This document shows, one piece after another, positions 1 through 64,000 of a DNA stretch of 64,000 nucleotides; position 1 is the first letter of the stretch; each line of letters starts with the position of its first letter. The translations under genes were made by a program, and so were the position numbers. The notes under the pieces were generated by a model. It searched no databases, had not been told where the DNA came from, and was given only the letters and a program-made list of their open reading frames with translations. The stretch comes from Rubripirellula sp. (lineage in GTDB: Bacteria; Planctomycetota; Planctomycetia; Pirellulales; Pirellulaceae): the NCBI GenBank assembly GCA_965216875.1, contig OZ244207.1, positions 3,424,001 through 3,488,000 on the forward strand, written 5' to 3'.

Positions 1-1651
1 GGAACATCCCCTCCATGCCAAAGGTTCGCGATTCGTCAGGAACGATCGGGACCATGTACTTGCCAATCTTCTTGTCGCGGCAAAGTGCAACAAGCGTTTG
101 GACGACGGCAAACGTCGTGCTGATGCTCTTGTTTTCGAGCTTCGAAATGACCTTGCCCATTTCGTCCAAGGTCGGGACTTCAAGCTTCGGATGTTCGGTC
201 GGACGCGATGGCACGGGCCCACCGAGCGCTTCGCGGCGTTCGCGAACGTATTTCAATTCCGCACTATTCTCTGGCGGACGATAGAACGGTGCGTTGCCGA
301 CTTCTTCGTCGCTGATCGGAATGTTGAAACGAGTTCGGAACTCGAGCAGTTCCTCTTCATTCATCTTCTTTTGGTTGTGAGCGATGTTGCGGCCTTCGCC
401 CGCTTCACCCAAGCCATAGCCCTTGACGGTCTTGGCCAAAACAACGGTCGGTTTGCCATTGTTCAACTCGGTCGCTTCTTTGAACGCGGCATAAACCTTT
501 TCGGGGTCGTGGCCGCCGCGACGCATCTTTTCAAGTCGTTCGTCGCTGTAGTTTTCGACAAGCTGCAACAGTTCGGGGTATTTACCGAAAAAGTGTTCGC
601 GAATGTAGCTGCCAGGCATACCGGTGTATTTTTGGTATTGGCCGTCCACGACTTCGTTCATTCGCTTGGCGAGCAAACCGGTCGTGTCCTTGGCAAGCAG
701 TTGATCCCAATCGTCACCCCAGACGACTTTGATCACGTTCCAACCCGCACCGCGGAAGATGCCTTCGAGTTCTTGGATGATCTTGCCGTTACCACGAACG
801 GGGCCGTCAAGACGTTGCAGGTTGCAGTTGATCACGAAGATCAGATTCTGCAGTTTCTCACGAGCTGCCAAGCCAATCGCGCCAAGCGTTTCGGGTTCGT
901 CGCATTCGCCGTCACCGAGGAATGCCCAAACACGCTGGTTCGAAGTGTCTTTCAGGCCGCGGTCGCGCAGGTATTCGTTGAACCGCGCTTGGTAGATCGC
1001 CATGATTGGCCCCAAGCCCATCGAGACGGTCGGGTATTCCCAGAAGTCGGGCATCAACCAAGGGTGCGGGTAACTCGAAAGGCCCGAGACGGGGCGTAGT
1101 TCGCGGCGGAAGTTCTCGAGGTTTTCTTCCGACAACCGGCCTTCCAAAAAGGCTCGGCTGTACATGCCGGGTGACGCGTGGCCTTGGAAGTAGATGGTGT
1201 CGCCCGAGTACCCGTCGGCGCCACGGCCGCGGAAGAAGTGGTTGTAGCCAATTTCGTAGAGCGTCGCACTCGAAGCGAACGTGCTGATGTGGCCACCGAC
1301 CCCGCCGGCACGCTTGTTGGCTCGAACCACCATCGCCATCGCGTTCCAACGAACGATCGATTTGATCCGTCGCTCGAGTTCGCGGTTGCCAGGAAACGCG
1401 GGTTGGTCTTTGACCGGAATGGTGTTGATGTAAGGGGTCTTGGTGTCCTCGGCCGACTGAATGCCCTCTTCAGCAGCGCGATCACGCAGTTGTTCAATCA
1501 GGAAGCGGACGCGGTCGGGTCCTTTGCTCTTCAAAACGTAGTCGAGCGATGCGAGCCACTCTTGGGTTTCGGCGACATCGACATCGACGTCCTTCGCTGG
1601 CTTTTCAAGTTCGCCAAGCTTGTCGACGGCGACCGTTTTTGAATCCGACAT
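1..1651 (-). CDS. aceE: Pyruvate dehydrogenase E1, homodimeric type (3' end runs off window)
   Basis: Not in ORF track; read manually from ATG at 1651: MSDSKTVAVDK...ETQEWLASLD...IVRWNAMAMVVRAN...GGHISTFASSATLYEIGYNHFFRG...YFQGHASPGMY...LSSYPHPWLMPDFWEYPTVSMGLGP, characteristic AceE motifs. Confidence 0.95.
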   Translation of the reverse strand, partial: MSDSKTVAVDKLGELEKPAKDVDVDVAETQEWLASLDYVLKSKGPDRVRFLIEQLRDRAAEEGIQSAEDTKTPYINTIPVKDQPAFPGNRELERRIKSIVRWNAMAMVVRANKRAGGVGGHISTFASSATLYEIGYNHFFRGRGADGYSGDTIYFQGHASPGMYSRAFLEGRLSEENLENFRRELRPVSGLSSYPHPWLMPDFWEYPTVSMGLGPIMAIYQARFNEYLRDRGLKDTSNQRVWAFLGDGECDEPETLGAIGLAAREKLQNLIFVINCNLQRLDGPVRGNGKIIQELEGIFRGAGWNVIKVVWGDDWDQLLAKDTTGLLAKRMNEVVDGQYQKYTGMPGSYIREHFFGKYPELLQLVENYSDERLEKMRRGGHDPEKVYAAFKEATELNNGKPTVVLAKTVKGYGLGEAGEGRNIAHNQKKMNEEELLEFRTRFNIPISDEEVGNAPFYRPPENSAELKYVRERREALGGPVPSRPTEHPKLEVPTLDEMGKVISKLENKSISTTFAVVQTLVALCRDKKIGKYMVPIVPDESRTFGMEGMF

Positions 1652-2169
1652 ATTCTCTCGTTCCTCGTACTTCAGCTCACAGCGACCGATCGTCTTGGCC
1701 GGCATTGATGTGATCTTGCTCGGTGCTCGCAAATCTGGACCGCGCGATGGAATGCGACGGTGATTCCAGAATGGATGGCGGCACGCCATCGGACCGAATA
1801 GGTTTCAATTCTTGGGACGGTTTGCAGAGGGATTTTGGGCAAATTCCCCACCGAACCCTAGTTGTTGCCCTCTCTTTTCTCCAGTCAGGGTAGCGACCAC
1901 ACGGTAAAACCGACAAGGTGAGACAGACGAGCCCCCTCGCAGGCCCCGGTATGGGGGCCTGATGGCAATCTGCCGTCCCTTATTTCTTGCCTATCCTACC
2001 AGGGTAGGGTTGGCAAAATGGGCATTTCGCCCGCCTGCCGAATTGGTCCGCGAACCAGGGGTGGCCGGGAGTGTCTAAAGGTGCTTGGCTAATTTTACCG
2101 AGCTCTACAGTTTCCTGATGCTCCGGTTCACTGGCGAACCGGTGCCCGATAACCACGCGAGAAGAAATC

Positions 2170-2631
2170 ATGAGCGACGCAAAACGGAACGAAATCGTCC
2201 AGGAACTGACCAAGTCCTACTGGATGGAACTCGAAACGGTCCTCAACTATCTGGCCAACAGCGTCAACCTCGATGGCGTTCGCGCCGAGGAGATCAAGAA
2301 GTCGTTGTCGGCCGATGTGACCGAAGAAATGCTGCACGCAACGCAGCTGGCCAATCGAATCAAAACGATCGATGGCAGTGTCCCCGGCAGCGAACAATTC
2401 ACAGCAGTCCAATCGACACTCCAGCCGCCGGCCGACAGCACCGACGTCGTGGCGGTGATCAAGGGTGTGATCGATGCCGAGGAAGCCGCAATTGCCCAAT
2501 ATGAAAAAATCATTCGGCTTTGCGACGGTTTCGACTATGTCACCCAGGACCTTTGCATCACACTGCTTGCCGACGAACAACAACACCGCCGTGAGTTTGT
2601 CGGATTCCTGAAAGAGTACGAGAAAGAGTGA
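2170..2631 (+). CDS. Ferritin-like (bacterioferritin/rubrerythrin-like) di-iron protein
   Basis: 153 aa; four-helix di-iron pattern ELETVLNY / EEMLH / EEAAIAQY / DEQQH. Confidence 0.85.
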   Translation: MSDAKRNEIVQELTKSYWMELETVLNYLANSVNLDGVRAEEIKKSLSADVTEEMLHATQLANRIKTIDGSVPGSEQFTAVQSTLQPPADSTDVVAVIKGVIDAEEAAIAQYEKIIRLCDGFDYVTQDLCITLLADEQQHRREFVGFLKEYEKE

Positions 2632-2659
2632 GATGCCGCTTTGGGGCGGCACCCCTGTC

Positions 2660-3475
2660 ATGCAAGACAACGTCATGCAACACAATGACACGCCGCATCC
2701 TTTCGCAAACGTAGCCGCGGTCGTCACCGGTGCATCAAGTGGCATCGGACAAGCGGCCGCGATTGCACTGGCCGGCGCGGGTGCTGCCAAGATCGGCATT
2801 CATTTCCGCAACAATGAAGCGGGAGCAAAAGAGACGGCAGCGCGTTGCAAAGCACTCGGTGCCAACGTCGCAACGTTTTGCGCCGACCTGAGCAATCAAG
2901 CCGACATCGATCGGCTCGCCGACGAAACCTTCGAGACACTCGGCACGATCAACGTTTGGGTCCACAACGCAGGCGCCGATGTCCTCACCGGCAGCGCTGC
3001 GGATCAATCGTTCGAGGACAAGCTGCGCCGGCTGCTCGAGGTCGATGTGATCGGCACGATCGCATTGGCACGAACCGTTGCCGATCGAATGTCCCAGCAA
3101 ACGACGAACCATCCTTCTTCCATGGTGCTCATCGGTTGGGACCAAGCACCGCTAGGGATGGAAGGAGACGCAGGACAAATGTTTGGTCCGGTGAAGGCTG
3201 CCGTGATGGCTTTTTCGGCAAGCCTCGCGCAGAGCGTTGCGCCGAAAGTCCGCGTCAACACCGTCGCTCCCGGTTGGATCAAAACATCCTGGGGCGACAC
3301 GGCGAGTGATTATTGGGACCGACGGGCAAAAGGCCAAGCATTGATGAACCGCTGGGGTTCCCCAGAAGATGTTGCGCGAGCCGTCGTCTTTGCAAGCGAT
3401 CCGAACAATACTTTCTTGACCGGGCAAACCATCGAAGTCAACGGTGGCTGGAACCGCAAGTTCGACGTGCGGTAG
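2660..3475 (+). CDS. Short-chain dehydrogenase/reductase, atypical active site (start 2633, 2660 or 2675)
   Basis: VTGASSGIG, HNAG, RVNTVAPGWIKT; YxxxK position reads FGPVK. Confidence 0.9.
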   Translation: MQDNVMQHNDTPHPFANVAAVVTGASSGIGQAAAIALAGAGAAKIGIHFRNNEAGAKETAARCKALGANVATFCADLSNQADIDRLADETFETLGTINVWVHNAGADVLTGSAADQSFEDKLRRLLEVDVIGTIALARTVADRMSQQTTNHPSSMVLIGWDQAPLGMEGDAGQMFGPVKAAVMAFSASLAQSVAPKVRVNTVAPGWIKTSWGDTASDYWDRRAKGQALMNRWGSPEDVARAVVFASDPNNTFLTGQTIEVNGGWNRKFDVR

Positions 3476-3815
3476 GTCATGCTCCGCATGACACCCAAAA
3501 TCCGCCGTAGCTACGCTCGCCAGAGCGTGGTGTGCTGAAGTTCTAGGGAAGCCACAGAGGGCACAGAGAAAGAAACCGAAAGGTTGCGCGAAATTCGTGC
3601 TCGTGCTCCTGCTCGTCAAAAAATCAGCGGCTAGCTAGCGTCTTGTCGCTCATCGAGAGCCGCGATCGCGTAAGCGGCCGGGCCTTTCCCCCAGTAACAC
3701 GCGCCAGCACCTGTCATGCGGAGCATGACCTACGAAGAGGACGCGGAGCGTCCAAGAGTGCGTCCCCACGCGGAGCGTTGGGACGAGGTAATACTTTCGC
3801 GGAGCGAAAGGCGAC
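3472..3815. repeat. Mosaic cluster of REP-like palindromes from several families
   Basis: GTAGGTCATGCTCCGCATGACA at 3472-3493 and inverted at 3712-3733; GTAGCTACGCTCGCCAGAGCGTGG 3507-3530; AGCCACAGAGGGCACAGAG ~3550; GGACGCGGAGCGTCC ~3740; TACTTTCGCGGAGCGAAAGGCGAC 3792-3815. Confidence 0.85.
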
Positions 3816-4593
3816 TATGGCAACTGAAAAATTCGCTTGGCGTTTTCGGTTGTCTTTTCGGCTAGCTCTTCCGCCGTCACTCCGCGGACTTCGGCCAAGC
3901 ACCGTAGCGTGTGCTCGACGCGGGCCGGTTCGTTGGGTCGCTTCCCTCGCAAAGGCTCGGGACTGAGGTAGGGTGCGTCGGTTTCGACGAGCAGACGATC
4001 CTCGGGGACAATCGCGGCGACCTCACGAAGCTCGTCGCTTTTCTTGAACGTAACCATTCCGGCAAAACTGATGTACAGATCCATCGAAAGACACTGCTTG
4101 GCCAGATCGAGGTCGCCGGTAAACGAATGCATGATGCCCGGCGGACAGATGCCTGGCGCCGCAATTGTTCAACGATCAACTGGCCACTTTCACGCATGTG
4201 AATCACCATCGGCAAATGCGTGTCGCGACAGAGTTGCAGGTGCCAATCAAAATACTCGTGCTGCATTTCGATCGGCGTGTCATCCCAGTAACAGTCGAGG
4301 CCTGTTTCGCCGATCGCGCGAACGCCGGGCATGCCCGACAGCTCTTCGATGATCTTGAAATCACCCTCTTGGGCTTCGGCGGCCGAGTTGGGTTGAATGC
4401 CGACGGCTGCGAAAAGGTATCCCGGATGAGCCGCCGCCAATTCACAGGCTCGGCGACTGGTGGCGACATCGATGCCAATCACCATGATGCCGGTCACGCC
4501 AGCTTGTTTGGCTCGCTCAACCACCTCGTCGACGCTGTCGTCAAACTGGCTGACATTCAAGTGCGCGTGGGTGTCAAAAAGTGAAAGCGTCAT
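3815..4593 (-). pseudogene. tatD: TatD-family hydrolase split by a 1-nt frameshift near 4143 (pseudogene or sequencing error)
   Basis: N-half (LFDTHAHL, IGETGLD, MVIHMRE) lies in ORF 3877..4929; C-half (MHSFTG, LLVETDAPYL, PNEP) lies in ORF 3815..4132; ATG 4593 overlaps the upstream TGA. Confidence 0.9.
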
Positions 4594-5645
4594 GTGCTCC
4601 AGAAGAAGCGTGTGAGGTGATAGAAGACCGGTGCGGCAAAACAAATGTTGTCGATTTGGTCGAGCACACCGGCGTGTCCTTGAACGAGCGTGCCGGTGTC
4701 TTTCACGCCGCGGTCCCGCTTGATCGCACTCATCGTCATCGTACCGGCACAGGCCATGACGGTGACGACGGCGCCGAGAATGCCGGCTTCCCATGGATGG
4801 AAGGGGGTCGCCCAGCAAAGCGATGCGGCGACGATTCCGGTTGTCACCATCGACCCCAAAAAGCCTTCCCATGTTCGCGATGCGTTGATTTTTTCCGCGA
4901 TCACATGACGCCCGGCGATCTTGCCCCACGCACGTTCAAAGACTGAAGCCAATTGAGCGATCAAAACAAAGAAGACCAACACACTGGCGTTCTTTCCGGT
5001 CCACGGTGTGCCGCCTGTTGTCACGAGCGTCAAATCGAGGATCGCGGGGGCGTAACTCAGTGAGTAGACACAGATCAGCAGCCCCGCCTGGATCTTTGCG
5101 CTCCGTTCAAGGAACCGCTTGTAGTCTCCCGCGATCGCCGCCCGCGCCGGAATGAACAGGCTCGCGTAGACCGGGATCATGATGCTGTAGAACTCGTAGT
5201 AGTCGATTCCATCAGGACCGCCGCCGAGCGCCGCGGGCGGATTGCTTCCCAGTCCAATCAAGATGTACTGCAGCGGCGTGAAGATAAAGAACACCCAAAA
5301 GAGCGTTCGATGGTCGCCGCGCCGCGTCGGCGTCATCGTGATGAACTCACGCAGCGCCCAGAACGAGACGAGCCCGAAGAGGACCACGACACCCACCCGC
5401 CCGAGCAGAAAGCCGAACAGGAAGATGGCGCTCATCATCCACCAGACACGAAGCTTGTGATTGAAGCGTCGAATCAAAGTCGATTCGACACCCATCTTCT
5501 CGCGTCGCGACAGAACCAATCCGACAACACTCGCAATACCGAGTGTTCCCAGAATCAGGCCCAACAGAATGTAGGTGCGTGAATCGGCCCACTGGCCAGC
5601 GGCCAGCAGTGAAGTGTTTGCAAAGATGTCGGCGGCTCCCGGCAT
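4590..5645 (-). CDS. Phosphatidate cytidylyltransferase family protein (YnbB/CdsA-like)
   Basis: Multi-TM; INASRTWEG and SAIKRDRGVKDTGTLVQGHAGVLDQID signature. Confidence 0.88.
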   Translation of the reverse strand: MPGAADIFANTSLLAAGQWADSRTYILLGLILGTLGIASVVGLVLSRREKMGVESTLIRRFNHKLRVWWMMSAIFLFGFLLGRVGVVVLFGLVSFWALREFITMTPTRRGDHRTLFWVFFIFTPLQYILIGLGSNPPAALGGGPDGIDYYEFYSIMIPVYASLFIPARAAIAGDYKRFLERSAKIQAGLLICVYSLSYAPAILDLTLVTTGGTPWTGKNASVLVFFVLIAQLASVFERAWGKIAGRHVIAEKINASRTWEGFLGSMVTTGIVAASLCWATPFHPWEAGILGAVVTVMACAGTMTMSAIKRDRGVKDTGTLVQGHAGVLDQIDNICFAAPVFYHLTRFFWST

Positions 5646-5711
5646 TAGCGCGCTCGTCTGTAATGCTCAACCTGTCGGTGGGCAACCTGTCGAGTTCGAT
5701 CGTGACTGTTG

Positions 5712-6785
5712 CTACTTCGCAAGTCGCTCGATCACGGCGTCGCCCATGGCGTCCGTCCCGACGCTTTCGCCACCGCGGGCAATGTCTGCTGTGCGCAATC
5801 CGTCGGCAAGCGTCTTGGCGACCGCTGCTTCAATCGCATCCGCTTCGGCATGCATGTCGAGTGAATGTCGAAGCATCATTGCGGCTGCGAGAATGGTGGC
5901 CAGTGGGTTGGCAATGTTCTGGCCAGCGATGTCGGGAGCCGATCCGTGAATCGGTTCATAGAGTCCGGGGCCGCCATCACCGAGCGATGCGCTTGGCAAC
6001 ATCCCAAGCGAGCCGGGCAACATCGATGCCTCGTCGGTCAAGATGTCGCCAAACATATTGCCGGTCACCACAACGTCAAAATCAGCGGGACGATTGATCA
6101 GGTGCATTGCCATCGCATCGACAAGCACGACGTCGTATTGCACATCAGGAAACTCTTCGGCCATCACGCGTGCGGCGACCTGGCGCCACAAGCGACTCGG
6201 CTCGAGCACGTTGGCCTTGTCCACGCTCGTCAATCGGTTGTCGCGATGCTGGGCCGCCTTGGCTGCCATCCGCACGATGCGTTCAACTTCTGGAACGCTG
6301 TAGACCATCGATTGGTGAGCCGATTCGTCGGCACCGCTGCCCTCGCGTCCCGAAGGGCCAAAGTAGATCCCGCCGGTCAATTCGCGGAAGAACAAGATGT
6401 CAGTTCCCGAGATGATGTCGGGGCGAAGTGGCGAGGCATCAGCCAATTCGTCGAACAATCGAATCGGACGCAGGTTCGCAAACAGTTGCAGCTCTTTGCG
6501 AATCTTCAACAATCCCGCTTCAGGACGAGTCTTTGCTGACGGATCATCCCACTTCGGTCCACCGACGGCACCAAGCAAGATTGCATCGCTCGCGCGGCAG
6601 GCGTCGACGGTTTCTTGGGGAAGCGGATCGCCGCAGGTATCGATGGCGATGCCGCCGATCATGTGCGAGGAGAATTCGAATTCGTGACCAAACTGGCTTG
6701 CGACCGAGGTCAAAACCTTTTCGGCGGCTGCAACGATTTCGGGTCCGATTCCGTCACCGGGAAGGAGAACGATGTTGGCTTTCAA
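5712..6785 (-). CDS. leuB: 3-isopropylmalate dehydrogenase (probable TTG start at 6785)
   Basis: [52 protein letters not shown]. Confidence 0.96.
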
Positions 6786-7169
6786 TGGACTGCTGGTGAT
6801 TACTTGAGAGATGGTCAAAAACTCGCAACCGGCCGGCTGCGACAGGAGGTTTTGGGAATACGCGAGCCGACAATTTAGTCGAAGAGTCACGATTGCCCAA
6901 TGGACGCACAATACGGCTTGGCGGCACCTGGCGAGAAAAAGTGGATTCCGGCGGGGCTTGGACCGAAAGCCAATCGCCCCCTTCTGCCTTACCCGCAAAA
7001 CCGGTCCAACCCTCGGCGACGAGCGATTCCTTGCCCTCCGAGAGGATGCCGATTCCAGCACATGGGCTCGCGAGGCGCATGCTTTTAGGTAGGGAGTCCC
7101 CGCCATTCACAGACCGCTCTCGGCGCATCACTTCGTCGCCGAGAGCTCTCGCGCGCCTCAGGACGAGTC

Positions 7170-8384
7170 ATGCTAGATCACACCGTTTCTACCCCCGCTG
7201 CCGTGCCGGTTGTGGTGGCACCCCAATCGCCTGAGGCGACGAGCGACCCGGGCGCATCGCAGCAACCATCACAAAAAACACTCAATGTGTTGCACGTCGT
7301 CAACGGCGAACACTTTGCGGGGGCCGAACGGGTTCAATCACATCTCGGCCGCTGCTTGCCACAATTTGGTGTCGAAGCCGATTTCGCATGCGTCAAACCG
7401 GGACGCTTCTCGGCGATGCTTGATGAACAGGCTGGCCAATGGGGCAGCGGATTCGCGACGCCGATGAAAGGTCGTTTTGACCTTCGCCCCGCTTGGCGAA
7501 TCGCGGACCTCGTCAAACAAAACAATTACGACCTGCTACACGCCCACACGCCTCGAACCGCGATGATCGCGTCGGTAGCCTCACGCCGTTCTGGAACTCC
7601 GTGGATCTATCACGTTCACAGTCCCGCCTCGCGCGACTCGGCCAACTCGCTTTCCAATCGCGTCAACGCGTGGATCGAAAAAGGCTCACTGCGAAACTGC
7701 GCCCATCTGATCACCGTCTCGCAGAGTTTGCGAAACGAGTGTTTGTCACAGGGTTACTCGGAAGATGAAGTGACCGTCGTTCACAACGGAGTACCGGCGA
7801 TCCGCCATCAACGCGAAGCAACACCCAAGGTGGGCGGCACGTGGACGCTCGGTATGATCGCGTTGATGCGGCCGCGAAAAGGTTTGGAAGTGGTGCTTGA
7901 TGCGCTGGCCAAATTGGTGGCTGATAATCATGACGTGGTGCTGCGATGCATCGGTCCGTTTGAAACCGATGAATACGAAGCGGAGATCGAAGCTCAAATC
8001 ACAAAGCTCGGCATCGGCGATCGCGTGCATCGCACCGGATTCACCAACAACGTGCCACGTAGCCTCTCCAAGCTAGACGCCATGGTCCTGCCAAGCCTGT
8101 TCGGCGAAGGGTTGCCCATGGTTGTGCTTGAAGCGATGGCCGCTGCCGTGCCTGTGATCGCAACGCGAGTCGAAGGCACCCCCGAAGCGGTCACCGATGG
8201 CGTCGAGGGATTGCTGGCCGAGCCGCGCGATCCGGAAAGCTTGGCCGGCGCCATCGAGCGATTGATCAACGGCGCGGTCGATTGGAAAGAAATGGGCGAA
8301 GCGGCCTGCAAGCGTCACAACGAATCGTTTTCCGACATCGCCATGGCCAAACACACTGCCGAAGTCTATCGGCGAATCGTGTAG
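7170..8384 (+). CDS. Glycosyltransferase family 4
   Basis: FAGAER, LLHAH, PRKG, LPSLFGEGLPMVVLEAMA (EX7E). Confidence 0.92.
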   Translation: MLDHTVSTPAAVPVVVAPQSPEATSDPGASQQPSQKTLNVLHVVNGEHFAGAERVQSHLGRCLPQFGVEADFACVKPGRFSAMLDEQAGQWGSGFATPMKGRFDLRPAWRIADLVKQNNYDLLHAHTPRTAMIASVASRRSGTPWIYHVHSPASRDSANSLSNRVNAWIEKGSLRNCAHLITVSQSLRNECLSQGYSEDEVTVVHNGVPAIRHQREATPKVGGTWTLGMIALMRPRKGLEVVLDALAKLVADNHDVVLRCIGPFETDEYEAEIEAQITKLGIGDRVHRTGFTNNVPRSLSKLDAMVLPSLFGEGLPMVVLEAMAAAVPVIATRVEGTPEAVTDGVEGLLAEPRDPESLAGAIERLINGAVDWKEMGEAACKRHNESFSDIAMAKHTAEVYRRIV

Positions 8385-8396
8385 TCGGCGCCGTTT

Positions 8397-8450
8397 GTCG
8401 TCCCGCCTTCAGGCGGATCGTGCGAAGATTCCGGCTAAAGCCGGTACGAC
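8397..8450. repeat. REP-like doublet, family GTAGTCCCGCCTT(C/T)AGGCGG...CCGGCTAAAGCCGGTACTAC
   Basis: Near-identical copy at 9576-9629, related copies at ~16217 and ~16367, half copy at 37987. Confidence 0.85.
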
Positions 8451-8464
8451 GAACAACGCATCAC

Positions 8465-8968
8465 CTACTGGTTCATCGTTGGATTATCGTCGAGGTCACC
8501 CTCGGTGATAATCGTGAACCCTTTTTCGTTAAGCGTTTCCATCGCCAGCTCGATGTTCTCGACCATGATCGCGACAGCCGGTTTGCCGTGCGGGCGGACG
8601 ATCAACGGGTAAGCCTGGATGATGTTCAACTCGGCTTGCAACAGTGCCGTGCAGACTCGCAGCAGCGGTTGAGGGCCCTCGGGCAATTCGACACCGACCA
8701 GATCGGTTTCGATCATGGCCAGGCCGCTGCGTTCGAGAATCTCGCGACCGCGATCGGCGTCGCTGACCAAGAAGCGGACGAACGCACATTCGGCGGCGTC
8801 ATTGATGGATAGGGCACAGACTCGGATTCCCGTTCCTTCGAATCGCTTGACCACTTCAAGAAGTTGGCCAACGCGGTTTTCAAGGAAGATCGTGAACTGG
8901 CGAATCGCAGGGAAGTTCCGTCCTCGAATCGTCTCGAAAGCTGTGCCCGAATCGTCCCCAATACTCAT
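8465..8968 (-). CDS. Tandem ACT-domain protein
   Basis: RQFTIFLENRVGQL ACT start and a second ACT-like repeat (ELNIIQAY). Confidence 0.8.
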   Translation of the reverse strand: MSIGDDSGTAFETIRGRNFPAIRQFTIFLENRVGQLLEVVKRFEGTGIRVCALSINDAAECAFVRFLVSDADRGREILERSGLAMIETDLVGVELPEGPQPLLRVCTALLQAELNIIQAYPLIVRPHGKPAVAIMVENIELAMETLNEKGFTIITEGDLDDNPTMNQ

Positions 8969-9138
8969 CGTGAATCCAATTTGATGCAGGTCGCTGGTGC
9001 CCGGGAAGTCGAAAGTTTAGGCTTCGAACGCCAGGATGGTCAATTCATTGCGACAATGGGGGCACTTTTTGCCCCTCCGATTCCCTTGTGGCTTTCCGCG
9101 GCAACCCATCCCCATTCCACGCGCCACTTGCCAACCTG

Positions 9139-9555
9139 ATGCCTGACTCGACCGCAAAGTCACCCGAGAAGCCACCGTTTCGCCACGAATTGACGATCCG
9201 AGTCAATTACAACGAGACCGATGGCCAGCGTCGCGTGCACCATGCGAACTATCTGAATTATTTCGAACGGGGACGCGTCGAGATGCTACGCGAAATGGGC
9301 ATCCTCTACAAAAAACTCGAAGACGACGGGCTGATGTTGGTCGTTTCGGAGATGAATGTTCGGTATCACGCAGCGGCTGAGTTCGATGATCTGTTGACCC
9401 TGGTCGCCGAAGTCACCCAGATCCGAAAAGTGCGTATCGGTCACCGTTACACGATCCATCGCGGTGATGAGTTGATCGTCGAAGCCGACTCGGTGATCGC
9501 CTGTGTCGACCGAAACGGAAAACCAAGTCGGCTGCCCGAGCAACTGCGAATGTAG
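9139..9555 (+). CDS. Acyl-CoA thioesterase (YbgC/4HBT family)
   Basis: RVNYNETDGQRRVHHANYLNYFERGR hot-dog motif. Confidence 0.9.
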   Translation: MPDSTAKSPEKPPFRHELTIRVNYNETDGQRRVHHANYLNYFERGRVEMLREMGILYKKLEDDGLMLVVSEMNVRYHAAAEFDDLLTLVAEVTQIRKVRIGHRYTIHRGDELIVEADSVIACVDRNGKPSRLPEQLRM

Positions 9556-9575
9556 TTCCGTCGGTAGGCAAGTTC

Positions 9576-9629
9576 GTAGTCCCGCCTTTAGGCGGAAGGT
9601 AAGAAGATTCCGGCTAAAGCCGGTACTAC
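9576..9629. repeat. REP-like doublet (same family as 8397)
   Basis: GTAG...CTAC-bounded pair of imperfect palindromes. Confidence 0.85.
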
Positions 9630-9683
9630 GAACGTTTGTCGCTACCCTGATTGGTGTCAATCACGGCACACGCGGAAATGGCG

Positions 9684-10424
9684 CTATGCCGCAGCGCGGA
9701 AGGGGCCGCTGTCGGCGACGTCATGCGAAAAGATTTTTGCAGTCCCCATCGCGGCGGCTTTCATCATTGTCGATTCCGCGATCGCTGCCATCCGCGCGAT
9801 GCGTCCGTCGCCAAGGTGATGCAACATCTCGATTGCCGAATCGCTCCACGTTTCACCAGAACCGCCAACCGCCTCGAGACTCCAACGCACATAGGCGTGT
9901 GTCTGCTTGATCGACATCGGTGACAAGTTGATGAGAGTCGCCGATTCGGCCGATGCCGCCAACGCGGGAACGCAAACGAGCGCCGACAGAACGTTTTCGT
10001 TCGTCAGATGCTCTGCCAATTCCAAGGCGTGTCGTTGGCAATCATCGATCACCCAGAACGCTTGAATCTCTGCGCTGTTGCTTTGGCGAATCCAGTCGAT
10101 GCATTGTTCGACCGACGCAGCGCGATGAACACCGAAAGCGACGGCCAGCCTCCGGACCGTTTCCTCCAAGCTCCCTTTGCCCGAGGTCGCGATCACTTCG
10201 ACCGCTTGATCACCCCAGCCACGGGTTGCTGCGATGTAGCGAACAAGACTGGTTGCACCACAACCGGAACGCGCGACCAGATAACCGAGACGGTTCTTCG
10301 ATTCGATAAACCGGCCAACGTCGAACAGCGCCGCGGCTTGGCGCTCGCCGCGATGAAAGCGTACCGCCGCATCATGTCGGAAGGGCGGTTCCATTAACGA
10401 CCAATAGCTAAGATATTGCATCAA
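9684..10424 (-). CDS. ExeA/GspA-like AAA protein with degenerate Walker A
   Basis: N-term YLSYWSLMEPPF; ARSGCGATS in P-loop position; FWVIDD Walker B; C-term ...AIEMLHHLGDGRIARM. Confidence 0.65.
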   Translation of the reverse strand: MMQYLSYWSLMEPPFRHDAAVRFHRGERQAAALFDVGRFIESKNRLGYLVARSGCGATSLVRYIAATRGWGDQAVEVIATSGKGSLEETVRRLAVAFGVHRAASVEQCIDWIRQSNSAEIQAFWVIDDCQRHALELAEHLTNENVLSALVCVPALAASAESATLINLSPMSIKQTHAYVRWSLEAVGGSGETWSDSAIEMLHHLGDGRIARMAAIAESTMMKAAAMGTAKIFSHDVADSGPFRAAA

Positions 10425-10654
10425 CGGTTCTTCCCACGTGCGGTCGAGCGAATTTGCAAGCCGGTTTCTGGGCCATTATTTCTCGGCCGGTCTTTTTGGG
10501 CCGAATTCGACGTCAGCGATCGAATCGAACGGGCCTCACTTGCGTTTGATATCATCGGCAGCGACCGACCATGACTTGACTGCCTAATCGTCGAAACCGT
10601 CGCGATTCGCTTCTTCGCACCCCTCCTCTCTTTCTGCACCCGCAAACTCGATTC

Positions 10655-11350
10655 ATGACCAGCCGCTATTTCGCTGCCGACTTACCACCAAGTGGTGGTC
10701 TGGTGACGCTTGCTGAAGGCGAATTGCACCACGCCCTTCACGTCATGCGCGTCAAAGCGGGCCAGTCGTTGACGCTTTTTGATGGCAAGGGAAATGAGGC
10801 GGTCGCCGAAGTGATCGAGGCGACCAAACGCCAATGCGTCTGCCGAGCCGAGCCGGCCGGCAGGGTGGATCGTGAACCAACCCGGTCGCTTTCGGTCGCG
10901 ATTGCGTTACCCAAACCCGACCGCGCCAAAGAACTCGTCGAACGCCTTACCGAACTTGGTGCCGCTCGATTGGTGCCGATTGTCGCCGAGCGGACGCAGC
11001 GTCCACCGAGCAGCAGTCAAATCGAGAAGCTTCGCCGCGCCGTCATCGAAGCGTGCAAGCAATGCGGCCGGAATCAACTCATGGAAATCACCGAACCTGT
11101 TTCGTCGAGTGAATACTTTTCAAGTTCGCATGAGGGGTGCTGCGTGATCGCTCATCCGGATGGCGAGTCGCATCGGGAGTTGGTCGACGGGCAAGAAGAT
11201 GTCGTCGCAGCGATCGGCCCCGAAGGAGGCTGGACCGATCAAGAGGTACAGCAGGCAATGGCCAGCGGATTCACTAAGGTCGGGCTCGGCAAGAGAATCT
11301 ACCGAATCGAGACCGCAGCCGTCGTGATCGCGGCCATGTTGGCCGATTGA
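10655..11350 (+). CDS. rsmE: 16S rRNA m3U1498 methyltransferase
   Basis: HHALHVMR, LTELG, EACKQCGR, IGPEGGW, LGKRIYRIETA. Confidence 0.95.
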   Translation: MTSRYFAADLPPSGGLVTLAEGELHHALHVMRVKAGQSLTLFDGKGNEAVAEVIEATKRQCVCRAEPAGRVDREPTRSLSVAIALPKPDRAKELVERLTELGAARLVPIVAERTQRPPSSSQIEKLRRAVIEACKQCGRNQLMEITEPVSSSEYFSSSHEGCCVIAHPDGESHRELVDGQEDVVAAIGPEGGWTDQEVQQAMASGFTKVGLGKRIYRIETAAVVIAAMLAD

Positions 11351-11430
11351 ATTGTCGCCTTTCGCTCCGCGAAAGTAGCGTTTACCCGCCCTGTTCAAGA
11401 CGCAACTTTCGCGGAGCGAAAGGCGACAAT
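11351..11430. repeat. REP-like doublet with perfect 26-bp inverted arms between convergent rsmE and deoC
   Basis: ATTGTCGCCTTTCGCTCCGCGAAAGT ... ACTTTCGCGGAGCGAAAGGCGACAAT; single arm also at 3792-3815. Confidence 0.9.
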
Positions 11431-11453
11431 TTTGCCATGCACAGCATGACCGA

Positions 11454-12176
11454 CTAGTAGCCGGTCGCGTTTGTTCCGCTGGCGTCGACTTGGGGCAGTC
11501 CCAACTTCTCTCGTGCGGGGTCGAGGATTGCGGCGGTCGCGCTGGCACCGACTCGCGTCACTCCGAGTGCTTTCACTTGGAGAAGCGTTTCGAGGTCACG
11601 AACGCCGCCTGCCGCTTTCACCTCGGTTGCACCGCTGGCGTGCTCGACCATCAACTGTAAGTCTTCCGTGGTCGCACCGCCGGTGCCGAAACCGGTCGAG
11701 GTCTTGATCCAGTCAGCGCCGGCCTGACAAGAGAGTTCGGCCAGTTTGATTTTGTGAGCATCTTGCAGGTAGCAGTTCTCGAAGATCACTTTCACTTTGC
11801 GGTCAGCGGCATGGGCCATTTTGACGATCTCGGTGATTTCGTTGCTGACCAGGTCCCAATTTTCGCTGAGAACCGCCGAGATGTTGACGACCATGTCGAG
11901 CTCAATCGCGCCATCTTCAATCGCTTGTCTCGATTCCGCCAACTTGGTGGACGTCGCTTGTCCGCCATGCGGGAACCCGATCACGGTGCTGGGCAATACC
12001 GTTGTCCCGGCCAGGATTTCGCTGCAACGACGCACGTAGTAAGGCATGATGCAGATACTGGCAACATCGTAGGCTGCGGCCATCGCACAGCCTTTTTCCA
12101 GGTCATCGGCCGCGAGCGTTGGCGAAAGCAACGCGTGGTCGATCATCTTGGCAACGTCTTCGTAGGTGTATTCCAT
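11454..12176 (-). CDS. deoC: Deoxyribose-phosphate aldolase
   Basis: MIDHALL, TVIGFPHG, ELDMVVN, KVIFEN, IKTSTGF, VKAAGGVR; ATG at 12176. Confidence 0.95.
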   Translation of the reverse strand: MEYTYEDVAKMIDHALLSPTLAADDLEKGCAMAAAYDVASICIMPYYVRRCSEILAGTTVLPSTVIGFPHGGQATSTKLAESRQAIEDGAIELDMVVNISAVLSENWDLVSNEITEIVKMAHAADRKVKVIFENCYLQDAHKIKLAELSCQAGADWIKTSTGFGTGGATTEDLQLMVEHASGATEVKAAGGVRDLETLLQVKALGVTRVGASATAAILDPAREKLGLPQVDASGTNATGY

Positions 12177-12187
12177 CTCGTCTTTTC

Positions 12188-13255
12188 TCAGCCTGCGTCG
12201 GTGTATTTGACTTTGCCGCTTCCTGAAACGATTCGACCGATCGGTTGGCACTCAATCCCGGCCGCTTTGATTTGGCTGGCAATGCTCGCGGCGTAAAACT
12301 CGCTGACGACCGCTGCCATGCCGACGCCCATGTTGAAGACGCGACGCATCTCTGAAGTTTCCACGCCACCGGTTTCTTGCAACCATTGAAAGATCGTCGG
12401 GACCTCCCAGCTCGATGGATCAATCTCGGCATCAACGTTGTCGGGCAGAATCCGGTCGAGGTTTTCTTCGATCCCGCCGCCGGTGATATGAGCGAGTCCG
12501 TGAAGCACCTGCTTGACTCGGTAGTGCGACTGGACAGTCCGAATCGCTTTGGTGTAGATCCGAGTCGGTTCCAAACAAACATCGGCAAGCGTTTGCCCGC
12601 CAAACGTTTCAGGTTTGTCGTCCCAGCCGAGACCAGCGTCGTCGATCACTTTTCGTACCAGCGAAAAGCCGTTGCTATGAAGTCCCGCCGACGCGAGTCC
12701 AAGCACGACATCGCCTTCGGAGATCAGAGACCCGTTGATCAATCGTTTCTGTTCAACAACCCCGACGGCGAAACCAGCCAAGTCGTAGTCTTCGACACCA
12801 TACATGTCGGGCATGATCGCCGTTTCGCCACCGAGCAGCGCCAAGTCGCCGTCGACGCAGCCGTCACTAATGCCTTGCACGATCTTTTCCAGTCGCGCCG
12901 GATCGTCTTTGCCCATCGCGACGTAGTCAAGGAAGAAGAGTGGCTCGCCGCCGGTGCAGAGCAAATCATTGACGCACATGCCGACCAAATCGATGCCGAC
13001 CGTTTCGTGGCGTCCGGTCAGTTGTGCGATCTTGAGCTTGGTGCCAACGCCGTCGGTGCCTGAGACCAGAATCGGCTCTTCATACTTGCGAGCGAACAGC
13101 TTGCCTTCAAAGTCGAGGCGAAAGAGTCCCGCGAAGCCGCCGTCGCTCGGGATCACACGGGGACTGAAGGTTCGATGCATCAACCGCGGCAATCGGCTCA
13201 TCGATTCGGCGTAGACATCAAGGTCGACGCCGGCGTCTTTGTAGGTTGCAGGCAT
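12188..13255 (-). CDS. purM: Phosphoribosylformylglycinamidine cyclo-ligase
   Basis: [42 protein letters not shown]. Confidence 0.97.
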
Positions 13256-13961
13256 GAATCAAATGAAGTTTTTTTGGGGCATTCGCGACGGCAAAATCGG
13301 GCGACGAAAATCGCGGGACAATTCTGTTTTCACTTCAGAATTGAGGTCGTGGTCATGATGACGCGATTGAAGCTGTGCGAATAGGTGCCGACCGATTTCG
13401 AACGAACAATCGCCGGCAACGGCTGCTTTGCAGGTCGTTTGGAGCGAGTCCCAAACCACAGCGGCACGCGATTGAACGTTAACGGCAGATTCGGGCAGCC
13501 AACGGGGCGTTGCCTGAAACCTCCGTTTTTGCGGCATTCTACATCCGTTATGCTCGCAGTTCGACCGTGGTGAGGAAACCGCCAGAGTGCGGGAAAACTC
13601 CAGGCAGTGCGCAGGCCGGCAGGATCAACCCAACCAGCCCGCAAACTCGCCGCACGTCTACCCGCATTGCCGCGTTTGACTCACCCCAACCCGCATCGTT
13701 TCGCTCATTCCTTCGTGAGGTTTCTCCGATACCAATCCGCCAGACGTCGTCTCGGCAACCAAGGCCATGAGAATTTCAGGTGCCTTTACGAGTTGCTCCG
13801 GCACGGCCAAACGGCGGTGGTAGTGTTTTTCGTAAGCGTCTGCTCAGTCCGCTGAGCGTCCGCTCAGGAATCGCTACTAGAACGACCACAGGAACATGTT
13901 GGCCACGCAGCCCCACCCGGTCTGCGGCCCGACGTGACTGATCGAAGGAGAAGCCCGCAAT

Positions 13962-16055
13962 ATGCTCATGCGACAGCCGTGCCCCAATCTGCAGTTCGCC
14001 TACCAGCCGCCTTTCGGCTCGCACCTGCAAGACACCGGCGTCCAGTTCTCGGTCTTCAGTCGCAGCGCCACGGCGATGCGGTTGTTGCTCTACAACAAAG
14101 TCAATGACCGTGAACCTGCCGAGGTGATTGAGTTCGATCGCGACACCGACCGGTGGGGCGACGTGTGGAGCTTGACCGTTCCTGGTATCGAAGCTGGCCA
14201 GCTCTACCATTTGCAAGCCAGCGGTCCTTGGGATCCCGATCGCGGCCATCGCTTCGATTCGTCGGCGCGGTTGATCGACCCCTATTGCCAAGCCTTGGCC
14301 GGTGAGTTCTTGCCGAGCGACGACGGCGTGATCCGCCCTCCCAAGTGCGTGGTCGTCGACGACAAGTTCGATTGGGATGGTGATCGTCACATTCGCCGCG
14401 ACATCAGCGAATCGATCATCTACGAAATGCACGTCAAGGGTTTCACCAAAAGCCGCACCGCCAAGGTCAAGGCTCCGGGAAGCTACTTGGGCGTGATCGA
14501 GAAGATCCCCTACCTGCAATCGCTTGGCATCACCGCGGTCGAGCTGATGCCCGTCAACGAGTTCCCGATCAAAGACATCTACGGGAACAAACTTGATCGC
14601 CCCAACTACTGGGGCTACGACCCGATGGCGTTCTTTTCGCCACACCGCGGCTACGCACACGACCAAAAGACGCCGGGCGCGCAGGTGCGCGAGTTCAAAG
14701 AGATGGTCAAAGCCCTGCATGCTGCGGGCATCGAAGTGATCTTGGACGTGGTCTTCAACCACACCTGCGAAGGCAACGAGAACGGACCGACCCTTTCGTT
14801 CAAGGGTCTCGAGAACCAGGTCTACTACATCCTCAGCGAAGGCAAGCACTACTCCAACTACAGCGGTTGCGGCAACACGATCAACGGCAACCATCCAGTG
14901 GTTCGCGAGATGATCTTTCACTGCCTGCGTCACTGGGTACACAACTACCACATCGACGGGTTCCGCTTCGACTTGGCCAGCATCTTGAGCCGAGACCGTA
15001 ACGGCAACTTGATTCCTAACCCACCGATGGTCGAGTTGATCGCCGAAGACCCGTTGCTTGCCGATACCAAGATCATCGCCGAAGCATGGGACGCCGCCGG
15101 AGCCTACCAAGTCGGTTCGTTCGGCAACCATCGCTGGGCTGAATGGAATGGACGCTTCCGAGATGACGTCCGCGGCTTTTGGCGAGGTGATGTCGGAACG
15201 CTCGGCGCACTTGCCACGCGACTTGCCGGCAGCAGCGACCTATACGAACACGACGGACGGCCACCGTTTTGCAGCATCAACTTCGTCACCAGCCATGACG
15301 GGTTCACGATGAGCGACCTTGTCTCGTACAAGGACAAGCACAACATGGCCAACGGCGAAAACAACTGCGATGGTGACAACCACAACATCAGCGACAACTA
15401 TGGCGCCGAAGGACCGACTCGCAAGAAAGCGATCAACACGGTTCGTTCACGACAAGTCCGCAACATGTTGACCACCCTGTTGCTAAGCCAAGGTGTTCCG
15501 ATGCTGGTCAGTGGCGACGAGATTCGCCGCACGCAAAAGGGCAACAACAACGCCTACTGCCAAGACACCGACGTCAGTTGGTTCGACTGGAACCTGGTCG
15601 AAAAGAACGCCGATCTGCTTCGCTTCGTGCAAGCCTTGACGCATTTCCGACGAGAACAGCCTTCGGTTCGCCGCAAATCGTTCTTGACCGGTCAACCTGT
15701 CGATGGACGGATGATCCCCGACGTTTCGTGGTACGCCCCCGAGGGGACACCGCTTGATTGGGGACAGGGCGAATTGGCCATGATGGCCTACATCGCTGCC
15801 CCCAGCCGAGCCGAAGACCGCGAAGGCCAAGGCCGCGACTTGCTGATGATGTTCAACAGCACCGGGCAAGTTCGCGACTACAAAATGCCAGAAGTCGGCC
15901 GCGGCATGCGTTGGAAGCTGTTCGTCGACACGGCCGCCCCGTCGCCCGAGGACATCTACCCTGATGCCGATGGACCGATGCCACCGGCAACACGGATCGT
16001 CGAAATGCCCCATCACTCGATGAAGGTCTACGTCAGCCAAAAAGGCCCGTTCTAG
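13962..16055 (+). CDS. glgX: Glycogen debranching enzyme (GH13)
   Basis: IYEMHVKGFT, NYWGYDP, DVVFNHT, DGFRFDLA, AEAWD, HDGFT, GNNNAYCQD. Confidence 0.96.
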   Translation: MLMRQPCPNLQFAYQPPFGSHLQDTGVQFSVFSRSATAMRLLLYNKVNDREPAEVIEFDRDTDRWGDVWSLTVPGIEAGQLYHLQASGPWDPDRGHRFDSSARLIDPYCQALAGEFLPSDDGVIRPPKCVVVDDKFDWDGDRHIRRDISESIIYEMHVKGFTKSRTAKVKAPGSYLGVIEKIPYLQSLGITAVELMPVNEFPIKDIYGNKLDRPNYWGYDPMAFFSPHRGYAHDQKTPGAQVREFKEMVKALHAAGIEVILDVVFNHTCEGNENGPTLSFKGLENQVYYILSEGKHYSNYSGCGNTINGNHPVVREMIFHCLRHWVHNYHIDGFRFDLASILSRDRNGNLIPNPPMVELIAEDPLLADTKIIAEAWDAAGAYQVGSFGNHRWAEWNGRFRDDVRGFWRGDVGTLGALATRLAGSSDLYEHDGRPPFCSINFVTSHDGFTMSDLVSYKDKHNMANGENNCDGDNHNISDNYGAEGPTRKKAINTVRSRQVRNMLTTLLLSQGVPMLVSGDEIRRTQKGNNNAYCQDTDVSWFDWNLVEKNADLLRFVQALTHFRREQPSVRRKSFLTGQPVDGRMIPDVSWYAPEGTPLDWGQGELAMMAYIAAPSRAEDREGQGRDLLMMFNSTGQVRDYKMPEVGRGMRWKLFVDTAAPSPEDIYPDADGPMPPATRIVEMPHHSMKVYVSQKGPF

Positions 16056-16084
16056 ACAAAAGCTTGTCCAAGTTAGCGAGCAAA

Positions 16085-16431
16085 CACCCTCCCGCTTGCG
16101 GGAGGGTGTGTGTTTTGAAAAACAAACCCACTGCGGACATTTGAGGCTCTACCTGGTTCCCACGGTCCTCCGTGGGAACAACTCTTTGCCGCTCCGCGGC
16201 GTCAGCGTCCGTGTCTTCCCGCCTTCGGACTGTTCGTGAGAAGATTCCGGCTAAAGCTCGGTACTACGAACGAAGTCACCCGTTTGTAGTCCAGCCTTCC
16301 TGCCTGGTTCCCACGGTCCTCCGTGGGAACCATTCTTTGCCGCTCCGCGGCGTCTGCACCGCTTACGTCCCGCCTTCAGGCCGTTCGTGAGAAGATTCCG
16401 GCTAAAGCTCGGTACTACAAACGAAGTCACC
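16085..16431. repeat. REP cluster: CACCCTCCCGCTTGCGGGAGGGTG hairpin (possible glgX terminator) plus two ~151-bp tandem units
   Basis: Units start at 16152 and 16303: CCTGGTTCCCACGGTCCTCCGTGGGAAC...CTTTGCCGCTCCGCGGCGTC...GAGAAGATTCCGGCTAAAGCTCGGTACTAC. Confidence 0.85.
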
Positions 16432-16627
16432 GATTCGCAGTCGCTTCTATCTTGCCCATTTTCAACCGGGCACATCCGGTCTTGCCACGATAGCGTTAAT
16501 TGCGAACACTTAGGTAACGGACATCGGCTGAGTCGACTCTGTGGCGGCTCTCGGTCTGTGTTCGTGACAACCTATCGACAACATTTGTTGAATCATCGTG
16601 CCAATCCACGCGTCCGAAAGACAACGC

Positions 16628-17266
16628 ATGAATTTTCCTATGGCTCACGACATCGTGGCTAATGAACTGGCGAGCAGCCATTCCTACCAGAGCTACCAAC
16701 GACAGCGACAGTTGACCCTGGGCGACCTGTTGCTGGAAAACCGGATCGTCTTTTTGCAGGGCGAGATTCACTACGCGAACGCAAACGACGTGGTGATGAA
16801 GTTGCTGTATCTGCAAAGCGAAAACCGCCGCAAAGACATTCACTTCTACATCAACTCACCGGGCGGAAGTGTCACTGCGACCCTTGCGATCTACGACACG
16901 ATGCAAATGCTCTCGTGCCCTGTCGGCACCTACTGCGTCGGCGAAGCCTGCAGTGGCGCGGCCGTGTTGTTGGTCGGCGGCACCAAAGGCAAACGCTTCT
17001 GTCTGCCCAACAGCCGCGTCATGATGCACCAACCCATGGGTGGTGTCGGCGGTCAAGTGAGCGATATCGAAATCCAAGCGGCCGAAATGTTCCGCTACCG
17101 CGATGTGCTGAACGAGATCATCAGCAAGCACAGCGGTCAAACTGTCGACAAGATCGCCAAGGACACTGACCGTGACTTCTTCCTGGGTGCTCAAGAAGCC
17201 AAAGAGTACGGATTGGTTGACGACATCCTGGTCAAACCACCATCCGACGAAGAAGACGACGATTGA
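16628..17266 (+). CDS. clpP: ATP-dependent Clp protease proteolytic subunit, paralog 1 (start 16628 or 16640)
   Basis: [20 protein letters not shown] (Ser), MMHQP (His), DRDFF (Asp). Confidence 0.95.
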   Translation: MNFPMAHDIVANELASSHSYQSYQRQRQLTLGDLLLENRIVFLQGEIHYANANDVVMKLLYLQSENRRKDIHFYINSPGGSVTATLAIYDTMQMLSCPVGTYCVGEACSGAAVLLVGGTKGKRFCLPNSRVMMHQPMGGVGGQVSDIEIQAAEMFRYRDVLNEIISKHSGQTVDKIAKDTDRDFFLGAQEAKEYGLVDDILVKPPSDEEDDD

Positions 17267-17330
17267 TATTGGTCCGTCCTGAAGACTGCCAATTAACCAC
17301 CAGACAACTCTTTGCACACCCAGAACCATC

Positions 17331-17921
17331 ATGCCAATGATTCCCTACGTCGTCGAAAAAAGCGGTCGTGAAGAACGCGTTTACGACATTTACAGCCGAC
17401 TGCTGAAAGACCGAATCATCTTCCTTGGCCAACAGGTCGATGATCACATCAGCAATGCGTTGGTGGCTCAAATGTTGTTCCTGCAATCGGACGACCCCAA
17501 AGCCGACATCCACCTTTACATCAACAGCCCCGGTGGCAGCATCACTGCGGGCATGGCGATCTATGACACGATGCAATTCGTCTCGTGTGACGTCGCAACC
17601 TATTGCATCGGCCAAGCCGCTTCGATGGGTGCCGCACTGCTGACCGCAGGTGCCAAAGGCAAACGATTCGCTCTTCCAAACGCACGAATCATGATTCACC
17701 AGCCGCTCGCAGGCATGCAGGGCACCGCTGCGGAAGTCGAGATTCACGTCGAAGAACTGCGTCGAATCAAAAAGAAGATGAACGAGCTGATGATTGAACA
17801 CACCGGTCACTCGCTCGAGAAGATCGAACAAGACACCGATCGTGACCGCTTCATGTCGGCCGAAGAGGCCTGTGAGTACGGCTTGATCGACAAGGTTGTC
17901 AGCAAGTCAACCGACGGCTAA
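17331..17921 (+). CDS. clpP: ATP-dependent Clp protease proteolytic subunit, paralog 2
   Basis: [41 protein letters not shown]. Confidence 0.97.
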
Positions 17922-17978
17922 ACGTTCGCATTGCCGCAACTCGGTTGCGGCAAGTCACAAACGAATGAACCACACGAT

Positions 17979-18020
17979 TCGGCCGCCATGCATTGATTCG
18001 CATGGCGGCCGATTTATGTT
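17979..18020 (+). terminator. Intrinsic terminator after the clpP pair
   Basis: 13-bp stem TCGGCCGCCATGC/GCATGGCGGCCGA followed by TTTATGTT; second hairpin TTGCCGCAAC/GTTGCGGCAA at 17931-17953. Confidence 0.7.
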
Positions 18021-18058
18021 AAGGTTCCACAGGTTTTCAAAACCATCCTTTGGTAGTC

Positions 18059-18131
18059 GCCCCCTTCGTCTAGCGGCCCAGGACGCCGAGCTTTTCCGCT
18101 CGGAACGCTCGTTCGAATCGGGCAGGGGGTA
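18059..18131 (+). tRNA. Non-canonical tRNA-Glu-like gene (8-nt anticodon loop; CCA not encoded)
   Basis: Cloverleaf: acceptor GCCCCCT/AGGGGGT, D arm GTCTAGCGGCCCAGGAC as in bacterial tRNA-Glu, anticodon stem CCGAG/CTCGG around CTTTTCCG, T arm GCTCG-TTCGAAT-CGGGC, discriminator A. Confidence 0.85.
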
Positions 18132-18235
18132 CTCCGTGGCGACACAGGACAGTAGCTGACGTCCACAATCCTCAGTCGGGGAGGACGTGCCGCAGATTGG
18201 AGTTTACAACGCCGTGAAGTGAAGTGCGCACCAAC

Positions 18236-18377
18236 AATCACCCGCTCGCTTGCGGGAGGGTCGGACGCAAAGTCCGGGGAGGGTTTGAGCCCTACAATCA
18301 GGCCTTCACCGGGCCTCTGAGTCTTGCCTCGTTCCCACGGTCCTCCGTGGGAACTCACTCTTTGCCGCTTCGCGGCG
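18236..18377. repeat. REP-like repeats upstream of the sulfatase
   Basis: AATCACCCGCTCGCTTGCGGGAGGGTCGGACGCAAAGTCCGGGGAGGG (inverted relative to the 20187 and 25163 copies) and GTTCCCACGGTCCTCCGTGGGAAC (as at 16152 and 16303). Confidence 0.8.
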
Positions 18378-18472
18378 ACACTCCGTTATTGGCCCCGTCG
18401 CCGGATCCGCGTCGCTGTCGCTACATAATCCGGCCTACGCGTTTCACATCCTCCTCGCCCGTACAACTTGCC

Positions 18473-20158
18473 ATGATGTCCGATTTCGCTCGCCATTGTC
18501 TCGTTGTCATCGCGGCGATGGTGCTTGGCAACTCACTTGCCGCGTCATCCGCAAATGCCCAGCCGACAGCGCGACCCAATTTTGTCTTCGTGCTCACCGA
18601 CGACCAGTCCTACGGGATGATGGGATGCGATGGGAACGCGGTCACAAAAACACCGAACTTGGACCAACTCGCCAAGGACGGTGTCTTCTTTGATCGCGCG
18701 TACGTCACCAGCGCGATCTGCACGCCAAGTCGCATTTCAATCTTCCTCAGCCAGTACGAACGCAAACATGGCGTCAATTTCAACTCGGGCACGAGCGTCG
18801 CGCCACAGGCATGGGCCAAGTCGTATCCGGTGATCATGCGAGACGCTGGCTACTACACCGGTTACGTCGGCAAGAACCACGCTCCGATTGGCCCAGGCGG
18901 GTACGACAGCGGGTTGATGGACAAGTCGTTTGACTACTTCTACGCCGGCCATGGCCACATTTGGTTTTACCCCAAAGAAGCTCACGACATCTTCAAGGAC
19001 GCAAAAGACGACACTCAAATCGAAGTGGTCGGCGAAGGTGCGGAAGATTTCCTGTCAAACGAACATCGACTCAAACGGGCCCTTCACTTTCTTGACCGGC
19101 GCCCAACCGACAAGCCGTTCTGTTTAAGCATTTGCTTGAACCTGCCTCACGGTGCCGGCACCAGCCGCATGCAGATGCGTGAGGGCGACGATGAAATCTA
19201 CAAAACGCTTTACCGCGACATCGAGATCCCACTGCCCAAGCACTACATCGCGAAAGACGACATCAAACAACCGAAACTCCCGGCAGATGTCTTGAAGGTC
19301 GAGGAACGGCAAACGGGTTACAACTACGTCGACCAACCCGCGACACTCAAGGAACGAATGATTCGACAGATGCAGGCGATGACCGGCATCGATCGCATGA
19401 TTGGCAATCTGCGCAGCAAACTTCAAGACGAAGGGTTGGACAACAACACCGTCATTGTCTTCTGTTCCGACCACGGCCTCTTTATGGGGCAACATGGTCT
19501 TGGCGGCAAAGCGCTTTGCTACGAACAAACGACACACGTGCCGATGATCATTTTCGATCCACGCAAACCCGCCAACCAGCGTGGACGACGTTGCAAGCGA
19601 CTTGTCCAAACCATCGACATCGCCCCCACGTTGTTGGCACTGGCCGGGATCGAAGCACCGCGTGAATTCCAAGGCCGGTCGTTACTCGGCCTTCTCGAAG
19701 GGAGTGATGACGCGGTTCGCGAGTACCTGTTGACCGAGAACCTTTGGTCCACGCACTTTGGCAATCCGCGCATCGAATCGGTTCAAGACGAACGCTGGAA
19801 ATACATTCGCTACTACGAAAACAACAACTTCCCTGCGTCTGTCAAAGTCCGCGTCGCCAAAGAACTTGGTATCCCGGTCAACAAGATGCTCTATGGAGTC
19901 CACGATGGAGCAATCGCTGTCTATCGGCACTACGTCGAATCGTCGCTAGCGGGCGAAGAGCCGGTATTCGAAGAATTGTTTGACCTGCAAAACGATCCCG
20001 ACGAATCACACAACCTCGTCGACCAGCCGAATGTGGCTCGTGAACTCGTGCGACTGCGCGAAGCATGGAAGGCCAAATTGACCGTCGCCCGGGGAACGGG
20101 AAAACCGGCCGTATTGCGATGGACCGCCGACAGTCACGAAGGCTACCGTTCGCGGTAG
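18473..20158 (+). CDS. Secreted formylglycine-dependent (S1) sulfatase
   Basis: Signal peptide; RPNFVFVLTDD, CTPSR, YVGKNH, FCSDHG, IDIAPTLL, ELFDLQNDPDE. Confidence 0.93.
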   Translation: MMSDFARHCLVVIAAMVLGNSLAASSANAQPTARPNFVFVLTDDQSYGMMGCDGNAVTKTPNLDQLAKDGVFFDRAYVTSAICTPSRISIFLSQYERKHGVNFNSGTSVAPQAWAKSYPVIMRDAGYYTGYVGKNHAPIGPGGYDSGLMDKSFDYFYAGHGHIWFYPKEAHDIFKDAKDDTQIEVVGEGAEDFLSNEHRLKRALHFLDRRPTDKPFCLSICLNLPHGAGTSRMQMREGDDEIYKTLYRDIEIPLPKHYIAKDDIKQPKLPADVLKVEERQTGYNYVDQPATLKERMIRQMQAMTGIDRMIGNLRSKLQDEGLDNNTVIVFCSDHGLFMGQHGLGGKALCYEQTTHVPMIIFDPRKPANQRGRRCKRLVQTIDIAPTLLALAGIEAPREFQGRSLLGLLEGSDDAVREYLLTENLWSTHFGNPRIESVQDERWKYIRYYENNNFPASVKVRVAKELGIPVNKMLYGVHDGAIAVYRHYVESSLAGEEPVFEELFDLQNDPDESHNLVDQPNVARELVRLREAWKAKLTVARGTGKPAVLRWTADSHEGYRSR

Positions 20159-20186
20159 TGCGTCAGACTGCATTGCCCTTCCACAA

Positions 20187-20302
20187 AACACTCTCCCTTG
20201 GGAGAGTCGGGCTCTCAGGCCCGGAGAGGGTTTGTTACTTGCAGAGATCGTGCCCTCCCCGGACTTTAGCGTCCGACCCTCCCGAAAGCGGGAGGGTGAT
20301 TG
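20187..20302. repeat. ~115-bp REP doublet (direct repeat of 25163-25274)
   Basis: AACACTCTCCCTTGGGAGAGTCGG...CCCTCCCCGGACTTT..GCGTCCGACCCTCCCG..AGCGGGAGGGTGATTG. Confidence 0.85.
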
Positions 20303-20426
20303 TTTTTCACGCGGTTGACAATTTGCGGGATCAGATGGAAAATCGCCGCTGTTGAGAACAGTTCTCATCAAGAGCCAGCGCGGTCTACGCCCGTCTCTTC
20401 AATCGCCCACCAACCTGCCTTCCATA

Positions 20427-21383
20427 ATGCCCAAGCCCCTTTTGGTCGTCCTCGCGTTCGCTTTGCTCCCGTTTTTGGGGTGCAGAATTTCAAACCAGCC
20501 AGCCGCGGACGGTGGTGGTCCCAAGAAACTGGTCGCGACGACGGGGCACCTCTACGACGCATTGAAGGAAATCACCCAGGGAACGGCGGTCGAAATCAAA
20601 GTGCTTTGCGGGCCTGGGATCGACCCCCATTCGTACGCGGCCAGCCCAGGGGACGTCGCCGCGATGACTCAGGCGGACGCAATCTTCTTTAACGGCTTCC
20701 ACCTCGAGGCCAAACTCCATGATCTGTTGCACCACGAGTTTGCGGACAAGTCCTGGGAGATGGCCAGCGCTTTTCCCAAGGAAGCTCGGCTCGACTGGAT
20801 TGAAGACGATCAAATTGACCCTGAAGCCCCGTTTGACCCACACATCTGGAATCACCTGCCAGCGTGGGCGACTTGCGTGACGGCACTCGCCGAGCATTTG
20901 GCCGAGACCGACCCCGAAAACGCAGCAACCTATCGGACCAATGGCGAAGCCTATGTTGCAAAGATCAACGCGGTGCACGAGTCGGCATTGAAACGCTTTG
21001 AAGCGATCGAACAGGATCGCCGCGTTTTGGTCAGTGCCCACGACGCGTTCAACTACTTTGCCAAAGTTTATGGATTCAAGACGGTAGCGGTTTTGGGTGT
21101 TGGCAACGATGCTGAAGCCGACGTGAAAACGATGCGTGAGGTCGCGACGACCGTTTGTGATCAAAAGATCCCCGTGATCTTCATCGAGAATATCACCAAC
21201 CCAAAAGTGACCGAAGCGCTCCAAGAAGCCTGCCAGGCTCGCGACTGGTCTGTCAAAATCGCTGACCGCCCGCTCTATTCAGACGACCTGGGCAGCGAGC
21301 CGCCTCACGACACGTTCTTGGGTGCGTTTGAATCGAACGTCAACCTGATCGCTGAATCGCTCGGAAGTGCAACCGCACAGTAG
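20427..21383 (+). CDS. Mn/Zn/Fe ABC transporter substrate-binding lipoprotein (TroA/MntA-like)
   Basis: Lipobox LPFLGC; IDPHSY, NGFHLE, DPHIW, AHDAF, YSDDL metal-ligand motifs. Confidence 0.92.
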   Translation: MPKPLLVVLAFALLPFLGCRISNQPAADGGGPKKLVATTGHLYDALKEITQGTAVEIKVLCGPGIDPHSYAASPGDVAAMTQADAIFFNGFHLEAKLHDLLHHEFADKSWEMASAFPKEARLDWIEDDQIDPEAPFDPHIWNHLPAWATCVTALAEHLAETDPENAATYRTNGEAYVAKINAVHESALKRFEAIEQDRRVLVSAHDAFNYFAKVYGFKTVAVLGVGNDAEADVKTMREVATTVCDQKIPVIFIENITNPKVTEALQEACQARDWSVKIADRPLYSDDLGSEPPHDTFLGAFESNVNLIAESLGSATAQ

Positions 21384-21389
21384 GCTCGA

Positions 21390-22163
21390 ATGGACATTGC
21401 AATCGAAACGCAACAACTGACGGTTGCCTACGGTCCACAGCCAGCGATTTGGAATGTCGATATCAAGATCCCGTCGCTCGGGATGACCGGGATCATTGGC
21501 CCCAACGGTGCCGGCAAGAGCACCTTGCTCAAGGCGATCCTTGGCACCGTCCCACGCCTATCGGGCAAGGTCACTCTCAATCACAAGACCGAGTCGCGTG
21601 GTGCGGCGATTGGGTACGTGCCACAGCGAAACGCGGTCGACTGGGATTTCCCAACCACCGTCTTCGACTTGGTGTTGATGGGAACCTATGGACGCCTGCG
21701 TTGGTTCCAACGTCCGGGCCAGACCGAGAAAGAGCAAACCTGGGAAGCGCTGCGCCAAGTCAAGATGGAAGACTTTGCGGACCGCCAAATCGGTGAACTC
21801 TCGGGCGGCCAACAACAACGCGTCTTCTTGGCGCGAGCGTTTGTCCAACAAGCATCGATCTACTTGATGGATGAGCCGTTTGCCGGCGTCGATGCCAAGA
21901 CCGAAAACATGTTGATCGATATCTTGCATCAACTTCGTGATGATGGAAACACGATCGTTTTGGTGCATCACGATCTCACCACCGTCAGCGATTATTTCGA
22001 CCACGTCGTGTTGCTCAACCGACGTTTGGTCGCTTGCGGCGAAACGCCGACCACGTTCACGGCCGACAACATCGAATTGGCCTACGGCATTGCCGGACAA
22101 CGACTGCTCGATCGAACATCATCGGGCGGAAACGGACGCCCCAAACAGGACGGCGGGCCGTGA
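21390..22163 (+). CDS. Metal ABC transporter ATPase (TroB/MntB-like)
   Basis: GPNGAGKST, YVPQR, LSGGQQQR, LMDEP, VHHD. Confidence 0.95.
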   Translation: MDIAIETQQLTVAYGPQPAIWNVDIKIPSLGMTGIIGPNGAGKSTLLKAILGTVPRLSGKVTLNHKTESRGAAIGYVPQRNAVDWDFPTTVFDLVLMGTYGRLRWFQRPGQTEKEQTWEALRQVKMEDFADRQIGELSGGQQQRVFLARAFVQQASIYLMDEPFAGVDAKTENMLIDILHQLRDDGNTIVLVHHDLTTVSDYFDHVVLLNRRLVACGETPTTFTADNIELAYGIAGQRLLDRTSSGGNGRPKQDGGP

Positions 22164-23065
22164 TTGAATTGCTTAGCGACTACACCGTCCAGGTCGTTGT
22201 GTTGGGTAGCGCGATGGTGGGCGCCGTCTCCGGATCGCTGGGGTGCTTTGCCTATTTGCGCCGCCAAAGCCTAATCGGCGACGTTGTGGCCCATTCGTCT
22301 CTGCTCGGAATCGTCCTCGCCTTCTGGGCCGCATTCCTTCTCACTGGCGAAGGCAATAAGTCGCTTTGGGTGTTGATCCCCGGAGCGATCGCAGCGGGCA
22401 TCGCCTCGCTGCTGTTGACCAAAGCGATCACGCAGCAAACCCGGATCAAAGAAGACGCGGGACTCGGCGTGATGCTGGCCATCTTCTTTGGAACCGGCAT
22501 GATGGTGCTGCGTTGGCTGCAAAAGTCCCAACCGCCAATCCCTGGCCGCAGCGGGCTCGATGGCTACCTGTTCGGTATGGCCGCCACCATCACCAGCAGC
22601 GACCTGTGGATGATCGGCTCGCTCGGGATCGCCTCCACCGCCACCATGCTGCTGACCTGGACTCAGCTCAAAGCACTGACCTTTGACGCCGAATACGCCG
22701 CCGGACTTGGACTTCCCGTTCGGCGGCTTGAACTCTTGATGCTCAGTCTGTTGGTGGTTGGGATTGTGATCGGACTGCAAATTGCCGGTGTGGTCTTGAT
22801 GGTTTCACTGCTGGTCGCGCCTGCCGCCGCAGCCCGCCAATGGACGTCAAACCTTGGCAAGATGGTCCTACTCGCCGCGACGATCGGGTCGGTCTGTGCG
22901 GTCGCCGGTGCCTTGGTCAGCGCGACGGGAAACCATTTGCCAACCGGCCCGGTGATCGTCGTCTTGGTCACACTCGTGTTCGTGATCTCGATCCTGTTGG
23001 CACCCCACCGAGGATTGTTGGTTCGCAGAAGTCTGGTGGATCGGGAGCAGAGCGTTGTCGATTGA
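22160..23065 (+). CDS. Metal ABC transporter permease (TroC-like), GTG start overlapping upstream stop
   Basis: RRQSLIGDVVAHSSLLG, IKEDAGLG, YLFG, LTFDAEYA, PTGP. Confidence 0.92.
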   Translation: MIELLSDYTVQVVVLGSAMVGAVSGSLGCFAYLRRQSLIGDVVAHSSLLGIVLAFWAAFLLTGEGNKSLWVLIPGAIAAGIASLLLTKAITQQTRIKEDAGLGVMLAIFFGTGMMVLRWLQKSQPPIPGRSGLDGYLFGMAATITSSDLWMIGSLGIASTATMLLTWTQLKALTFDAEYAAGLGLPVRRLELLMLSLLVVGIVIGLQIAGVVLMVSLLVAPAAAARQWTSNLGKMVLLAATIGSVCAVAGALVSATGNHLPTGPVIVVLVTLVFVISILLAPHRGLLVRRSLVDREQSVVD

Positions 23066-24131
23066 ACTTTGGTGGACGCTTGCGATCGTCGCGGTGACAT
23101 CGATCACCTGTGCACTCTGTGGCAGCCTTTTGCTGGTCGGTCAAAAGTCGATGGTCAGTGAAGGGCTAAGTCACGCCGTGCTGCCCGGCTTGGTGCTCGC
23201 TTTCCTTTTGACGCGAGATTTCAATTCGCCGCTCTTGATCATTGCAGCCGCAGCCAGCGGCATGGTGATGGTTTGGTTGACGCAACTGGTTCAACGATCC
23301 GGTTTGGTCGATGACGACGCGGGGCTTGGGATTGTCTTCGCGGGGATGTTCGCGGTTGGCATTTTGTTTGTCAGTGCCAACTTGCGCAGCGCCCATTTTC
23401 ATGCCGACTGCATCATCGATGGCAACCTTGCACTTGCCGCGCTCGACCGACTCGAAATCGGCCAATACGACTTCGGGCCGCGTCCTTTGATTGTGATGTC
23501 GGTGATGCTGGCGATCGTGCTTGGCTTTATCTTGCTCGCCTACAAAGAAATCAAGATTGGCATCTTCGACCCCGTGCTGGCCAAACGCTTTGGTCTGCGC
23601 CCGCTGATGTTGCAATTCGTTTGGCTTGGAATCGTTTCGCTAACCACCGTCGCCGCATTTGACGTTGCCGGGTCCATCTTGATCGTGGCGTTGATGATCG
23701 CGCCACCGGCGGCCGCATACCTTTTGACGGACAGGCTCGGTTGGTTGATGGCCCTGGCCTCAGCGATCGCGATCATCGGCGCGAGCATTGGATTCGGTGT
23801 TGCCAACTGGATCGACATCGCGCCAACGGGACCGATTGCTTCGATGGTCGGCATTGTCTTTCTTTTTGTTTTTGCCTTTGCACCGCGCCGAGGCTTTCTG
23901 GCGATTTGGCTGGGACGCAAACGCCATCGACTGCGAACGGTCGAATTGCTTTCTCTCGAGTTCGTCGCGGCTGGCGGTCGAACGGGACTCGACACCCTTG
24001 CTTTGCCAAAGCGATCGATTGACAAAGCAATCACTCGCCTGAATGCGACGGGGATGATCGATACCGTCGGGGATGATCTCGCGATCACCCCAGCCGGGCA
24101 AAGGCACTTGCAAGAGTCGCTTCGATCCTAG
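23055..24131 (+). CDS. Metal ABC transporter permease (TroD-like) with C-terminal soluble extension
   Basis: EGLSHAVLPG, IFDPVLA, AFDVAGSILIVALMIAPPAAA; ~65-aa hydrophilic tail. Confidence 0.9.
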   Translation: MSIELWWTLAIVAVTSITCALCGSLLLVGQKSMVSEGLSHAVLPGLVLAFLLTRDFNSPLLIIAAAASGMVMVWLTQLVQRSGLVDDDAGLGIVFAGMFAVGILFVSANLRSAHFHADCIIDGNLALAALDRLEIGQYDFGPRPLIVMSVMLAIVLGFILLAYKEIKIGIFDPVLAKRFGLRPLMLQFVWLGIVSLTTVAAFDVAGSILIVALMIAPPAAAYLLTDRLGWLMALASAIAIIGASIGFGVANWIDIAPTGPIASMVGIVFLFVFAFAPRRGFLAIWLGRKRHRLRTVELLSLEFVAAGGRTGLDTLALPKRSIDKAITRLNATGMIDTVGDDLAITPAGQRHLQESLRS

Positions 24132-24154
24132 ATCAGACGTCGAACCGTCAACAG

Positions 24155-25048
24155 CTATTCTTCGGTCGAGTCAACTTCCAATGGGATCACTTTGGTGAGC
24201 CCGGTGATGTAAGGCGTCAGTTGCTGCACTGCGTCACGGCGAACAAACTCGTCCACGGCCCAAACTTGTTCATCCTGATGTTTCAGCTCAAGCTCTCGCC
24301 AAGTGAATCGAACCGGCTGGTAATGCCAGAGCGGCTCGCCATCAACTTCGATCGTTTCGATTCGCAGCAAAAGCTCGGGGTCGGTTCCCTTGTCCCAAAC
24401 AAATGCAAACAGTGCACCGTCATGGGTTTCTTTTGAATCGCTGTAACGAAACAGCGGAGCGGGCAGCAGCCTGAGCTGGTTGTTCTGACCATCTGAACGC
24501 ATCGACGATGCGAACCGCCGCGAAAGCGCCTTCATCTGAACCAAACGGCTGGTGGGGGATTTGGAAACGGGCGGCGCGTCGGGCAGCGGCCGCATCGATA
24601 GCTGGCTGACATCAGGCGACCACACCTTGCTCGGTCGCCCGATAATCTGCAACGGCGTGATCGGCTTGTCTTTCAACAGATGAAGTTCGATGAACTCATA
24701 GTCGGACTGTTGAATCGGAATCGAGCCAACCGTTCCAATGACAGCCAACCGCTTATCGGCGTCCTTCCAGACATAGACGCTGCCGAAGACTTTGCCTTCG
24801 GAGCTGAATCGAAACAACGGTGTCTCGTCCAATTCGAAGGGACGCTCCTCAGCAGTTTGGATCCGCAGGTCGGCCGCCGATTTGGCAAATTGCGCGTAAA
24901 GCTGGTCCGATCGGGACGGCTCGACGTCTGAGGGCTGACCTTCGGTCGAATTGCCCGTCGTGCCCGTTGTGGCTTGCCCCCAGACAGATGGAGCGACCGG
25001 GGCAACGGCCAACAAGATCGCAAAGAAAAAGAGGGATGCGGCTCCCAT
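24155..25048 (-). CDS. Secreted hypothetical protein (start 25048 or 25081)
   Basis: Signal peptide-like N-term; LRLLPAPLFRY...DGALFAFVWDKGTDPELLL motif typical of a planctomycete unknown family (from memory). Confidence 0.75.
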   Translation of the reverse strand: MGAASLFFFAILLAVAPVAPSVWGQATTGTTGNSTEGQPSDVEPSRSDQLYAQFAKSAADLRIQTAEERPFELDETPLFRFSSEGKVFGSVYVWKDADKRLAVIGTVGSIPIQQSDYEFIELHLLKDKPITPLQIIGRPSKVWSPDVSQLSMRPLPDAPPVSKSPTSRLVQMKALSRRFASSMRSDGQNNQLRLLPAPLFRYSDSKETHDGALFAFVWDKGTDPELLLRIETIEVDGEPLWHYQPVRFTWRELELKHQDEQVWAVDEFVRRDAVQQLTPYITGLTKVIPLEVDSTEE

Positions 25049-25162
25049 GGGGGGCTGAACCGACCAGTAGGCATTTTTCACGTGCTCGTCCTCTCGTTGG
25101 GGTCATGTTTTGCGCGCTCGACGCTATTGCCGCGGTGCCACCAGGCTTCGCAATTGCGCGTT

Positions 25163-25274
25163 AACACTCTCCCTTGGGAGAGTCGGACTCTAAGGCGCAG
25201 AGAGGGTTTGTTCTGTAACATTATTCCCTCCCCGGACTTTGCGTCCGACCCTCCCGCAAGCGGGAGGGTGATTG
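25163..25274. repeat. ~112-bp REP doublet (direct repeat of 20187-20302)
   Basis: Same arms as 20187-20302 with a different central spacer. Confidence 0.85.
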
Positions 25275-25353
25275 CGGGAGCACGGACCGAAACAGGGTGC
25301 ATGCCTGTCAAAATAGACGTTACGTCTAATGGCGTCAAACTTTCCGAGGCGTT

Positions 25354-25368
25354 TGGCACAGCAATCGC
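25354..25368 (+). promoter_or_regulatory. Candidate sigma-54 promoter upstream of the large VWA gene
   Basis: TGGCAC-AGCAA-TCGC matches TGGCAC-N5-TTGC spacing with one mismatch. Confidence 0.3.
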
Positions 25369-25719
25369 GTAAAGAAGCCTTCGGAGTTCAAAAAGGGTCG
25401 GTTGCCCCGATCGGATGTTGCAGGTTGCACCAATTGTTGCAATTTGCAACACCTTACAATCGGTATCGCGTCCCTGATGAGCTCCGGAAAGCCCGTTTTT
25501 TTCGTGGCGAATGCAAGGCACCGCGAATAGACTTTGAAGCTGAGTTCCGTGATTGTGCCAATTGTCAGGTTGGTCCAAGAGCAGAATTGGGTTCCTATTC
25601 GACCCGCTTTTCAACCCTCGAAATCGACGTCGGCAGGCAAATTGCCTGTCGGCACAGGTCCCGGTTCATCCGGGGAAACGCGGCAGAAACGCGTTATTTG
25701 TCACCGTGGAGATATACAG

Positions 25720-28700
25720 ATGGGATTGCGACACGTCGCACAAACCGCTCGCGCACTAGCTTTTCTCGCCGCAGCGACCCTCGGCTTGTCATCGGCCATT
25801 GCCAGTGATGGCGCGAATGTCCGAATCGCCACTTACCAGACCCCATCGGGCGACGCTTACTTTGCGGCGTCGATTCAACCATCGGCGGATCAGTCGTTGA
25901 TGGATGCAGCTCGATCGGCGCCTGCAGACGTGGTGATCTTGGTCGATACATCGGCCAGCCAATTGGGTGACTATCGCGATGATTCGCTGAAAGCATTGCA
26001 GGCGGTTGCCGGCAAGCTGCGAACCAACGATCGCGTTCGCCTGTACGCATGCGATGTCCGCGCAGTTGATTTGAGTGGTGATTTTGAATCGGCCAACTCG
26101 AGCGTGACGACGGCGGCAATTGAAAAGCTCGGCAAACGTCTTCCACTTGGAAACACAAACTTTGTCTCCGTGATCGACGCGGTTCGCGCCAGCTTGGTCG
26201 CTCGACCAGCCGCTCACGCTCGCTCGATCGTTTACATCGGCGACGGAGCGTCGTTTGACGCCATCGCCAACGAAGCTCGCTTTGAAGCACTGGTAAGTGC
26301 ATTGCGAGCCGACCGCATCTCAACACACTTCATCGCCATCGGCCCAAGCACGAATGTTGAGTTGATGGGCATTCTTGCCAATCACACCGGCGGCGTCATG
26401 GGCATCGTTGGCGAAGCTGACGACAGTGCTCCGGCAATGATCGGCCAACACGTCGGCCGCTCGGCAACGACTTCGCCATTGTGGTTGAAGCACGCCTCAC
26501 TGCTTGAAGGCATGGCGACGTCGCAAGGCAACCGTCTTCCACCACTACGTTTGGAACGCGACTCCATTTTGATTGGCAACTTGGGCGACGTTCGCGAAGG
26601 CTCGATCGAACTGCAAGCAGAAACGGTCGGCAGCAAGGTCCAACTGACCGCCGACGTGGTTTGCGAAGACAGCCATCCTGATTTCTCCTTCCTGCCTGGC
26701 TTGGTTGCCCGAACAGCCGACAACGGCGGTTTGATGCTGGCCACCGCGGGCTCGCCTTTGCTTCGCGAGACAGCACGTTTGATGGCGGCTCAAGCCGACG
26801 AGCTGGTTCGTGCAAGCAACATGGCTTTGCAACGTGGAGATCGCCGCGGTGCAAAAGCGATCGCCGACAAAGCCCTCGAATCCGACCCAGACAACACCGA
26901 CGCCAAGTCGCTCAAGAAAGTCATCAACAACGGCACGCGTTTGATCATCCAAAACGCTGACGAGTCACCATTTGGCGACGTTTTCGGCGGCGGAGCCGAC
27001 GCGGCTGTCGTTGAAGAAGCAGCTCCTGCGGCGGCACCCGTTGCTCAAGCAGCTGCCGCACCTCTGAGCGTGCCTGGCGATGACGACCTGCTGGAAACTG
27101 GCAGCGGCATCCTCGATTCGGTCGCCGAGCAGATCTCGGTAAGTGAAGGACGCTTGCGAGCCGAAGTGAAAGCGAAGCTTCGTGGTGCAAGTCGTCAAAT
27201 GCGAGTCGACCCAACCGGTTTGGCTGGCAGCTTGAAGAGCCTGCTTTCGGTCGTCGAAAACACGCCGGATGTGAGCCCCAAACTACGTCATGAACTTGCG
27301 GGCGAAGTCCGCTCGGCAATCGAAGTTGCGAGCCGCCGCGAAGCGGAGTTCTTTGAAGGTCAAAAACGACTTGAACAACAAGCCAACGCTGCTGGCACAG
27401 CCGCACGATTGCTCGAAGAAACCCTGCGACGCGAAGCAACGCTCAAGACGCTTTCCGAGCAGATGAATGCGTTGATCGATGAAGGCCGCTACGAGCAAGC
27501 TGATGGTGAAGTTTCACTTCCCTTCGCTCGCTTGGCTGGTGACACGATCACTCGCGACTCGATTTCGGGACGTCACTTCACTGACATGCCATTGGCACTT
27601 CAGGTCTATGACCGTGACCGCCGTTATCGCGAAATGCGTGAACGCAACTTTGTGGACGCCTTCTCGCTCGTGCTCAAAAGCAACATCCCCTTCGTCGATG
27701 ATCCACCGGTCATGTACCCCGAAGCGGAAGCTTGGCAACGCATGAGCCGTCGTCGCTTGAAGCGATACGGTGCCATCGAATTGGTCGGCAGCAGCGATGC
27801 CGAAGAAAACATCAATGCAGCCCTGGACGACGAAACGACTCAAACGTTCGTGGAGTTGCCACTCGAAGACGCGATCAACGCGCTGAGCGAAGCCCACGAA
27901 ATTCCAATCGTGGTTGACCGTCGTGCGTTGGACGAAATTGGCTTGTCAGCCGATCAACCGGTGAACCTTTCGCTCAAGAACGTGAGCCTGCGTTCCTTCT
28001 TGCGACTGATGCTGCGTGAACTCGACTTGACGTACATGATCAAAGACGAAGTCATGATGATCACGACGATCGATGAAGCCGAGCAAAACCTCATCAACAA
28101 AGTCTACCCCGTTGGTGACCTTGTCGTTCCTATTGTCCAACTCGGCGGCGGCGGCGGCATGGGTGGCGGCATGGGCGGCGGCATGGGTGGCGGCATGGGC
28201 GGCGGCGGTATGGGCGGCGGCATGGGTGGCATGGGCGGCGGCATGGGCGGCGGCGGCATGATGGGCGGCGGCGGTGCATTCGCTGTCCCAGACCAAGTCT
28301 CACTCAAAAGCAAAGTCCAAAAGTCCAAAGAGACTGGCCCCATCCGCTTGAAAGTTGCCGACGATGTCTCGGTTGCTGACGCTTGGAATGCCTACTTTGC
28401 AGAACTCAAGATCGAAGGTGCCGAAGAACTCGGATTGCTCGATCAACGCATTCGTTCAACCGTCCGCGAACAGTCCATCAAGGCTGCTTCGGCTCAAGCG
28501 GCTGGAAACATCGATCAATCGGTCGCACACTTCGCTCAATCACGCGACATCATCGCCGCGGCGATCGGCGCTGGACATGCTCAACCTTGGATGTACCAGG
28601 CTTACGCGATCGCCTTGAAGGCCACCGATGCTCCGATGGAAGACATCGAGCGAGCATTGCTTTCGGCAGTCGATTTTTCGGAGTCGCTTGAAGAAGTCCT

Positions 28701-29820
28701 TCATGTGGCAGCCCGATTGGAAGACATTGGTGCTCACAAAGCCGCTCTGCAATTGTGCAAGAGCGTTTCGGAAGCTGACGAATACCGTCGCGAACCTTAC
28801 GTGATGGGACTTCGCATCGCCAAACACCTCAACGATGTCGACGGCCTGACTTGGGCTTGCCGCGGCGTGCTTTCACAAGCATGGCCACAGCAGTACGAAC
28901 CGGTCGCCAAAGATGCTCGCTTGGTCGCCCGTGCGACCTATGCGGAATTGGTCGAACAAGGCCGTAAAGAGGAAGCAGACGCTTTCAACAAAGCAGTCCA
29001 AACCGCAACCGCGCACGATGCAATCATCCGTGTCACGTGGACGGGTGAAGCCGACATCGACGTGGCTGTCGAAGAGCCATCGGGAACGGTTTGCTCGATT
29101 GAGAACATGTCCAGTGCCGGTGGTGGCACACTGCTTGGCGACGCATTCCCTGGTCACGGCACTGAAAAATCCGGTGCAACTTCGGAAACCTACATTTGCC
29201 CCAAAGGCTTCTCGGGCCAGTACCGTTTGCTGGTTCGTCGAATCTGGGGCAACGTCTCGACCGGAAATGTCACCGTCGAAGTGCTGACCGACGTCGGTCG
29301 TCCTTCGCAACGATTCATTCGGAAAGAGCTTCCGCTAACCGAGAAAGATGCTCTTGTCATCTTTGAAGTCAAAGACGGTAAGCGACACGAAGAAATCGCC
29401 GATGCTCAATTGGCTCACCTGCGAGATGTTCAACGCGACATCCAAAATGAAGTCCTCGGCCAATTCGCCGGCGACAATCGCGACAGTGGCCAAGTGTTAA
29501 CCGATCTGTTCCGTGATGTCCGCGCTCTCAATGCTGGCGGATTCGGCCCCAACGCGTTCCGTCGCGGTGGTGTTGGTTTCCGTCCTGAGATCACCACTCT
29601 ACCAGAGGGTGCGTCGATGGGAACGCTGGCCATCATCTCGGCTGATCGTCGCTATGTCCGAATCACGCCCGTTCCGTTCTTCTCGCAAATCGGCGAAGTG
29701 ACGACGTTCAACTTCGTCACGGGTGAAGAAGGAACCGGAACCGGTGGCGGCCAAGGAATCGGCGGTGGCGGACTCGGTGGCGGCGGCTTCGGTGGCGCTG
29801 GCGGCGGCATCGGCAACTGA
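25720..29820 (+). CDS. Large secreted VWA-domain protein with STN/secretin-N-like, Gly-Met-rich, helical-repeat and YfaP-like segments
   Basis: ATG 25720 then signal peptide; VILVDTSAS MIDAS-like, IVYIGDG; FVELPLEDAINAL...VSLRSFLRLML...VYPVGDLV; RVTWTGEADIDVAVEEP. Confidence 0.85.
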   Translation: MGLRHVAQTARALAFLAAATLGLSSAIASDGANVRIATYQTPSGDAYFAASIQPSADQSLMDAARSAPADVVILVDTSASQLGDYRDDSLKALQAVAGKLRTNDRVRLYACDVRAVDLSGDFESANSSVTTAAIEKLGKRLPLGNTNFVSVIDAVRASLVARPAAHARSIVYIGDGASFDAIANEARFEALVSALRADRISTHFIAIGPSTNVELMGILANHTGGVMGIVGEADDSAPAMIGQHVGRSATTSPLWLKHASLLEGMATSQGNRLPPLRLERDSILIGNLGDVREGSIELQAETVGSKVQLTADVVCEDSHPDFSFLPGLVARTADNGGLMLATAGSPLLRETARLMAAQADELVRASNMALQRGDRRGAKAIADKALESDPDNTDAKSLKKVINNGTRLIIQNADESPFGDVFGGGADAAVVEEAAPAAAPVAQAAAAPLSVPGDDDLLETGSGILDSVAEQISVSEGRLRAEVKAKLRGASRQMRVDPTGLAGSLKSLLSVVENTPDVSPKLRHELAGEVRSAIEVASRREAEFFEGQKRLEQQANAAGTAARLLEETLRREATLKTLSEQMNALIDEGRYEQADGEVSLPFARLAGDTITRDSISGRHFTDMPLALQVYDRDRRYREMRERNFVDAFSLVLKSNIPFVDDPPVMYPEAEAWQRMSRRRLKRYGAIELVGSSDAEENINAALDDETTQTFVELPLEDAINALSEAHEIPIVVDRRALDEIGLSADQPVNLSLKNVSLRSFLRLMLRELDLTYMIKDEVMMITTIDEAEQNLINKVYPVGDLVVPIVQLGGGGGMGGGMGGGMGGGMGGGGMGGGMGGMGGGMGGGGMMGGGGAFAVPDQVSLKSKVQKSKETGPIRLKVADDVSVADAWNAYFAELKIEGAEELGLLDQRIRSTVREQSIKAASAQAAGNIDQSVAHFAQSRDIIAAAIGAGHAQPWMYQAYAIALKATDAPMEDIERALLSAVDFSESLEEVLHVAARLEDIGAHKAALQLCKSVSEADEYRREPYVMGLRIAKHLNDVDGLTWACRGVLSQAWPQQYEPVAKDARLVARATYAELVEQGRKEEADAFNKAVQTATAHDAIIRVTWTGEADIDVAVEEPSGTVCSIENMSSAGGGTLLGDAFPGHGTEKSGATSETYICPKGFSGQYRLLVRRIWGNVSTGNVTVEVLTDVGRPSQRFIRKELPLTEKDALVIFEVKDGKRHEEIADAQLAHLRDVQRDIQNEVLGQFAGDNRDSGQVLTDLFRDVRALNAGGFGPNAFRRGGVGFRPEITTLPEGASMGTLAIISADRRYVRITPVPFFSQIGEVTTFNFVTGEEGTGTGGGQGIGGGGLGGGGFGGAGGGIGN
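28144..28275 (+). repeat. Coding low-complexity (GGGM)n tract
   Basis: Repeated GGCGGCGGCATG-type units inside the VWA gene. Confidence 0.9.
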
Positions 29821-29964
29821 TCACTCTTTGCTAACCCGTCCAACCCGACTAAACAATCAGCGCGACCACATTCTGGCGTGCTGGCTGATTTCGGCGTCGG
29901 CCAAGGTTGAGCCGATCAGGCTGGTGCAGGATAATCCGGAGACACCTCGCTCCCTGGATGCATC

Positions 29965-32898
29965 ATGCCATCGAAATCATCACCTGGTGACCCACTCGAT
30001 CCCATTCTCCTTCAGCGGCTTCACAAGCGGCTGATGGAGTTGCGTCGAAGTGACCATACCGCCAGCGCCGATGAGGTTCTCGAAGAGCTGCATCCATCGA
30101 TTCGCAGCACTTACGAATCGCCCCTTCTTCAATTGCTTGGCGAAGCTCAGAACGCCGACGGCGAGGTCACCCTTGACCCCACCTTCGAAGAAACACGCCA
30201 GGAAGATTGGACGGTCGACTTACCCGCCGGATTCAACGCGCCTCCGGTCGACCTTCCACCGGCCAAGCGGGTCAAACCCAAACGCCCCAAGCCGCGTCCC
30301 GCCGAGGAAACGACTCAGAAACTCCCCGAGTACATCGGCAAGTTTCGCATCAAGGGTGAACTTGGTCGCGGCGCAAACGGCGTGGTCTACCTCGGATACG
30401 ACGAAGAGCTGCAGCGTAATGTTGCCATCAAGCTTTCGCTCGTCTCGGACGAAAGGTACCAACAACGCCTGCGCGTCGAAGCGTCGAAAGCAGCACAAAT
30501 CGATGCTGACGGAATCGTGCCAGTGCACCACATCGGAACGACCGATGAAGGTGCCGTCTACATCGTGCAAAAGTACATTGAGGGATCGACACTCCGCGAT
30601 GTCCTGAAAAACAACGGACCACTCTCTCCCGCACGCGGTGTGCGTTTGATTCGTGAAATCGCGATGGCCCTCGAGCCAGCCCATCTGCGAGACATCCTTC
30701 ATCGCGACCTGAAGCCTGACAACATCTTGATTGACCAGGCGGGCAAGGCCTGGATCAGTGACTTTGGCTTGGCGATTTCTGAAGAAGAACAGCAAGGTCG
30801 CCGATCGGAATTGGCTGGCACGCCGGCCTACATGTCGCCCGAACAAATCAAAGGGCGCATCGACTTCCTCGATCCGCGCAGCGATATCTGGGCCGTCGGC
30901 GTCATGTTTTACGAGGTCTTGACCGGCAAACTGCCGTTCAGCGGCAAAGACCGCAAAACGCTTGCCGATCAGATTTGTGAACGCGATCCGCGTCCGATGC
31001 AACAACGGGCGCCGCAACACTTGAGCGAAGAGATGAACGATGTCTTCGTGAAGTGCTGTGGCAAGAAACCTGCGGATCGATTCGCATCCACCTACGACCT
31101 CATCACTGCTTTGGATCAATTGATCGAACTTGGCCTGAGTGAACACAACATCGACGGCAAGTTGATCTCGGCATACGCCACCGACACCCTTTTCAAGTAC
31201 GCGACAACGACAGGGGTTGAACCGGTACCCCCGCGTCATACGCGAACGACGATGCGGACCGAACGCGTTTCCGCGACGCAGCATTCGACCACGCATCACA
31301 CGCCGACGATTCAAGAAAAAACATCTCGCCAAGCCATCTGGCTTGCAGCCGCTGCACTGGTTGGCGTGATCGGCTTGATCACCTTCCTTGTCGTGGGCTC
31401 TGGCGGCGGTGACCAAGATCCGGAATCAAGCCCCATCACGAACGTTCCGCCGGTCGAGCAACCGAATCAATTTCAGCCGCCACCACCGACAACGGATCCC
31501 AAGGGGACCGCCGACGGAAGCTCTGAACAACCATGGATCGTTGCCGAAAAAGATGGCACGCACACATCCATTCAAGCGGCGCTTTCCGAACCCGGCGAAG
31601 AGCATTTCATTCACGTGATCGGCGCGATGAACGAATCGGTCGAGATTACCGAATCGGTCACGATTCGTGGCATCAACGACGCCGAAGCGTCGGACGAGCA
31701 AGCGATGATTCGATCGCCCAACAAACGGGCGATCTTCATCAAGAGCGACGAAGGTGACCAGGTCACTCTCGAGAACCTCTACATCGATGGCGGCAATCCC
31801 GACAACAGCGAAATCAACACGATCGATTTGTTCGCAGGCAAACTAACGATTGACGGATGCCGCGTCGAATCGCGATCGCAAAACTGCATCAAGGTTCACG
31901 GAGGTGCGTTAACGGTCACGGGAAATCAGTGCAGCTTTCAGTCGCCGCCCGACAGCAACATCGATGCCATCGTGATCGATCGCGGCTCGCTTGCACTGAT
32001 CGAGAATAGCGAGCTCATTGGCGGTGGGATCGAACTCAACAGCAACGGTAACATTCACAATTGCACGTTTCGCGGGGGTGCCGTTGTGACGACCCAGTCT
32101 GCTGACGTAACGATCGACGACAGTGCCTTCCAGGGCGCGACAACCCGGCTCGAAGTACGAGCTGGATCCAACACCACCCTTGTCGATTGCCAGTTCGACC
32201 AATGTGCGGCCGGAGTCATTCTGTATTTTGATCCCTTTGGTTCCGTCAAAGAGTCAGGCGAATTGACGATCCGCCGAACCGCATTTGATCGTTGCACGGA
32301 AGGCATCTACGTCGTCGGTGGCGACCTGCGGATTTGGCAAGGGTGCGAGTTCAATCGATGTGGCACCGCCCTTCGCATCGAAGTTGGCAGCGCCTTGCTT
32401 GAATCCCCTGTCATCATTGGCGGGGCAATCGGCATCAAGCTCGGCCGCTCCGCGAATCAGGAGTCGGAGAACTTTCCCATCGAGCCCGGCGCCGCTGAGT
32501 TGACGATTCACGGCGGACAGCTCCGCGACGCTTCCACGGCGGCCTTGGTGCTCGACCACGCCGAGGGTGTTTGCCGGATCGAGGCCTCAGGAACGAACGA
32601 GAATCAGCAGACCTTGATTGAGGGCAAGGGAGTGACAGGCATTCTCCTCAACCAATGTCCCGAATTGGTGATCCAAGGGGCGTCGTTCAAAGGCGGCGGG
32701 TCCGGAATCACGTTCAACTGCCTGGATGCCCAAACCGTACAACAGTACACGATTGAGAAATCAAAGTTTCGCGACCACTCCAACGCACCGGTCGAGGCAT
32801 TTGGCAAGGTCCTTGTCACGCTCAAGGACTGTGACCTCCCCGATGATGCCAAAACGGCCCAAATGCTGCGCGTCCCCACGATCCTGCGAGAAGACTAG
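29965..32898 (+). CDS. Membrane Ser/Thr protein kinase with extracytoplasmic right-handed beta-helix
   Basis: LGRGANGVVY, VAIK, HRDLKPDN, SDFG, GTPAYMSPE; TM IWLAAAALVGVIGLITFLVV; repeated IxxCxF motifs. Confidence 0.92.
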   Translation: MPSKSSPGDPLDPILLQRLHKRLMELRRSDHTASADEVLEELHPSIRSTYESPLLQLLGEAQNADGEVTLDPTFEETRQEDWTVDLPAGFNAPPVDLPPAKRVKPKRPKPRPAEETTQKLPEYIGKFRIKGELGRGANGVVYLGYDEELQRNVAIKLSLVSDERYQQRLRVEASKAAQIDADGIVPVHHIGTTDEGAVYIVQKYIEGSTLRDVLKNNGPLSPARGVRLIREIAMALEPAHLRDILHRDLKPDNILIDQAGKAWISDFGLAISEEEQQGRRSELAGTPAYMSPEQIKGRIDFLDPRSDIWAVGVMFYEVLTGKLPFSGKDRKTLADQICERDPRPMQQRAPQHLSEEMNDVFVKCCGKKPADRFASTYDLITALDQLIELGLSEHNIDGKLISAYATDTLFKYATTTGVEPVPPRHTRTTMRTERVSATQHSTTHHTPTIQEKTSRQAIWLAAAALVGVIGLITFLVVGSGGGDQDPESSPITNVPPVEQPNQFQPPPPTTDPKGTADGSSEQPWIVAEKDGTHTSIQAALSEPGEEHFIHVIGAMNESVEITESVTIRGINDAEASDEQAMIRSPNKRAIFIKSDEGDQVTLENLYIDGGNPDNSEINTIDLFAGKLTIDGCRVESRSQNCIKVHGGALTVTGNQCSFQSPPDSNIDAIVIDRGSLALIENSELIGGGIELNSNGNIHNCTFRGGAVVTTQSADVTIDDSAFQGATTRLEVRAGSNTTLVDCQFDQCAAGVILYFDPFGSVKESGELTIRRTAFDRCTEGIYVVGGDLRIWQGCEFNRCGTALRIEVGSALLESPVIIGGAIGIKLGRSANQESENFPIEPGAAELTIHGGQLRDASTAALVLDHAEGVCRIEASGTNENQQTLIEGKGVTGILLNQCPELVIQGASFKGGGSGITFNCLDAQTVQQYTIEKSKFRDHSNAPVEAFGKVLVTLKDCDLPDDAKTAQMLRVPTILRED

Positions 32899-33125
32899 CA
32901 GCGGTCGCCCGAAGGGGCTTTCGCGGCCAAAAACGGCTGAATCGCGTGCTTGGTCGACGGAAATCGAAGTGACGACGCAAAACACTGGAAAAAACGGGGA
33001 ACTTAACCGCTTTTTTACCGTCCCTGAAAGTGTCAAAACTTGAGGGTCCGGCGGCCCCCAGTTATCATTTAGGCCTACCAGATTAGGTTCACTTCACAGT
33101 CTTGCTTCGGTGTAGAGAGATTCGG

Positions 33126-34376
33126 ATGATCGTCCGCGCCAAAAATACCTTCTTGCTCGCTTGCTCAGTCGCTCTGTTTTCGATCCCGGCTCAAGCTGAA
33201 AAGCCGATGACGCCATCGGAATTCGTCTCATTGCTGCAGAGCGAAACACGGGCGTTTAGCTACGTTCCAACCGCCACCGTCGGTGTCGGCGACGAGCTGA
33301 AGCTTCAAATCGCTCGCATGCGTCAACAACAGTCACTTGATACGGCTGGACTCGTCGCTGTCGAAACCGAAGAAGAGGACATGAAGTTCGCGCTCGTTCG
33401 CCCTGACCTCGAGCGACGCGAACTCGAAACCGACGAAAACGGCCTGCTCCGATTGGCTGGCATGCTCCCCGGCATGAACGTGGTCGTCGCAACGGGCAAG
33501 TCGACGCACGGTGTTTACCCGATCTTGATCAAGATGCGAGACGAACTGAACGCTCCCGCAAATGAACCGCTTGATGTTGGCAATCGCCAACTCGTTGTTG
33601 CCGAAACATCGCCCAAGCAAGTGACCATGGTGGTTGATAACTACACACCACAAAGTGAAAGCGAAGAGCTGGGAACGCTGGACGAGATCCAAACCGATGT
33701 CGACGCAGCCAATGAATTTGAATACCGCGTTCGTCTTCAAGAGGGCGCGCTGCTGGCTGGCCAAATCATTTCGCTGATGCCCGAAGAATCGAAGGGGGGC
33801 TCGCTTGAGGGTACCAACGTCATGTTGCTTCGAAATGGCCGCATGATTCAACGCACCCTGTCCGACGCCGATGGCATGTTTGCTTTTGACGACCTCGCTC
33901 CTGGTGGTTACGGCCTCCTGGCAGCCGGCCCAGCCGGTTACGCTTCCTTCGGTTTTGAAGCACTTCCTGATGCCGAAATCGCAAGCACCAATGCCAATGG
34001 CGAAACCTTCGTCGCAATGCAAGCGGGCGGCGAGCCAACCATCCTGCCAGTTGTCGTTGTTCCGCCACCGATGGTTCCTGAAGTCGGCCGGGCCATCCAA
34101 GACAGCTACGACGAAATCGAACGCAACAACGAAGACGACGCACCACCTGCAGAGCCACCACTGGCACCAACGACTCCCTTTGGTGGAGGCGGTGTGGGTG
34201 CTCCCGGTGGTGGCGGTGTCGCCGGAGGCGGTGGCGGTGCAGGTGGCGGCGGAGGCGGTTTGGCCGCTGCCGCAGGTTTGGCTGCCGCCGCAGCAGCTGC
34301 TGCAAATTCCAGCGGCAGCCGTGGTGTCGTTGTTGTTCCGCCAGCCAGCCCAGTTGTTCCACCAGCTGGCAACTAG
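33126..34376 (+). CDS. Secreted protein with carboxypeptidase-regulatory-like domains and Gly/Ala-rich tail
   Basis: Signal peptide (IPAQA-E); TLSDADGMFAFDDLAPGGYGLLAAG; tail GGLAAAAGLAAAAAAAANSSG...PASP. Confidence 0.8.
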   Translation: MIVRAKNTFLLACSVALFSIPAQAEKPMTPSEFVSLLQSETRAFSYVPTATVGVGDELKLQIARMRQQQSLDTAGLVAVETEEEDMKFALVRPDLERRELETDENGLLRLAGMLPGMNVVVATGKSTHGVYPILIKMRDELNAPANEPLDVGNRQLVVAETSPKQVTMVVDNYTPQSESEELGTLDEIQTDVDAANEFEYRVRLQEGALLAGQIISLMPEESKGGSLEGTNVMLLRNGRMIQRTLSDADGMFAFDDLAPGGYGLLAAGPAGYASFGFEALPDAEIASTNANGETFVAMQAGGEPTILPVVVVPPPMVPEVGRAIQDSYDEIERNNEDDAPPAEPPLAPTTPFGGGGVGAPGGGGVAGGGGGAGGGGGGLAAAAGLAAAAAAAANSSGSRGVVVVPPASPVVPPAGN

Positions 34377-34411
34377 GCCATTCAAGTTCTCTCGTTACGA
34401 CGCTCCTCTTC

Positions 34412-34696
34412 GTAGGTCATGCTCCGCATGACAAGCGTCAGGTGAGCGGCAAGCCTCCCCGTAGCTACCTTCGCCAGAAGGTGGTTTGCGACGGCAGGCC
34501 GCTATCCATTTTCCCCACGCTCTGGCGAGCGCAGCTACTGGATGTAAAGCCCGACGCGAGCGCGTTCGGCTCACAGATGAGCCGTAGCTACCTTCGCCAG
34601 AAGGTGGTTTGCGACGGCAGGCCGCTAGCCATTTTCCCCACGCTCTGGCGAGCGCAGCTACTGGATGTAAAGCCCGACGCTAGCGCGTTCGGCTCA
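34412..34696. repeat. REP cluster: one GTAGGTCATG palindrome plus two 123-bp tandem units
   Basis: Units at 34461 and 34584: GTAGCTACCTTCGCCAGAAGGTGG...CCACGCTCTGGCGAGCGCAGCTAC followed by AAAGCCCGACGC(G/T)AGCGCGTTCGGCTCA. Confidence 0.9.
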
Positions 34697-34697
34697 G

Positions 34698-35891
34698 CTA
34701 ACCATCGCTTGACGCAAGCCTCTGCACCTCGCGAATGCTGTTTCGGATCACCGCCCCCGCGCCTTCGTACTCCTCGGGAATGGTCGCGATGAGCGTCAAA
34801 AGGGGTTCGCGGTTGCGGTGCGTTGACGGAGTTTCCGGAACATCAAAGACCTCAATCGGAAACGGTTGCCGCTGGAGATGTTGGCGCAGGTGTCCCAGCT
34901 TGCGGTCGCACAGCGAACCCGCTTGGTTCGCAAAGACAACTCGCTTGCTGTACCGCGGCGTCCCCACTCGTCCAGTCATGTCAAAGGTACGCAGACGCTC
35001 GCCGGCCAACGCCGCATACATCAGTCCAAACAGAGACTGACCGGCTGCGAGCCCTCCGACATCCCACAGCCGGCGTTCAACGAGCTCACTCGATCCGCTC
35101 CATCGAGGATTGATTTCAAGAAGCCAAGGGGCCCCTGATTGATCAAGACAAAAGTCGATGTTGATCAATCCTCGAAGCCCCCGCATTTGAAGACGCTCAC
35201 CGATATTGCCCAAGTCACCCAGCACTCGATTTGGGATCACGCGATCCGGTCCCGCGAGAAGGGTCGAACCGCAATAGACGAAGGGATGTGCTCCAATGCG
35301 GCGAAAATGCGAGCGGCAGATCCCCAGCAGCTGACAGCTCGATGCGTCGGCGATCAATGTCGCCCCAAAACTCCTCCCTTCGACCCACCGTTGATAAACA
35401 CATCGCCTGCCTGACGCGTTGTAACGTGTTTCGGTTGCGTCGGCGTCGAACCATGTCACGCCGAGACCGCCAGAGGAGGGCTGTTGTTTCTGAAGCCATC
35501 GTCCGTCGCCGCTGTTGGGGCGTCGTTGCTGAGTTGGCGGGATCTGAAACGAAGTGCCGTTGGTCAGCTCTGCCAGCGAGCTGACCGCCTTGAGCTGATC
35601 CCGCTGTTGGATGCTTGGCCCCCACTCAGTTAACCGGCGCGGCACCCTGAGTGCGGAGTCACTCAGAATCCCCCCCACGCGAACCAACGGCTGCGGTGCA
35701 ACCCCATGGACCTCTATGCAATGCTGAGGATCGGCCAAGTACTCATCGAGAGGAACGAACCGCTCGCTCGCTGCCCGAGTGTCCTGATCACCAAACCAAT
35801 CGATCGCCGTCACGGAGAAGCCAGCGCGCTGTGCCGACTGGGCGGCGGCGCGTACTGAGGCTGCGATCAGGGTGACAGGGCGGTTGGGCAT
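34698..35891 (-). CDS. ATP-grasp protein of the type found with H4MPT C1 gene clusters
   Basis: LIAASVRAAAQSAQRAG..AIDWFGDQDT, WLQKQQPSSGGLGV, YQRWVEG, GLINIDF, LLEINPRWSGS; divergent from fae. Confidence 0.8.
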   Translation of the reverse strand: MPNRPVTLIAASVRAAAQSAQRAGFSVTAIDWFGDQDTRAASERFVPLDEYLADPQHCIEVHGVAPQPLVRVGGILSDSALRVPRRLTEWGPSIQQRDQLKAVSSLAELTNGTSFQIPPTQQRRPNSGDGRWLQKQQPSSGGLGVTWFDADATETRYNASGRRCVYQRWVEGRSFGATLIADASSCQLLGICRSHFRRIGAHPFVYCGSTLLAGPDRVIPNRVLGDLGNIGERLQMRGLRGLINIDFCLDQSGAPWLLEINPRWSGSSELVERRLWDVGGLAAGQSLFGLMYAALAGERLRTFDMTGRVGTPRYSKRVVFANQAGSLCDRKLGHLRQHLQRQPFPIEVFDVPETPSTHRNREPLLTLIATIPEEYEGAGAVIRNSIREVQRLASSDG

Positions 35892-36284
35892 GACAGAAAC
35901 GGAGCTTCCCCCAAAACAAAGGTAAAGAATTGCCATCACCTCAGTGGGCCAAACGCCCCTTGAGTGATCGGAATTCCCACATCAACTGCCGTTGCCGGAC
36001 CGGCTGGGGAAAAGCGGGTGGTTGGTTGCGTTATTCTGGCTTTTCGCAAAGTCCTGGGGTGTTTGCATAGCGCGTTGGGTCTGCTAATTTCTCGCTTGTC
36101 CAGACAGCAAGTTGTGTCGCGACGCCCAGCTATTGGAATAGCTGGGGAAATAACGGGCTAGCTGCTGAATGGCTTTGGAGCGGTAAAAGTTTCAAAGACC
36201 AATTCTGAAAGCGGATTTGGACTTTGGTTTGGCCGCTCATTCGATGACTGACACAATCACTCACTCGTAACAAAGGTTAGCCCC

Positions 36285-36785
36285 ATGTCGTTGTACGTTG
36301 GCGAAGCACTCGTAGGTGATGGCAACGAAGTTGCCCACATTGACTTGATGGTTGGAAGCAAGGACGGACCTGTAGGTGTCGCGTTCGCAAATGCACTTTC
36401 GACTCAAAGCGATGGTCACACCAATCTGTTGGCCGTTCTCGAGCCAAATGTCGCCGTCAAGCCTTCGACCGTCATGATCACCAAAGTGACCATGAAGGGT
36501 ATGAAGCAAGTTGTTCAAATGTTCGGTCCTGCACAAGCTGCTGTTGCAAAAGCCGTTGCTGACGCAGTTGCTGAAGGCGTTATTCCAAAGGACCAAGCTG
36601 AAGACTTGGTTTGCGTTTGTGGCGTGTTCATTCACCCCGCAGCTGAAGATGACGAAAAGATCTACAACTACAACTACGAAGCTGTGAAGCAATCGCTGGT
36701 GAACGCAATGGCGGCCAAACCAACCGCCGACGAAATGATCGCCAAGAAAGATTCCGCTGCTCACCCATTCAAGGGCGACTTCTAG
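36285..36785 (+). CDS. fae: Formaldehyde-activating enzyme
   Basis: VGEALVGDGNEVAHIDL, GHTNLLAV, MFGPAQAAVAKAV, VFIHP, C-term AHPF. Confidence 0.97.
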   Translation: MSLYVGEALVGDGNEVAHIDLMVGSKDGPVGVAFANALSTQSDGHTNLLAVLEPNVAVKPSTVMITKVTMKGMKQVVQMFGPAQAAVAKAVADAVAEGVIPKDQAEDLVCVCGVFIHPAAEDDEKIYNYNYEAVKQSLVNAMAAKPTADEMIAKKDSAAHPFKGDF

Positions 36786-36846
36786 TTCGCTTTTGTCAGA
36801 CGACGCCCGTGTCTTCAGACTGCGTGTCGTCCAACGTGAAATGCTT

Positions 36847-36893
36847 CAGCCGTAATGTGTTGGCGATTTTGCCAGCACCTTGCGGCTGTTTTT
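36847..36893 (+). terminator. Terminator-like hairpin between fae and mtd
   Basis: CAGCCGTAA..GTGTTGGC/GCCAGCAC..TTGCGGCTG followed by TTTTT. Confidence 0.55.
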
Positions 36894-36936
36894 ATGGCTC
36901 GAACACCTCTGTCTTCGGTACTTCGATTTACTAACG

Positions 36937-37800
36937 ATGTCAAAAAAGATCCTTATCCAACTCGATTGTGACCCCCACCCCAGTTCCTTCGACTCGGTGG
37001 TCGCCATCGATGCTGGCGTCGATCACTTACTTCAATACAGCGGTGTCCAAGCGACCAACGTGACACCCCTTGTCCATGGTGCCATGTTCACGCGTGGCGG
37101 TGATGACCTGCGACACACAGCTATCTTTATCGGCGGCAGCGATGTCGATGAAGCCGAAACGCTGATGAAGGCTTGTCACGATGCGTTCTTTGGACCGGTC
37201 CGCGTCTCACTCATGCTCGACGCCAACGGTTGCAACACCACCGCGTCGGCCGCGGTTGTTTCGGCCAGCAAACACTGTGACCTTAAAGGAGCCGTTGCGG
37301 TCGTCTTGGGCGGCACCGGCCCCGTCGGACGACGCGTTGCCCAGTTGCTTGCCGGTGACGGTGCCAGCGTCAAGCTAACCAGTCGTTCGCGAGACCGTGC
37401 CGCGCGTGCCTGCGACGAAGTCCTTGAAGTCGTTCCCGATGCCTCGGTCAGCCCTGTTGGCTTGGTCGGCAACGACGCGACCAAGGCGGCTTTGGAAGAT
37501 GCGCAAATTGTGATCGCATGCGGGGCAGCCGGAATCGAACTCGCTAGCGAAGACATTGTTCGCAACCTGCCAAACTTAAAGGTAGCGATCGACCTGAACG
37601 CTGTCCCGCCAGCGGGCATTGGCGGAATCGAAGTGATGGACAAAGCGAAAGCATACGGTTCGGGTGTCGCCTACGGTGCAATCGGCGTCGGCGGGCTCAA
37701 GATGAAAACCCACCGCAAAGCGATCAACGCACTCTTCGAAAGTAACGACAAGGTGCTCGATGCTGCCGAGATCTACGAAATCGCAAAGTCAATCGGTTAA
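36937..37800 (+). CDS. mtdC: Methylene-H4MPT/H4F dehydrogenase (MtdA/MtdC type)
   Basis: MSKKILIQLD..PSSFD, GAMFTRG, TAIFIGGSD, DANGCNTTA, GGTGPVG, DLNAVPPAG, GAIGVGGLKMK; subtype inferred from lineage. Confidence 0.88.
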   Translation: MSKKILIQLDCDPHPSSFDSVVAIDAGVDHLLQYSGVQATNVTPLVHGAMFTRGGDDLRHTAIFIGGSDVDEAETLMKACHDAFFGPVRVSLMLDANGCNTTASAAVVSASKHCDLKGAVAVVLGGTGPVGRRVAQLLAGDGASVKLTSRSRDRAARACDEVLEVVPDASVSPVGLVGNDATKAALEDAQIVIACGAAGIELASEDIVRNLPNLKVAIDLNAVPPAGIGGIEVMDKAKAYGSGVAYGAIGVGGLKMKTHRKAINALFESNDKVLDAAEIYEIAKSIG

Positions 37801-37821
37801 GAACGTGGGCGTTGACAGGCC

Positions 37822-38102
37822 TTGAAAGGCCCGACGCTAACGCGTTCGGCTCACCGGTCGTTCGTAGCTACCTTCGCCAGAAGGTGGTTTGCGGCGGCAG
37901 ACCGTTATCCAATTCCCCACGCTCTGGCGAGCGTAGCTACGGGATTGAAAGGCCCGACGCTAACGCGTTCGGCTCATAGGTCGTTCGTAGTCCCGCCTTT
38001 AGGAGGAAGAGCACGATGTACGAACGTAGCTACCTTCGCCAGAAGGTGGTGCGCGGCGGCAGACCGCTGTCCAATTTCCCACGCTCTGGCGAGCGTAGCT
38101 AC
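37822..38102. repeat. REP cluster of alternating families between convergent mtd and prc
   Basis: AAAGGCCCGACGCTAACGCGTTCGGCTCA x2; GTAGCTAC...GTAGCTAC doublets at 37864-37940 and 38026-38102; GTAGTCCCGCCTTTAGG at 37987. Confidence 0.9.
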
Positions 38103-38137
38103 GGGATTGCGGCTCAGATGGACGATGTGACGACAAT

Positions 38138-38170
38138 AAAAAACCCCGCGGCGTCGTAGCCGCGGGGTTT
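38138..38170 (-). terminator. Intrinsic terminator of prc
   Basis: CCCCGCGGC/GCCGCGGGG stem with A6 on the plus strand (U6 on minus). Confidence 0.8.
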
Positions 38171-38196
38171 CGTTAATGATCGCCATGAAGGATCGT

Positions 38197-40299
38197 CTAG
38201 CCGGCGTGGGCCAAGTTCTGCTTGCGAAGCCCTTCGATGTAGTCGTTGGCAATGTTGATCACTTCGCGGTTGTAGAAATTGTCGCGATAGATCACTTCGT
38301 CTCCCATTTGCCGTTCGAGTTCTTCATCCTCGTCCTGCTTCTGGGCGTCCATCTGCTTGCGACGCGCCATGAACTCAGACTCCTTGAGCGACACAGCATC
38401 TAGGTCCTTCTGGCTCGCATACAGTTCAACCCGTCGAATCAAGTCGGCGAATTCGTCGTCCTTCTCAACTCGTACGATGCTTCGTTGACGAAGCTGGCCA
38501 ATCAAGTCCTGAGGCACCATGCCGTAAACTTCATGGCGTGCCGCTTTGACGGTATCGTGCTCCAAAGCGTATTTCAGGTCGCCTTCACCGATGTCCATCT
38601 TTTGAGTGATGCTGGGCAAAACGATGTCGGCTGAAACACCCTTGCGTTGGGTGCTTTCACCATCAGGCAAGTAGAACTGCTGAAGCGTCACTTTCAGTGC
38701 ACCAAAGTTCTTGCTGTCGCTGTGGAAGAGCTGTTTTCCCAGGTCCATCAAAGTTTGAACGGTACCCTTACCGTGGGTCGCGGGATCACCGACGACGATG
38801 CCGCGGCCGTAGTCCTTGATGGCACCCGCAAAAATCTCGCTGGCACTTGCACTGAACATGCTGGTCATCACAACCAAAGGACCGTCCCACTGCGTTCCAC
38901 CCGATTCATCCGAGTACTGCTGGACGGAGCCATCCGAGTTCTTGACTTGAACCACGGGACCACGATCGATGAACAATCCGGTCAGGTTGATCGCTTCGTT
39001 GAGACTACCGCCACCATTCTTGCTGAGGTCAAGAACGATGCCGTCGATGCCCTTGGATTTGAAATCTTGAATGATGCGACGAACGTCGCGTGTGCTGCTT
39101 CGGAAGTTGCCGTCCCGATTGCGTTTGGCACCGTCCATGTCCAAGTAAAAGCTCGGCAGGTTGATGTAACCAATCTTGAACGACGGGCCATTCTCGACCT
39201 CGCGTTCGATGATCTCGCCGCGAGCTGCTGATTCTTCAAGCTCAATGCGAGCACGGACAACTTTGTAGACCTGGACGTTGCCTGCTCCACCCGGTTTGAC
39301 GCCCAAGCGAACGGTCGTCCCCGCTTTGCCGCGAATCAAATCCACGACATCGGTTAGCGGCATCTCAACGATGTCGACCATCTCGCCATCGTATCCCTGT
39401 CCAACACTGACGATCACATCGTCACTCTTGAGCTTGCCGTGTTTTGCCGCAGCACCACCGGGAATGACGCGAGTGACAACGGTGTTGCCATCTTTCTCGC
39501 GAAGTTGAGCACCGATTCCGTCAAGGTTCAGGCCCATCGTGATTTTGAAGTCTTCCAGCGAACCGGGCGACATGTACGTCGAGTGTGGATCGTAACCAGT
39601 CGTGACGGCGGTCAAATACAACTCAAGCAATGCATCGCTGTCGGTCTTCTTCCAGCGGCGAGAGTAACGAGCGTAGCGTCGACGAAGCAGGTCAACCGCC
39701 TCGACTCCTTCGGTTCCCTCGTCCTTCAGATCAAGCATGGCATACTTGATCTGACGGCGCCAGCGATCACGAGCCTCTTCAGGCGTCGTCGCGTAGCTGG
39801 CTGCTTCCGGATCAATAATGATTTTCTCTTCTTTGTCGAAATCGAATTCCGTATCGAGCAACTCTTGAGCCATGGCGACTCGTTCATCCACACGCTCGAT
39901 AAAGCGACCAAAGATGCTGTAGGCCAGTGACAGGTCGCCAGCCAAAACCATGTCGTCGATATCGGTTGCCTTCTTCTCAAACTCCTCGATGTCGCTCTTG
40001 TAGAAGTAGAGCTTCATTGGATCGAGGTTGTTGATGAACAAACCAAAAGCACGCTCGCTAATGGTGTCATCAAGGCGTTGTGCCGAGATGTGATTCTTGG
40101 GCATCAAATTGGCAATCACCTTGGCGATCACTCGGTCTTCGATGGTCGGTGCCGCAAGCTTCAGTTCGTCCGACGTCGCTTGCCTTGGCATGACCGACGC
40201 GGCGACGATTAATCCAACCAAGCACACAGCCGCTACCCGACTGAGGGGTGATGTGGTAAGCCAGCGTGACGCATGAGTGGCTCGCGAAGTGCTGTCCAT
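38197..40299 (-). CDS. prc: Carboxy-terminal processing (tail-specific) protease, S41
   Basis: YDPHSTYMSP, GIGAQL PDZ, LDLSKNGGGSL, SASASE, GKGTVQ. Confidence 0.93.
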   Translation of the reverse strand: MDSTSRATHASRWLTTSPLSRVAAVCLVGLIVAASVMPRQATSDELKLAAPTIEDRVIAKVIANLMPKNHISAQRLDDTISERAFGLFINNLDPMKLYFYKSDIEEFEKKATDIDDMVLAGDLSLAYSIFGRFIERVDERVAMAQELLDTEFDFDKEEKIIIDPEAASYATTPEEARDRWRRQIKYAMLDLKDEGTEGVEAVDLLRRRYARYSRRWKKTDSDALLELYLTAVTTGYDPHSTYMSPGSLEDFKITMGLNLDGIGAQLREKDGNTVVTRVIPGGAAAKHGKLKSDDVIVSVGQGYDGEMVDIVEMPLTDVVDLIRGKAGTTVRLGVKPGGAGNVQVYKVVRARIELEESAARGEIIEREVENGPSFKIGYINLPSFYLDMDGAKRNRDGNFRSSTRDVRRIIQDFKSKGIDGIVLDLSKNGGGSLNEAINLTGLFIDRGPVVQVKNSDGSVQQYSDESGGTQWDGPLVVMTSMFSASASEIFAGAIKDYGRGIVVGDPATHGKGTVQTLMDLGKQLFHSDSKNFGALKVTLQQFYLPDGESTQRKGVSADIVLPSITQKMDIGEGDLKYALEHDTVKAARHEVYGMVPQDLIGQLRQRSIVRVEKDDEFADLIRRVELYASQKDLDAVSLKESEFMARRKQMDAQKQDEDEELERQMGDEVIYRDNFYNREVINIANDYIEGLRKQNLAHAG

Positions 40300-40697
40300 A
40301 GTCGATTCCTGATTCGGATTTGATTTCGATATTGCGGCCGTTTTCGACCGAAAGGGCGTGAAATTGGGAAAACTGGCCCAGTTTTACCGCCCAGATTTTG
40401 CCCGCCAAATAGTAGGGAAGCGTCAAAATCGGGGCAATGTCGTTTCCTGTCCCAGTTTAACACAATGCGCTATTGGTTGGACTTTTCCGCAGCTCAGACC
40501 ACCCTAAAGTGGCGTTAATTCGCGGCGATCCGCCACTAGCCGGTCACACGAGCCGGCCGCCAGAATGCGGCTGACACACCCACCAGCTCATCTAGCCCCG
40601 CCATCCAAGTGTCTTCGGGTGACAAGTGAATTGGAGGCGGTGTGTCCTCTGCCGCCTCTGCCACGAAGGCCGATGGCGATATGGGGGAATCGAAGGG

Positions 40698-41393
40698 TCA
40701 CCTTGAGTAGACGGAATCGACCGCGGGTTGCCCGGTGTAATTTGGGCCGACATTGTCGTCGGCGCCAACGTACGACCATCCCAAGTCACACCGCCCCGGG
40801 GGCCCCTCGCAACGTATCAATCGATGGCGATTGTCATAGGAAACCCCGACGTCTTTTAAGTTCTTGGCAACCGTTCGGCCTGCTGGACGCCCATCGGGAA
40901 ATCGAAAATTTGCCAGATCGAGATGGGCCAGGAAGATGCCGTCGTCCGCCAAGCAGTTGGCCATTCGATCAATCGCGCCAAGCTTGTCGCCGATGTAGTG
41001 CAAGCCGTGAACACACGTCACGAGATCGTATGTATGCGATGGATCCCACGCTTCAATCGGCAGTTTTCTCAGAACCACGCCTGCCGCTCGCGCACTGGAC
41101 GCGAAATGACCTGCGAGATCGATTCCTTCAATCACATATCGACGCGCATCGCCACGTGATTCAATCTCGGTTGCAGCTTCCGCCAACGCGAGTCCCGTCC
41201 CACAGCAGACGTCGAGCCAGCGGACGGTGGCCTGATCACGACGAGCAAGCAAGTAGGCAAGCACATCGAATTTCAACTCGTAGCTATACCCGTTGGTTCC
41301 GGTACACCGACGCTCACGGTTCATCGCACAATTGGCCACAACCGAAGAGGCATGGAGCGCCGCGTCATCCAGGATTGGATTCTTATCAGTCAT
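40698..41393 (-). CDS. Class I SAM-dependent methyltransferase
   Basis: ATG 41393; WLDVCCGTG motif I, EGIDL, YDLVTCVHGLHY. Confidence 0.85.
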   Translation of the reverse strand: MTDKNPILDDAALHASSVVANCAMNRERRCTGTNGYSYELKFDVLAYLLARRDQATVRWLDVCCGTGLALAEAATEIESRGDARRYVIEGIDLAGHFASSARAAGVVLRKLPIEAWDPSHTYDLVTCVHGLHYIGDKLGAIDRMANCLADDGIFLAHLDLANFRFPDGRPAGRTVAKNLKDVGVSYDNRHRLIRCEGPPGRCDLGWSYVGADDNVGPNYTGQPAVDSVYSR

Positions 41394-41420
41394 TGCCCTG
41401 GGCAGGAGAGCGGGAGGTTG

Positions 41421-41553
41421 AGCCACAGAGATCACCGAGAACACAGAGGAATGACATCGACTTCCCTCTGTGTGCTCTGTGCTCTCTGTGGCTTGTTCTA
41501 CAAAATGGGTCAGCTGGCGAGTCGTTATCCCACGCTCTGGCAAGCGTCGCGAC
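41421..41553. repeat. REP-like inverted repeat plus a degenerate GTAGCTAC-family arm
   Basis: AGCCACAGAGA..ACACAGAGG / CCTCTGTGT..TCTCTGTGGCT; CCACGCTCTGGCAAGCGTCGCGAC at ~41530. Confidence 0.7.
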
Positions 41554-41577
41554 GGGAAGTTTCTTCCGCCCGTATTT

Positions 41578-41826
41578 TTACTCGCTGCGTGATCGGTATT
41601 CGGCGCGTTGGCGGGCGTACTCGTCCTGGCTCGGCAGCGAAGCATCAGCCGGATCGGCTTCCTGCATCAATCGCTCGAGAAACGGACGGCACCAGCCGCA
41701 CCCCGTTCCGGCACCGTAGCACTCCGAAAGTTGACTTGCGACTTTGGGTCGATTGGCCCGGATGAATTGAACGACCTTCCGTCTACTGACGTGAAAGCAG
41801 AGACACAGATCCTCGTCGTCGTTCAT
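41578..41826 (-). CDS. BFD-like [2Fe-2S] protein
   Basis: LCLCFHVS...GAGTGCGWC. Confidence 0.88.
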   Translation of the reverse strand: MNDDEDLCLCFHVSRRKVVQFIRANRPKVASQLSECYGAGTGCGWCRPFLERLMQEADPADASLPSQDEYARQRAEYRSRSE

Positions 41827-43001
41827 TGCGCACCCTCAGTCACCAACCAAGTCGCCACTTGGCAAGCATCCAAGTAATCTTTGATGACCAAGTATTCAAC
41901 CGCCGAGTGGATCTCGCGTTGCCCGCATCCAAGTGTGACCGCCGCGATCCCATGTCGGAAGAGCCAGTTGGCATCGAGGCCACCGTTTGCGACTTCGACA
42001 AACGGATCTCGTCCGATTTCTTTGAGCGCTACGGATGCGGCTTGGATCGACGGATGGTCTGCGTCAATGGCAAAGGCTTCGTAGTCGACATGCGACTCGA
42101 ACCGAAGACTTCCGCATTGCCCCTCGTCGTTGGTCACCGCCTTAGCGGCTCGCTCGAACGCCCCCTTCATTTCGGCGACGATGCGAGATCGCATCTCCGG
42201 ATCGCGGCTTCTTGCCTCAGCACGCAAGAGCACACTGGGGGTAATGACGTTGGTCGCGTCGCCACCTTCGATGACACCGACATTCGACGTTCCCGTTGAT
42301 CCGTCTTTGGCGACTTGGCCGAGCCATCCGCCGGCATCAAGTTCCGCAATCGCGCGCGAAGCCATGATGATGGCGCTAGCACCTTTTTCGGGGGCAACGC
42401 CAGCGTGGGAAGGAATACCTGTCAATTCAATCTCGATCCGTTCTCCCCCCGTCGCTCCGCTGGTGATTTTCTCGACCGTGCCACCGTCAAAGTTGAAGGC
42501 TCGGTCGATGTCACCCACCTTGCTGACGTCGAGGTGGCGTGCCCCTTCCAGACCAATCTCCTCTTGGATGAAAAAAGCGATCACAGCGGGCGGAAAATGC
42601 TCGTCACCCTTTCGAAGCCTCTCGATCGCCGCGGTCAGGATCGCGCTGCATCCACTTCGGTCATCGGCACCAAGGCCCGTATCGACCCCGCTTCGCACGA
42701 CGTCACCATCGACGACTGGTTGAGAGCCGACGCAAATCGGAACGGTGTCCATATGAGCCGACAACATCGTCCGCGGCCCCTGACCATTGCCCGGAAGGGT
42801 GACGATCAAGTTCCCGCAATTGCCCGAAAGCCGCGTTCGTTGCTCGGCTCCGTCAAATTGCATCTGAGAATCACCAACCCCCGCCGCTTTAAGCAACTCA
42901 ACGATTTTCTCGGCCACCGCAGCTTCATCGCCACTGCCGCCAGGTACCGCCGTCACGGTCAAAAAGCGTTCCAACGCTTCGTCTCGATTGATCTCGCCCA
43001 T
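41823..43001 (-). CDS. M20 peptidase (peptidase T-like)
   Basis: SAHMDTV, LGADDRSG, QEEIGL, SHAG, GGLDAN, EIHS. Confidence 0.9.
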   Translation of the reverse strand: MGEINRDEALERFLTVTAVPGGSGDEAAVAEKIVELLKAAGVGDSQMQFDGAEQRTRLSGNCGNLIVTLPGNGQGPRTMLSAHMDTVPICVGSQPVVDGDVVRSGVDTGLGADDRSGCSAILTAAIERLRKGDEHFPPAVIAFFIQEEIGLEGARHLDVSKVGDIDRAFNFDGGTVEKITSGATGGERIEIELTGIPSHAGVAPEKGASAIIMASRAIAELDAGGWLGQVAKDGSTGTSNVGVIEGGDATNVITPSVLLRAEARSRDPEMRSRIVAEMKGAFERAAKAVTNDEGQCGSLRFESHVDYEAFAIDADHPSIQAASVALKEIGRDPFVEVANGGLDANWLFRHGIAAVTLGCGQREIHSAVEYLVIKDYLDACQVATWLVTEGAQ

Positions 43002-43157
43002 CCTTTGATCCTTTGTATTTCGTCCCAGCTCGGTCTCCGCGGTCGTTTTGACCGTTTGCCGAACCGCGATTCAGGGTTAAACTTGCCAGCTTGGATGTTT
43101 GCTTCGGCCCCAACGATGGAAGGGCCATCCGTGTGATCTTGATAAAGCTGCTGTCTC

Positions 43158-44258
43158 GTGAACCTGCCGGTCGTTGATTCCGATTCCTCTGCGAATGGTT
43201 CGGAAGTGGATCCGCGCCGACACCTTCTAGATTGTACGGCAGTCGAGCTGAAGCAGTGGTTCGTTGAGCAAGGGCAACCCGGTTTTCGTGCCGGGCAAGT
43301 GCTGGAATGGGTTTACCAGAAGCGGCAATCCGATTTTCAGCAAATGAGTAATCTGCCCAAAAAGGTGCGGCAGCTTCTCGATGAACACTTTCGCATCTTT
43401 ATCGCCCAAGAAGCCGTCGCGGTGACGGCCGGCGATGGCACCGACAAGATACTTGTGCGGTTAGTCGATGGTGGTGAAGTCGAATGCGTGCTGCTGCGTG
43501 ATGGACCGCGGCGAAGCATTTGTGTCAGCAGCCAAGTGGGTTGTGCGATGGGTTGCGTCTTCTGCGCGAGCGGGCTGGATGGCGTTGACAGAAACTTGAC
43601 CCGCGGCGAAATCTTGGAGCAGATGCTCCGCTTGCAAGCACGCTTGCCCGAGGACGAACGCCTTAGTCACATCGTGATGATGGGCATGGGCGAACCGCTT
43701 GCCAACCTCGATCGCGTCCTCGCCGCACTCGACGTTGCCAGGTCCCCAACCGGACTCGGAATCAGTCCGCGTCGAATCACGATCAGTACCGTCGGTTTGC
43801 CGCCTTCGATTGATCGACTCGGAAATCAAGGCGTGCCCTACAACCTTGCTGTCAGCCTGCACGCACCAAACGACGAGCTGCGCAGCGAACTGGTGCCCGT
43901 CAATCGAAAGATTGGCATCGATGCGGTCTTGGCTGCGGCTGACCGTTACTTTGAATCAAGTGGTCGCCGGCTCACCTTCGAATATGTCTTGCTTGGCGGC
44001 GTGAACGACTCCGAGGGCCACGGCAAAGAGCTCGCGTCGGTGCTTCGACGCCGAAGCAGCGTGTTGCTTAACGTCATTCCCTACAATCCTGTCGAAGGAT
44101 TGCCCTACGAGACTCCGTCACCCGAATCGGTCAAACGGTTTCGCGAGATCCTGGAAACCGGCGGCATCAACGTCAAGTTTCGACAACGCAAAGGTGACGA
44201 AATCGACGCGGCCTGCGGCCAACTGCGCCGCAAACGTGGCAACTCAACCTGCAATTAG
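43158..44258 (+). CDS. rlmN: 23S rRNA m2A2503/tRNA methyltransferase
   Basis: CVSSQVGCAMGCVFC, MGMGEP, AVSLHAP, AACGQL. Confidence 0.95.
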   Translation: MNLPVVDSDSSANGSEVDPRRHLLDCTAVELKQWFVEQGQPGFRAGQVLEWVYQKRQSDFQQMSNLPKKVRQLLDEHFRIFIAQEAVAVTAGDGTDKILVRLVDGGEVECVLLRDGPRRSICVSSQVGCAMGCVFCASGLDGVDRNLTRGEILEQMLRLQARLPEDERLSHIVMMGMGEPLANLDRVLAALDVARSPTGLGISPRRITISTVGLPPSIDRLGNQGVPYNLAVSLHAPNDELRSELVPVNRKIGIDAVLAAADRYFESSGRRLTFEYVLLGGVNDSEGHGKELASVLRRRSSVLLNVIPYNPVEGLPYETPSPESVKRFREILETGGINVKFRQRKGDEIDAACGQLRRKRGNSTCN

Positions 44259-44291
44259 CTCCCGCCGTAGCGACGCCGAAAGCAGCAGCTT

Positions 44292-45887
44292 CTAGAGCGG
44301 GAACTCTTCGATTTCGCCGTAGAGTGGCATGTAGCGGTAATACACTTCCAGGATCATCGCGCACATTGCCGTCGTGTAGAGTCGACCGCCGACGTCGCCC
44401 CAACGGTCTTTGAAGTGCCAACTACCGCGTTCATGTCCCGTCTTGGCCTGTTTATCAACAAGGAAGTCGCGTAGCTGGGAATTCCAGTCGTCCCAGTAAG
44501 GGTGCTGGGTGTGGTGCAACGCGAGTGTCGCGTAGTAGTCGTGGTAGACGTTGGTGAACTTTGGCCCGCGCGCCGCCATGTCGGTGATCGCGTTGAAGAA
44601 CGGAGTGTAGTGAGGCGATTCACCCAGGTAGAGCAAGAGCGTCAGCCCGATCGCAGTGGTCGTGTCTTCACCTGGCGGATGCTGGTAGCCGAACGAGTAC
44701 TCGTCCTTTTCTGATGTCGAAAGAATGAAGTCTCGCGCATTGTGCAGCGTGTATGTCTTCATCGGCGCGTCGCTTCGCTTGGCGGCGACTAGCGACAATA
44801 CCTGCCAACCGGTGAGGGTGGTGTCGCCAGGGCTTCCAGGAACGTAGCCCCAGGATCCATTGTTGTGTTGGGCCACGGCCGTAAACCAAGCTGCGCGGTG
44901 CACAAGATCAACCAGATCGCGATCTTGCTTCTCGCCGTCGCTCGTCATCGCCAACGCCTCGGCCAAGGCCATCACAGCGATCCCATGCCCGTACATGCTG
45001 CCGCGTTGGAAATCGTATCCCGCTTCGGTTTCACCTGCTGCGGCGCGCAGGTAATAGATCCCCCGTCGAACCGTTTCCTGATACGGTCCGGCTTTGTGAT
45101 GTGTGTGTCCAGCCCCAAGGAACGCCAACAACGCCAAGCCGGTCGCACCGGTCACAGGCGTGGGAGTGTCGCCCGTTTTCTTACTGTGGCGGCAGCGCCC
45201 GTTGCAGGGCTCGAGATTCAGATTGAAAGACCAACTGCCGTTGGGTTGCTGGTGATCGGCGAGCCAACGTAGCGCTTCGTCGACCGCCTTTTCACTCTCA
45301 ATCGTTGCGCCATGTTTGCGGCCATACTTCTTGCGTCCTTCCGCCGTGCGTCCTTCGAGCCCGCCCTTCGGTAGGCGAAACTGATTGGGCTTGGCCTGGT
45401 CGCCTCCGCCCGCCTTGAGCATGGCGATCGTTGCTGGCGAGAGCGTGCTGTTCTGGGGCTGATCCAGCGGCGATGTCACCTCGCTGGAAACCAACGGATT
45501 GAGTGCGACCTGAACAGGCAGCGGCGCCAACGAAGTATCGTCTGATTCGGGCTGCAATTGGTCTGCCGCATCAAGCGACAACGTGTTACTTGGCTCGCCG
45601 CGACGACCTTGCAGATGGCTGCCCGATTCCCCGCGTCCCTGATAAGAAAACAACGCGAGGATGACAAACAAAATCGTGTGAACGATTAAGCTGACCAAAC
45701 CAGCCGGCACACGTTCGCCTTTGCGAAAACGGCCTGCACGTTTTTCGGGCGGAGGGTCCGATTGTGCGGAAGCTGATGCCCGATTGCCGGGCATATCCCC
45801 AGTCGCCACCGAAGCCGGACTTGCCGACGGCGTCGCTGCAGCAGTCGACGGTGGGATCGTTCCGGTCATTTCAGATTTACGGGCCAC
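44292..45887 (-). CDS. Membrane-anchored prenyltransferase/squalene-oxidase-repeat protein
   Basis: TM SLIVHTILFVILA; QW-like repeats WLADHQQPNGSW, AQHNNGSWGY; C-term GGRLYTTAMCAMILEVYYRY. Confidence 0.82.
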   Translation of the reverse strand: MARKSEMTGTIPPSTAAATPSASPASVATGDMPGNRASASAQSDPPPEKRAGRFRKGERVPAGLVSLIVHTILFVILALFSYQGRGESGSHLQGRRGEPSNTLSLDAADQLQPESDDTSLAPLPVQVALNPLVSSEVTSPLDQPQNSTLSPATIAMLKAGGGDQAKPNQFRLPKGGLEGRTAEGRKKYGRKHGATIESEKAVDEALRWLADHQQPNGSWSFNLNLEPCNGRCRHSKKTGDTPTPVTGATGLALLAFLGAGHTHHKAGPYQETVRRGIYYLRAAAGETEAGYDFQRGSMYGHGIAVMALAEALAMTSDGEKQDRDLVDLVHRAAWFTAVAQHNNGSWGYVPGSPGDTTLTGWQVLSLVAAKRSDAPMKTYTLHNARDFILSTSEKDEYSFGYQHPPGEDTTTAIGLTLLLYLGESPHYTPFFNAITDMAARGPKFTNVYHDYYATLALHHTQHPYWDDWNSQLRDFLVDKQAKTGHERGSWHFKDRWGDVGGRLYTTAMCAMILEVYYRYMPLYGEIEEFPL

Positions 45888-45979
45888 ATCGAGGTCTCTT
45901 CTAACTCTCGACTATAGCTCGCAGAAGCCCTAAACGCCCGGAATTGCTGACGATGCCGCCTTCTTGCGGCCAAATTCCA

Positions 45980-47272
45980 CTAGGCGAGCAACGCCTCGAT
46001 CGGGTCGCCATCGCCACCGATTTTGAAGGGGCGTCCATTCGGAGCAAAACGCTCTTTGTCCAGCGGCAATCCAGCGGCTGCGGCGATCGTCCGATTGAAA
46101 TCGGCGACCGACACACCGTCCTTGGACACGTAAGTACCGGTCGGATCCGATTCGCCGTAAACCTGGCCGCCTTTGATTCCTGCTCCGGCCAAGAGACTGC
46201 AGAACGCACCAGGATGATGATCGCGTCCGCCGTTGACGTTCAATTTAGGTTTGCGCCCAAACTCGGTGGTCAGTACCACCAGGGTTTCATCGAGCAAACC
46301 GTTGGCGTGCAGGTCACGAAGCAGATTACCGAGCGCGTTGTCGAGATTTGTCGCACGTTCATCAAGTCGCGAGTAGATCTCTTGGTGCATGTCCCAGCCA
46401 CCGTAGGTCACCTCGACAAACCGCGCACCACTCTGGACTAATCGTCGGGCCAACAAACAGGCCTGGCCGATCTGGCTCTTCCCATACGCATCAAGAATTT
46501 CCTTCTTCTCTTCCTTGATGTTGAACACCTTCAAGTGTTCGCTTCCCATCAAACGTTTGGCTTCACCGTAAAGCTGGTTGTAAGCTTCAACGCGATTGTT
46601 CTTTCGGGTCGCTTGAAAGGCTTCATCAAACTTGGTCGCCAAGTACAAACGCCGATCGAACAATTCAGGCGGCAGGTATTTTGGCAGCTTGGTGTTCTTG
46701 AGGCCTGAACCGGCATTCGCGATCGGCACCGGCGAAAGCGACGGCTCCAAGAAACCAGCCCCCGGGTGTCGGTTGCTGGCACCAATCAAAAAGTTGCCGG
46801 GCAGCTCTTTGTTCTTACGTCCTTTCTCGGAAACCATCCAAGCGCCCAACGCAGGATGCTCGATGCTATTGAGCTTCTTATAGGAAGTACGCATTAGGTA
46901 CTTCCCTTTGTCGTGTGCGCCGGTCTCGGTGCTCAACGATCGCACCACCGAGATCGCACCAGCCAAATAGGCGAGTTTGGGGAACCGGTCGCCGTACTGA
47001 ACGCCAGCCACACGGGTCTGAATCGGCTTCGTTTCCCCCGCCTCTTCGACACCCACCTTGGGATCAAAGGTATCGAGATGAGTCATAGCGCCATCCATGA
47101 ACAGGTAGATGACGTGTTTCGCTTTTCCACTCGGCGGAGCCGCAATGACCTCGGCATCGCCGAACAGGCCGCCAGATGCAATCGATCCCGCAAAGCTCAC
47201 GCCCAGCGTTTTATGGGCAACCGATTTCATGAAGTCGCGACGATCTTCGCCACTGAATTCAGGTCGTGCCAT
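45980..47272 (-). CDS. DUF1501 protein (Tat-exported)
   Basis: DRRDFMK Tat motif; KHVIYLFMDGAMTHLDTFDPK, LLARRLV, GWDMH, TEFGRKP, GRDHH. Confidence 0.9.
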   Translation of the reverse strand: MARPEFSGEDRRDFMKSVAHKTLGVSFAGSIASGGLFGDAEVIAAPPSGKAKHVIYLFMDGAMTHLDTFDPKVGVEEAGETKPIQTRVAGVQYGDRFPKLAYLAGAISVVRSLSTETGAHDKGKYLMRTSYKKLNSIEHPALGAWMVSEKGRKNKELPGNFLIGASNRHPGAGFLEPSLSPVPIANAGSGLKNTKLPKYLPPELFDRRLYLATKFDEAFQATRKNNRVEAYNQLYGEAKRLMGSEHLKVFNIKEEKKEILDAYGKSQIGQACLLARRLVQSGARFVEVTYGGWDMHQEIYSRLDERATNLDNALGNLLRDLHANGLLDETLVVLTTEFGRKPKLNVNGGRDHHPGAFCSLLAGAGIKGGQVYGESDPTGTYVSKDGVSVADFNRTIAAAAGLPLDKERFAPNGRPFKIGGDGDPIEALLA

Positions 47273-47337
47273 GGTGGATATTCTCCGGAAAAGTCTTGGT
47301 TGATTGAGGAGTGTTTGGTGTGGTGGCTTGGTCAGCA

Positions 47338-49302
47338 CTACTGAACGAACAGGAATTCTCGTGTGTTCAAGAGTGCCCAAATGATGTTGCCGTAGCCAAC
47401 GTTGTCATTTTTGGTTCTCGACAATTCACCACCGGCGGTCCGACGGTCTGCATTGGTTGGCATGCGAGTCAGAACGCTGATAAAGATCGCGTCGATTCGG
47501 TCCCTCGTTTTGTCGATCGCCAGCACATTATCGACGATCGCTGACCCTGCTTCGAGCATCACGTGTGTGATTGGACCATTGAACATCGCCAAGATCTGAG
47601 GCACCGTCGCGTCTTGCTGTGATGCATTGATCGTTTCACGATTCCCTTGCCCAAACTGACGCAAGAAGTGCTCGGCGGGGACCGGTGTTGGCAACTCACT
47701 AGCACGGCAAAGGATATTGCCCTGATACGCATGTTTGTTCAACGATCGCTTGTAGGCGTTCATGAAAAAGGTTTCGCCAAAGCGTTCCGACTTTTGTTTG
47801 ACGGAACCAAAGTTCGCCGTGCCAAAATTGAGATTCACGATGGGCGACATCTCTGCAGCAGTCGGACGCTCGAAGGGAAGCGGATTGTGTACCGCGAGCG
47901 TCAAGATCGAATCCCAAACCTGTTCGGCTGTCATGCGGCGTACGACTGGACCGGGGAAGTAATACTCTTCCCCACTGGTGATGTCGTAATCGCTCGCCGC
48001 TCGTTGGTAAGTGTCGCTGTAAAGGATCGCGCGACACAGTTCTTTCATGTCAAAATCAAAGCGGATCAATTCACGACAAAGGACCTCCATGAGTTGGTCG
48101 TTAACGCAAGGATGTTCGTCGCGAAAATCGTCTATCGGCTCGACCATGCCGACGCCAAGAAAACGTTTCCACAGTCGATTGACGATCGTTTTACTGAACT
48201 GTTCGTTCTCGGGACTCGTCACCCATGATGCAAATTGCTCACGCGGTGTCGCGTCTTGGGCCGATGTGGGCACGTCCCCCCAAAGCACAGCCGGCTTCAC
48301 GACCTCTTTGGGCTTTGCATCCTCGTAGGCATAGTCGTGAGGCAAACGCATGGTCGCCTTCACTTCGCTAACACTGTAGGTGTTGGCCCGTGCGATACGT
48401 TGGAATTGGCCGGGGACGCGGCCGTTGGGATAGTGCTTGCGAGCCTCATTGATCAACAGGTTGGCAGGATTCTGTTTCTTGTAGCCAGGTGATCCGCGTT
48501 GAATCCGCGTGCGCGTTCCCGCGGTGAATGCGGCGAGCTCGTAAAACTGATACTGAGTCCAAACGTCAAACGGATGATCGTGGCATTGAGCGCAACCGAT
48601 CTGCGTGCCCAAAAAGACACGAACGGTGTTGTCGATGTAGGGCAGGGGCATGCCGTCATCACGAAGCTGAAACCCGACGGCGGGGTTCTCCCAAGTCTTG
48701 CCGTCCGCGGTCAACATTTCGTAGACGAATTCGTTGTACCGCTTGTTCACCCGAATCGAATCCTTCACGTAGGCCATGAACGGATCGGCGATGATGTTGG
48801 GCTGAGGACGTTCGACCAGACGCAGGGTGTCCGCCCAAAAGTTGTACATGTTGGAGACATAATCGGGGCTGCTTAGCAACTTGTCGATCAAGTCATCTCG
48901 CCGGTCGGGCTCATCCGACTCGAGGAATTCTTTTGCCTCGGCGAGCGTTGGAATGCGTCCGGCAACATCGAGGTAAATCCGTCGCAAAAAGACCTCGTCA
49001 CTCGCGATCTCATTGGTGTTGACGCTCTTTTCAATCAACTTCCGCTCAACTGCCGAATCGATGCTGCTGGCGATCGACCGAACCCGCGAACGCGAATTGG
49101 GATTCACCGGCGCGACCTTCATGTCCACGGTCGTCTTTTGACGGACACTCTCGGGAAGGTTGATTTTGACTGGTTTAGCGGGCTGAGACTGCCGACGCCG
49201 TTGTGCCGTCGCCGTGCTTGCGTCCAATCCGCAAAACAAAGTCACTGCGGCCACACACAAGACAAGATGTTGGTTTGGCAACCGATTGACCATGGAATCC
49301 AT
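47338..49302 (-). CDS. DUF1549/DUF1553 protein
   Basis: FLRRIYLDVAGRIPT, FLGTQIGCAQCHDHPF, IVNRLWKRFLG.GMVEPIDD, WALLNTREF. Confidence 0.92.
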   Translation of the reverse strand: MDSMVNRLPNQHLVLCVAAVTLFCGLDASTATAQRRRQSQPAKPVKINLPESVRQKTTVDMKVAPVNPNSRSRVRSIASSIDSAVERKLIEKSVNTNEIASDEVFLRRIYLDVAGRIPTLAEAKEFLESDEPDRRDDLIDKLLSSPDYVSNMYNFWADTLRLVERPQPNIIADPFMAYVKDSIRVNKRYNEFVYEMLTADGKTWENPAVGFQLRDDGMPLPYIDNTVRVFLGTQIGCAQCHDHPFDVWTQYQFYELAAFTAGTRTRIQRGSPGYKKQNPANLLINEARKHYPNGRVPGQFQRIARANTYSVSEVKATMRLPHDYAYEDAKPKEVVKPAVLWGDVPTSAQDATPREQFASWVTSPENEQFSKTIVNRLWKRFLGVGMVEPIDDFRDEHPCVNDQLMEVLCRELIRFDFDMKELCRAILYSDTYQRAASDYDITSGEEYYFPGPVVRRMTAEQVWDSILTLAVHNPLPFERPTAAEMSPIVNLNFGTANFGSVKQKSERFGETFFMNAYKRSLNKHAYQGNILCRASELPTPVPAEHFLRQFGQGNRETINASQQDATVPQILAMFNGPITHVMLEAGSAIVDNVLAIDKTRDRIDAIFISVLTRMPTNADRRTAGGELSRTKNDNVGYGNIIWALLNTREFLFVQ

Positions 49303-49586
49303 TACATCCGAATCGAGGCAGGAGAGAGAAGTGCGGGGAACCCCTATCATAGTCGATTGGCAGCCTTCCGCCGTCCGCGGAGGGTGGTGACCACTAGGGT
49401 GAAGCTCCACCGATTGAGACACCGATCGGATCAATCCTGTTCCGACGATTTTTCAGGCGTTGGAGGCGCGCAGCATTTCCCCGTTTGCGTTAAAAACGCG
49501 ATTGCAGCGTGATTGAACTCAACGATTTGCCTGGGTTCGGTAGAAGAATTCCGTCAAACCGCCCCCCACAGAAGAACCACTCGAGC

Positions 49587-50408
49587 ATGCCACACTCAAA
49601 TCCCTTCACTCTCCAGGGGCACCGCGCGCTGATCACCGGCGGCACACAAGGTGTCGGTGCTGCGATCGCCATCAGCGTTGCCAACGCAGGTGCCGACGTC
49701 CTGCTCCTTGGGCTCCACGAGGATGAAGCGGCCGCCGAAACGCTCGCTCGATGCAGGGCATGTGGAGTGACCGCCGAAATGATCACCGCCGACCTATCGC
49801 AAGCCCCGGAAGACTACATCGATGCCCTCGTTGATGAAGTCGAGCAAGCGATGCCATCCATCGACCTGCTGGTCAACAACGCTGGAACTTACATCGACCA
49901 ACCGTTCTTGGAGATGGATTTCAGTCGGTACCACAGGACGATGAATCTGAATGTGGCATCAGGGTTCTTCCTAACTCAAGCGTTGGCGCGTCAATGGGTC
50001 TCGAACAACGTCGCTGGTCGCGTCGTTTTCACCGGCTCCATCAACGGCGTCTTGGCAGAACCTGATCATGCCGCATACGACACAAGCAAGGGTGCCGTGG
50101 CCGCCATGGTGCGAACACTCTGCGTCAGCCTTGCCCCACACGACATCCGCGTCAACGCGATGGCTCCAGGATTGGTTCGAACACCGCTGACCAGCGTGCT
50201 TGACCAAGACGAACGCCTCGACAGCTGGATGAAACTCCACACACCCAACGGAAAGGTCCCGGGTCCTGAAGTTTGTGGTGATGCCGTCGTGTTCTTGCTA
50301 TCCGACGCCGCCAAGCATATCCAAGGTCAGACGCTGCTAGTGGACGGGGGCATGAGCGTATGGCAGCAACCCGACGTTCCCGACACCTGGCAGAAACCTG
50401 GCGTGTGA
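49587..50408 (+). CDS. Classical short-chain dehydrogenase/reductase
   Basis: TGGTQGVG, NNAG, TGS, YDTSK. Confidence 0.92.
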   Translation: MPHSNPFTLQGHRALITGGTQGVGAAIAISVANAGADVLLLGLHEDEAAAETLARCRACGVTAEMITADLSQAPEDYIDALVDEVEQAMPSIDLLVNNAGTYIDQPFLEMDFSRYHRTMNLNVASGFFLTQALARQWVSNNVAGRVVFTGSINGVLAEPDHAAYDTSKGAVAAMVRTLCVSLAPHDIRVNAMAPGLVRTPLTSVLDQDERLDSWMKLHTPNGKVPGPEVCGDAVVFLLSDAAKHIQGQTLLVDGGMSVWQQPDVPDTWQKPGV

Positions 50409-50498
50409 GACTCAACAGATGGGAGGGTGAGACTCAACAGATGGGAGGGTGAGGCTCCCGCCGAACCGAGCGCGGCTCCGCAGGAGCGTCGCCCTCCC
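50405..50498. repeat. Exact 22-bp tandem duplication running into a REP-like palindrome
   Basis: GTGAGACTCAACAGATGGGAGG x2 (50405-50448); GGGAGGGTGAGGCTCCCGCCGAACC...GGAGCGTCGCCCTCCC. Confidence 0.8.
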
Positions 50499-50505
50499 GT
50501 GAAAC

Positions 50506-52500
50506 CTATTCGCCGCGTTCGTCGGCGTAGGAGTGGATGCGGTACATCTCCTGGTCCGCGATTTCATCGGTGACCTCAAGGGAACCATCCGACTTCATCA
50601 ATAACCAACTTCCTGGTTCCGTCAATTCATCAACGATCGACAGTTTTTCACCGCCACCAAGGCCGACCACCGTCACGTCGCTTACAAGTTCTGCGTTTGG
50701 CAGTGCTTTGACCTGACGGCTCAATTGATCGACGACCGAAGCAACTTCTTCTTTTCCAGCGAGCACAGAACCTTCGCTGACTTCCAGTCGCATCGGCACA
50801 CGTGTCCCGAACTCGTCACTGTATTGGCTGGTCACAATCCGTGCCTTGGCTGGCGACCGTGGAATCGTGACTTCACGATTGTTGATCGTCCAACTGTTGG
50901 TGGATGCTGGCATCACAGGACCCGCAAAGTGCTCTTCCAACGGAGCGAGCGAAACGGGGTTGGACGGTTCACTCCATTCGCTCCATCGTTCGTAAGTTCG
51001 CTTTCCACTTGCCTCCGCCTCAGCCATTTTGTCCAGCACGCGTGTCGCGGACTCGACGTTTAATGAACTGACCTTTGGTTGCATCCTTGGGTTAGCGGGG
51101 AAGTTCGGGTCGTTGACCGAATAGCGAACTCGGTAGACGTATTGTTTGCCAGGCTGTGGAGGATTCTTGAAGCCGCGGAAGTCATAAAAACGCAGCAACT
51201 TGTGCTGGACAGGATTACGTTCGATACCGGCAGAACGGAATCCGAGAGACCCCATTCCCATTTCCATTCCGGCGTACATGTCATCGTAGCCACCTTCCAT
51301 GCCGAACATTCCGCCACCCGCGGAGCGGTCGCCAGGTGCACGAAGCTCGGTGTTGTCCTCCTCGAAAATCGTTGTGGCATCAAAGTCCGGTGCGACGTCA
51401 TCCTCGGCAGTACTTTCTGCAAGCAGAACTGCTTGCGATTCCAGTGGGATGTCGGGATGGAGTGCGAACTTGCGGTAGTCGTCCAGCAGGACTGGCGGAA
51501 TCCAAGTGGTCAAGTGCGGATCACGGTAGTCGTCCGGGACGACTTCCGGAGCAAACGTAGCCCACTTCTTGTCGGCCAACAGGGTGTACATTTTCCGATT
51601 CCAAACGTCGATCCAATCCTCTTCCTTGAGTTCATCGACCGACTTGTCGGTCACGTCGGCTCGTTGGACTTCAAAGTTGTAGTAGAAGGGTGTGTCGCGC
51701 GTCGGGCTGAAGTTATCCGACTCATGCAGCGCTTTTTCGAAGTTGTCATAGTTTTCACGGTGGGGCAGCAGTGCCGTTCCCGCGATGAACCATTGTGTTT
51801 CAGGACGAGGGTGTTTTTGATCCATGGAAACGCTGACCGTGCCAACCCCAAAGTCATAGGTCGGATCGAAGGAACGAAGACCGCCAGCCATGCTGGGACC
51901 AGCCATCTCCATCTCTTGCATGGCCATTTCCTCCATCATCATCATTTCCTCTTCCATCATCATCATCATCATGCCTTCCTCGCCACCGCCACCACGACGC
52001 CCTCGACTTCGCGACTTGGGCTCCTTCTTGACAGGCTTCTCGATCTTCTCCGGTGGCTCAGCTGCTTCCAATTGAGCCAAGCGATAGTCTGGATCGGAAT
52101 ACTTGACGGCGATTGCGGTTCGAACGCCGGTTGCCATCAGCTTCATCGCAGGAACGATCTCAGGATCAGCACGCCGCGCGAGTGACTGTTCTGGCGGCGG
52201 GCTCCATGGCAACAGATCTTCGTAGACGGTAGGAGCAACCGGTTTGTAGATCTCTTGCGTCTTTTCAACGATGCTGAAATCAGGGACGCGTTCAGGAATG
52301 ATCTTCTCGTTGCGATTCTCGTCGACTTCCTCCCTCACGGTCGTCGCGTTTTGGCCCAGTTTTTCCGGGTCATGCGTCGCAAGGTAGTTCGGCAATTGAA
52401 AGCCGCTATACAACATGAATCCGGTTGCCGCAAACACGACAACAAGAATCATCTTTTCGACGTGGAAGATGAAGAAGTCTTTGATCTTATCACCGTCCAT
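50506..52500 (-). CDS. Membrane-anchored hypothetical protein with Met/Glu-rich tract (third gene of pilM operon)
   Basis: 664 aa; N-term TM; EGMMMMMMEEEMMMMEEMAMQEMEM; FnIII-like PGKQYVYRVR...WSEWSEPS. Confidence 0.85.
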   Translation of the reverse strand: MDGDKIKDFFIFHVEKMILVVVFAATGFMLYSGFQLPNYLATHDPEKLGQNATTVREEVDENRNEKIIPERVPDFSIVEKTQEIYKPVAPTVYEDLLPWSPPPEQSLARRADPEIVPAMKLMATGVRTAIAVKYSDPDYRLAQLEAAEPPEKIEKPVKKEPKSRSRGRRGGGGEEGMMMMMMEEEMMMMEEMAMQEMEMAGPSMAGGLRSFDPTYDFGVGTVSVSMDQKHPRPETQWFIAGTALLPHRENYDNFEKALHESDNFSPTRDTPFYYNFEVQRADVTDKSVDELKEEDWIDVWNRKMYTLLADKKWATFAPEVVPDDYRDPHLTTWIPPVLLDDYRKFALHPDIPLESQAVLLAESTAEDDVAPDFDATTIFEEDNTELRAPGDRSAGGGMFGMEGGYDDMYAGMEMGMGSLGFRSAGIERNPVQHKLLRFYDFRGFKNPPQPGKQYVYRVRYSVNDPNFPANPRMQPKVSSLNVESATRVLDKMAEAEASGKRTYERWSEWSEPSNPVSLAPLEEHFAGPVMPASTNSWTINNREVTIPRSPAKARIVTSQYSDEFGTRVPMRLEVSEGSVLAGKEEVASVVDQLSRQVKALPNAELVSDVTVVGLGGGEKLSIVDELTEPGSWLLMKSDGSLEVTDEIADQEMYRIHSYADERGE

Positions 52501-52609
52501 AGGTCCCTCGTTTACTTCGACAATAGAAAAGTTGGTTGTTGGTTAATCTCGCAAACGCTCGATCTGCGAAATGAATTCAATGCCAGACTGAACTGAATCA
52601 GACTCGGCT

Positions 52610-54409
52610 CTAGGGTGCAATCACGACAGCCGGTGGCGGTGCAACCGTGCCCGCTTCGGCAACGGGCGGCTGACCGCCATTGTCTCCAGGCTGAGTGTTG
52701 TCGCCGCCCGGTTGAGCGGGGGCTGGCTGATTCGGATCGGGTTGATTCGGATCGGGCGTTGGCTGGGTTGGGTCTGCAGCCGGCGCGGGATTCGTTTGAT
52801 TTGGATCTGGCACAGCGGGATCGTCACCGGCGGGCGTCGGAAGCACATCGGTGTCGGTGGTGGTAGCCGGAGCTGGCGCTGCCACAGTGGCTCCGCCCGC
52901 ACTGCCGTCGATTTGTGTGTTCTGGTCGACCTTGTCCAAGCCCAACTTCTCGTCACTCGGTGGGTTATAGATGTAGATCAAACCGTAAACCTCGACCGTC
53001 ATGTCGTAGGGGTCTTCTTCGGCGGGCGTCTTGTTGGCATTCATCATGTTCATGCCCATGCCCATTCCCATTTCTCCGCCCATCATTTCCATTTCCCCCC
53101 CCATCATGCCCATTTCACCGCCCATCATCTCCATGCCCATGCCCATCATTTCACCACCAAGGGTTGAGGAGCCGGCTTTGGGGAGAACACGAACTTGACG
53201 AACTTCGACCATCAGCGGGGCACTGCCGCAGGCGGCAAGGAATTGTTGGAGGGCACGTTGGTCGATCTGAACCGACATCATCACGGGCACACGTTTGGCG
53301 ACTGCGATCTCGGCATCGGCAGGAGAATTGCTGGTCAAAGCCGTGCGCAGCGCCGAGGCAGCAACGGGCTGCATCTCAGCATCGACGTAACGATTCTCGC
53401 CGGGATCGGGAGACTGAACCTCAGGCCCACCTGCCCCCATCATCGCCATGGAATCCATCCCGGCCATCATGTCCGAGCCATCCATCATTTCCATGCTGTA
53501 CATGCCGCCGCCAGCGGTCATGCCTTCGCCAGGCTTTGCGATTTGCCCCGAATCAAATTTGACACTGCTTCCGATTCCGATATTGCGAATCTCGCGAATC
53601 TTGGCTTGGTAGGGCTGCCGCGCGTCTCCGTTGACATCGGCAACAATTTGCAGCAACTGCTTCAGGATCCAAATGTTCTCTTGTGAGTAATAGACTTCGA
53701 GGGTCGACGGTGGATCGGGGCTGGAACGCCAAGGAAACAGGTCATCAAGCACAGCGTTCTGGCTCGTCGTGGACCATTTCACCAACGGCCCGTCTTCCTG
53801 TCCGCGGATATTGATGTCTTTCTGTGGCCCGCCTGGCATTCCGGCCATCATCATCATTTCGCTGCCCATCTCGCCACTCGGACCACCCATCGCGCTGGCC
53901 GAACGCTTGAAGTCAGCCGTCCACTCGGTGTTTGCGATCTTGGCAATTTCAGGCAACGACTCGCCGATGTAGCGTTTGTAGCGGTAGCGAAGCGAAGCTT
54001 CTTTTTCATCCTTTTCGAGCGTCGGGTACTCGACGGACACCTCGATCGGAATGAGGTCTTCAAACTCATCGACAAACTCGTCGGTGAGCTCGGCACGCGA
54101 CCAAGTCAAAATGTTCCGCTGCCGTTCATAAAGTGACGACCAAGCTTCCATCAACTCGTCGCGTCGCGATTCGATCAGCACATTCATCTCTTTATGAGTG
54201 TGCTCATTCGGCTGGGAGTCCATCTCCGAACTGACCGTATCGACCGACATGTGGGCATTGTTGAGCTGGCTAGTCGCCGACGTGTTTTCGTCCGCGAGCT
54301 TGCCGGTGGTCATGTACCAGATCAACACCGATCCAATCAGGACGATGCCACTCGCGATCCAGAACCCATGGACGAGAACCACGGCAAGTTGCTTTTTGAG
54401 TTGATCCAT
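52610..54409 (-). CDS. Membrane-anchored hypothetical protein, PilO-position, Met/Gly- and Pro-rich
   Basis: 599 aa; N-term TM; RVPVMMSVQID...MVEVRQVRV...VEVYGLIYIYNPP; PDPNQ repeats at C-term. Confidence 0.85.
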   Translation of the reverse strand: MDQLKKQLAVVLVHGFWIASGIVLIGSVLIWYMTTGKLADENTSATSQLNNAHMSVDTVSSEMDSQPNEHTHKEMNVLIESRRDELMEAWSSLYERQRNILTWSRAELTDEFVDEFEDLIPIEVSVEYPTLEKDEKEASLRYRYKRYIGESLPEIAKIANTEWTADFKRSASAMGGPSGEMGSEMMMMAGMPGGPQKDINIRGQEDGPLVKWSTTSQNAVLDDLFPWRSSPDPPSTLEVYYSQENIWILKQLLQIVADVNGDARQPYQAKIREIRNIGIGSSVKFDSGQIAKPGEGMTAGGGMYSMEMMDGSDMMAGMDSMAMMGAGGPEVQSPDPGENRYVDAEMQPVAASALRTALTSNSPADAEIAVAKRVPVMMSVQIDQRALQQFLAACGSAPLMVEVRQVRVLPKAGSSTLGGEMMGMGMEMMGGEMGMMGGEMEMMGGEMGMGMGMNMMNANKTPAEEDPYDMTVEVYGLIYIYNPPSDEKLGLDKVDQNTQIDGSAGGATVAAPAPATTTDTDVLPTPAGDDPAVPDPNQTNPAPAADPTQPTPDPNQPDPNQPAPAQPGGDNTQPGDNGGQPPVAEAGTVAPPPAVVIAP

Positions 54410-54509
54410 TTTGATTCGTTCAGTAACTGGTAACGAATTGATTGGCTATGAACTGGTAACGATCGGGGTGCATTCTCGTCCGAACAAAAAAGACGATTTT
54501 GCAAAAAAA

Positions 54510-56747
54510 CTAAGGTGTCGTTGGCGCGGCTGGATTTGCCGGCGTCGCGGCTCCACCTGCAGCTGTCGGGTCGACTGCCCCACCACCCATTGCCGCAGCC
54601 TGGGCAGCGGCTTCTTCGGCAGCCTTGCGAGCTTCTTCCTTCGCAGCCACACGTTCCGAAATCGGAACGGGCTGCCAAATGACTTGGTAGACAAAATCGA
54701 GTTTTGGAACCTGGATTTTGGGAAGGATCGGCTCGCCGTCTTCGTCTTGAGGTCCAGCAGCTCGATTTGCACCCACCCCGCCAAAGTTGGGACCGCCAAA
54801 TCCACCACCGACGCCGCTCTCGCCCATCATCACGGCCATCTCGGGATCCCACAGCGGGTTGTCGATCGTGGTCATCTCGGCTTCGCGGTCATCCAAAAGC
54901 AACGGGAAACTCAAGCCCATCTCCTCGAAGGTGAACTCCTCCAAAATCGGATTGCCATTTTCGTCGTTTCCGATGGGCAACTTCACTTTGCCATCCATGA
55001 AGTTGGTCGTCATGTATTTTCGGATGTGCTGACTACCCTCCAAGCCTCGATTGTCGGGGCTGTTGTAGTAGTGGTAGCCGCGCAGTTGGATGACCCAACC
55101 TTCACCGGTCGGACCTTCCATCGTGTCGAGATCCTCGGGCACTTCTCGCTTCATCAAGCGTGCCCAGTTGCGATACTCCTCGCGATATCGAGCAGAAACG
55201 GTATCCGACCAGTACTCCGTCAAATCGGTATAGAACTTGGTGTCACACTCGGTGAAATGGAAATCCTTTTGCTCTTCAAGCGGCAGATCTTTTGGCGGCT
55301 TGCCGTCAGGGTATTGTTCGCGATGAATCGCCGAGTTGACGGTTTTGACAATCTCCATCCAAACCAATCGACGTTCGGCGTTGCCCGAAACGGAAAGGCC
55401 CATCGCGTTGAGATACTCGAGCTTCTTTGTCAGGTCAGCGTCCGTACTCTTGTGTTGGCCCGAATAGTCCTCCATCGAGGTGACCTTGGCCTTCGCACTG
55501 TCCCAGCGTGGATCATGCGTGGTCGCCCAACTTCGCTGGGTGAAGGCGTAATGACCAGCCATGCCAATCATCAACGCAGCGAGCCCGGCAAGCGTCCAAG
55601 GCTTTTTGGCGCGGATCATCCGAGCGGTAAGGATTTCCTGTGGCACCAAGCTGGCGTGAACCTGCGAGTGCCCAAGGCCTTGCAGGCACAGTCCATAACA
55701 GACGGCAAAGGTCGGTGCGTTGTCGCGGAACTTTGGAATCGTCAATACATCGTCGCCGCCAAGACGATTGAAGCGATCAAGCACGCGAACTTCAAACCCA
55801 AGGTTCTTTCCAAGGTAGGCGGCCAAACCGGGCATTTTCACCGTATTACCAGTGATCACCAACTCGGAGATCTCGGCCTTCTTGTCAATACTTCGGAAGA
55901 AGCCGATCGAACGCTGGACTTCGGTGACCAAATCATTAAAGACAGGCCGCATCGTTTGGAACACGAGTTTTGGATCAACCGCTTCGCGAGCGTTCCGCTT
56001 GAGGTGCTCGGCCTTGGCAAACGTCAGCTTCAAGTCTTTGGTCAACTGACGAGTGAAGTGGTTACCGCCGATCGGCATACTTCGCTGCCAAATGCGGAAA
56101 CCGTTGGTCACGATCAAATCGCTCGAGTCGGTACCGATCGAAAGGATGACGCTCGATGGCGGTGGGTTGTCGGCATCGAACGTTTCATTCTCGATCCGTT
56201 CGTGCATCCGATCGTACGCGATCATGTTGTAGAGCGCGACCGGTGCCATCTGGACCACATCGACTTCGATGTTGGCATCGTCAAACGGAGTGAGCTGACG
56301 GTAGGCCTGCTCGCGTTTCATCGCGAACAGTCCCACTTCGCTTTCGAGCGCATAACCTTCTTCGATCATGCTGCCAGGCATCATCTGGAAATCCCAAACG
56401 ACATCATCAAGATCGAATGGAATCTGTTGACGAGCTTCGTAGCGAACAATGTCCGCAATCTTTTTGACTTCGACCGGCGGCGGTTTGAAGAACTTGGCTA
56501 GACCGCTTTGACCTGGGACGCTGATACAGATCTTCTCAGTGAACGCGTCGTTGCGTTCAAGCAATTGATCCAGCGCGTCAGCGATCAGCTCTTCGGCAAC
56601 CGCCTCAGGCTGGCTCAAGATCTTCGGGTACTCGATATAGTCAAACGCATCGGCAACGATTTCGCCGTCTTGCATCGAACATCGCAGCGCCTTGAGGGCT
56701 GATTGTCCGATCTCGATTCCCCAAACGCTTTTTGAGCTGCTTGCCAT
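54510..56747 (-). CDS. pilM: Type IV pilus assembly protein PilM fused to a PilN-like TM/periplasmic region
   Basis: WGIEIGQSALK, VRYEARQQIPF, MPIGGNHFT, EVQRSIGFF, GLCLQGL then ASLVP (PilN INLLP-like) and a TM helix. Confidence 0.9.
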   Translation of the reverse strand: MASSSKSVWGIEIGQSALKALRCSMQDGEIVADAFDYIEYPKILSQPEAVAEELIADALDQLLERNDAFTEKICISVPGQSGLAKFFKPPPVEVKKIADIVRYEARQQIPFDLDDVVWDFQMMPGSMIEEGYALESEVGLFAMKREQAYRQLTPFDDANIEVDVVQMAPVALYNMIAYDRMHERIENETFDADNPPPSSVILSIGTDSSDLIVTNGFRIWQRSMPIGGNHFTRQLTKDLKLTFAKAEHLKRNAREAVDPKLVFQTMRPVFNDLVTEVQRSIGFFRSIDKKAEISELVITGNTVKMPGLAAYLGKNLGFEVRVLDRFNRLGGDDVLTIPKFRDNAPTFAVCYGLCLQGLGHSQVHASLVPQEILTARMIRAKKPWTLAGLAALMIGMAGHYAFTQRSWATTHDPRWDSAKAKVTSMEDYSGQHKSTDADLTKKLEYLNAMGLSVSGNAERRLVWMEIVKTVNSAIHREQYPDGKPPKDLPLEEQKDFHFTECDTKFYTDLTEYWSDTVSARYREEYRNWARLMKREVPEDLDTMEGPTGEGWVIQLRGYHYYNSPDNRGLEGSQHIRKYMTTNFMDGKVKLPIGNDENGNPILEEFTFEEMGLSFPLLLDDREAEMTTIDNPLWDPEMAVMMGESGVGGGFGGPNFGGVGANRAAGPQDEDGEPILPKIQVPKLDFVYQVIWQPVPISERVAAKEEARKAAEEAAAQAAAMGGGAVDPTAAGGAATPANPAAPTTP

Positions 56748-57381
56748 GAGATTTCGTTGGTACTAGTCGAATACAGTTTAAGGACTGGATGGTGATCGTC
56801 TTCGTGCGGACACACATATCGTGCTTGACCCTCACGATCTGCGACAAAGTGCGTTTTGTCCGCAGCCGGCTCGCCGTTGGCGGGCCAAGCCTGGATCGCG
56901 TGGAGTTTTTCGCCGCTTGGTGTTTTTCGTCGATTGGGTTGGATCTGGGTTGGATCGCTCGCATCGACCGTCTTCAAACGGCCAAATTCATTTCAATCCC
57001 CTTCATTTCCATCCCCGGACGCCGGGCAGCCTACTTCCAGGTACAATTTCCCAGACCACAAGTCCCCAGATTACACGATCGATCTGGATGAACGATGATT
57101 TCTGGGAAGTGTCACGGGAAAAAGGGAAGTCTTGTTCAGCAATCCTGGGTTTGGGGGGATTGAAGCGGGTCACCATGGGACCGACAAATGTCGGCGACGA
57201 TAAAAACGGAAAAGCATTGATAAGTGTGGTTTGGCAACAGTCATGAATCGATGCTGGAACTCGTTTCCACCCCTGAATCCGTCCACCCCGAATCCGACTC
57301 TTGCCAAGGGTTCCCCACGCGCAACCTGCGTAATCACAGTCTATCGATTCCCCCACCATTTAGTCAAACTTTTCCTTGAAT

Positions 57382-60261
57382 ATGTCCCCATTTGACGAGT
57401 GTGGGGTGCTGATTCCAGCAGCCACGCTAGAGGATCTGCCCTCCGATTTATCCGATAATGACGCTCGTAGCCTTTTGGCGGCGTGGACGGTCTTGTGGCA
57501 CCCCCAATTGCTCGCCGACCTTGGCCAGATCCCAACCTGGTACCGAGCCGACTCTCCGCCCGATCCGGTCGGCAAACGGATCGTCACCGTCCCCACCTCG
57601 AGCATTGGCCAGCTCCCCGATCGGTTCCAGCAGAAATGCACCGAATCGAATGACTGTCGCTTCGTCACCGGCGAGTCGCGGTCGGCGATGTTAAAGGCCC
57701 TTGAGTTGGCCGAGTCGCTTCCGGACCTCACCGGCGAGAGCCGCACGATTGGACTGGGTGACTTCTTTGCGGTCGGCTACGCGACGCTGCAAATCCAGAT
57801 GATGACTCGCAAGCTTCGCTACACCAGCAATCTGGACGAAATCCATCTTCAGAATCGCGTGGTCGTGGCCGCCAAATCGTTCCTCGAGGGCGAAGGCCAA
57901 GCGGCGATCGAAGCGATGCACGACGTCTTCGATTGTTTGGCCGAAGAACGCGACCACTACTTTGCGTCGGACCCTCACCTGGTCGACCTGGTGTTGATGA
58001 CCGACACAACACTCGATCGGCTGGTGGATCAAACCCTTGTGGATCTCGACGCGCCCGACGAAAGCGATGACCATCCGGAACCACCGATTGGCGGCGACCA
58101 TTCCCCACCTCCGCTGCCAACCCCCGTCAACGTCCTGCTCGATGGCCCCGTCGTCGAAGCAGTCTCGAAGCTTGCCCAGGACAAACGCGATCTACTCCGC
58201 GGCGCCATCAGCTCGGGAGCAATCGGATGGTGTGGTGGCGGCCCGTCAGGCGACGTTTGCCTGGACAGCCTCACCTTCAACCAAGCCGAAGCGATCCTTC
58301 GAAAGGTGCTTGCCGACTGCGAGCAGGTACTTGGCGCAACGCCCAAAACGCTCGCTCGGTTTTCGGGTGGCTGCCCCGCCGATCTCTCGGGCGCCCTGGT
58401 ACGACTCGGCTACAAGGGCGCCATTCCGCTAGACTTTGCTTCCGGGACTGGCTTTGGCGACGAATCGAAAGTCGTCATCCGCGGCGGCGGCGCCGAGATC
58501 GAATCGCTGACGGCCAAACCGAAAGATGCCGGAAGCGACTCGGCCTTTGTGTGGCTCGGAGCGCGACTTGGCGAGGCAATCGATAGCGGCGAAATCGCGA
58601 CCGCGCTGCTCGCTCATTGGCCAGGCCAATCCAGTGACAGCTTCAATGACCTCCGTCGAGTTGCCTCCTGGAGCTTGGCGTTGGGCAAGTTCTGGAAACT
58701 TGATGACTACTTCGTCGACGGCGAACATCCCTATCACCATGGCAACGCCAAGGCGGCATCCGCTGGCGCCGATGCCGATCTCTCCAATCGGGTCGCTCGA
58801 GGCCAAGAAAACCCGATCGCCTCGGCGGCCGCTCAATTTCGCGATCAAGTCAAAGCGGAATCATCACGAAACTTGCAGGCGATGGCGCGACTGGTTGATC
58901 CCAACACGGACTCTAGCAGCGCTGACCCAGAATCGCTGGGAAAAACGTTTGCCAAAGCAGCGGGCCGGCAGCTCTCACAGCAAGATCCGCCACCTGCCAT
59001 CCTGACGGTCAACCCGAACGATACGGGCTGGCGCCAAAACCTCAAGCTCACCGAACCTGCCGACAAGAACTTGGACTCGATCTACGCCAGTTCGACCGAT
59101 GGTGACCATGCCGATGTGACTGCGGATGTGCCGGCGTTGGGATTCTCGATCGCCCAGGGCGGGGGCGGAGGCGGAGGTTTTTCGATTGGCAGCGTCTTCG
59201 GTCTCGGCAAATCGAAGCCGATCGTCACCGACAGCACGCTGTCAAATGAATTCATGGATATCACGATCTCGGCCGAGACGGGTGCGGTTTCGGGTGTCTA
59301 CAGCGGTGGTTCGCGCGGCAACCGTTTTTCTCTGCGGCTAGCACGACGCAAACAGGGCGAAAAGCCGGAGCACAGCAAAGTCGCGATGAAATGCGACGAG
59401 CTGAAGATCACGCGATCGACCGCGGCGACGGGAACGATCGAGACCTCAGGTACACTCCTCGACGGCGACCTCAAACTCGCACGCTTTGAGATGCGCTATA
59501 CCCTCAACCGTGGCAGCCGCATCCTCTTGGTCAACGGAAACTTGACGCCCATCGCGCCGCTTGGCGACGATCCCTGGTACGAGTACTTGGCCGCTCGCGT
59601 TGCGGTCGCGAATGAATCGTCTGTGATACGGTGTCTGCTTCGCGACAAAATGCATCGCAACAGTTCGCGTCGATTGGTCAGTCCGATGGGGGTCGTGATC
59701 GACGAATCAGAACGACAGACGCTGGTCAGTGGTGATGGACTACCGTATCACGTTCGGGTCGGCGATCGCTTCCTCGACACGCTGCTTGCGGTCAAAGGTG
59801 AATCGGACATCCAATTCTCACTTCAATACGGATTTGACCTGACCAAACCTGTCGCGGCGGCGCGTTCATTGCTTTGCGCCCCGATGAACATCCCGGTCGA
59901 TGCGGGCAAAGACCCCGGAACCATCGGCTGGGTCATGCACACTTCGCCCAAAGAGATCGATGTGATCGCCTTGGAGGTTGGCAAACGCGACGATGGCAAA
60001 CTCGCCGCCATCGTGCGAGTCGTCCAAACGCGTTCCAAATCAGCTTCCGCAACCTTGCGTTTCATTCACAACGTCACTTACGCCGAAGCGATCGACAGCC
60101 AGTACGAAGATGCGAGCGACGGCGACGCGTTTGCGAAACTGTTGCACCGCCCCTTGGCCGATACCAATTCCGGCAAGACGCTCGACACCAAAGGCGACCA
60201 AGTGACCCTGCCCGTCATTGGTCATCAAGTCACCGACGTGCTTGTTGTATTTGATAAGTAA
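57382..60261 (+). CDS. Large hypothetical protein, distant GH38/alpha-mannosidase-like architecture
   Basis: ~960 aa open frame; C-terminal beta-rich LSNEFMDITISAETGAV, YTLNRGSRIL, AIVRVVQT; no recognisable GH38 HxD motif, function uncertain. Confidence 0.7.
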   Translation: MSPFDECGVLIPAATLEDLPSDLSDNDARSLLAAWTVLWHPQLLADLGQIPTWYRADSPPDPVGKRIVTVPTSSIGQLPDRFQQKCTESNDCRFVTGESRSAMLKALELAESLPDLTGESRTIGLGDFFAVGYATLQIQMMTRKLRYTSNLDEIHLQNRVVVAAKSFLEGEGQAAIEAMHDVFDCLAEERDHYFASDPHLVDLVLMTDTTLDRLVDQTLVDLDAPDESDDHPEPPIGGDHSPPPLPTPVNVLLDGPVVEAVSKLAQDKRDLLRGAISSGAIGWCGGGPSGDVCLDSLTFNQAEAILRKVLADCEQVLGATPKTLARFSGGCPADLSGALVRLGYKGAIPLDFASGTGFGDESKVVIRGGGAEIESLTAKPKDAGSDSAFVWLGARLGEAIDSGEIATALLAHWPGQSSDSFNDLRRVASWSLALGKFWKLDDYFVDGEHPYHHGNAKAASAGADADLSNRVARGQENPIASAAAQFRDQVKAESSRNLQAMARLVDPNTDSSSADPESLGKTFAKAAGRQLSQQDPPPAILTVNPNDTGWRQNLKLTEPADKNLDSIYASSTDGDHADVTADVPALGFSIAQGGGGGGGFSIGSVFGLGKSKPIVTDSTLSNEFMDITISAETGAVSGVYSGGSRGNRFSLRLARRKQGEKPEHSKVAMKCDELKITRSTAATGTIETSGTLLDGDLKLARFEMRYTLNRGSRILLVNGNLTPIAPLGDDPWYEYLAARVAVANESSVIRCLLRDKMHRNSSRRLVSPMGVVIDESERQTLVSGDGLPYHVRVGDRFLDTLLAVKGESDIQFSLQYGFDLTKPVAAARSLLCAPMNIPVDAGKDPGTIGWVMHTSPKEIDVIALEVGKRDDGKLAAIVRVVQTRSKSASATLRFIHNVTYAEAIDSQYEDASDGDAFAKLLHRPLADTNSGKTLDTKGDQVTLPVIGHQVTDVLVVFDK

Positions 60262-60301
60262 AAAGTGGTTATTGTTGCGTGCAGCTACACGCGCCAGTTC
60301 G

Positions 60302-60381
60302 GTGAGCCGAACGCGCTAGCGTCGGGCCTTGCACTCATTGTCGCGCGACAAAGGCCCGAGGCCTGACGGCCAACAACTCAC
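60302..60381. repeat. REP-like doublet (GTGAGCCGAACGCG family)
   Basis: GTGAGCCGAACGCGCTAGCGTCGGGCCTT is the reverse complement of units at ~34546, ~34669, ~37825 and ~37947. Confidence 0.8.
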
Positions 60382-60492
60382 GGGGATTCCGCCCGAACGC
60401 GGTACGACGAACTGGGCAGCTTCCGAAACACAAATGGCGACTATAATTCGCTCATATCAACCTCCGACGGTCATCGCTCCTCTTCGTCGCCA

Positions 60493-61815
60493 ATGACATC
60501 CAGCGAGAACAACTCGACGCTTTCCTTTGAGACGGCTGCCGTTCGCAGTCGCTTGGTGAGTCAACGCAAGCTCGATCGCGTGATTGAGCTTGCTGGCACA
60601 GACGACACCAATGTCGTCGCCGCCACCTTGGTCAAAAGCGGCTTGCTGACGAAATACCAAGCGGAACAGCTCCGCGAAGGGCGGACCAAATTCAATCTCG
60701 GCCCCTACATCATCACCGACTATATCGGGGCCGGTGGCATGGGACGCGTCTACAAGGCGGTGCACGAAGTGATGGGGCGTGAGTGCGCCGTCAAGATGTT
60801 GCCTTCGGAACGTCTGAAAAAGAACGATGAAGCACGTGACAGTTTCATCCGCGAAATACGGCTCCAAGCAGGTCTCGATCACCCAAACGTTGTCCGCGCC
60901 TTCGATGCGGGCAAAGATGGCGAGATCCACTACCTGGTCACCGAGTTCGTTCCCGGCACCGACATGCGGAAGCTGATCAAGAACAACGGCGCGCTTTCGA
61001 TGAGCCACGCCGCGCTGATCGTTTCGCAAGCCGCTCATGGTCTGCAATACGCACATGACATCGGCTTGGTCCACCGGGATGTGAAACCGGGCAACATCCT
61101 GGTTACACCCGAAGGCCATGCAAAATTGTCCGACATCGGTCTGGCCGGATGGACGATGTCGCTCGGAGATGACCCGCGCAGTGGCAAGATCGTTGGAACT
61201 GCCGACTACTTGTCCCCCGAGGCCATCCGGACCCCTTCAGCCATTGGGCCGCTGGCCGACATCTATTCACTCGGCTGCACACTCTACTATGGCGTCACTG
61301 GGAAAGTTCCTTTCCCGGGTGGCGACTCAAAATCAAAATGCCGACGACACTGCGAACAATCGGCTTGGCACCCCGGCCGACTGGTCAACGGACTTTCCGA
61401 AGACTTCGTCGACTTGATTGCCGACATGATGGAAAAGGATCCGACGCGCCGCATCCAATCTGCTGCTGAGGTTGCCGAACGGCTTGAGGCGTGGACCAAT
61501 TCCGAAGATGAAGTGGTCGAACAACCACTTGATCGACAAGCCTGGACGCCGCCACCGCCGCCGCACGAGCCCTCGCAGATTGGTGAGTTCATCGATGACC
61601 CCACACTTCACAACTCAGGTGGACTGAGCGCCTCGGGCAACGCACTTTCCGATCCCGCCCCGCCGCCGCTTCCAAGCGACTGGCAACAAAACGATCTGAT
61701 CTTGCCACCTCAGCAGAGCCACGCGTTGCCCGTTGCGATCGCCGTTGCCATCACGATCCCGCTCAGCCTGTTGGTTGGTGCGATCATCGGGTTCGTCGTT
61801 CGCGGACAACTGTAG
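60493..61815 (+). CDS. Ser/Thr protein kinase with C-terminal TM anchor
   Basis: IGAGGMGRVY, CAVK, HRDVKPGN, SDIG, GTADYLSPE; terminal hydrophobic helix. Confidence 0.92.
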   Translation: MTSSENNSTLSFETAAVRSRLVSQRKLDRVIELAGTDDTNVVAATLVKSGLLTKYQAEQLREGRTKFNLGPYIITDYIGAGGMGRVYKAVHEVMGRECAVKMLPSERLKKNDEARDSFIREIRLQAGLDHPNVVRAFDAGKDGEIHYLVTEFVPGTDMRKLIKNNGALSMSHAALIVSQAAHGLQYAHDIGLVHRDVKPGNILVTPEGHAKLSDIGLAGWTMSLGDDPRSGKIVGTADYLSPEAIRTPSAIGPLADIYSLGCTLYYGVTGKVPFPGGDSKSKCRRHCEQSAWHPGRLVNGLSEDFVDLIADMMEKDPTRRIQSAAEVAERLEAWTNSEDEVVEQPLDRQAWTPPPPPHEPSQIGEFIDDPTLHNSGGLSASGNALSDPAPPPLPSDWQQNDLILPPQQSHALPVAIAVAITIPLSLLVGAIIGFVVRGQL

Positions 61816-62124
61816 CATTCTGCTGTGCATGTTGCGGTTTGCGTCAGCAAACGCGTCGACAAACTTCTTCGACGTTCCTGTGTCTCAGTGTCGCGTCTCA
61901 GTCTCTTGAGCTTTGATGAAAGCCGACGGGGCGACGCAACACCGGCCATCCACCAGCTCCTTCATTTGCATTTCGAGTGATTTCCGACACCCGTGCGCGA
62001 GGATCGAAGCGTTTGACGAATGACTTCCTTCGGCAATCGCTCGTTCTGGCACATCGGTTGCATTGCGATCGCCCATCGTTTTCTACGCAAGAAACGACCA
62101 TTGTCACATTGGGGAAGCTACGCA

Positions 62125-63978
62125 ATGTTTCGATCGATTTTGATCACTGTTTGCATGCTCGCGTTTGCCGTAACCGCTCGCGGTGATGCCGACTCGCCGC
62201 AAAAGCTAACCGGCTCGATCGAGGCGGTGACGGTATATCAAGAACAAGCTTTGATCACCCGCCATGTCAAACTCGATACGGCGCCCAATGACCAGACACT
62301 GGCATCGGTCCACGTGACCAATCTTCCCAGCTCGCTGATTAACGACAGCCTCTACGCCGAGGCGGGTGATGGCACCACCGTCCGCGCGGTGCGCGTCGTC
62401 ACGACTGCGGGACGTTCGGATCGCAGTGCGGTGGACGAGCTCGAAACCGCGGGCAAAAAGATCACCCAGCAGCTTGCAGCCAAGCGCATGGAGATCGAAG
62501 TGCTTGACCAACAACGCCTCGCGATGGACCGGGCGTTCAGCTTTGCGGTCGAAAAAGGGAATAGTGACCTTAACCGTGGCTCGCTCGACGTCGATGCGCT
62601 CATTCAGATGAGCCAATACTGCGACCAGCAAAGGCAGGATCAGGCGACAACGCGCCTTCGCATTCAAAACGAAATCGAAGAGCTCGAACAATCACTCAAG
62701 CTCAATCAACTTCGTCTCGATCGCCTTGCAACCTCCGGAACAAAGACGCAAAGCGAAGCAATCGTCTTCATCGAAACAAAGCCAAGGATTGCCGGCGAGT
62801 TTCGGTTGCGATACCGAGTTTCCGATTGCAGTTGGATCCCGCAATACACCTTCTCGGGCTCTCGCGGCAGCGACCAATATGAGATGCGCTACGACGCATT
62901 GGTCACCCAGGCAAGCGGCGAAGACTGGAACGATGCCAAGCTCGTTTTGTCGACAGCGTCCGCAACACTCGATGCCGCAGGCCCGTTGCTGACACCGCTT
63001 CGTGTTCACACTTCGGAGTCGGAAAACGACTTGCGTTTCAAGACGGCCGAATCGATCAAACAACAAGTTCAATCGTTGCGCGATCAACAACGGGGTGCCG
63101 AGTCACATTCGATCTATGGTGGTGGCGGAGCGTTCACAACGTCGGTCCAACACCGTGACGTCACACTCAATTCACTCGCCGCGCAAATGCAGCGTATCGA
63201 GTTGTTGGCGACGTCCGACTCGGCCCGCAATCTGGCTCTGGACGCTTCCGAGAGCGTCAGCACTCAGACCTACGAGATCGCCGCCAAGGTCACACTGCCT
63301 TCGCGTCGCGACCAACAGCTGGTTCAAATCACGCACGCCAACTTGACCGGCAAGATGGATCATGTCGCCACGCCACTGCTTAGCAGCTATGCATACCGAC
63401 AAGCCCGTTTGACGAACCAGACCGAGATGGGGCTGATGAAAGGGAAAGCGATGGTTTACTTGGATGGTCGCTTTGTTGGGCAAACGGATGTCCCGCCAAC
63501 AGCCAGCGGCCAACGACTCATCGTTGGATTCGGTGCGGACCAGCAGATCCGAACTCGCCGAGAACTTCTCGCCAAACGTGATGAGATCCAAGGCGGCAAC
63601 CGCCAGCTCGAATTCGAATACCGGTTGGTCATCTCCAACTTCAAAGACCACCCAGTCGACGTGCGTGTGCTCGACAGACTGCCGATGGCAAAAGAATCAC
63701 AGTCCGTCTCGTTGCAGCTACAGCCGCCAAGGATTGCGTTGTCCGAGGATGCACTCTATTTGCGGTTGCAACGTCCTCAGGGAATCTTGCGTTGGGACGT
63801 AGCGGTCGAGCCTGGCAAACATGGCAGCAACGCGCTGGACATTGAATATCAATTTAGCGCTGCATTCGATCGCAACCGGCAATTGACAACCGAAGACATT
63901 GCATCGGTCCAGGACGATTACCGAATGGAACAATTCGGAGGCATGGGAGGAGGCGGCATGGGCGGGTTTGGCAACTAG
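62125..63978 (+). CDS. DUF4139/DUF4140 (MuiA-like) secreted protein
   Basis: Signal peptide; IEAVTVYQEQALITR, WIPQY, QASGEDW..AKLVLSTA, VYLDGRFVG, GFGAD, DRLP, GILRW. Confidence 0.88.
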   Translation: MFRSILITVCMLAFAVTARGDADSPQKLTGSIEAVTVYQEQALITRHVKLDTAPNDQTLASVHVTNLPSSLINDSLYAEAGDGTTVRAVRVVTTAGRSDRSAVDELETAGKKITQQLAAKRMEIEVLDQQRLAMDRAFSFAVEKGNSDLNRGSLDVDALIQMSQYCDQQRQDQATTRLRIQNEIEELEQSLKLNQLRLDRLATSGTKTQSEAIVFIETKPRIAGEFRLRYRVSDCSWIPQYTFSGSRGSDQYEMRYDALVTQASGEDWNDAKLVLSTASATLDAAGPLLTPLRVHTSESENDLRFKTAESIKQQVQSLRDQQRGAESHSIYGGGGAFTTSVQHRDVTLNSLAAQMQRIELLATSDSARNLALDASESVSTQTYEIAAKVTLPSRRDQQLVQITHANLTGKMDHVATPLLSSYAYRQARLTNQTEMGLMKGKAMVYLDGRFVGQTDVPPTASGQRLIVGFGADQQIRTRRELLAKRDEIQGGNRQLEFEYRLVISNFKDHPVDVRVLDRLPMAKESQSVSLQLQPPRIALSEDALYLRLQRPQGILRWDVAVEPGKHGSNALDIEYQFSAAFDRNRQLTTEDIASVQDDYRMEQFGGMGGGGMGGFGN

Positions 63979-64000
63979 GGCCGGAGACCAGCGCTGTTGG

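What the first reader, a model, noticed from the sequence alone, without database searches (positions are those of the whole stretch)
18059..18131. tRNA-Glu-like RNA that keeps synthetase identity features but looks unfit for normal decoding
Seen: all four stems pair and the D arm (U11-A24, U13.G22) matches bacterial tRNA-Glu. However the anticodon stem CCGAG/CTCGG closes an 8-nt loop CUUUUCCG (or a 6-nt loop if C-G pairs), UUC is followed by C rather than a purine, the variable loop is only AAC, and the T stem has U51.G63 and C52-G62. Established: the augmented D helix and short variable loop are GluRS identity elements; G51-C63 favours tight EF-Tu binding; 8-nt loops can cause +1 frameshifting. 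Inference: intact pairing combined with several decoding defects fits a maintained non-ribosomal glutamyl carrier, tRNA mimic or frameshifting tRNA better than random decay. Removing one U as a homopolymer error would still leave C37 and the 3-nt variable loop.
Basis: partly seen in the sequence, partly recalled or inferred. Interest (0 to 1): 0.8.

Follow-up and report, generated by a model that had tools for sequence, protein, structure and literature searches.

The report
Conserved glutamate tRNA with oversized anticodon loop
This is a real, evolutionarily maintained glutamate-tRNA gene whose codon-reading loop has been remodelled (8 bases instead of 7), one of a whole group of such genes in marine planctomycetes that probably no longer read codons in the normal way.

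Summary
Window 18059-18131 (+) is a complete cloverleaf with an 8-nt anticodon loop (CUUUUCCG), C at position 37, a 3-nt variable loop and a U51.G63 T stem. It is not a sequencing error: three contig sets, one from another study, match it exactly.

It is the clpP-linked ortholog of the Pirellulaceae tRNA-Glu(CUC). It is not decaying. The tRNA is 96% identical between species whose flanks are at random-level identity, and stems stay paired through compensatory changes.

It belongs to an apparently undescribed group:
- 46 Planctomycetota loci carry 7-, 8- or 9-nt non-canonical loops.
- In an unbiased sample of the window's sub-clade, 26 of 30 loops are non-canonical, yet U35 and C36 are invariant.
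- Every aberrant tRNA has a T stem predicted to bind EF-Tu weakly: -9.7 here against -10.8 for the genome's normal tRNA-Glu(UUC).

Best reading: a tRNA that is still glutamylated but has been withdrawn from ordinary decoding. Glutamyl-tRNA reductase is a speculative consumer. Continued decoding of triplets is the main rival; quadruplet reading and decay are unlikely. No RNA data were available.

The parts
18059..18131 (+). tRNA-Glu(CUC)-derived gene, G1 to discriminator A73 (73 nt); CCA not encoded
   Evidence: ARAGORN; sequence; orthology to the canonical tRNA-Glu(CUC) of G001 by sequence (88%) and clpP synteny
18068..18084 (+). D arm GUCU-AGCGGCCCA-GGAC with U11-A24 and U13.G22 (the 'augmented D helix' type)
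   Evidence: Only one D-loop base varies among the 30 clade loci, but the search pattern fixed most of this arm
18086..18103 (+). Anticodon arm: stem CCGAG/CUCGG around the 8-nt loop CUUUUCCG (18091-18098). Counted from the 3' side the loop reads U34 U35 C36 C37 G38, with three rather than two bases on the 5' side
   Evidence: The stem changes by compensation in relatives (G002 CCGGG/CCCGG). U35 and C36 are 30/30 invariant
18104..18106 (+). 3-nt variable loop AAC (the family norm is AAAC)
   Evidence: 3-nt variable loops occur only together with 8-nt anticodon loops (6 of 13, against 0 of 31 others)
18107..18123 (+). T arm GCUCG-UUCGAAU-CGGGC with G49-C65, C50-G64 and U51.G63
   Evidence: Predicted EF-Tu binding is -9.7 kcal/mol, against -10.8 for the genome's tRNA-Glu(UUC), using Table 2 of PMC3239215
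17331..17921 (+). clpP, the conserved upstream neighbour (a second clpP lies at 16598-17266)
   Evidence: Pfam CLP_protease, 286 bits. clpP lies beside the orthologous tRNA in 16 loci and in 32 rows
17979..18012 (+). 13-bp hairpin followed by a T-rich tail, between clpP and the tRNA; terminator-like
   Evidence: It suggests, but does not show, that the tRNA is its own transcription unit

Best explanation
The locus is a functional descendant of the Pirellulaceae tRNA-Glu(CUC) that has left the standard decoding design.

Proposed order of events in its lineage:
1. The T stem lost the EF-Tu-favourable G51-C63 pair.
2. The anticodon loop was remodelled: A37 to C or G, C34 to U or A, and one or two bases inserted 5' of position 34.
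3. The acceptor stem, D arm, T arm, U35 and C36 stayed fixed.

Proposed working (inferred, not shown): the RNA is processed, receives CCA and is still glutamylated by the single GluRS, through U35, C36 and the augmented D helix. It is then delivered to the ribosome poorly or not at all, because EF-Tu binding is weak and the loop is an 8-nt loop with a pyrimidine at 37. It therefore supplies Glu-tRNA to a non-ribosomal consumer. The only candidate found in this genome is glutamyl-tRNA reductase of the C5 haem pathway.

What is shown: the gene is real, orthologous to tRNA-Glu(CUC), under purifying selection, and part of a recurrent group. What is inferred: charging, exclusion from translation, and the consumer.
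For: 1. Real and conserved.
- Reads and contigs agree with the sequence.
- tRNA identity is 94.5-100% against flank identity of about 50% for G000, G002 and L105.
- Eight Mariniblastus-type species share an almost identical 8-nt-loop tRNA (mean 99.7%) with flanks at 55-58%; random sequence gives 49.5%.

2. The cloverleaf is kept by compensation. Across 44 distinct aberrant sequences, paired cells are 305/308 (acceptor), 218/220 (anticodon stem) and 218/220 (T stem), with up to four pair types at one anticodon-stem position.

3. Unbiased clade sample, selected on the D arm and T arm only (31 of 401 family genomes, 30 loci parsed).
- Loops are 7 nt in 16, 8 nt in 7 and 9 nt in 7; only 4 are canonical CUCUCAG.
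- U35 and C36 are 30/30 invariant.
- Position 34 is U in 14, A in 9 and C in 7. Position 37 is C in 16, G in 7 and A in 7.
- U33 is lost in some, and one genus has A34.
- This is hard to square with normal decoding and fits a constraint from synthetase recognition.

4. The Schrader-Uhlenbeck T-stem model (PMC3239215, Table 2 seen).
- All 43 scored aberrant Planctomycetota tRNAs fall between -9.7 and -8.1 kcal/mol.
- 16 of 20 canonical ones are at -10.1 or tighter. The 4 weaker canonical ones all belong to the clade in which aberrant loops arise.
- The same paper lists the Staphylococcus tRNA-Gly(UCC) at -9.5, against a class mean of -10.8.

5. The genomes keep a separate decoder. G000 has a canonical tRNA-Glu(UUC). 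G002, G080, G041 and G389 each have exactly one, and no canonical CUC (4 of 5 handles matched; G016 gave no match).

6. GluTR is present in G000. Competition between EF-Tu and GluTR for Glu-tRNA is documented in another bacterium (PMC4284751, abstract only).

7. The same kind of loop (CUUCUCGG, 8 nt, weak T stem) occurs in 6 Coriobacteriia loci.
Against: - There are no expression, CCA-addition, charging or EF-Tu data, and no RNA run was listed.
- A37 is a strong GluRS determinant in E. coli (PMC9976931) and is lost here, so charging is not assured.
- The 3-nt variable loop may disturb the 13-22-46 triple.
- The predicted EF-Tu weakening at this locus is modest: -9.7 is about 1.2 sd from the bacterial Glu(CUC) mean of -10.3. 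The model was measured with E. coli and T. thermophilus EF-Tu.
- The lineages are related, so the T-stem association rests on perhaps four to six independent clades.
- hemA is not linked to the tRNA, and nothing ties GluTR to this tRNA specifically.
- Within some lineages the loop is strictly conserved. The loop sequence therefore matters to something, which a pure 'carrier' model does not explain.
- An 8-nt loop can read triplets in frame in yeast mitochondria (PMC3113583).
Confidence: 0.45

Rival explanations
1. It is still a ribosomal glutamate decoder. The extra base lies 5' of the anticodon, the 3'-stacked UUC still reads GAA/GAG as a triplet, and the gene has merely switched from CUC to UUC with an unusual loop.
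For: - All insertions lie 5' of a retained NUC, and U35 and C36, which pair with codon bases 2 and 1, are invariant.
- The yeast mitochondrial tRNA-Thr(UAG) has an 8-nt loop and reads CUN triplets (PMC3113583, passages seen).
- G000 prefers GAA (62%) although its GC3 is 0.63.
- Many relatives have an ordinary-sized 7-nt loop, CUUUCCG (15 loci).
- The loop is strictly conserved within lineages.
Against: - A pyrimidine at 37.
- Loss of U33 and appearance of A34 in one genus of the same clade. An AUC anticodon would put Glu at Asp codons.
- Loop length changes between congeners (9 length changes on a 32-row clpP tree).
- Every aberrant tRNA has a weak predicted EF-Tu T stem.
Confidence: 0.25
2. 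It is a +1 frameshifting (quadruplet) tRNA that reads GAAA as glutamate at a programmed site.
For: - The 8-nt loop contains UUUC, complementary to GAAA; ARAGORN reads it as a 4-base anticodon.
- G002 has CUUC, complementary to GAAG.
- tRNAs of all 20 classes can be converted to quadruplet decoders in E. coli (PMC9094753, abstract only).
Against: - Close relatives have 7-, 8- and 9-nt loops with different 'extended anticodons', so a target site would have to co-evolve each time.
- 15,079 in-frame GAA codons followed by A occur in 2,735 long ORFs of G000. An efficient reader would be harmful, the same argument made for yeast in PMC3113583.
- No candidate target gene was sought or found.
Confidence: 0.07
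3. It has another non-translational role that depends on the loop sequence. Examples: a decoy or resistant variant against an anticodon-loop nuclease, a regulatory tRNA-like RNA, or a processing signal.
For: - The loop changes often between lineages yet is frozen within them. That pattern fits episodic adaptive change.
- A tRNA-Glu-like gene with loop CCUUCCG sits between an HNH endonuclease and a terminase small subunit in three Streptomyces loci, a prophage-like context.
Against: - No nuclease or partner has been identified.
- The canonical tRNA-Glu(UUC) in the same genomes is unchanged.
- The neighbours are housekeeping genes.
Confidence: 0.18
4. It is a decaying tRNA pseudogene, or an artefact of sequencing or of element integration.
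For: - The Rfam tRNA model does not report it.
- The U and A runs involved are slippage-prone.
Against: - Three contig sets agree with the sequence.
- The tRNA is conserved while its flanks are randomised.
- Stems change by compensation.
- There is no integrase nearby and no second copy of the 3' half in the genome.
Confidence: 0.03

Closest known systems
Canonical bacterial tRNA-Glu, with the E. coli GluRS identity set (PMC9976931, passage seen)
   Same: Cloverleaf; U11-A24; U13.G22; no residue 47; U35 and C36; a U at 34 when counted from the 3' side; normal D and T loops.
   Different: 8-nt loop; C37 instead of A37; 3-nt variable loop; G1.U72 and C2-G71 (shared with the family's canonical CUC tRNA); U51.G63; not reported by Rfam RF00005.
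Non-proteinogenic tRNA-Gly isoacceptors of Staphylococcus aureus (PMC7826273, abstract only; PMC3239215 Table 4)
   Same: An extra isoacceptor beside a proteinogenic one, with a T stem predicted or measured to bind EF-Tu weakly. It is charged by the single synthetase and used outside the ribosome.
   Different: As I recall (from no call), those tRNAs keep a normal 7-nt anticodon loop and have a known consumer, the Fem transferases. Here the loop itself is remodelled and the consumer is unknown.
Yeast mitochondrial tRNA-Thr1(UAG) with an 8-nt anticodon loop (PMC3113583, passages seen)
   Same: A natural, conserved 8-nt loop that arose by an insertion in a tRNA of another specificity; the clade shares the trait.
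   Different: It is organellar, a proven decoder of triplets, and has a single origin with a fixed loop size. Here loop size varies (7-9 nt) and decoding is unproven.
Frameshift-suppressor tRNAs SufB2 and SufJ (10.1101/2020.12.31.424971 and PMC4238358, abstracts only)
   Same: An extra nucleotide in the anticodon loop of an otherwise normal tRNA.
   Different: Those are laboratory suppressor mutations; this is a wild-type gene conserved across species. No frameshift target is known.
Partition of Glu-tRNA between EF-Tu and glutamyl-tRNA reductase in Acidithiobacillus ferrooxidans (PMC4284751, abstract only)
   Same: Glu-tRNA serves both translation and haem synthesis, and the two pathways compete for it.
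   Different: The abstract describes no dedicated, non-decoding tRNA-Glu.

Membership tests
tRNA (general) | Cloverleaf with acceptor, D, anticodon and T arms and the conserved D-loop GG and T-loop UUCGAAU | tested here: met
   ARAGORN drawing and MFE fold
tRNA (general) | 7-nt anticodon loop with U33 and a purine at 37 | tested here: not met
   The loop is CUUUUCCG, 8 nt, with C at 37
tRNA (general) | Match to Rfam RF00005 at the gathering score (29 bits) | tested here: not met
   No hit. In one search the orthologs L003 (48.6 bits), L009 (53.1) and L039 (47.4) did hit; L001 and L131 did not (3 of 5 sources)
tRNA-Glu (E. coli GluRS identity set, PMC9976931) | Anticodon-loop determinants U34, U35, C36, A37 | tested here: not met
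   U34, U35 and C36 are present when counted from the loop's 3' side; position 37 is C. U35 and C36 are 30/30 invariant in the clade
tRNA-Glu (E. coli GluRS identity set, PMC9976931) | U11-A24, the U13-G22:A46 triple, and absence of residue 47 | tested here: inconclusive
   U11-A24 and U13.G22 are present. The variable loop is AAC, one base shorter than the family's AAAC, so which A is missing cannot be told
tRNA-Glu (E. coli GluRS identity set, PMC9976931) | G1-C72 and U2-A71 (weak determinants) | tested here: not met
   G1.U72 and C2-G71, the same as in the canonical tRNA-Glu(CUC) of relatives
tRNA-Glu(CUC) ortholog group of Pirellulaceae | Sequence similarity and shared position downstream of clpP | tested here: met
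   88% identical to G001's canonical tRNA-Glu(CUC). clpP lies upstream at a similar spacing in L001, L002, L003 and L009
Non-proteinogenic (translation-excluded) tRNA isoacceptor | T stem with weakened EF-Tu binding relative to the proteinogenic isoacceptor | tested here: met
   By model only: -9.7 against -10.8 kcal/mol. No binding measurement exists
Non-proteinogenic (translation-excluded) tRNA isoacceptor | Aminoacylated in vivo and used by a non-ribosomal enzyme | not testable with these tools
   GluTR is present. No LanB-type hit was found, but that search's control also found nothing
+1 frameshift / quadruplet-decoding tRNA | 8-nt loop with a 4-base anticodon | tested here: met
   UUUC
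+1 frameshift / quadruplet-decoding tRNA | A matching programmed site, and a loop size kept among relatives | tested here: not met
   Loop size is 7, 8 or 9 nt among congeners and sister genera. No target site was searched for

The most novel reading that the evidence does not exclude
A previously unrecognised class of bacterial tRNA-Glu derivatives. These are orthologs of tRNA-Glu(CUC) that were first detuned for EF-Tu and then had their anticodon loops remodelled to 7-9 nt, keeping only U35-C36. They are maintained as dedicated glutamyl donors for a non-ribosomal pathway, either haem synthesis through GluTR or an unknown Glu-tRNA-dependent enzyme. They arose repeatedly within Pirellulaceae and, in parallel, in Coriobacteriia.
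Probability: 0.3. Interest if true: 0.85.

Novelty: new variant of a known kind. Interest (0 to 1): 0.7.

Why it matters
Natural cellular tRNAs with 8- or 9-nt anticodon loops that are kept by selection are very rare. The textbook case is organellar. Here at least 46 planctomycete loci, plus a parallel set in Coriobacteriia, keep a perfect tRNA-Glu body while the codon-reading loop is altered.

If the RNA is charged but kept off the ribosome, it would be a second natural example, after the staphylococcal tRNA-Gly, of a tRNA set aside for a non-ribosomal use. It would also make directly testable how cells split Glu-tRNA between protein and tetrapyrrole synthesis.

If it still decodes, it shows that bacterial ribosomes tolerate 5'-expanded loops with a pyrimidine at 37, which bears on quadruplet-codon engineering.

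In practice, annotation based on the Rfam tRNA model may miss the gene or mark it as a pseudogene. That model does not report this one.

Tried and rejected
- **Sequencing or assembly error.** Rejected. Contigs of X1, X4 and X5 show no difference in the tRNA, and relatives carry 8-nt loops.
- **Expression.** No RNA holder was listed, so nothing can be said.
- **Integration artefact (a hybrid tRNA at an attachment site).** Rejected. There is no second copy of the 3' half or T arm in the genome at up to 4 or 3 mismatches. The neighbours are an amylase-like gene, two clpP genes, a sulfatase, znuA and an ABC ATPase, with no integrase.
- **A dedicated synthetase.**
  - G000 has three class-Ic genes. 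One is a 319-aa GluQRS homolog next to asnS.
  - GluQRS-like ORFs occur in 4 of 5 genomes with aberrant loops and in 4 of 5 with canonical loops, so there is no association.
  - No extra GluRS was seen in those ten genomes.
- **LanB-type Glu-tRNA-dependent dehydratase.** No hit in G000, but the search's control found nothing anywhere, so this is uninformative.
- **Loss of a GAG reader seen in codon usage.**
  - In ORFs of the fetched loci, the GAG share is 0.53 (24 loci with canonical loops) against 0.35 (67 of 76 loci with aberrant loops; 9 dropped for too few codons).
  - AAG and CAG fall by similar amounts, the genes differ between groups, and the lineages are related. The result is inconclusive.
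- **Rfam.** No family matches the locus. A weak sub-threshold CC1840 match (32.5 bits against a cut-off of 50) at 17928-18017 (-) is just the two hairpins after clpP.
- **Promoter scan.** No sigma-70-like site was found. The consensus may not apply to this phylum.
- **Literature.** Six full-text searches found no description of planctomycete or other bacterial tRNA-Glu with expanded loops. Supplements were not examined.
- **Earlier notes of this scan.** There were none for this genome. One note from another genome concerns a phage tRNA-Glu with a 38-nt loop, which is a different thing.
- **Search for a +1 frameshift target gene.** Not attempted.

Full report
**1. The observation**

ARAGORN finds a single tRNA in the 64-kb window, at 18059-18132, and labels it 'tRNA-?(Lys|Glu)' with a 4-base anticodon tttc.

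- The acceptor stem is GCCCCCU/AGGGGGU, with a G1.U72 wobble.
- The D arm is GUCU-AGCGGCCCA-GGAC, with U11-A24 and U13.G22.
- The anticodon stem CCGAG/CUCGG closes the 8-nt loop CUUUUCCG (18091-18098).
- The variable loop is AAC.
- The T arm is GCUCG-UUCGAAU-CGGGC, with U51.G63.
- The discriminator is A73, and CCA is not encoded.

The minimum-free-energy fold is this cloverleaf with C32 paired to the last loop G. The Rfam tRNA model does not report the gene at the gathering score, at E<=10 in 401 nt, or at E<=1 in its 3-kb locus. In one search the same model scored three orthologs at 47-53 bits.

**2. Not an error, not an integration scar**

Contigs from two runs of the same organism (X1, X4) and from one run of a different study (X5) cover 17850-18276. 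The X5 strain differs at three nearby intergenic places, yet none of the three shows any difference inside the tRNA. All three are contigs, not raw reads.

The genome holds no second copy of the tRNA's 3' half or T arm. The neighbours are an amylase-family gene, two clpP genes, a sulfatase, znuA and an ABC ATPase. A 13-bp terminator-like hairpin lies between clpP and the tRNA.

**3. What it descends from**

The genome (8.26 Mb, one contig) has 99 ARAGORN tRNA genes.

- One is a canonical chromosomal tRNA-Glu(UUC), at 2,980,285.
- Three divergent Glu tRNAs sit inside large tRNA arrays at 591-633 kb.
- There is no other chromosomal tRNA-Glu(CUC).

BLAST of the 74-nt gene against 41 related genomes matched in 32. 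ARAGORN on the 30 fetched loci found 28 tRNAs.

- The full-length relatives are tRNA-Glu(CUC) genes with the same G1.U72 acceptor stem and a canonical YUCUCAG loop.
- Congener G001 has CUCUCAG and the same T arm.
- Congener G002 has an 8-nt loop CUCUUCCG, a 3-nt variable loop, and a compensated stem (CCGGG/CCCGG).
- G016, from another genus, has the identical 8-nt loop CUUUUCCG on a different stem and T arm.

clpP lies just upstream in all of these. The locus is therefore the positional ortholog of tRNA-Glu(CUC).

**4. It is one of many**

*Family scan.* A pattern for this loop type matched 3 of 401 genomes of the family. A looser pattern anchored on the D arm and T loop matched 303 of 401. 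Only 150 of its 345 matches were printed. Among those were further 7-, 8- and 9-nt variants.

*Global scan.* One scan of about 185,000 species genomes for the D arm followed by YUC-S-G gave 76 loci.

- 66 of the 76 could be parsed. The 10 unparsed were contig-end truncations or chance matches.
- 46 are Planctomycetota tRNAs with aberrant loops: 28 of 7 nt (CUUUCCG in 15, CUCUCCG in 6, CCUUCCG in 4, three others), 15 of 8 nt (UUUUUCGG in 9) and 3 of 9 nt.
- Record titles name Rubripirellula, Roseiconus, Stieleria, Mariniblastus, Roseimaritima and Rhodopirellula.
- Outside the phylum, 6 Coriobacteriia loci carry CUUCUCGG (8 nt, CCA encoded).
- 3 Streptomyces loci carry a tRNA-Glu-like gene with loop CCUUCCG.

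*Unbiased clade sample.* The global pattern fixed YUC-S-G by design, so I repeated the family scan with a pattern that fixes only the D arm and this clade's T arm. It matched 31 of 401 genomes in 10 genera, and 30 loci were parsed.

- Loop lengths are 7 nt in 16, 8 nt in 7 and 9 nt in 7. There are 19 different loop sequences, and only 4 loci are canonical CUCUCAG.
- Counted from the loop's 3' end, U35 and C36 are 30/30 invariant.
- Position 34 is U in 14, A in 9 and C in 7. Position 37 is C in 16, G in 7 and A in 7. Position 38 is G in 25, A in 4 and C in 1.
- One genus has loops such as UCAUCCA and UGAUCCA, which lack U33 and have A34, together with U1.U72 and G73.

*Tree.* On a clpP DNA tree (32 rows, 27 distinct sequences, quick method) the loop sequence changes at least 17 times and its length at least 9 times. 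Canonical and aberrant loops coexist within three genera.

**5. Selection**

| Group | tRNA identity | 150-nt flank identity |
|---|---|---|
| G000, G002, L105 | 94.5-100%, mean 96% | about 50% |
| Eight Mariniblastus-type species (8-nt loop) | mean 99.7% | 55-58% |
| Unrelated random 150-mers (control) | not applicable | 49.5% |

Across 44 distinct aberrant Planctomycetota sequences, stems are paired in 305/308 cells (acceptor), 218/220 (anticodon stem) and 218/220 (T stem). Up to four pair types occur at a single anticodon-stem position. The gene, and within lineages its odd loop too, is under purifying selection.

**6. Mechanistic clues**

(a) *A separate decoder exists.* G002, G080, G041 and G389 each have exactly one canonical tRNA-Glu(UUC) and no canonical CUC. 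G016 gave no match (4 of 5 handles).

(b) *Predicted EF-Tu binding.* I applied the averaged base-pair increments of Schrader and Uhlenbeck (PMC3239215, Table 2, seen).

| tRNA set | Predicted binding (kcal/mol) |
|---|---|
| This locus | -9.7 |
| G000 tRNA-Glu(UUC) | -10.8 |
| 20 distinct canonical CUC sequences | median -10.6 |
| 43 scored aberrant Planctomycetota sequences | -9.7 to -8.1 |
| 7 Coriobacteriia sequences | -9.5 to -8.0 |

- Only four canonical sequences are weaker than -10.0, and all four belong to the clade where aberrant loops arise.
- That paper gives a bacterial Glu(CUC) mean of -10.3 (sd 0.5). It lists the Staphylococcus tRNA-Gly(UCC) at -9.5 against a class mean of -10.8.
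- The order suggested is T-stem weakening first and loop change second.
- The lineages are related, and the model comes from other species' EF-Tu.

[quoted passage not shown] Here U35, C36 and the D-arm elements are kept and A37 is not.

(d) *A possible consumer.* GluTR is present. No LanB-type enzyme was found, but that search's control was silent.

(e) *Codon usage.* G000 uses GAA for 62% of Glu codons. It has 15,079 in-frame GAA-A sites in 2,735 long ORFs, so an efficient GAAA reader would be damaging.

**7. Interpretation**

Most likely (about 0.45), this is a tRNA that can still be glutamylated but has been withdrawn from ordinary decoding and serves a non-ribosomal use. GluTR is the only candidate consumer I could name, and the link is speculative.

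- The main rival (about 0.25) is that it still reads GAA/GAG as triplets with a 5'-expanded loop, as the yeast mitochondrial tRNA-Thr1 does (PMC3113583).
- A loop-dependent, non-translational role is possible (about 0.18).
- A quadruplet reader (about 0.07) and decay (about 0.03) are unlikely.

Two things remain unexplained:
- The loop is frozen within lineages yet differs between them.
- 3-nt variable loops occur only with 8-nt loops (6 of 13 against 0 of 31), in three lineages.

**8. Known or new**

Six full-text searches found no description of such tRNAs. The closest known cases are:
- the staphylococcal non-proteinogenic tRNA-Gly;
- the yeast mitochondrial 8-nt-loop tRNA-Thr;
- laboratory frameshift suppressors.

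I rate this a new variant of a known kind and of high interest. No expression or biochemical evidence is available.

Noticed in passing
window 18231-18283 (+); also 20253-20304 (-) and 25226-25274 (-): A dispersed intergenic repeat of about 53 nt containing two short hairpins. blastn-short finds 146 hits in the genome, and contig depth over it rises about 800-fold. It overlaps the nominal start of the sulfatase ORF (18224), so the real start is probably further downstream.
   Followed up: partly
G000:C1:591000-632700 (outside the window): Three clusters holding about 50 tRNA genes, all on the minus strand. They include divergent Glu(UUC) x2, Glu(CUC) and Ile(UAU) genes and several oddly sized tRNAs, and look like a foreign tRNA array. 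ARAGORN also calls a 'tRNA-Pyl(cta)' at 3,282,034 and a tRNA-Sec at 7,784,436.
   Followed up: no
L049, L057, L060 (Streptomyces records): A tRNA-Glu-like gene with acceptor stem GUGUCC, loop CCUUCCG (C33, C37) and a normal T arm. It sits between an HNH endonuclease and a phage terminase small subunit, which is a prophage context.
   Followed up: partly
L035, L037, L048, L064, L085, L102 (Coriobacteriia MAG records): tRNA-Glu genes with an 8-nt loop CUUCUCGG, an A53-U61 T-stem pair and an encoded CCA. In the two loci examined (L035, L048) the neighbouring gene is of the Fic/DOC family.
   Followed up: partly
L131, L133, L135-L137, L139, L140 (genus g93 of the family): Orthologs with loops UUAUCCG, UCAUCCA or UGAUCCA: A34, and in some no U33. 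They also have U1.U72 and G73, so they have diverged further from a decoding tRNA than the window's gene.
   Followed up: partly
L075:1167-1743 (-): Three tandem copies of the aberrant tRNA at 252-nt spacing. Two of them have an unrelated sequence in place of the 5' acceptor strand.
   Followed up: no
Aberrant tRNAs: A 3-nt variable loop occurs only together with an 8-nt anticodon loop (6 of 13 eight-nt loops against 0 of 31 others). This is seen in three lineages: G000/G002/L105, G379/G401 and L093. It may be a length compensation or a coincidence of homopolymer slippage.
   Followed up: partly
G000:C1:4410352-4411311 (L112:1477-2436): A 319-aa GluQRS (YadB) homolog whose start overlaps the stop of asnS. 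It is present in Pirellulaceae genomes with and without aberrant tRNA-Glu.
   Followed up: yes
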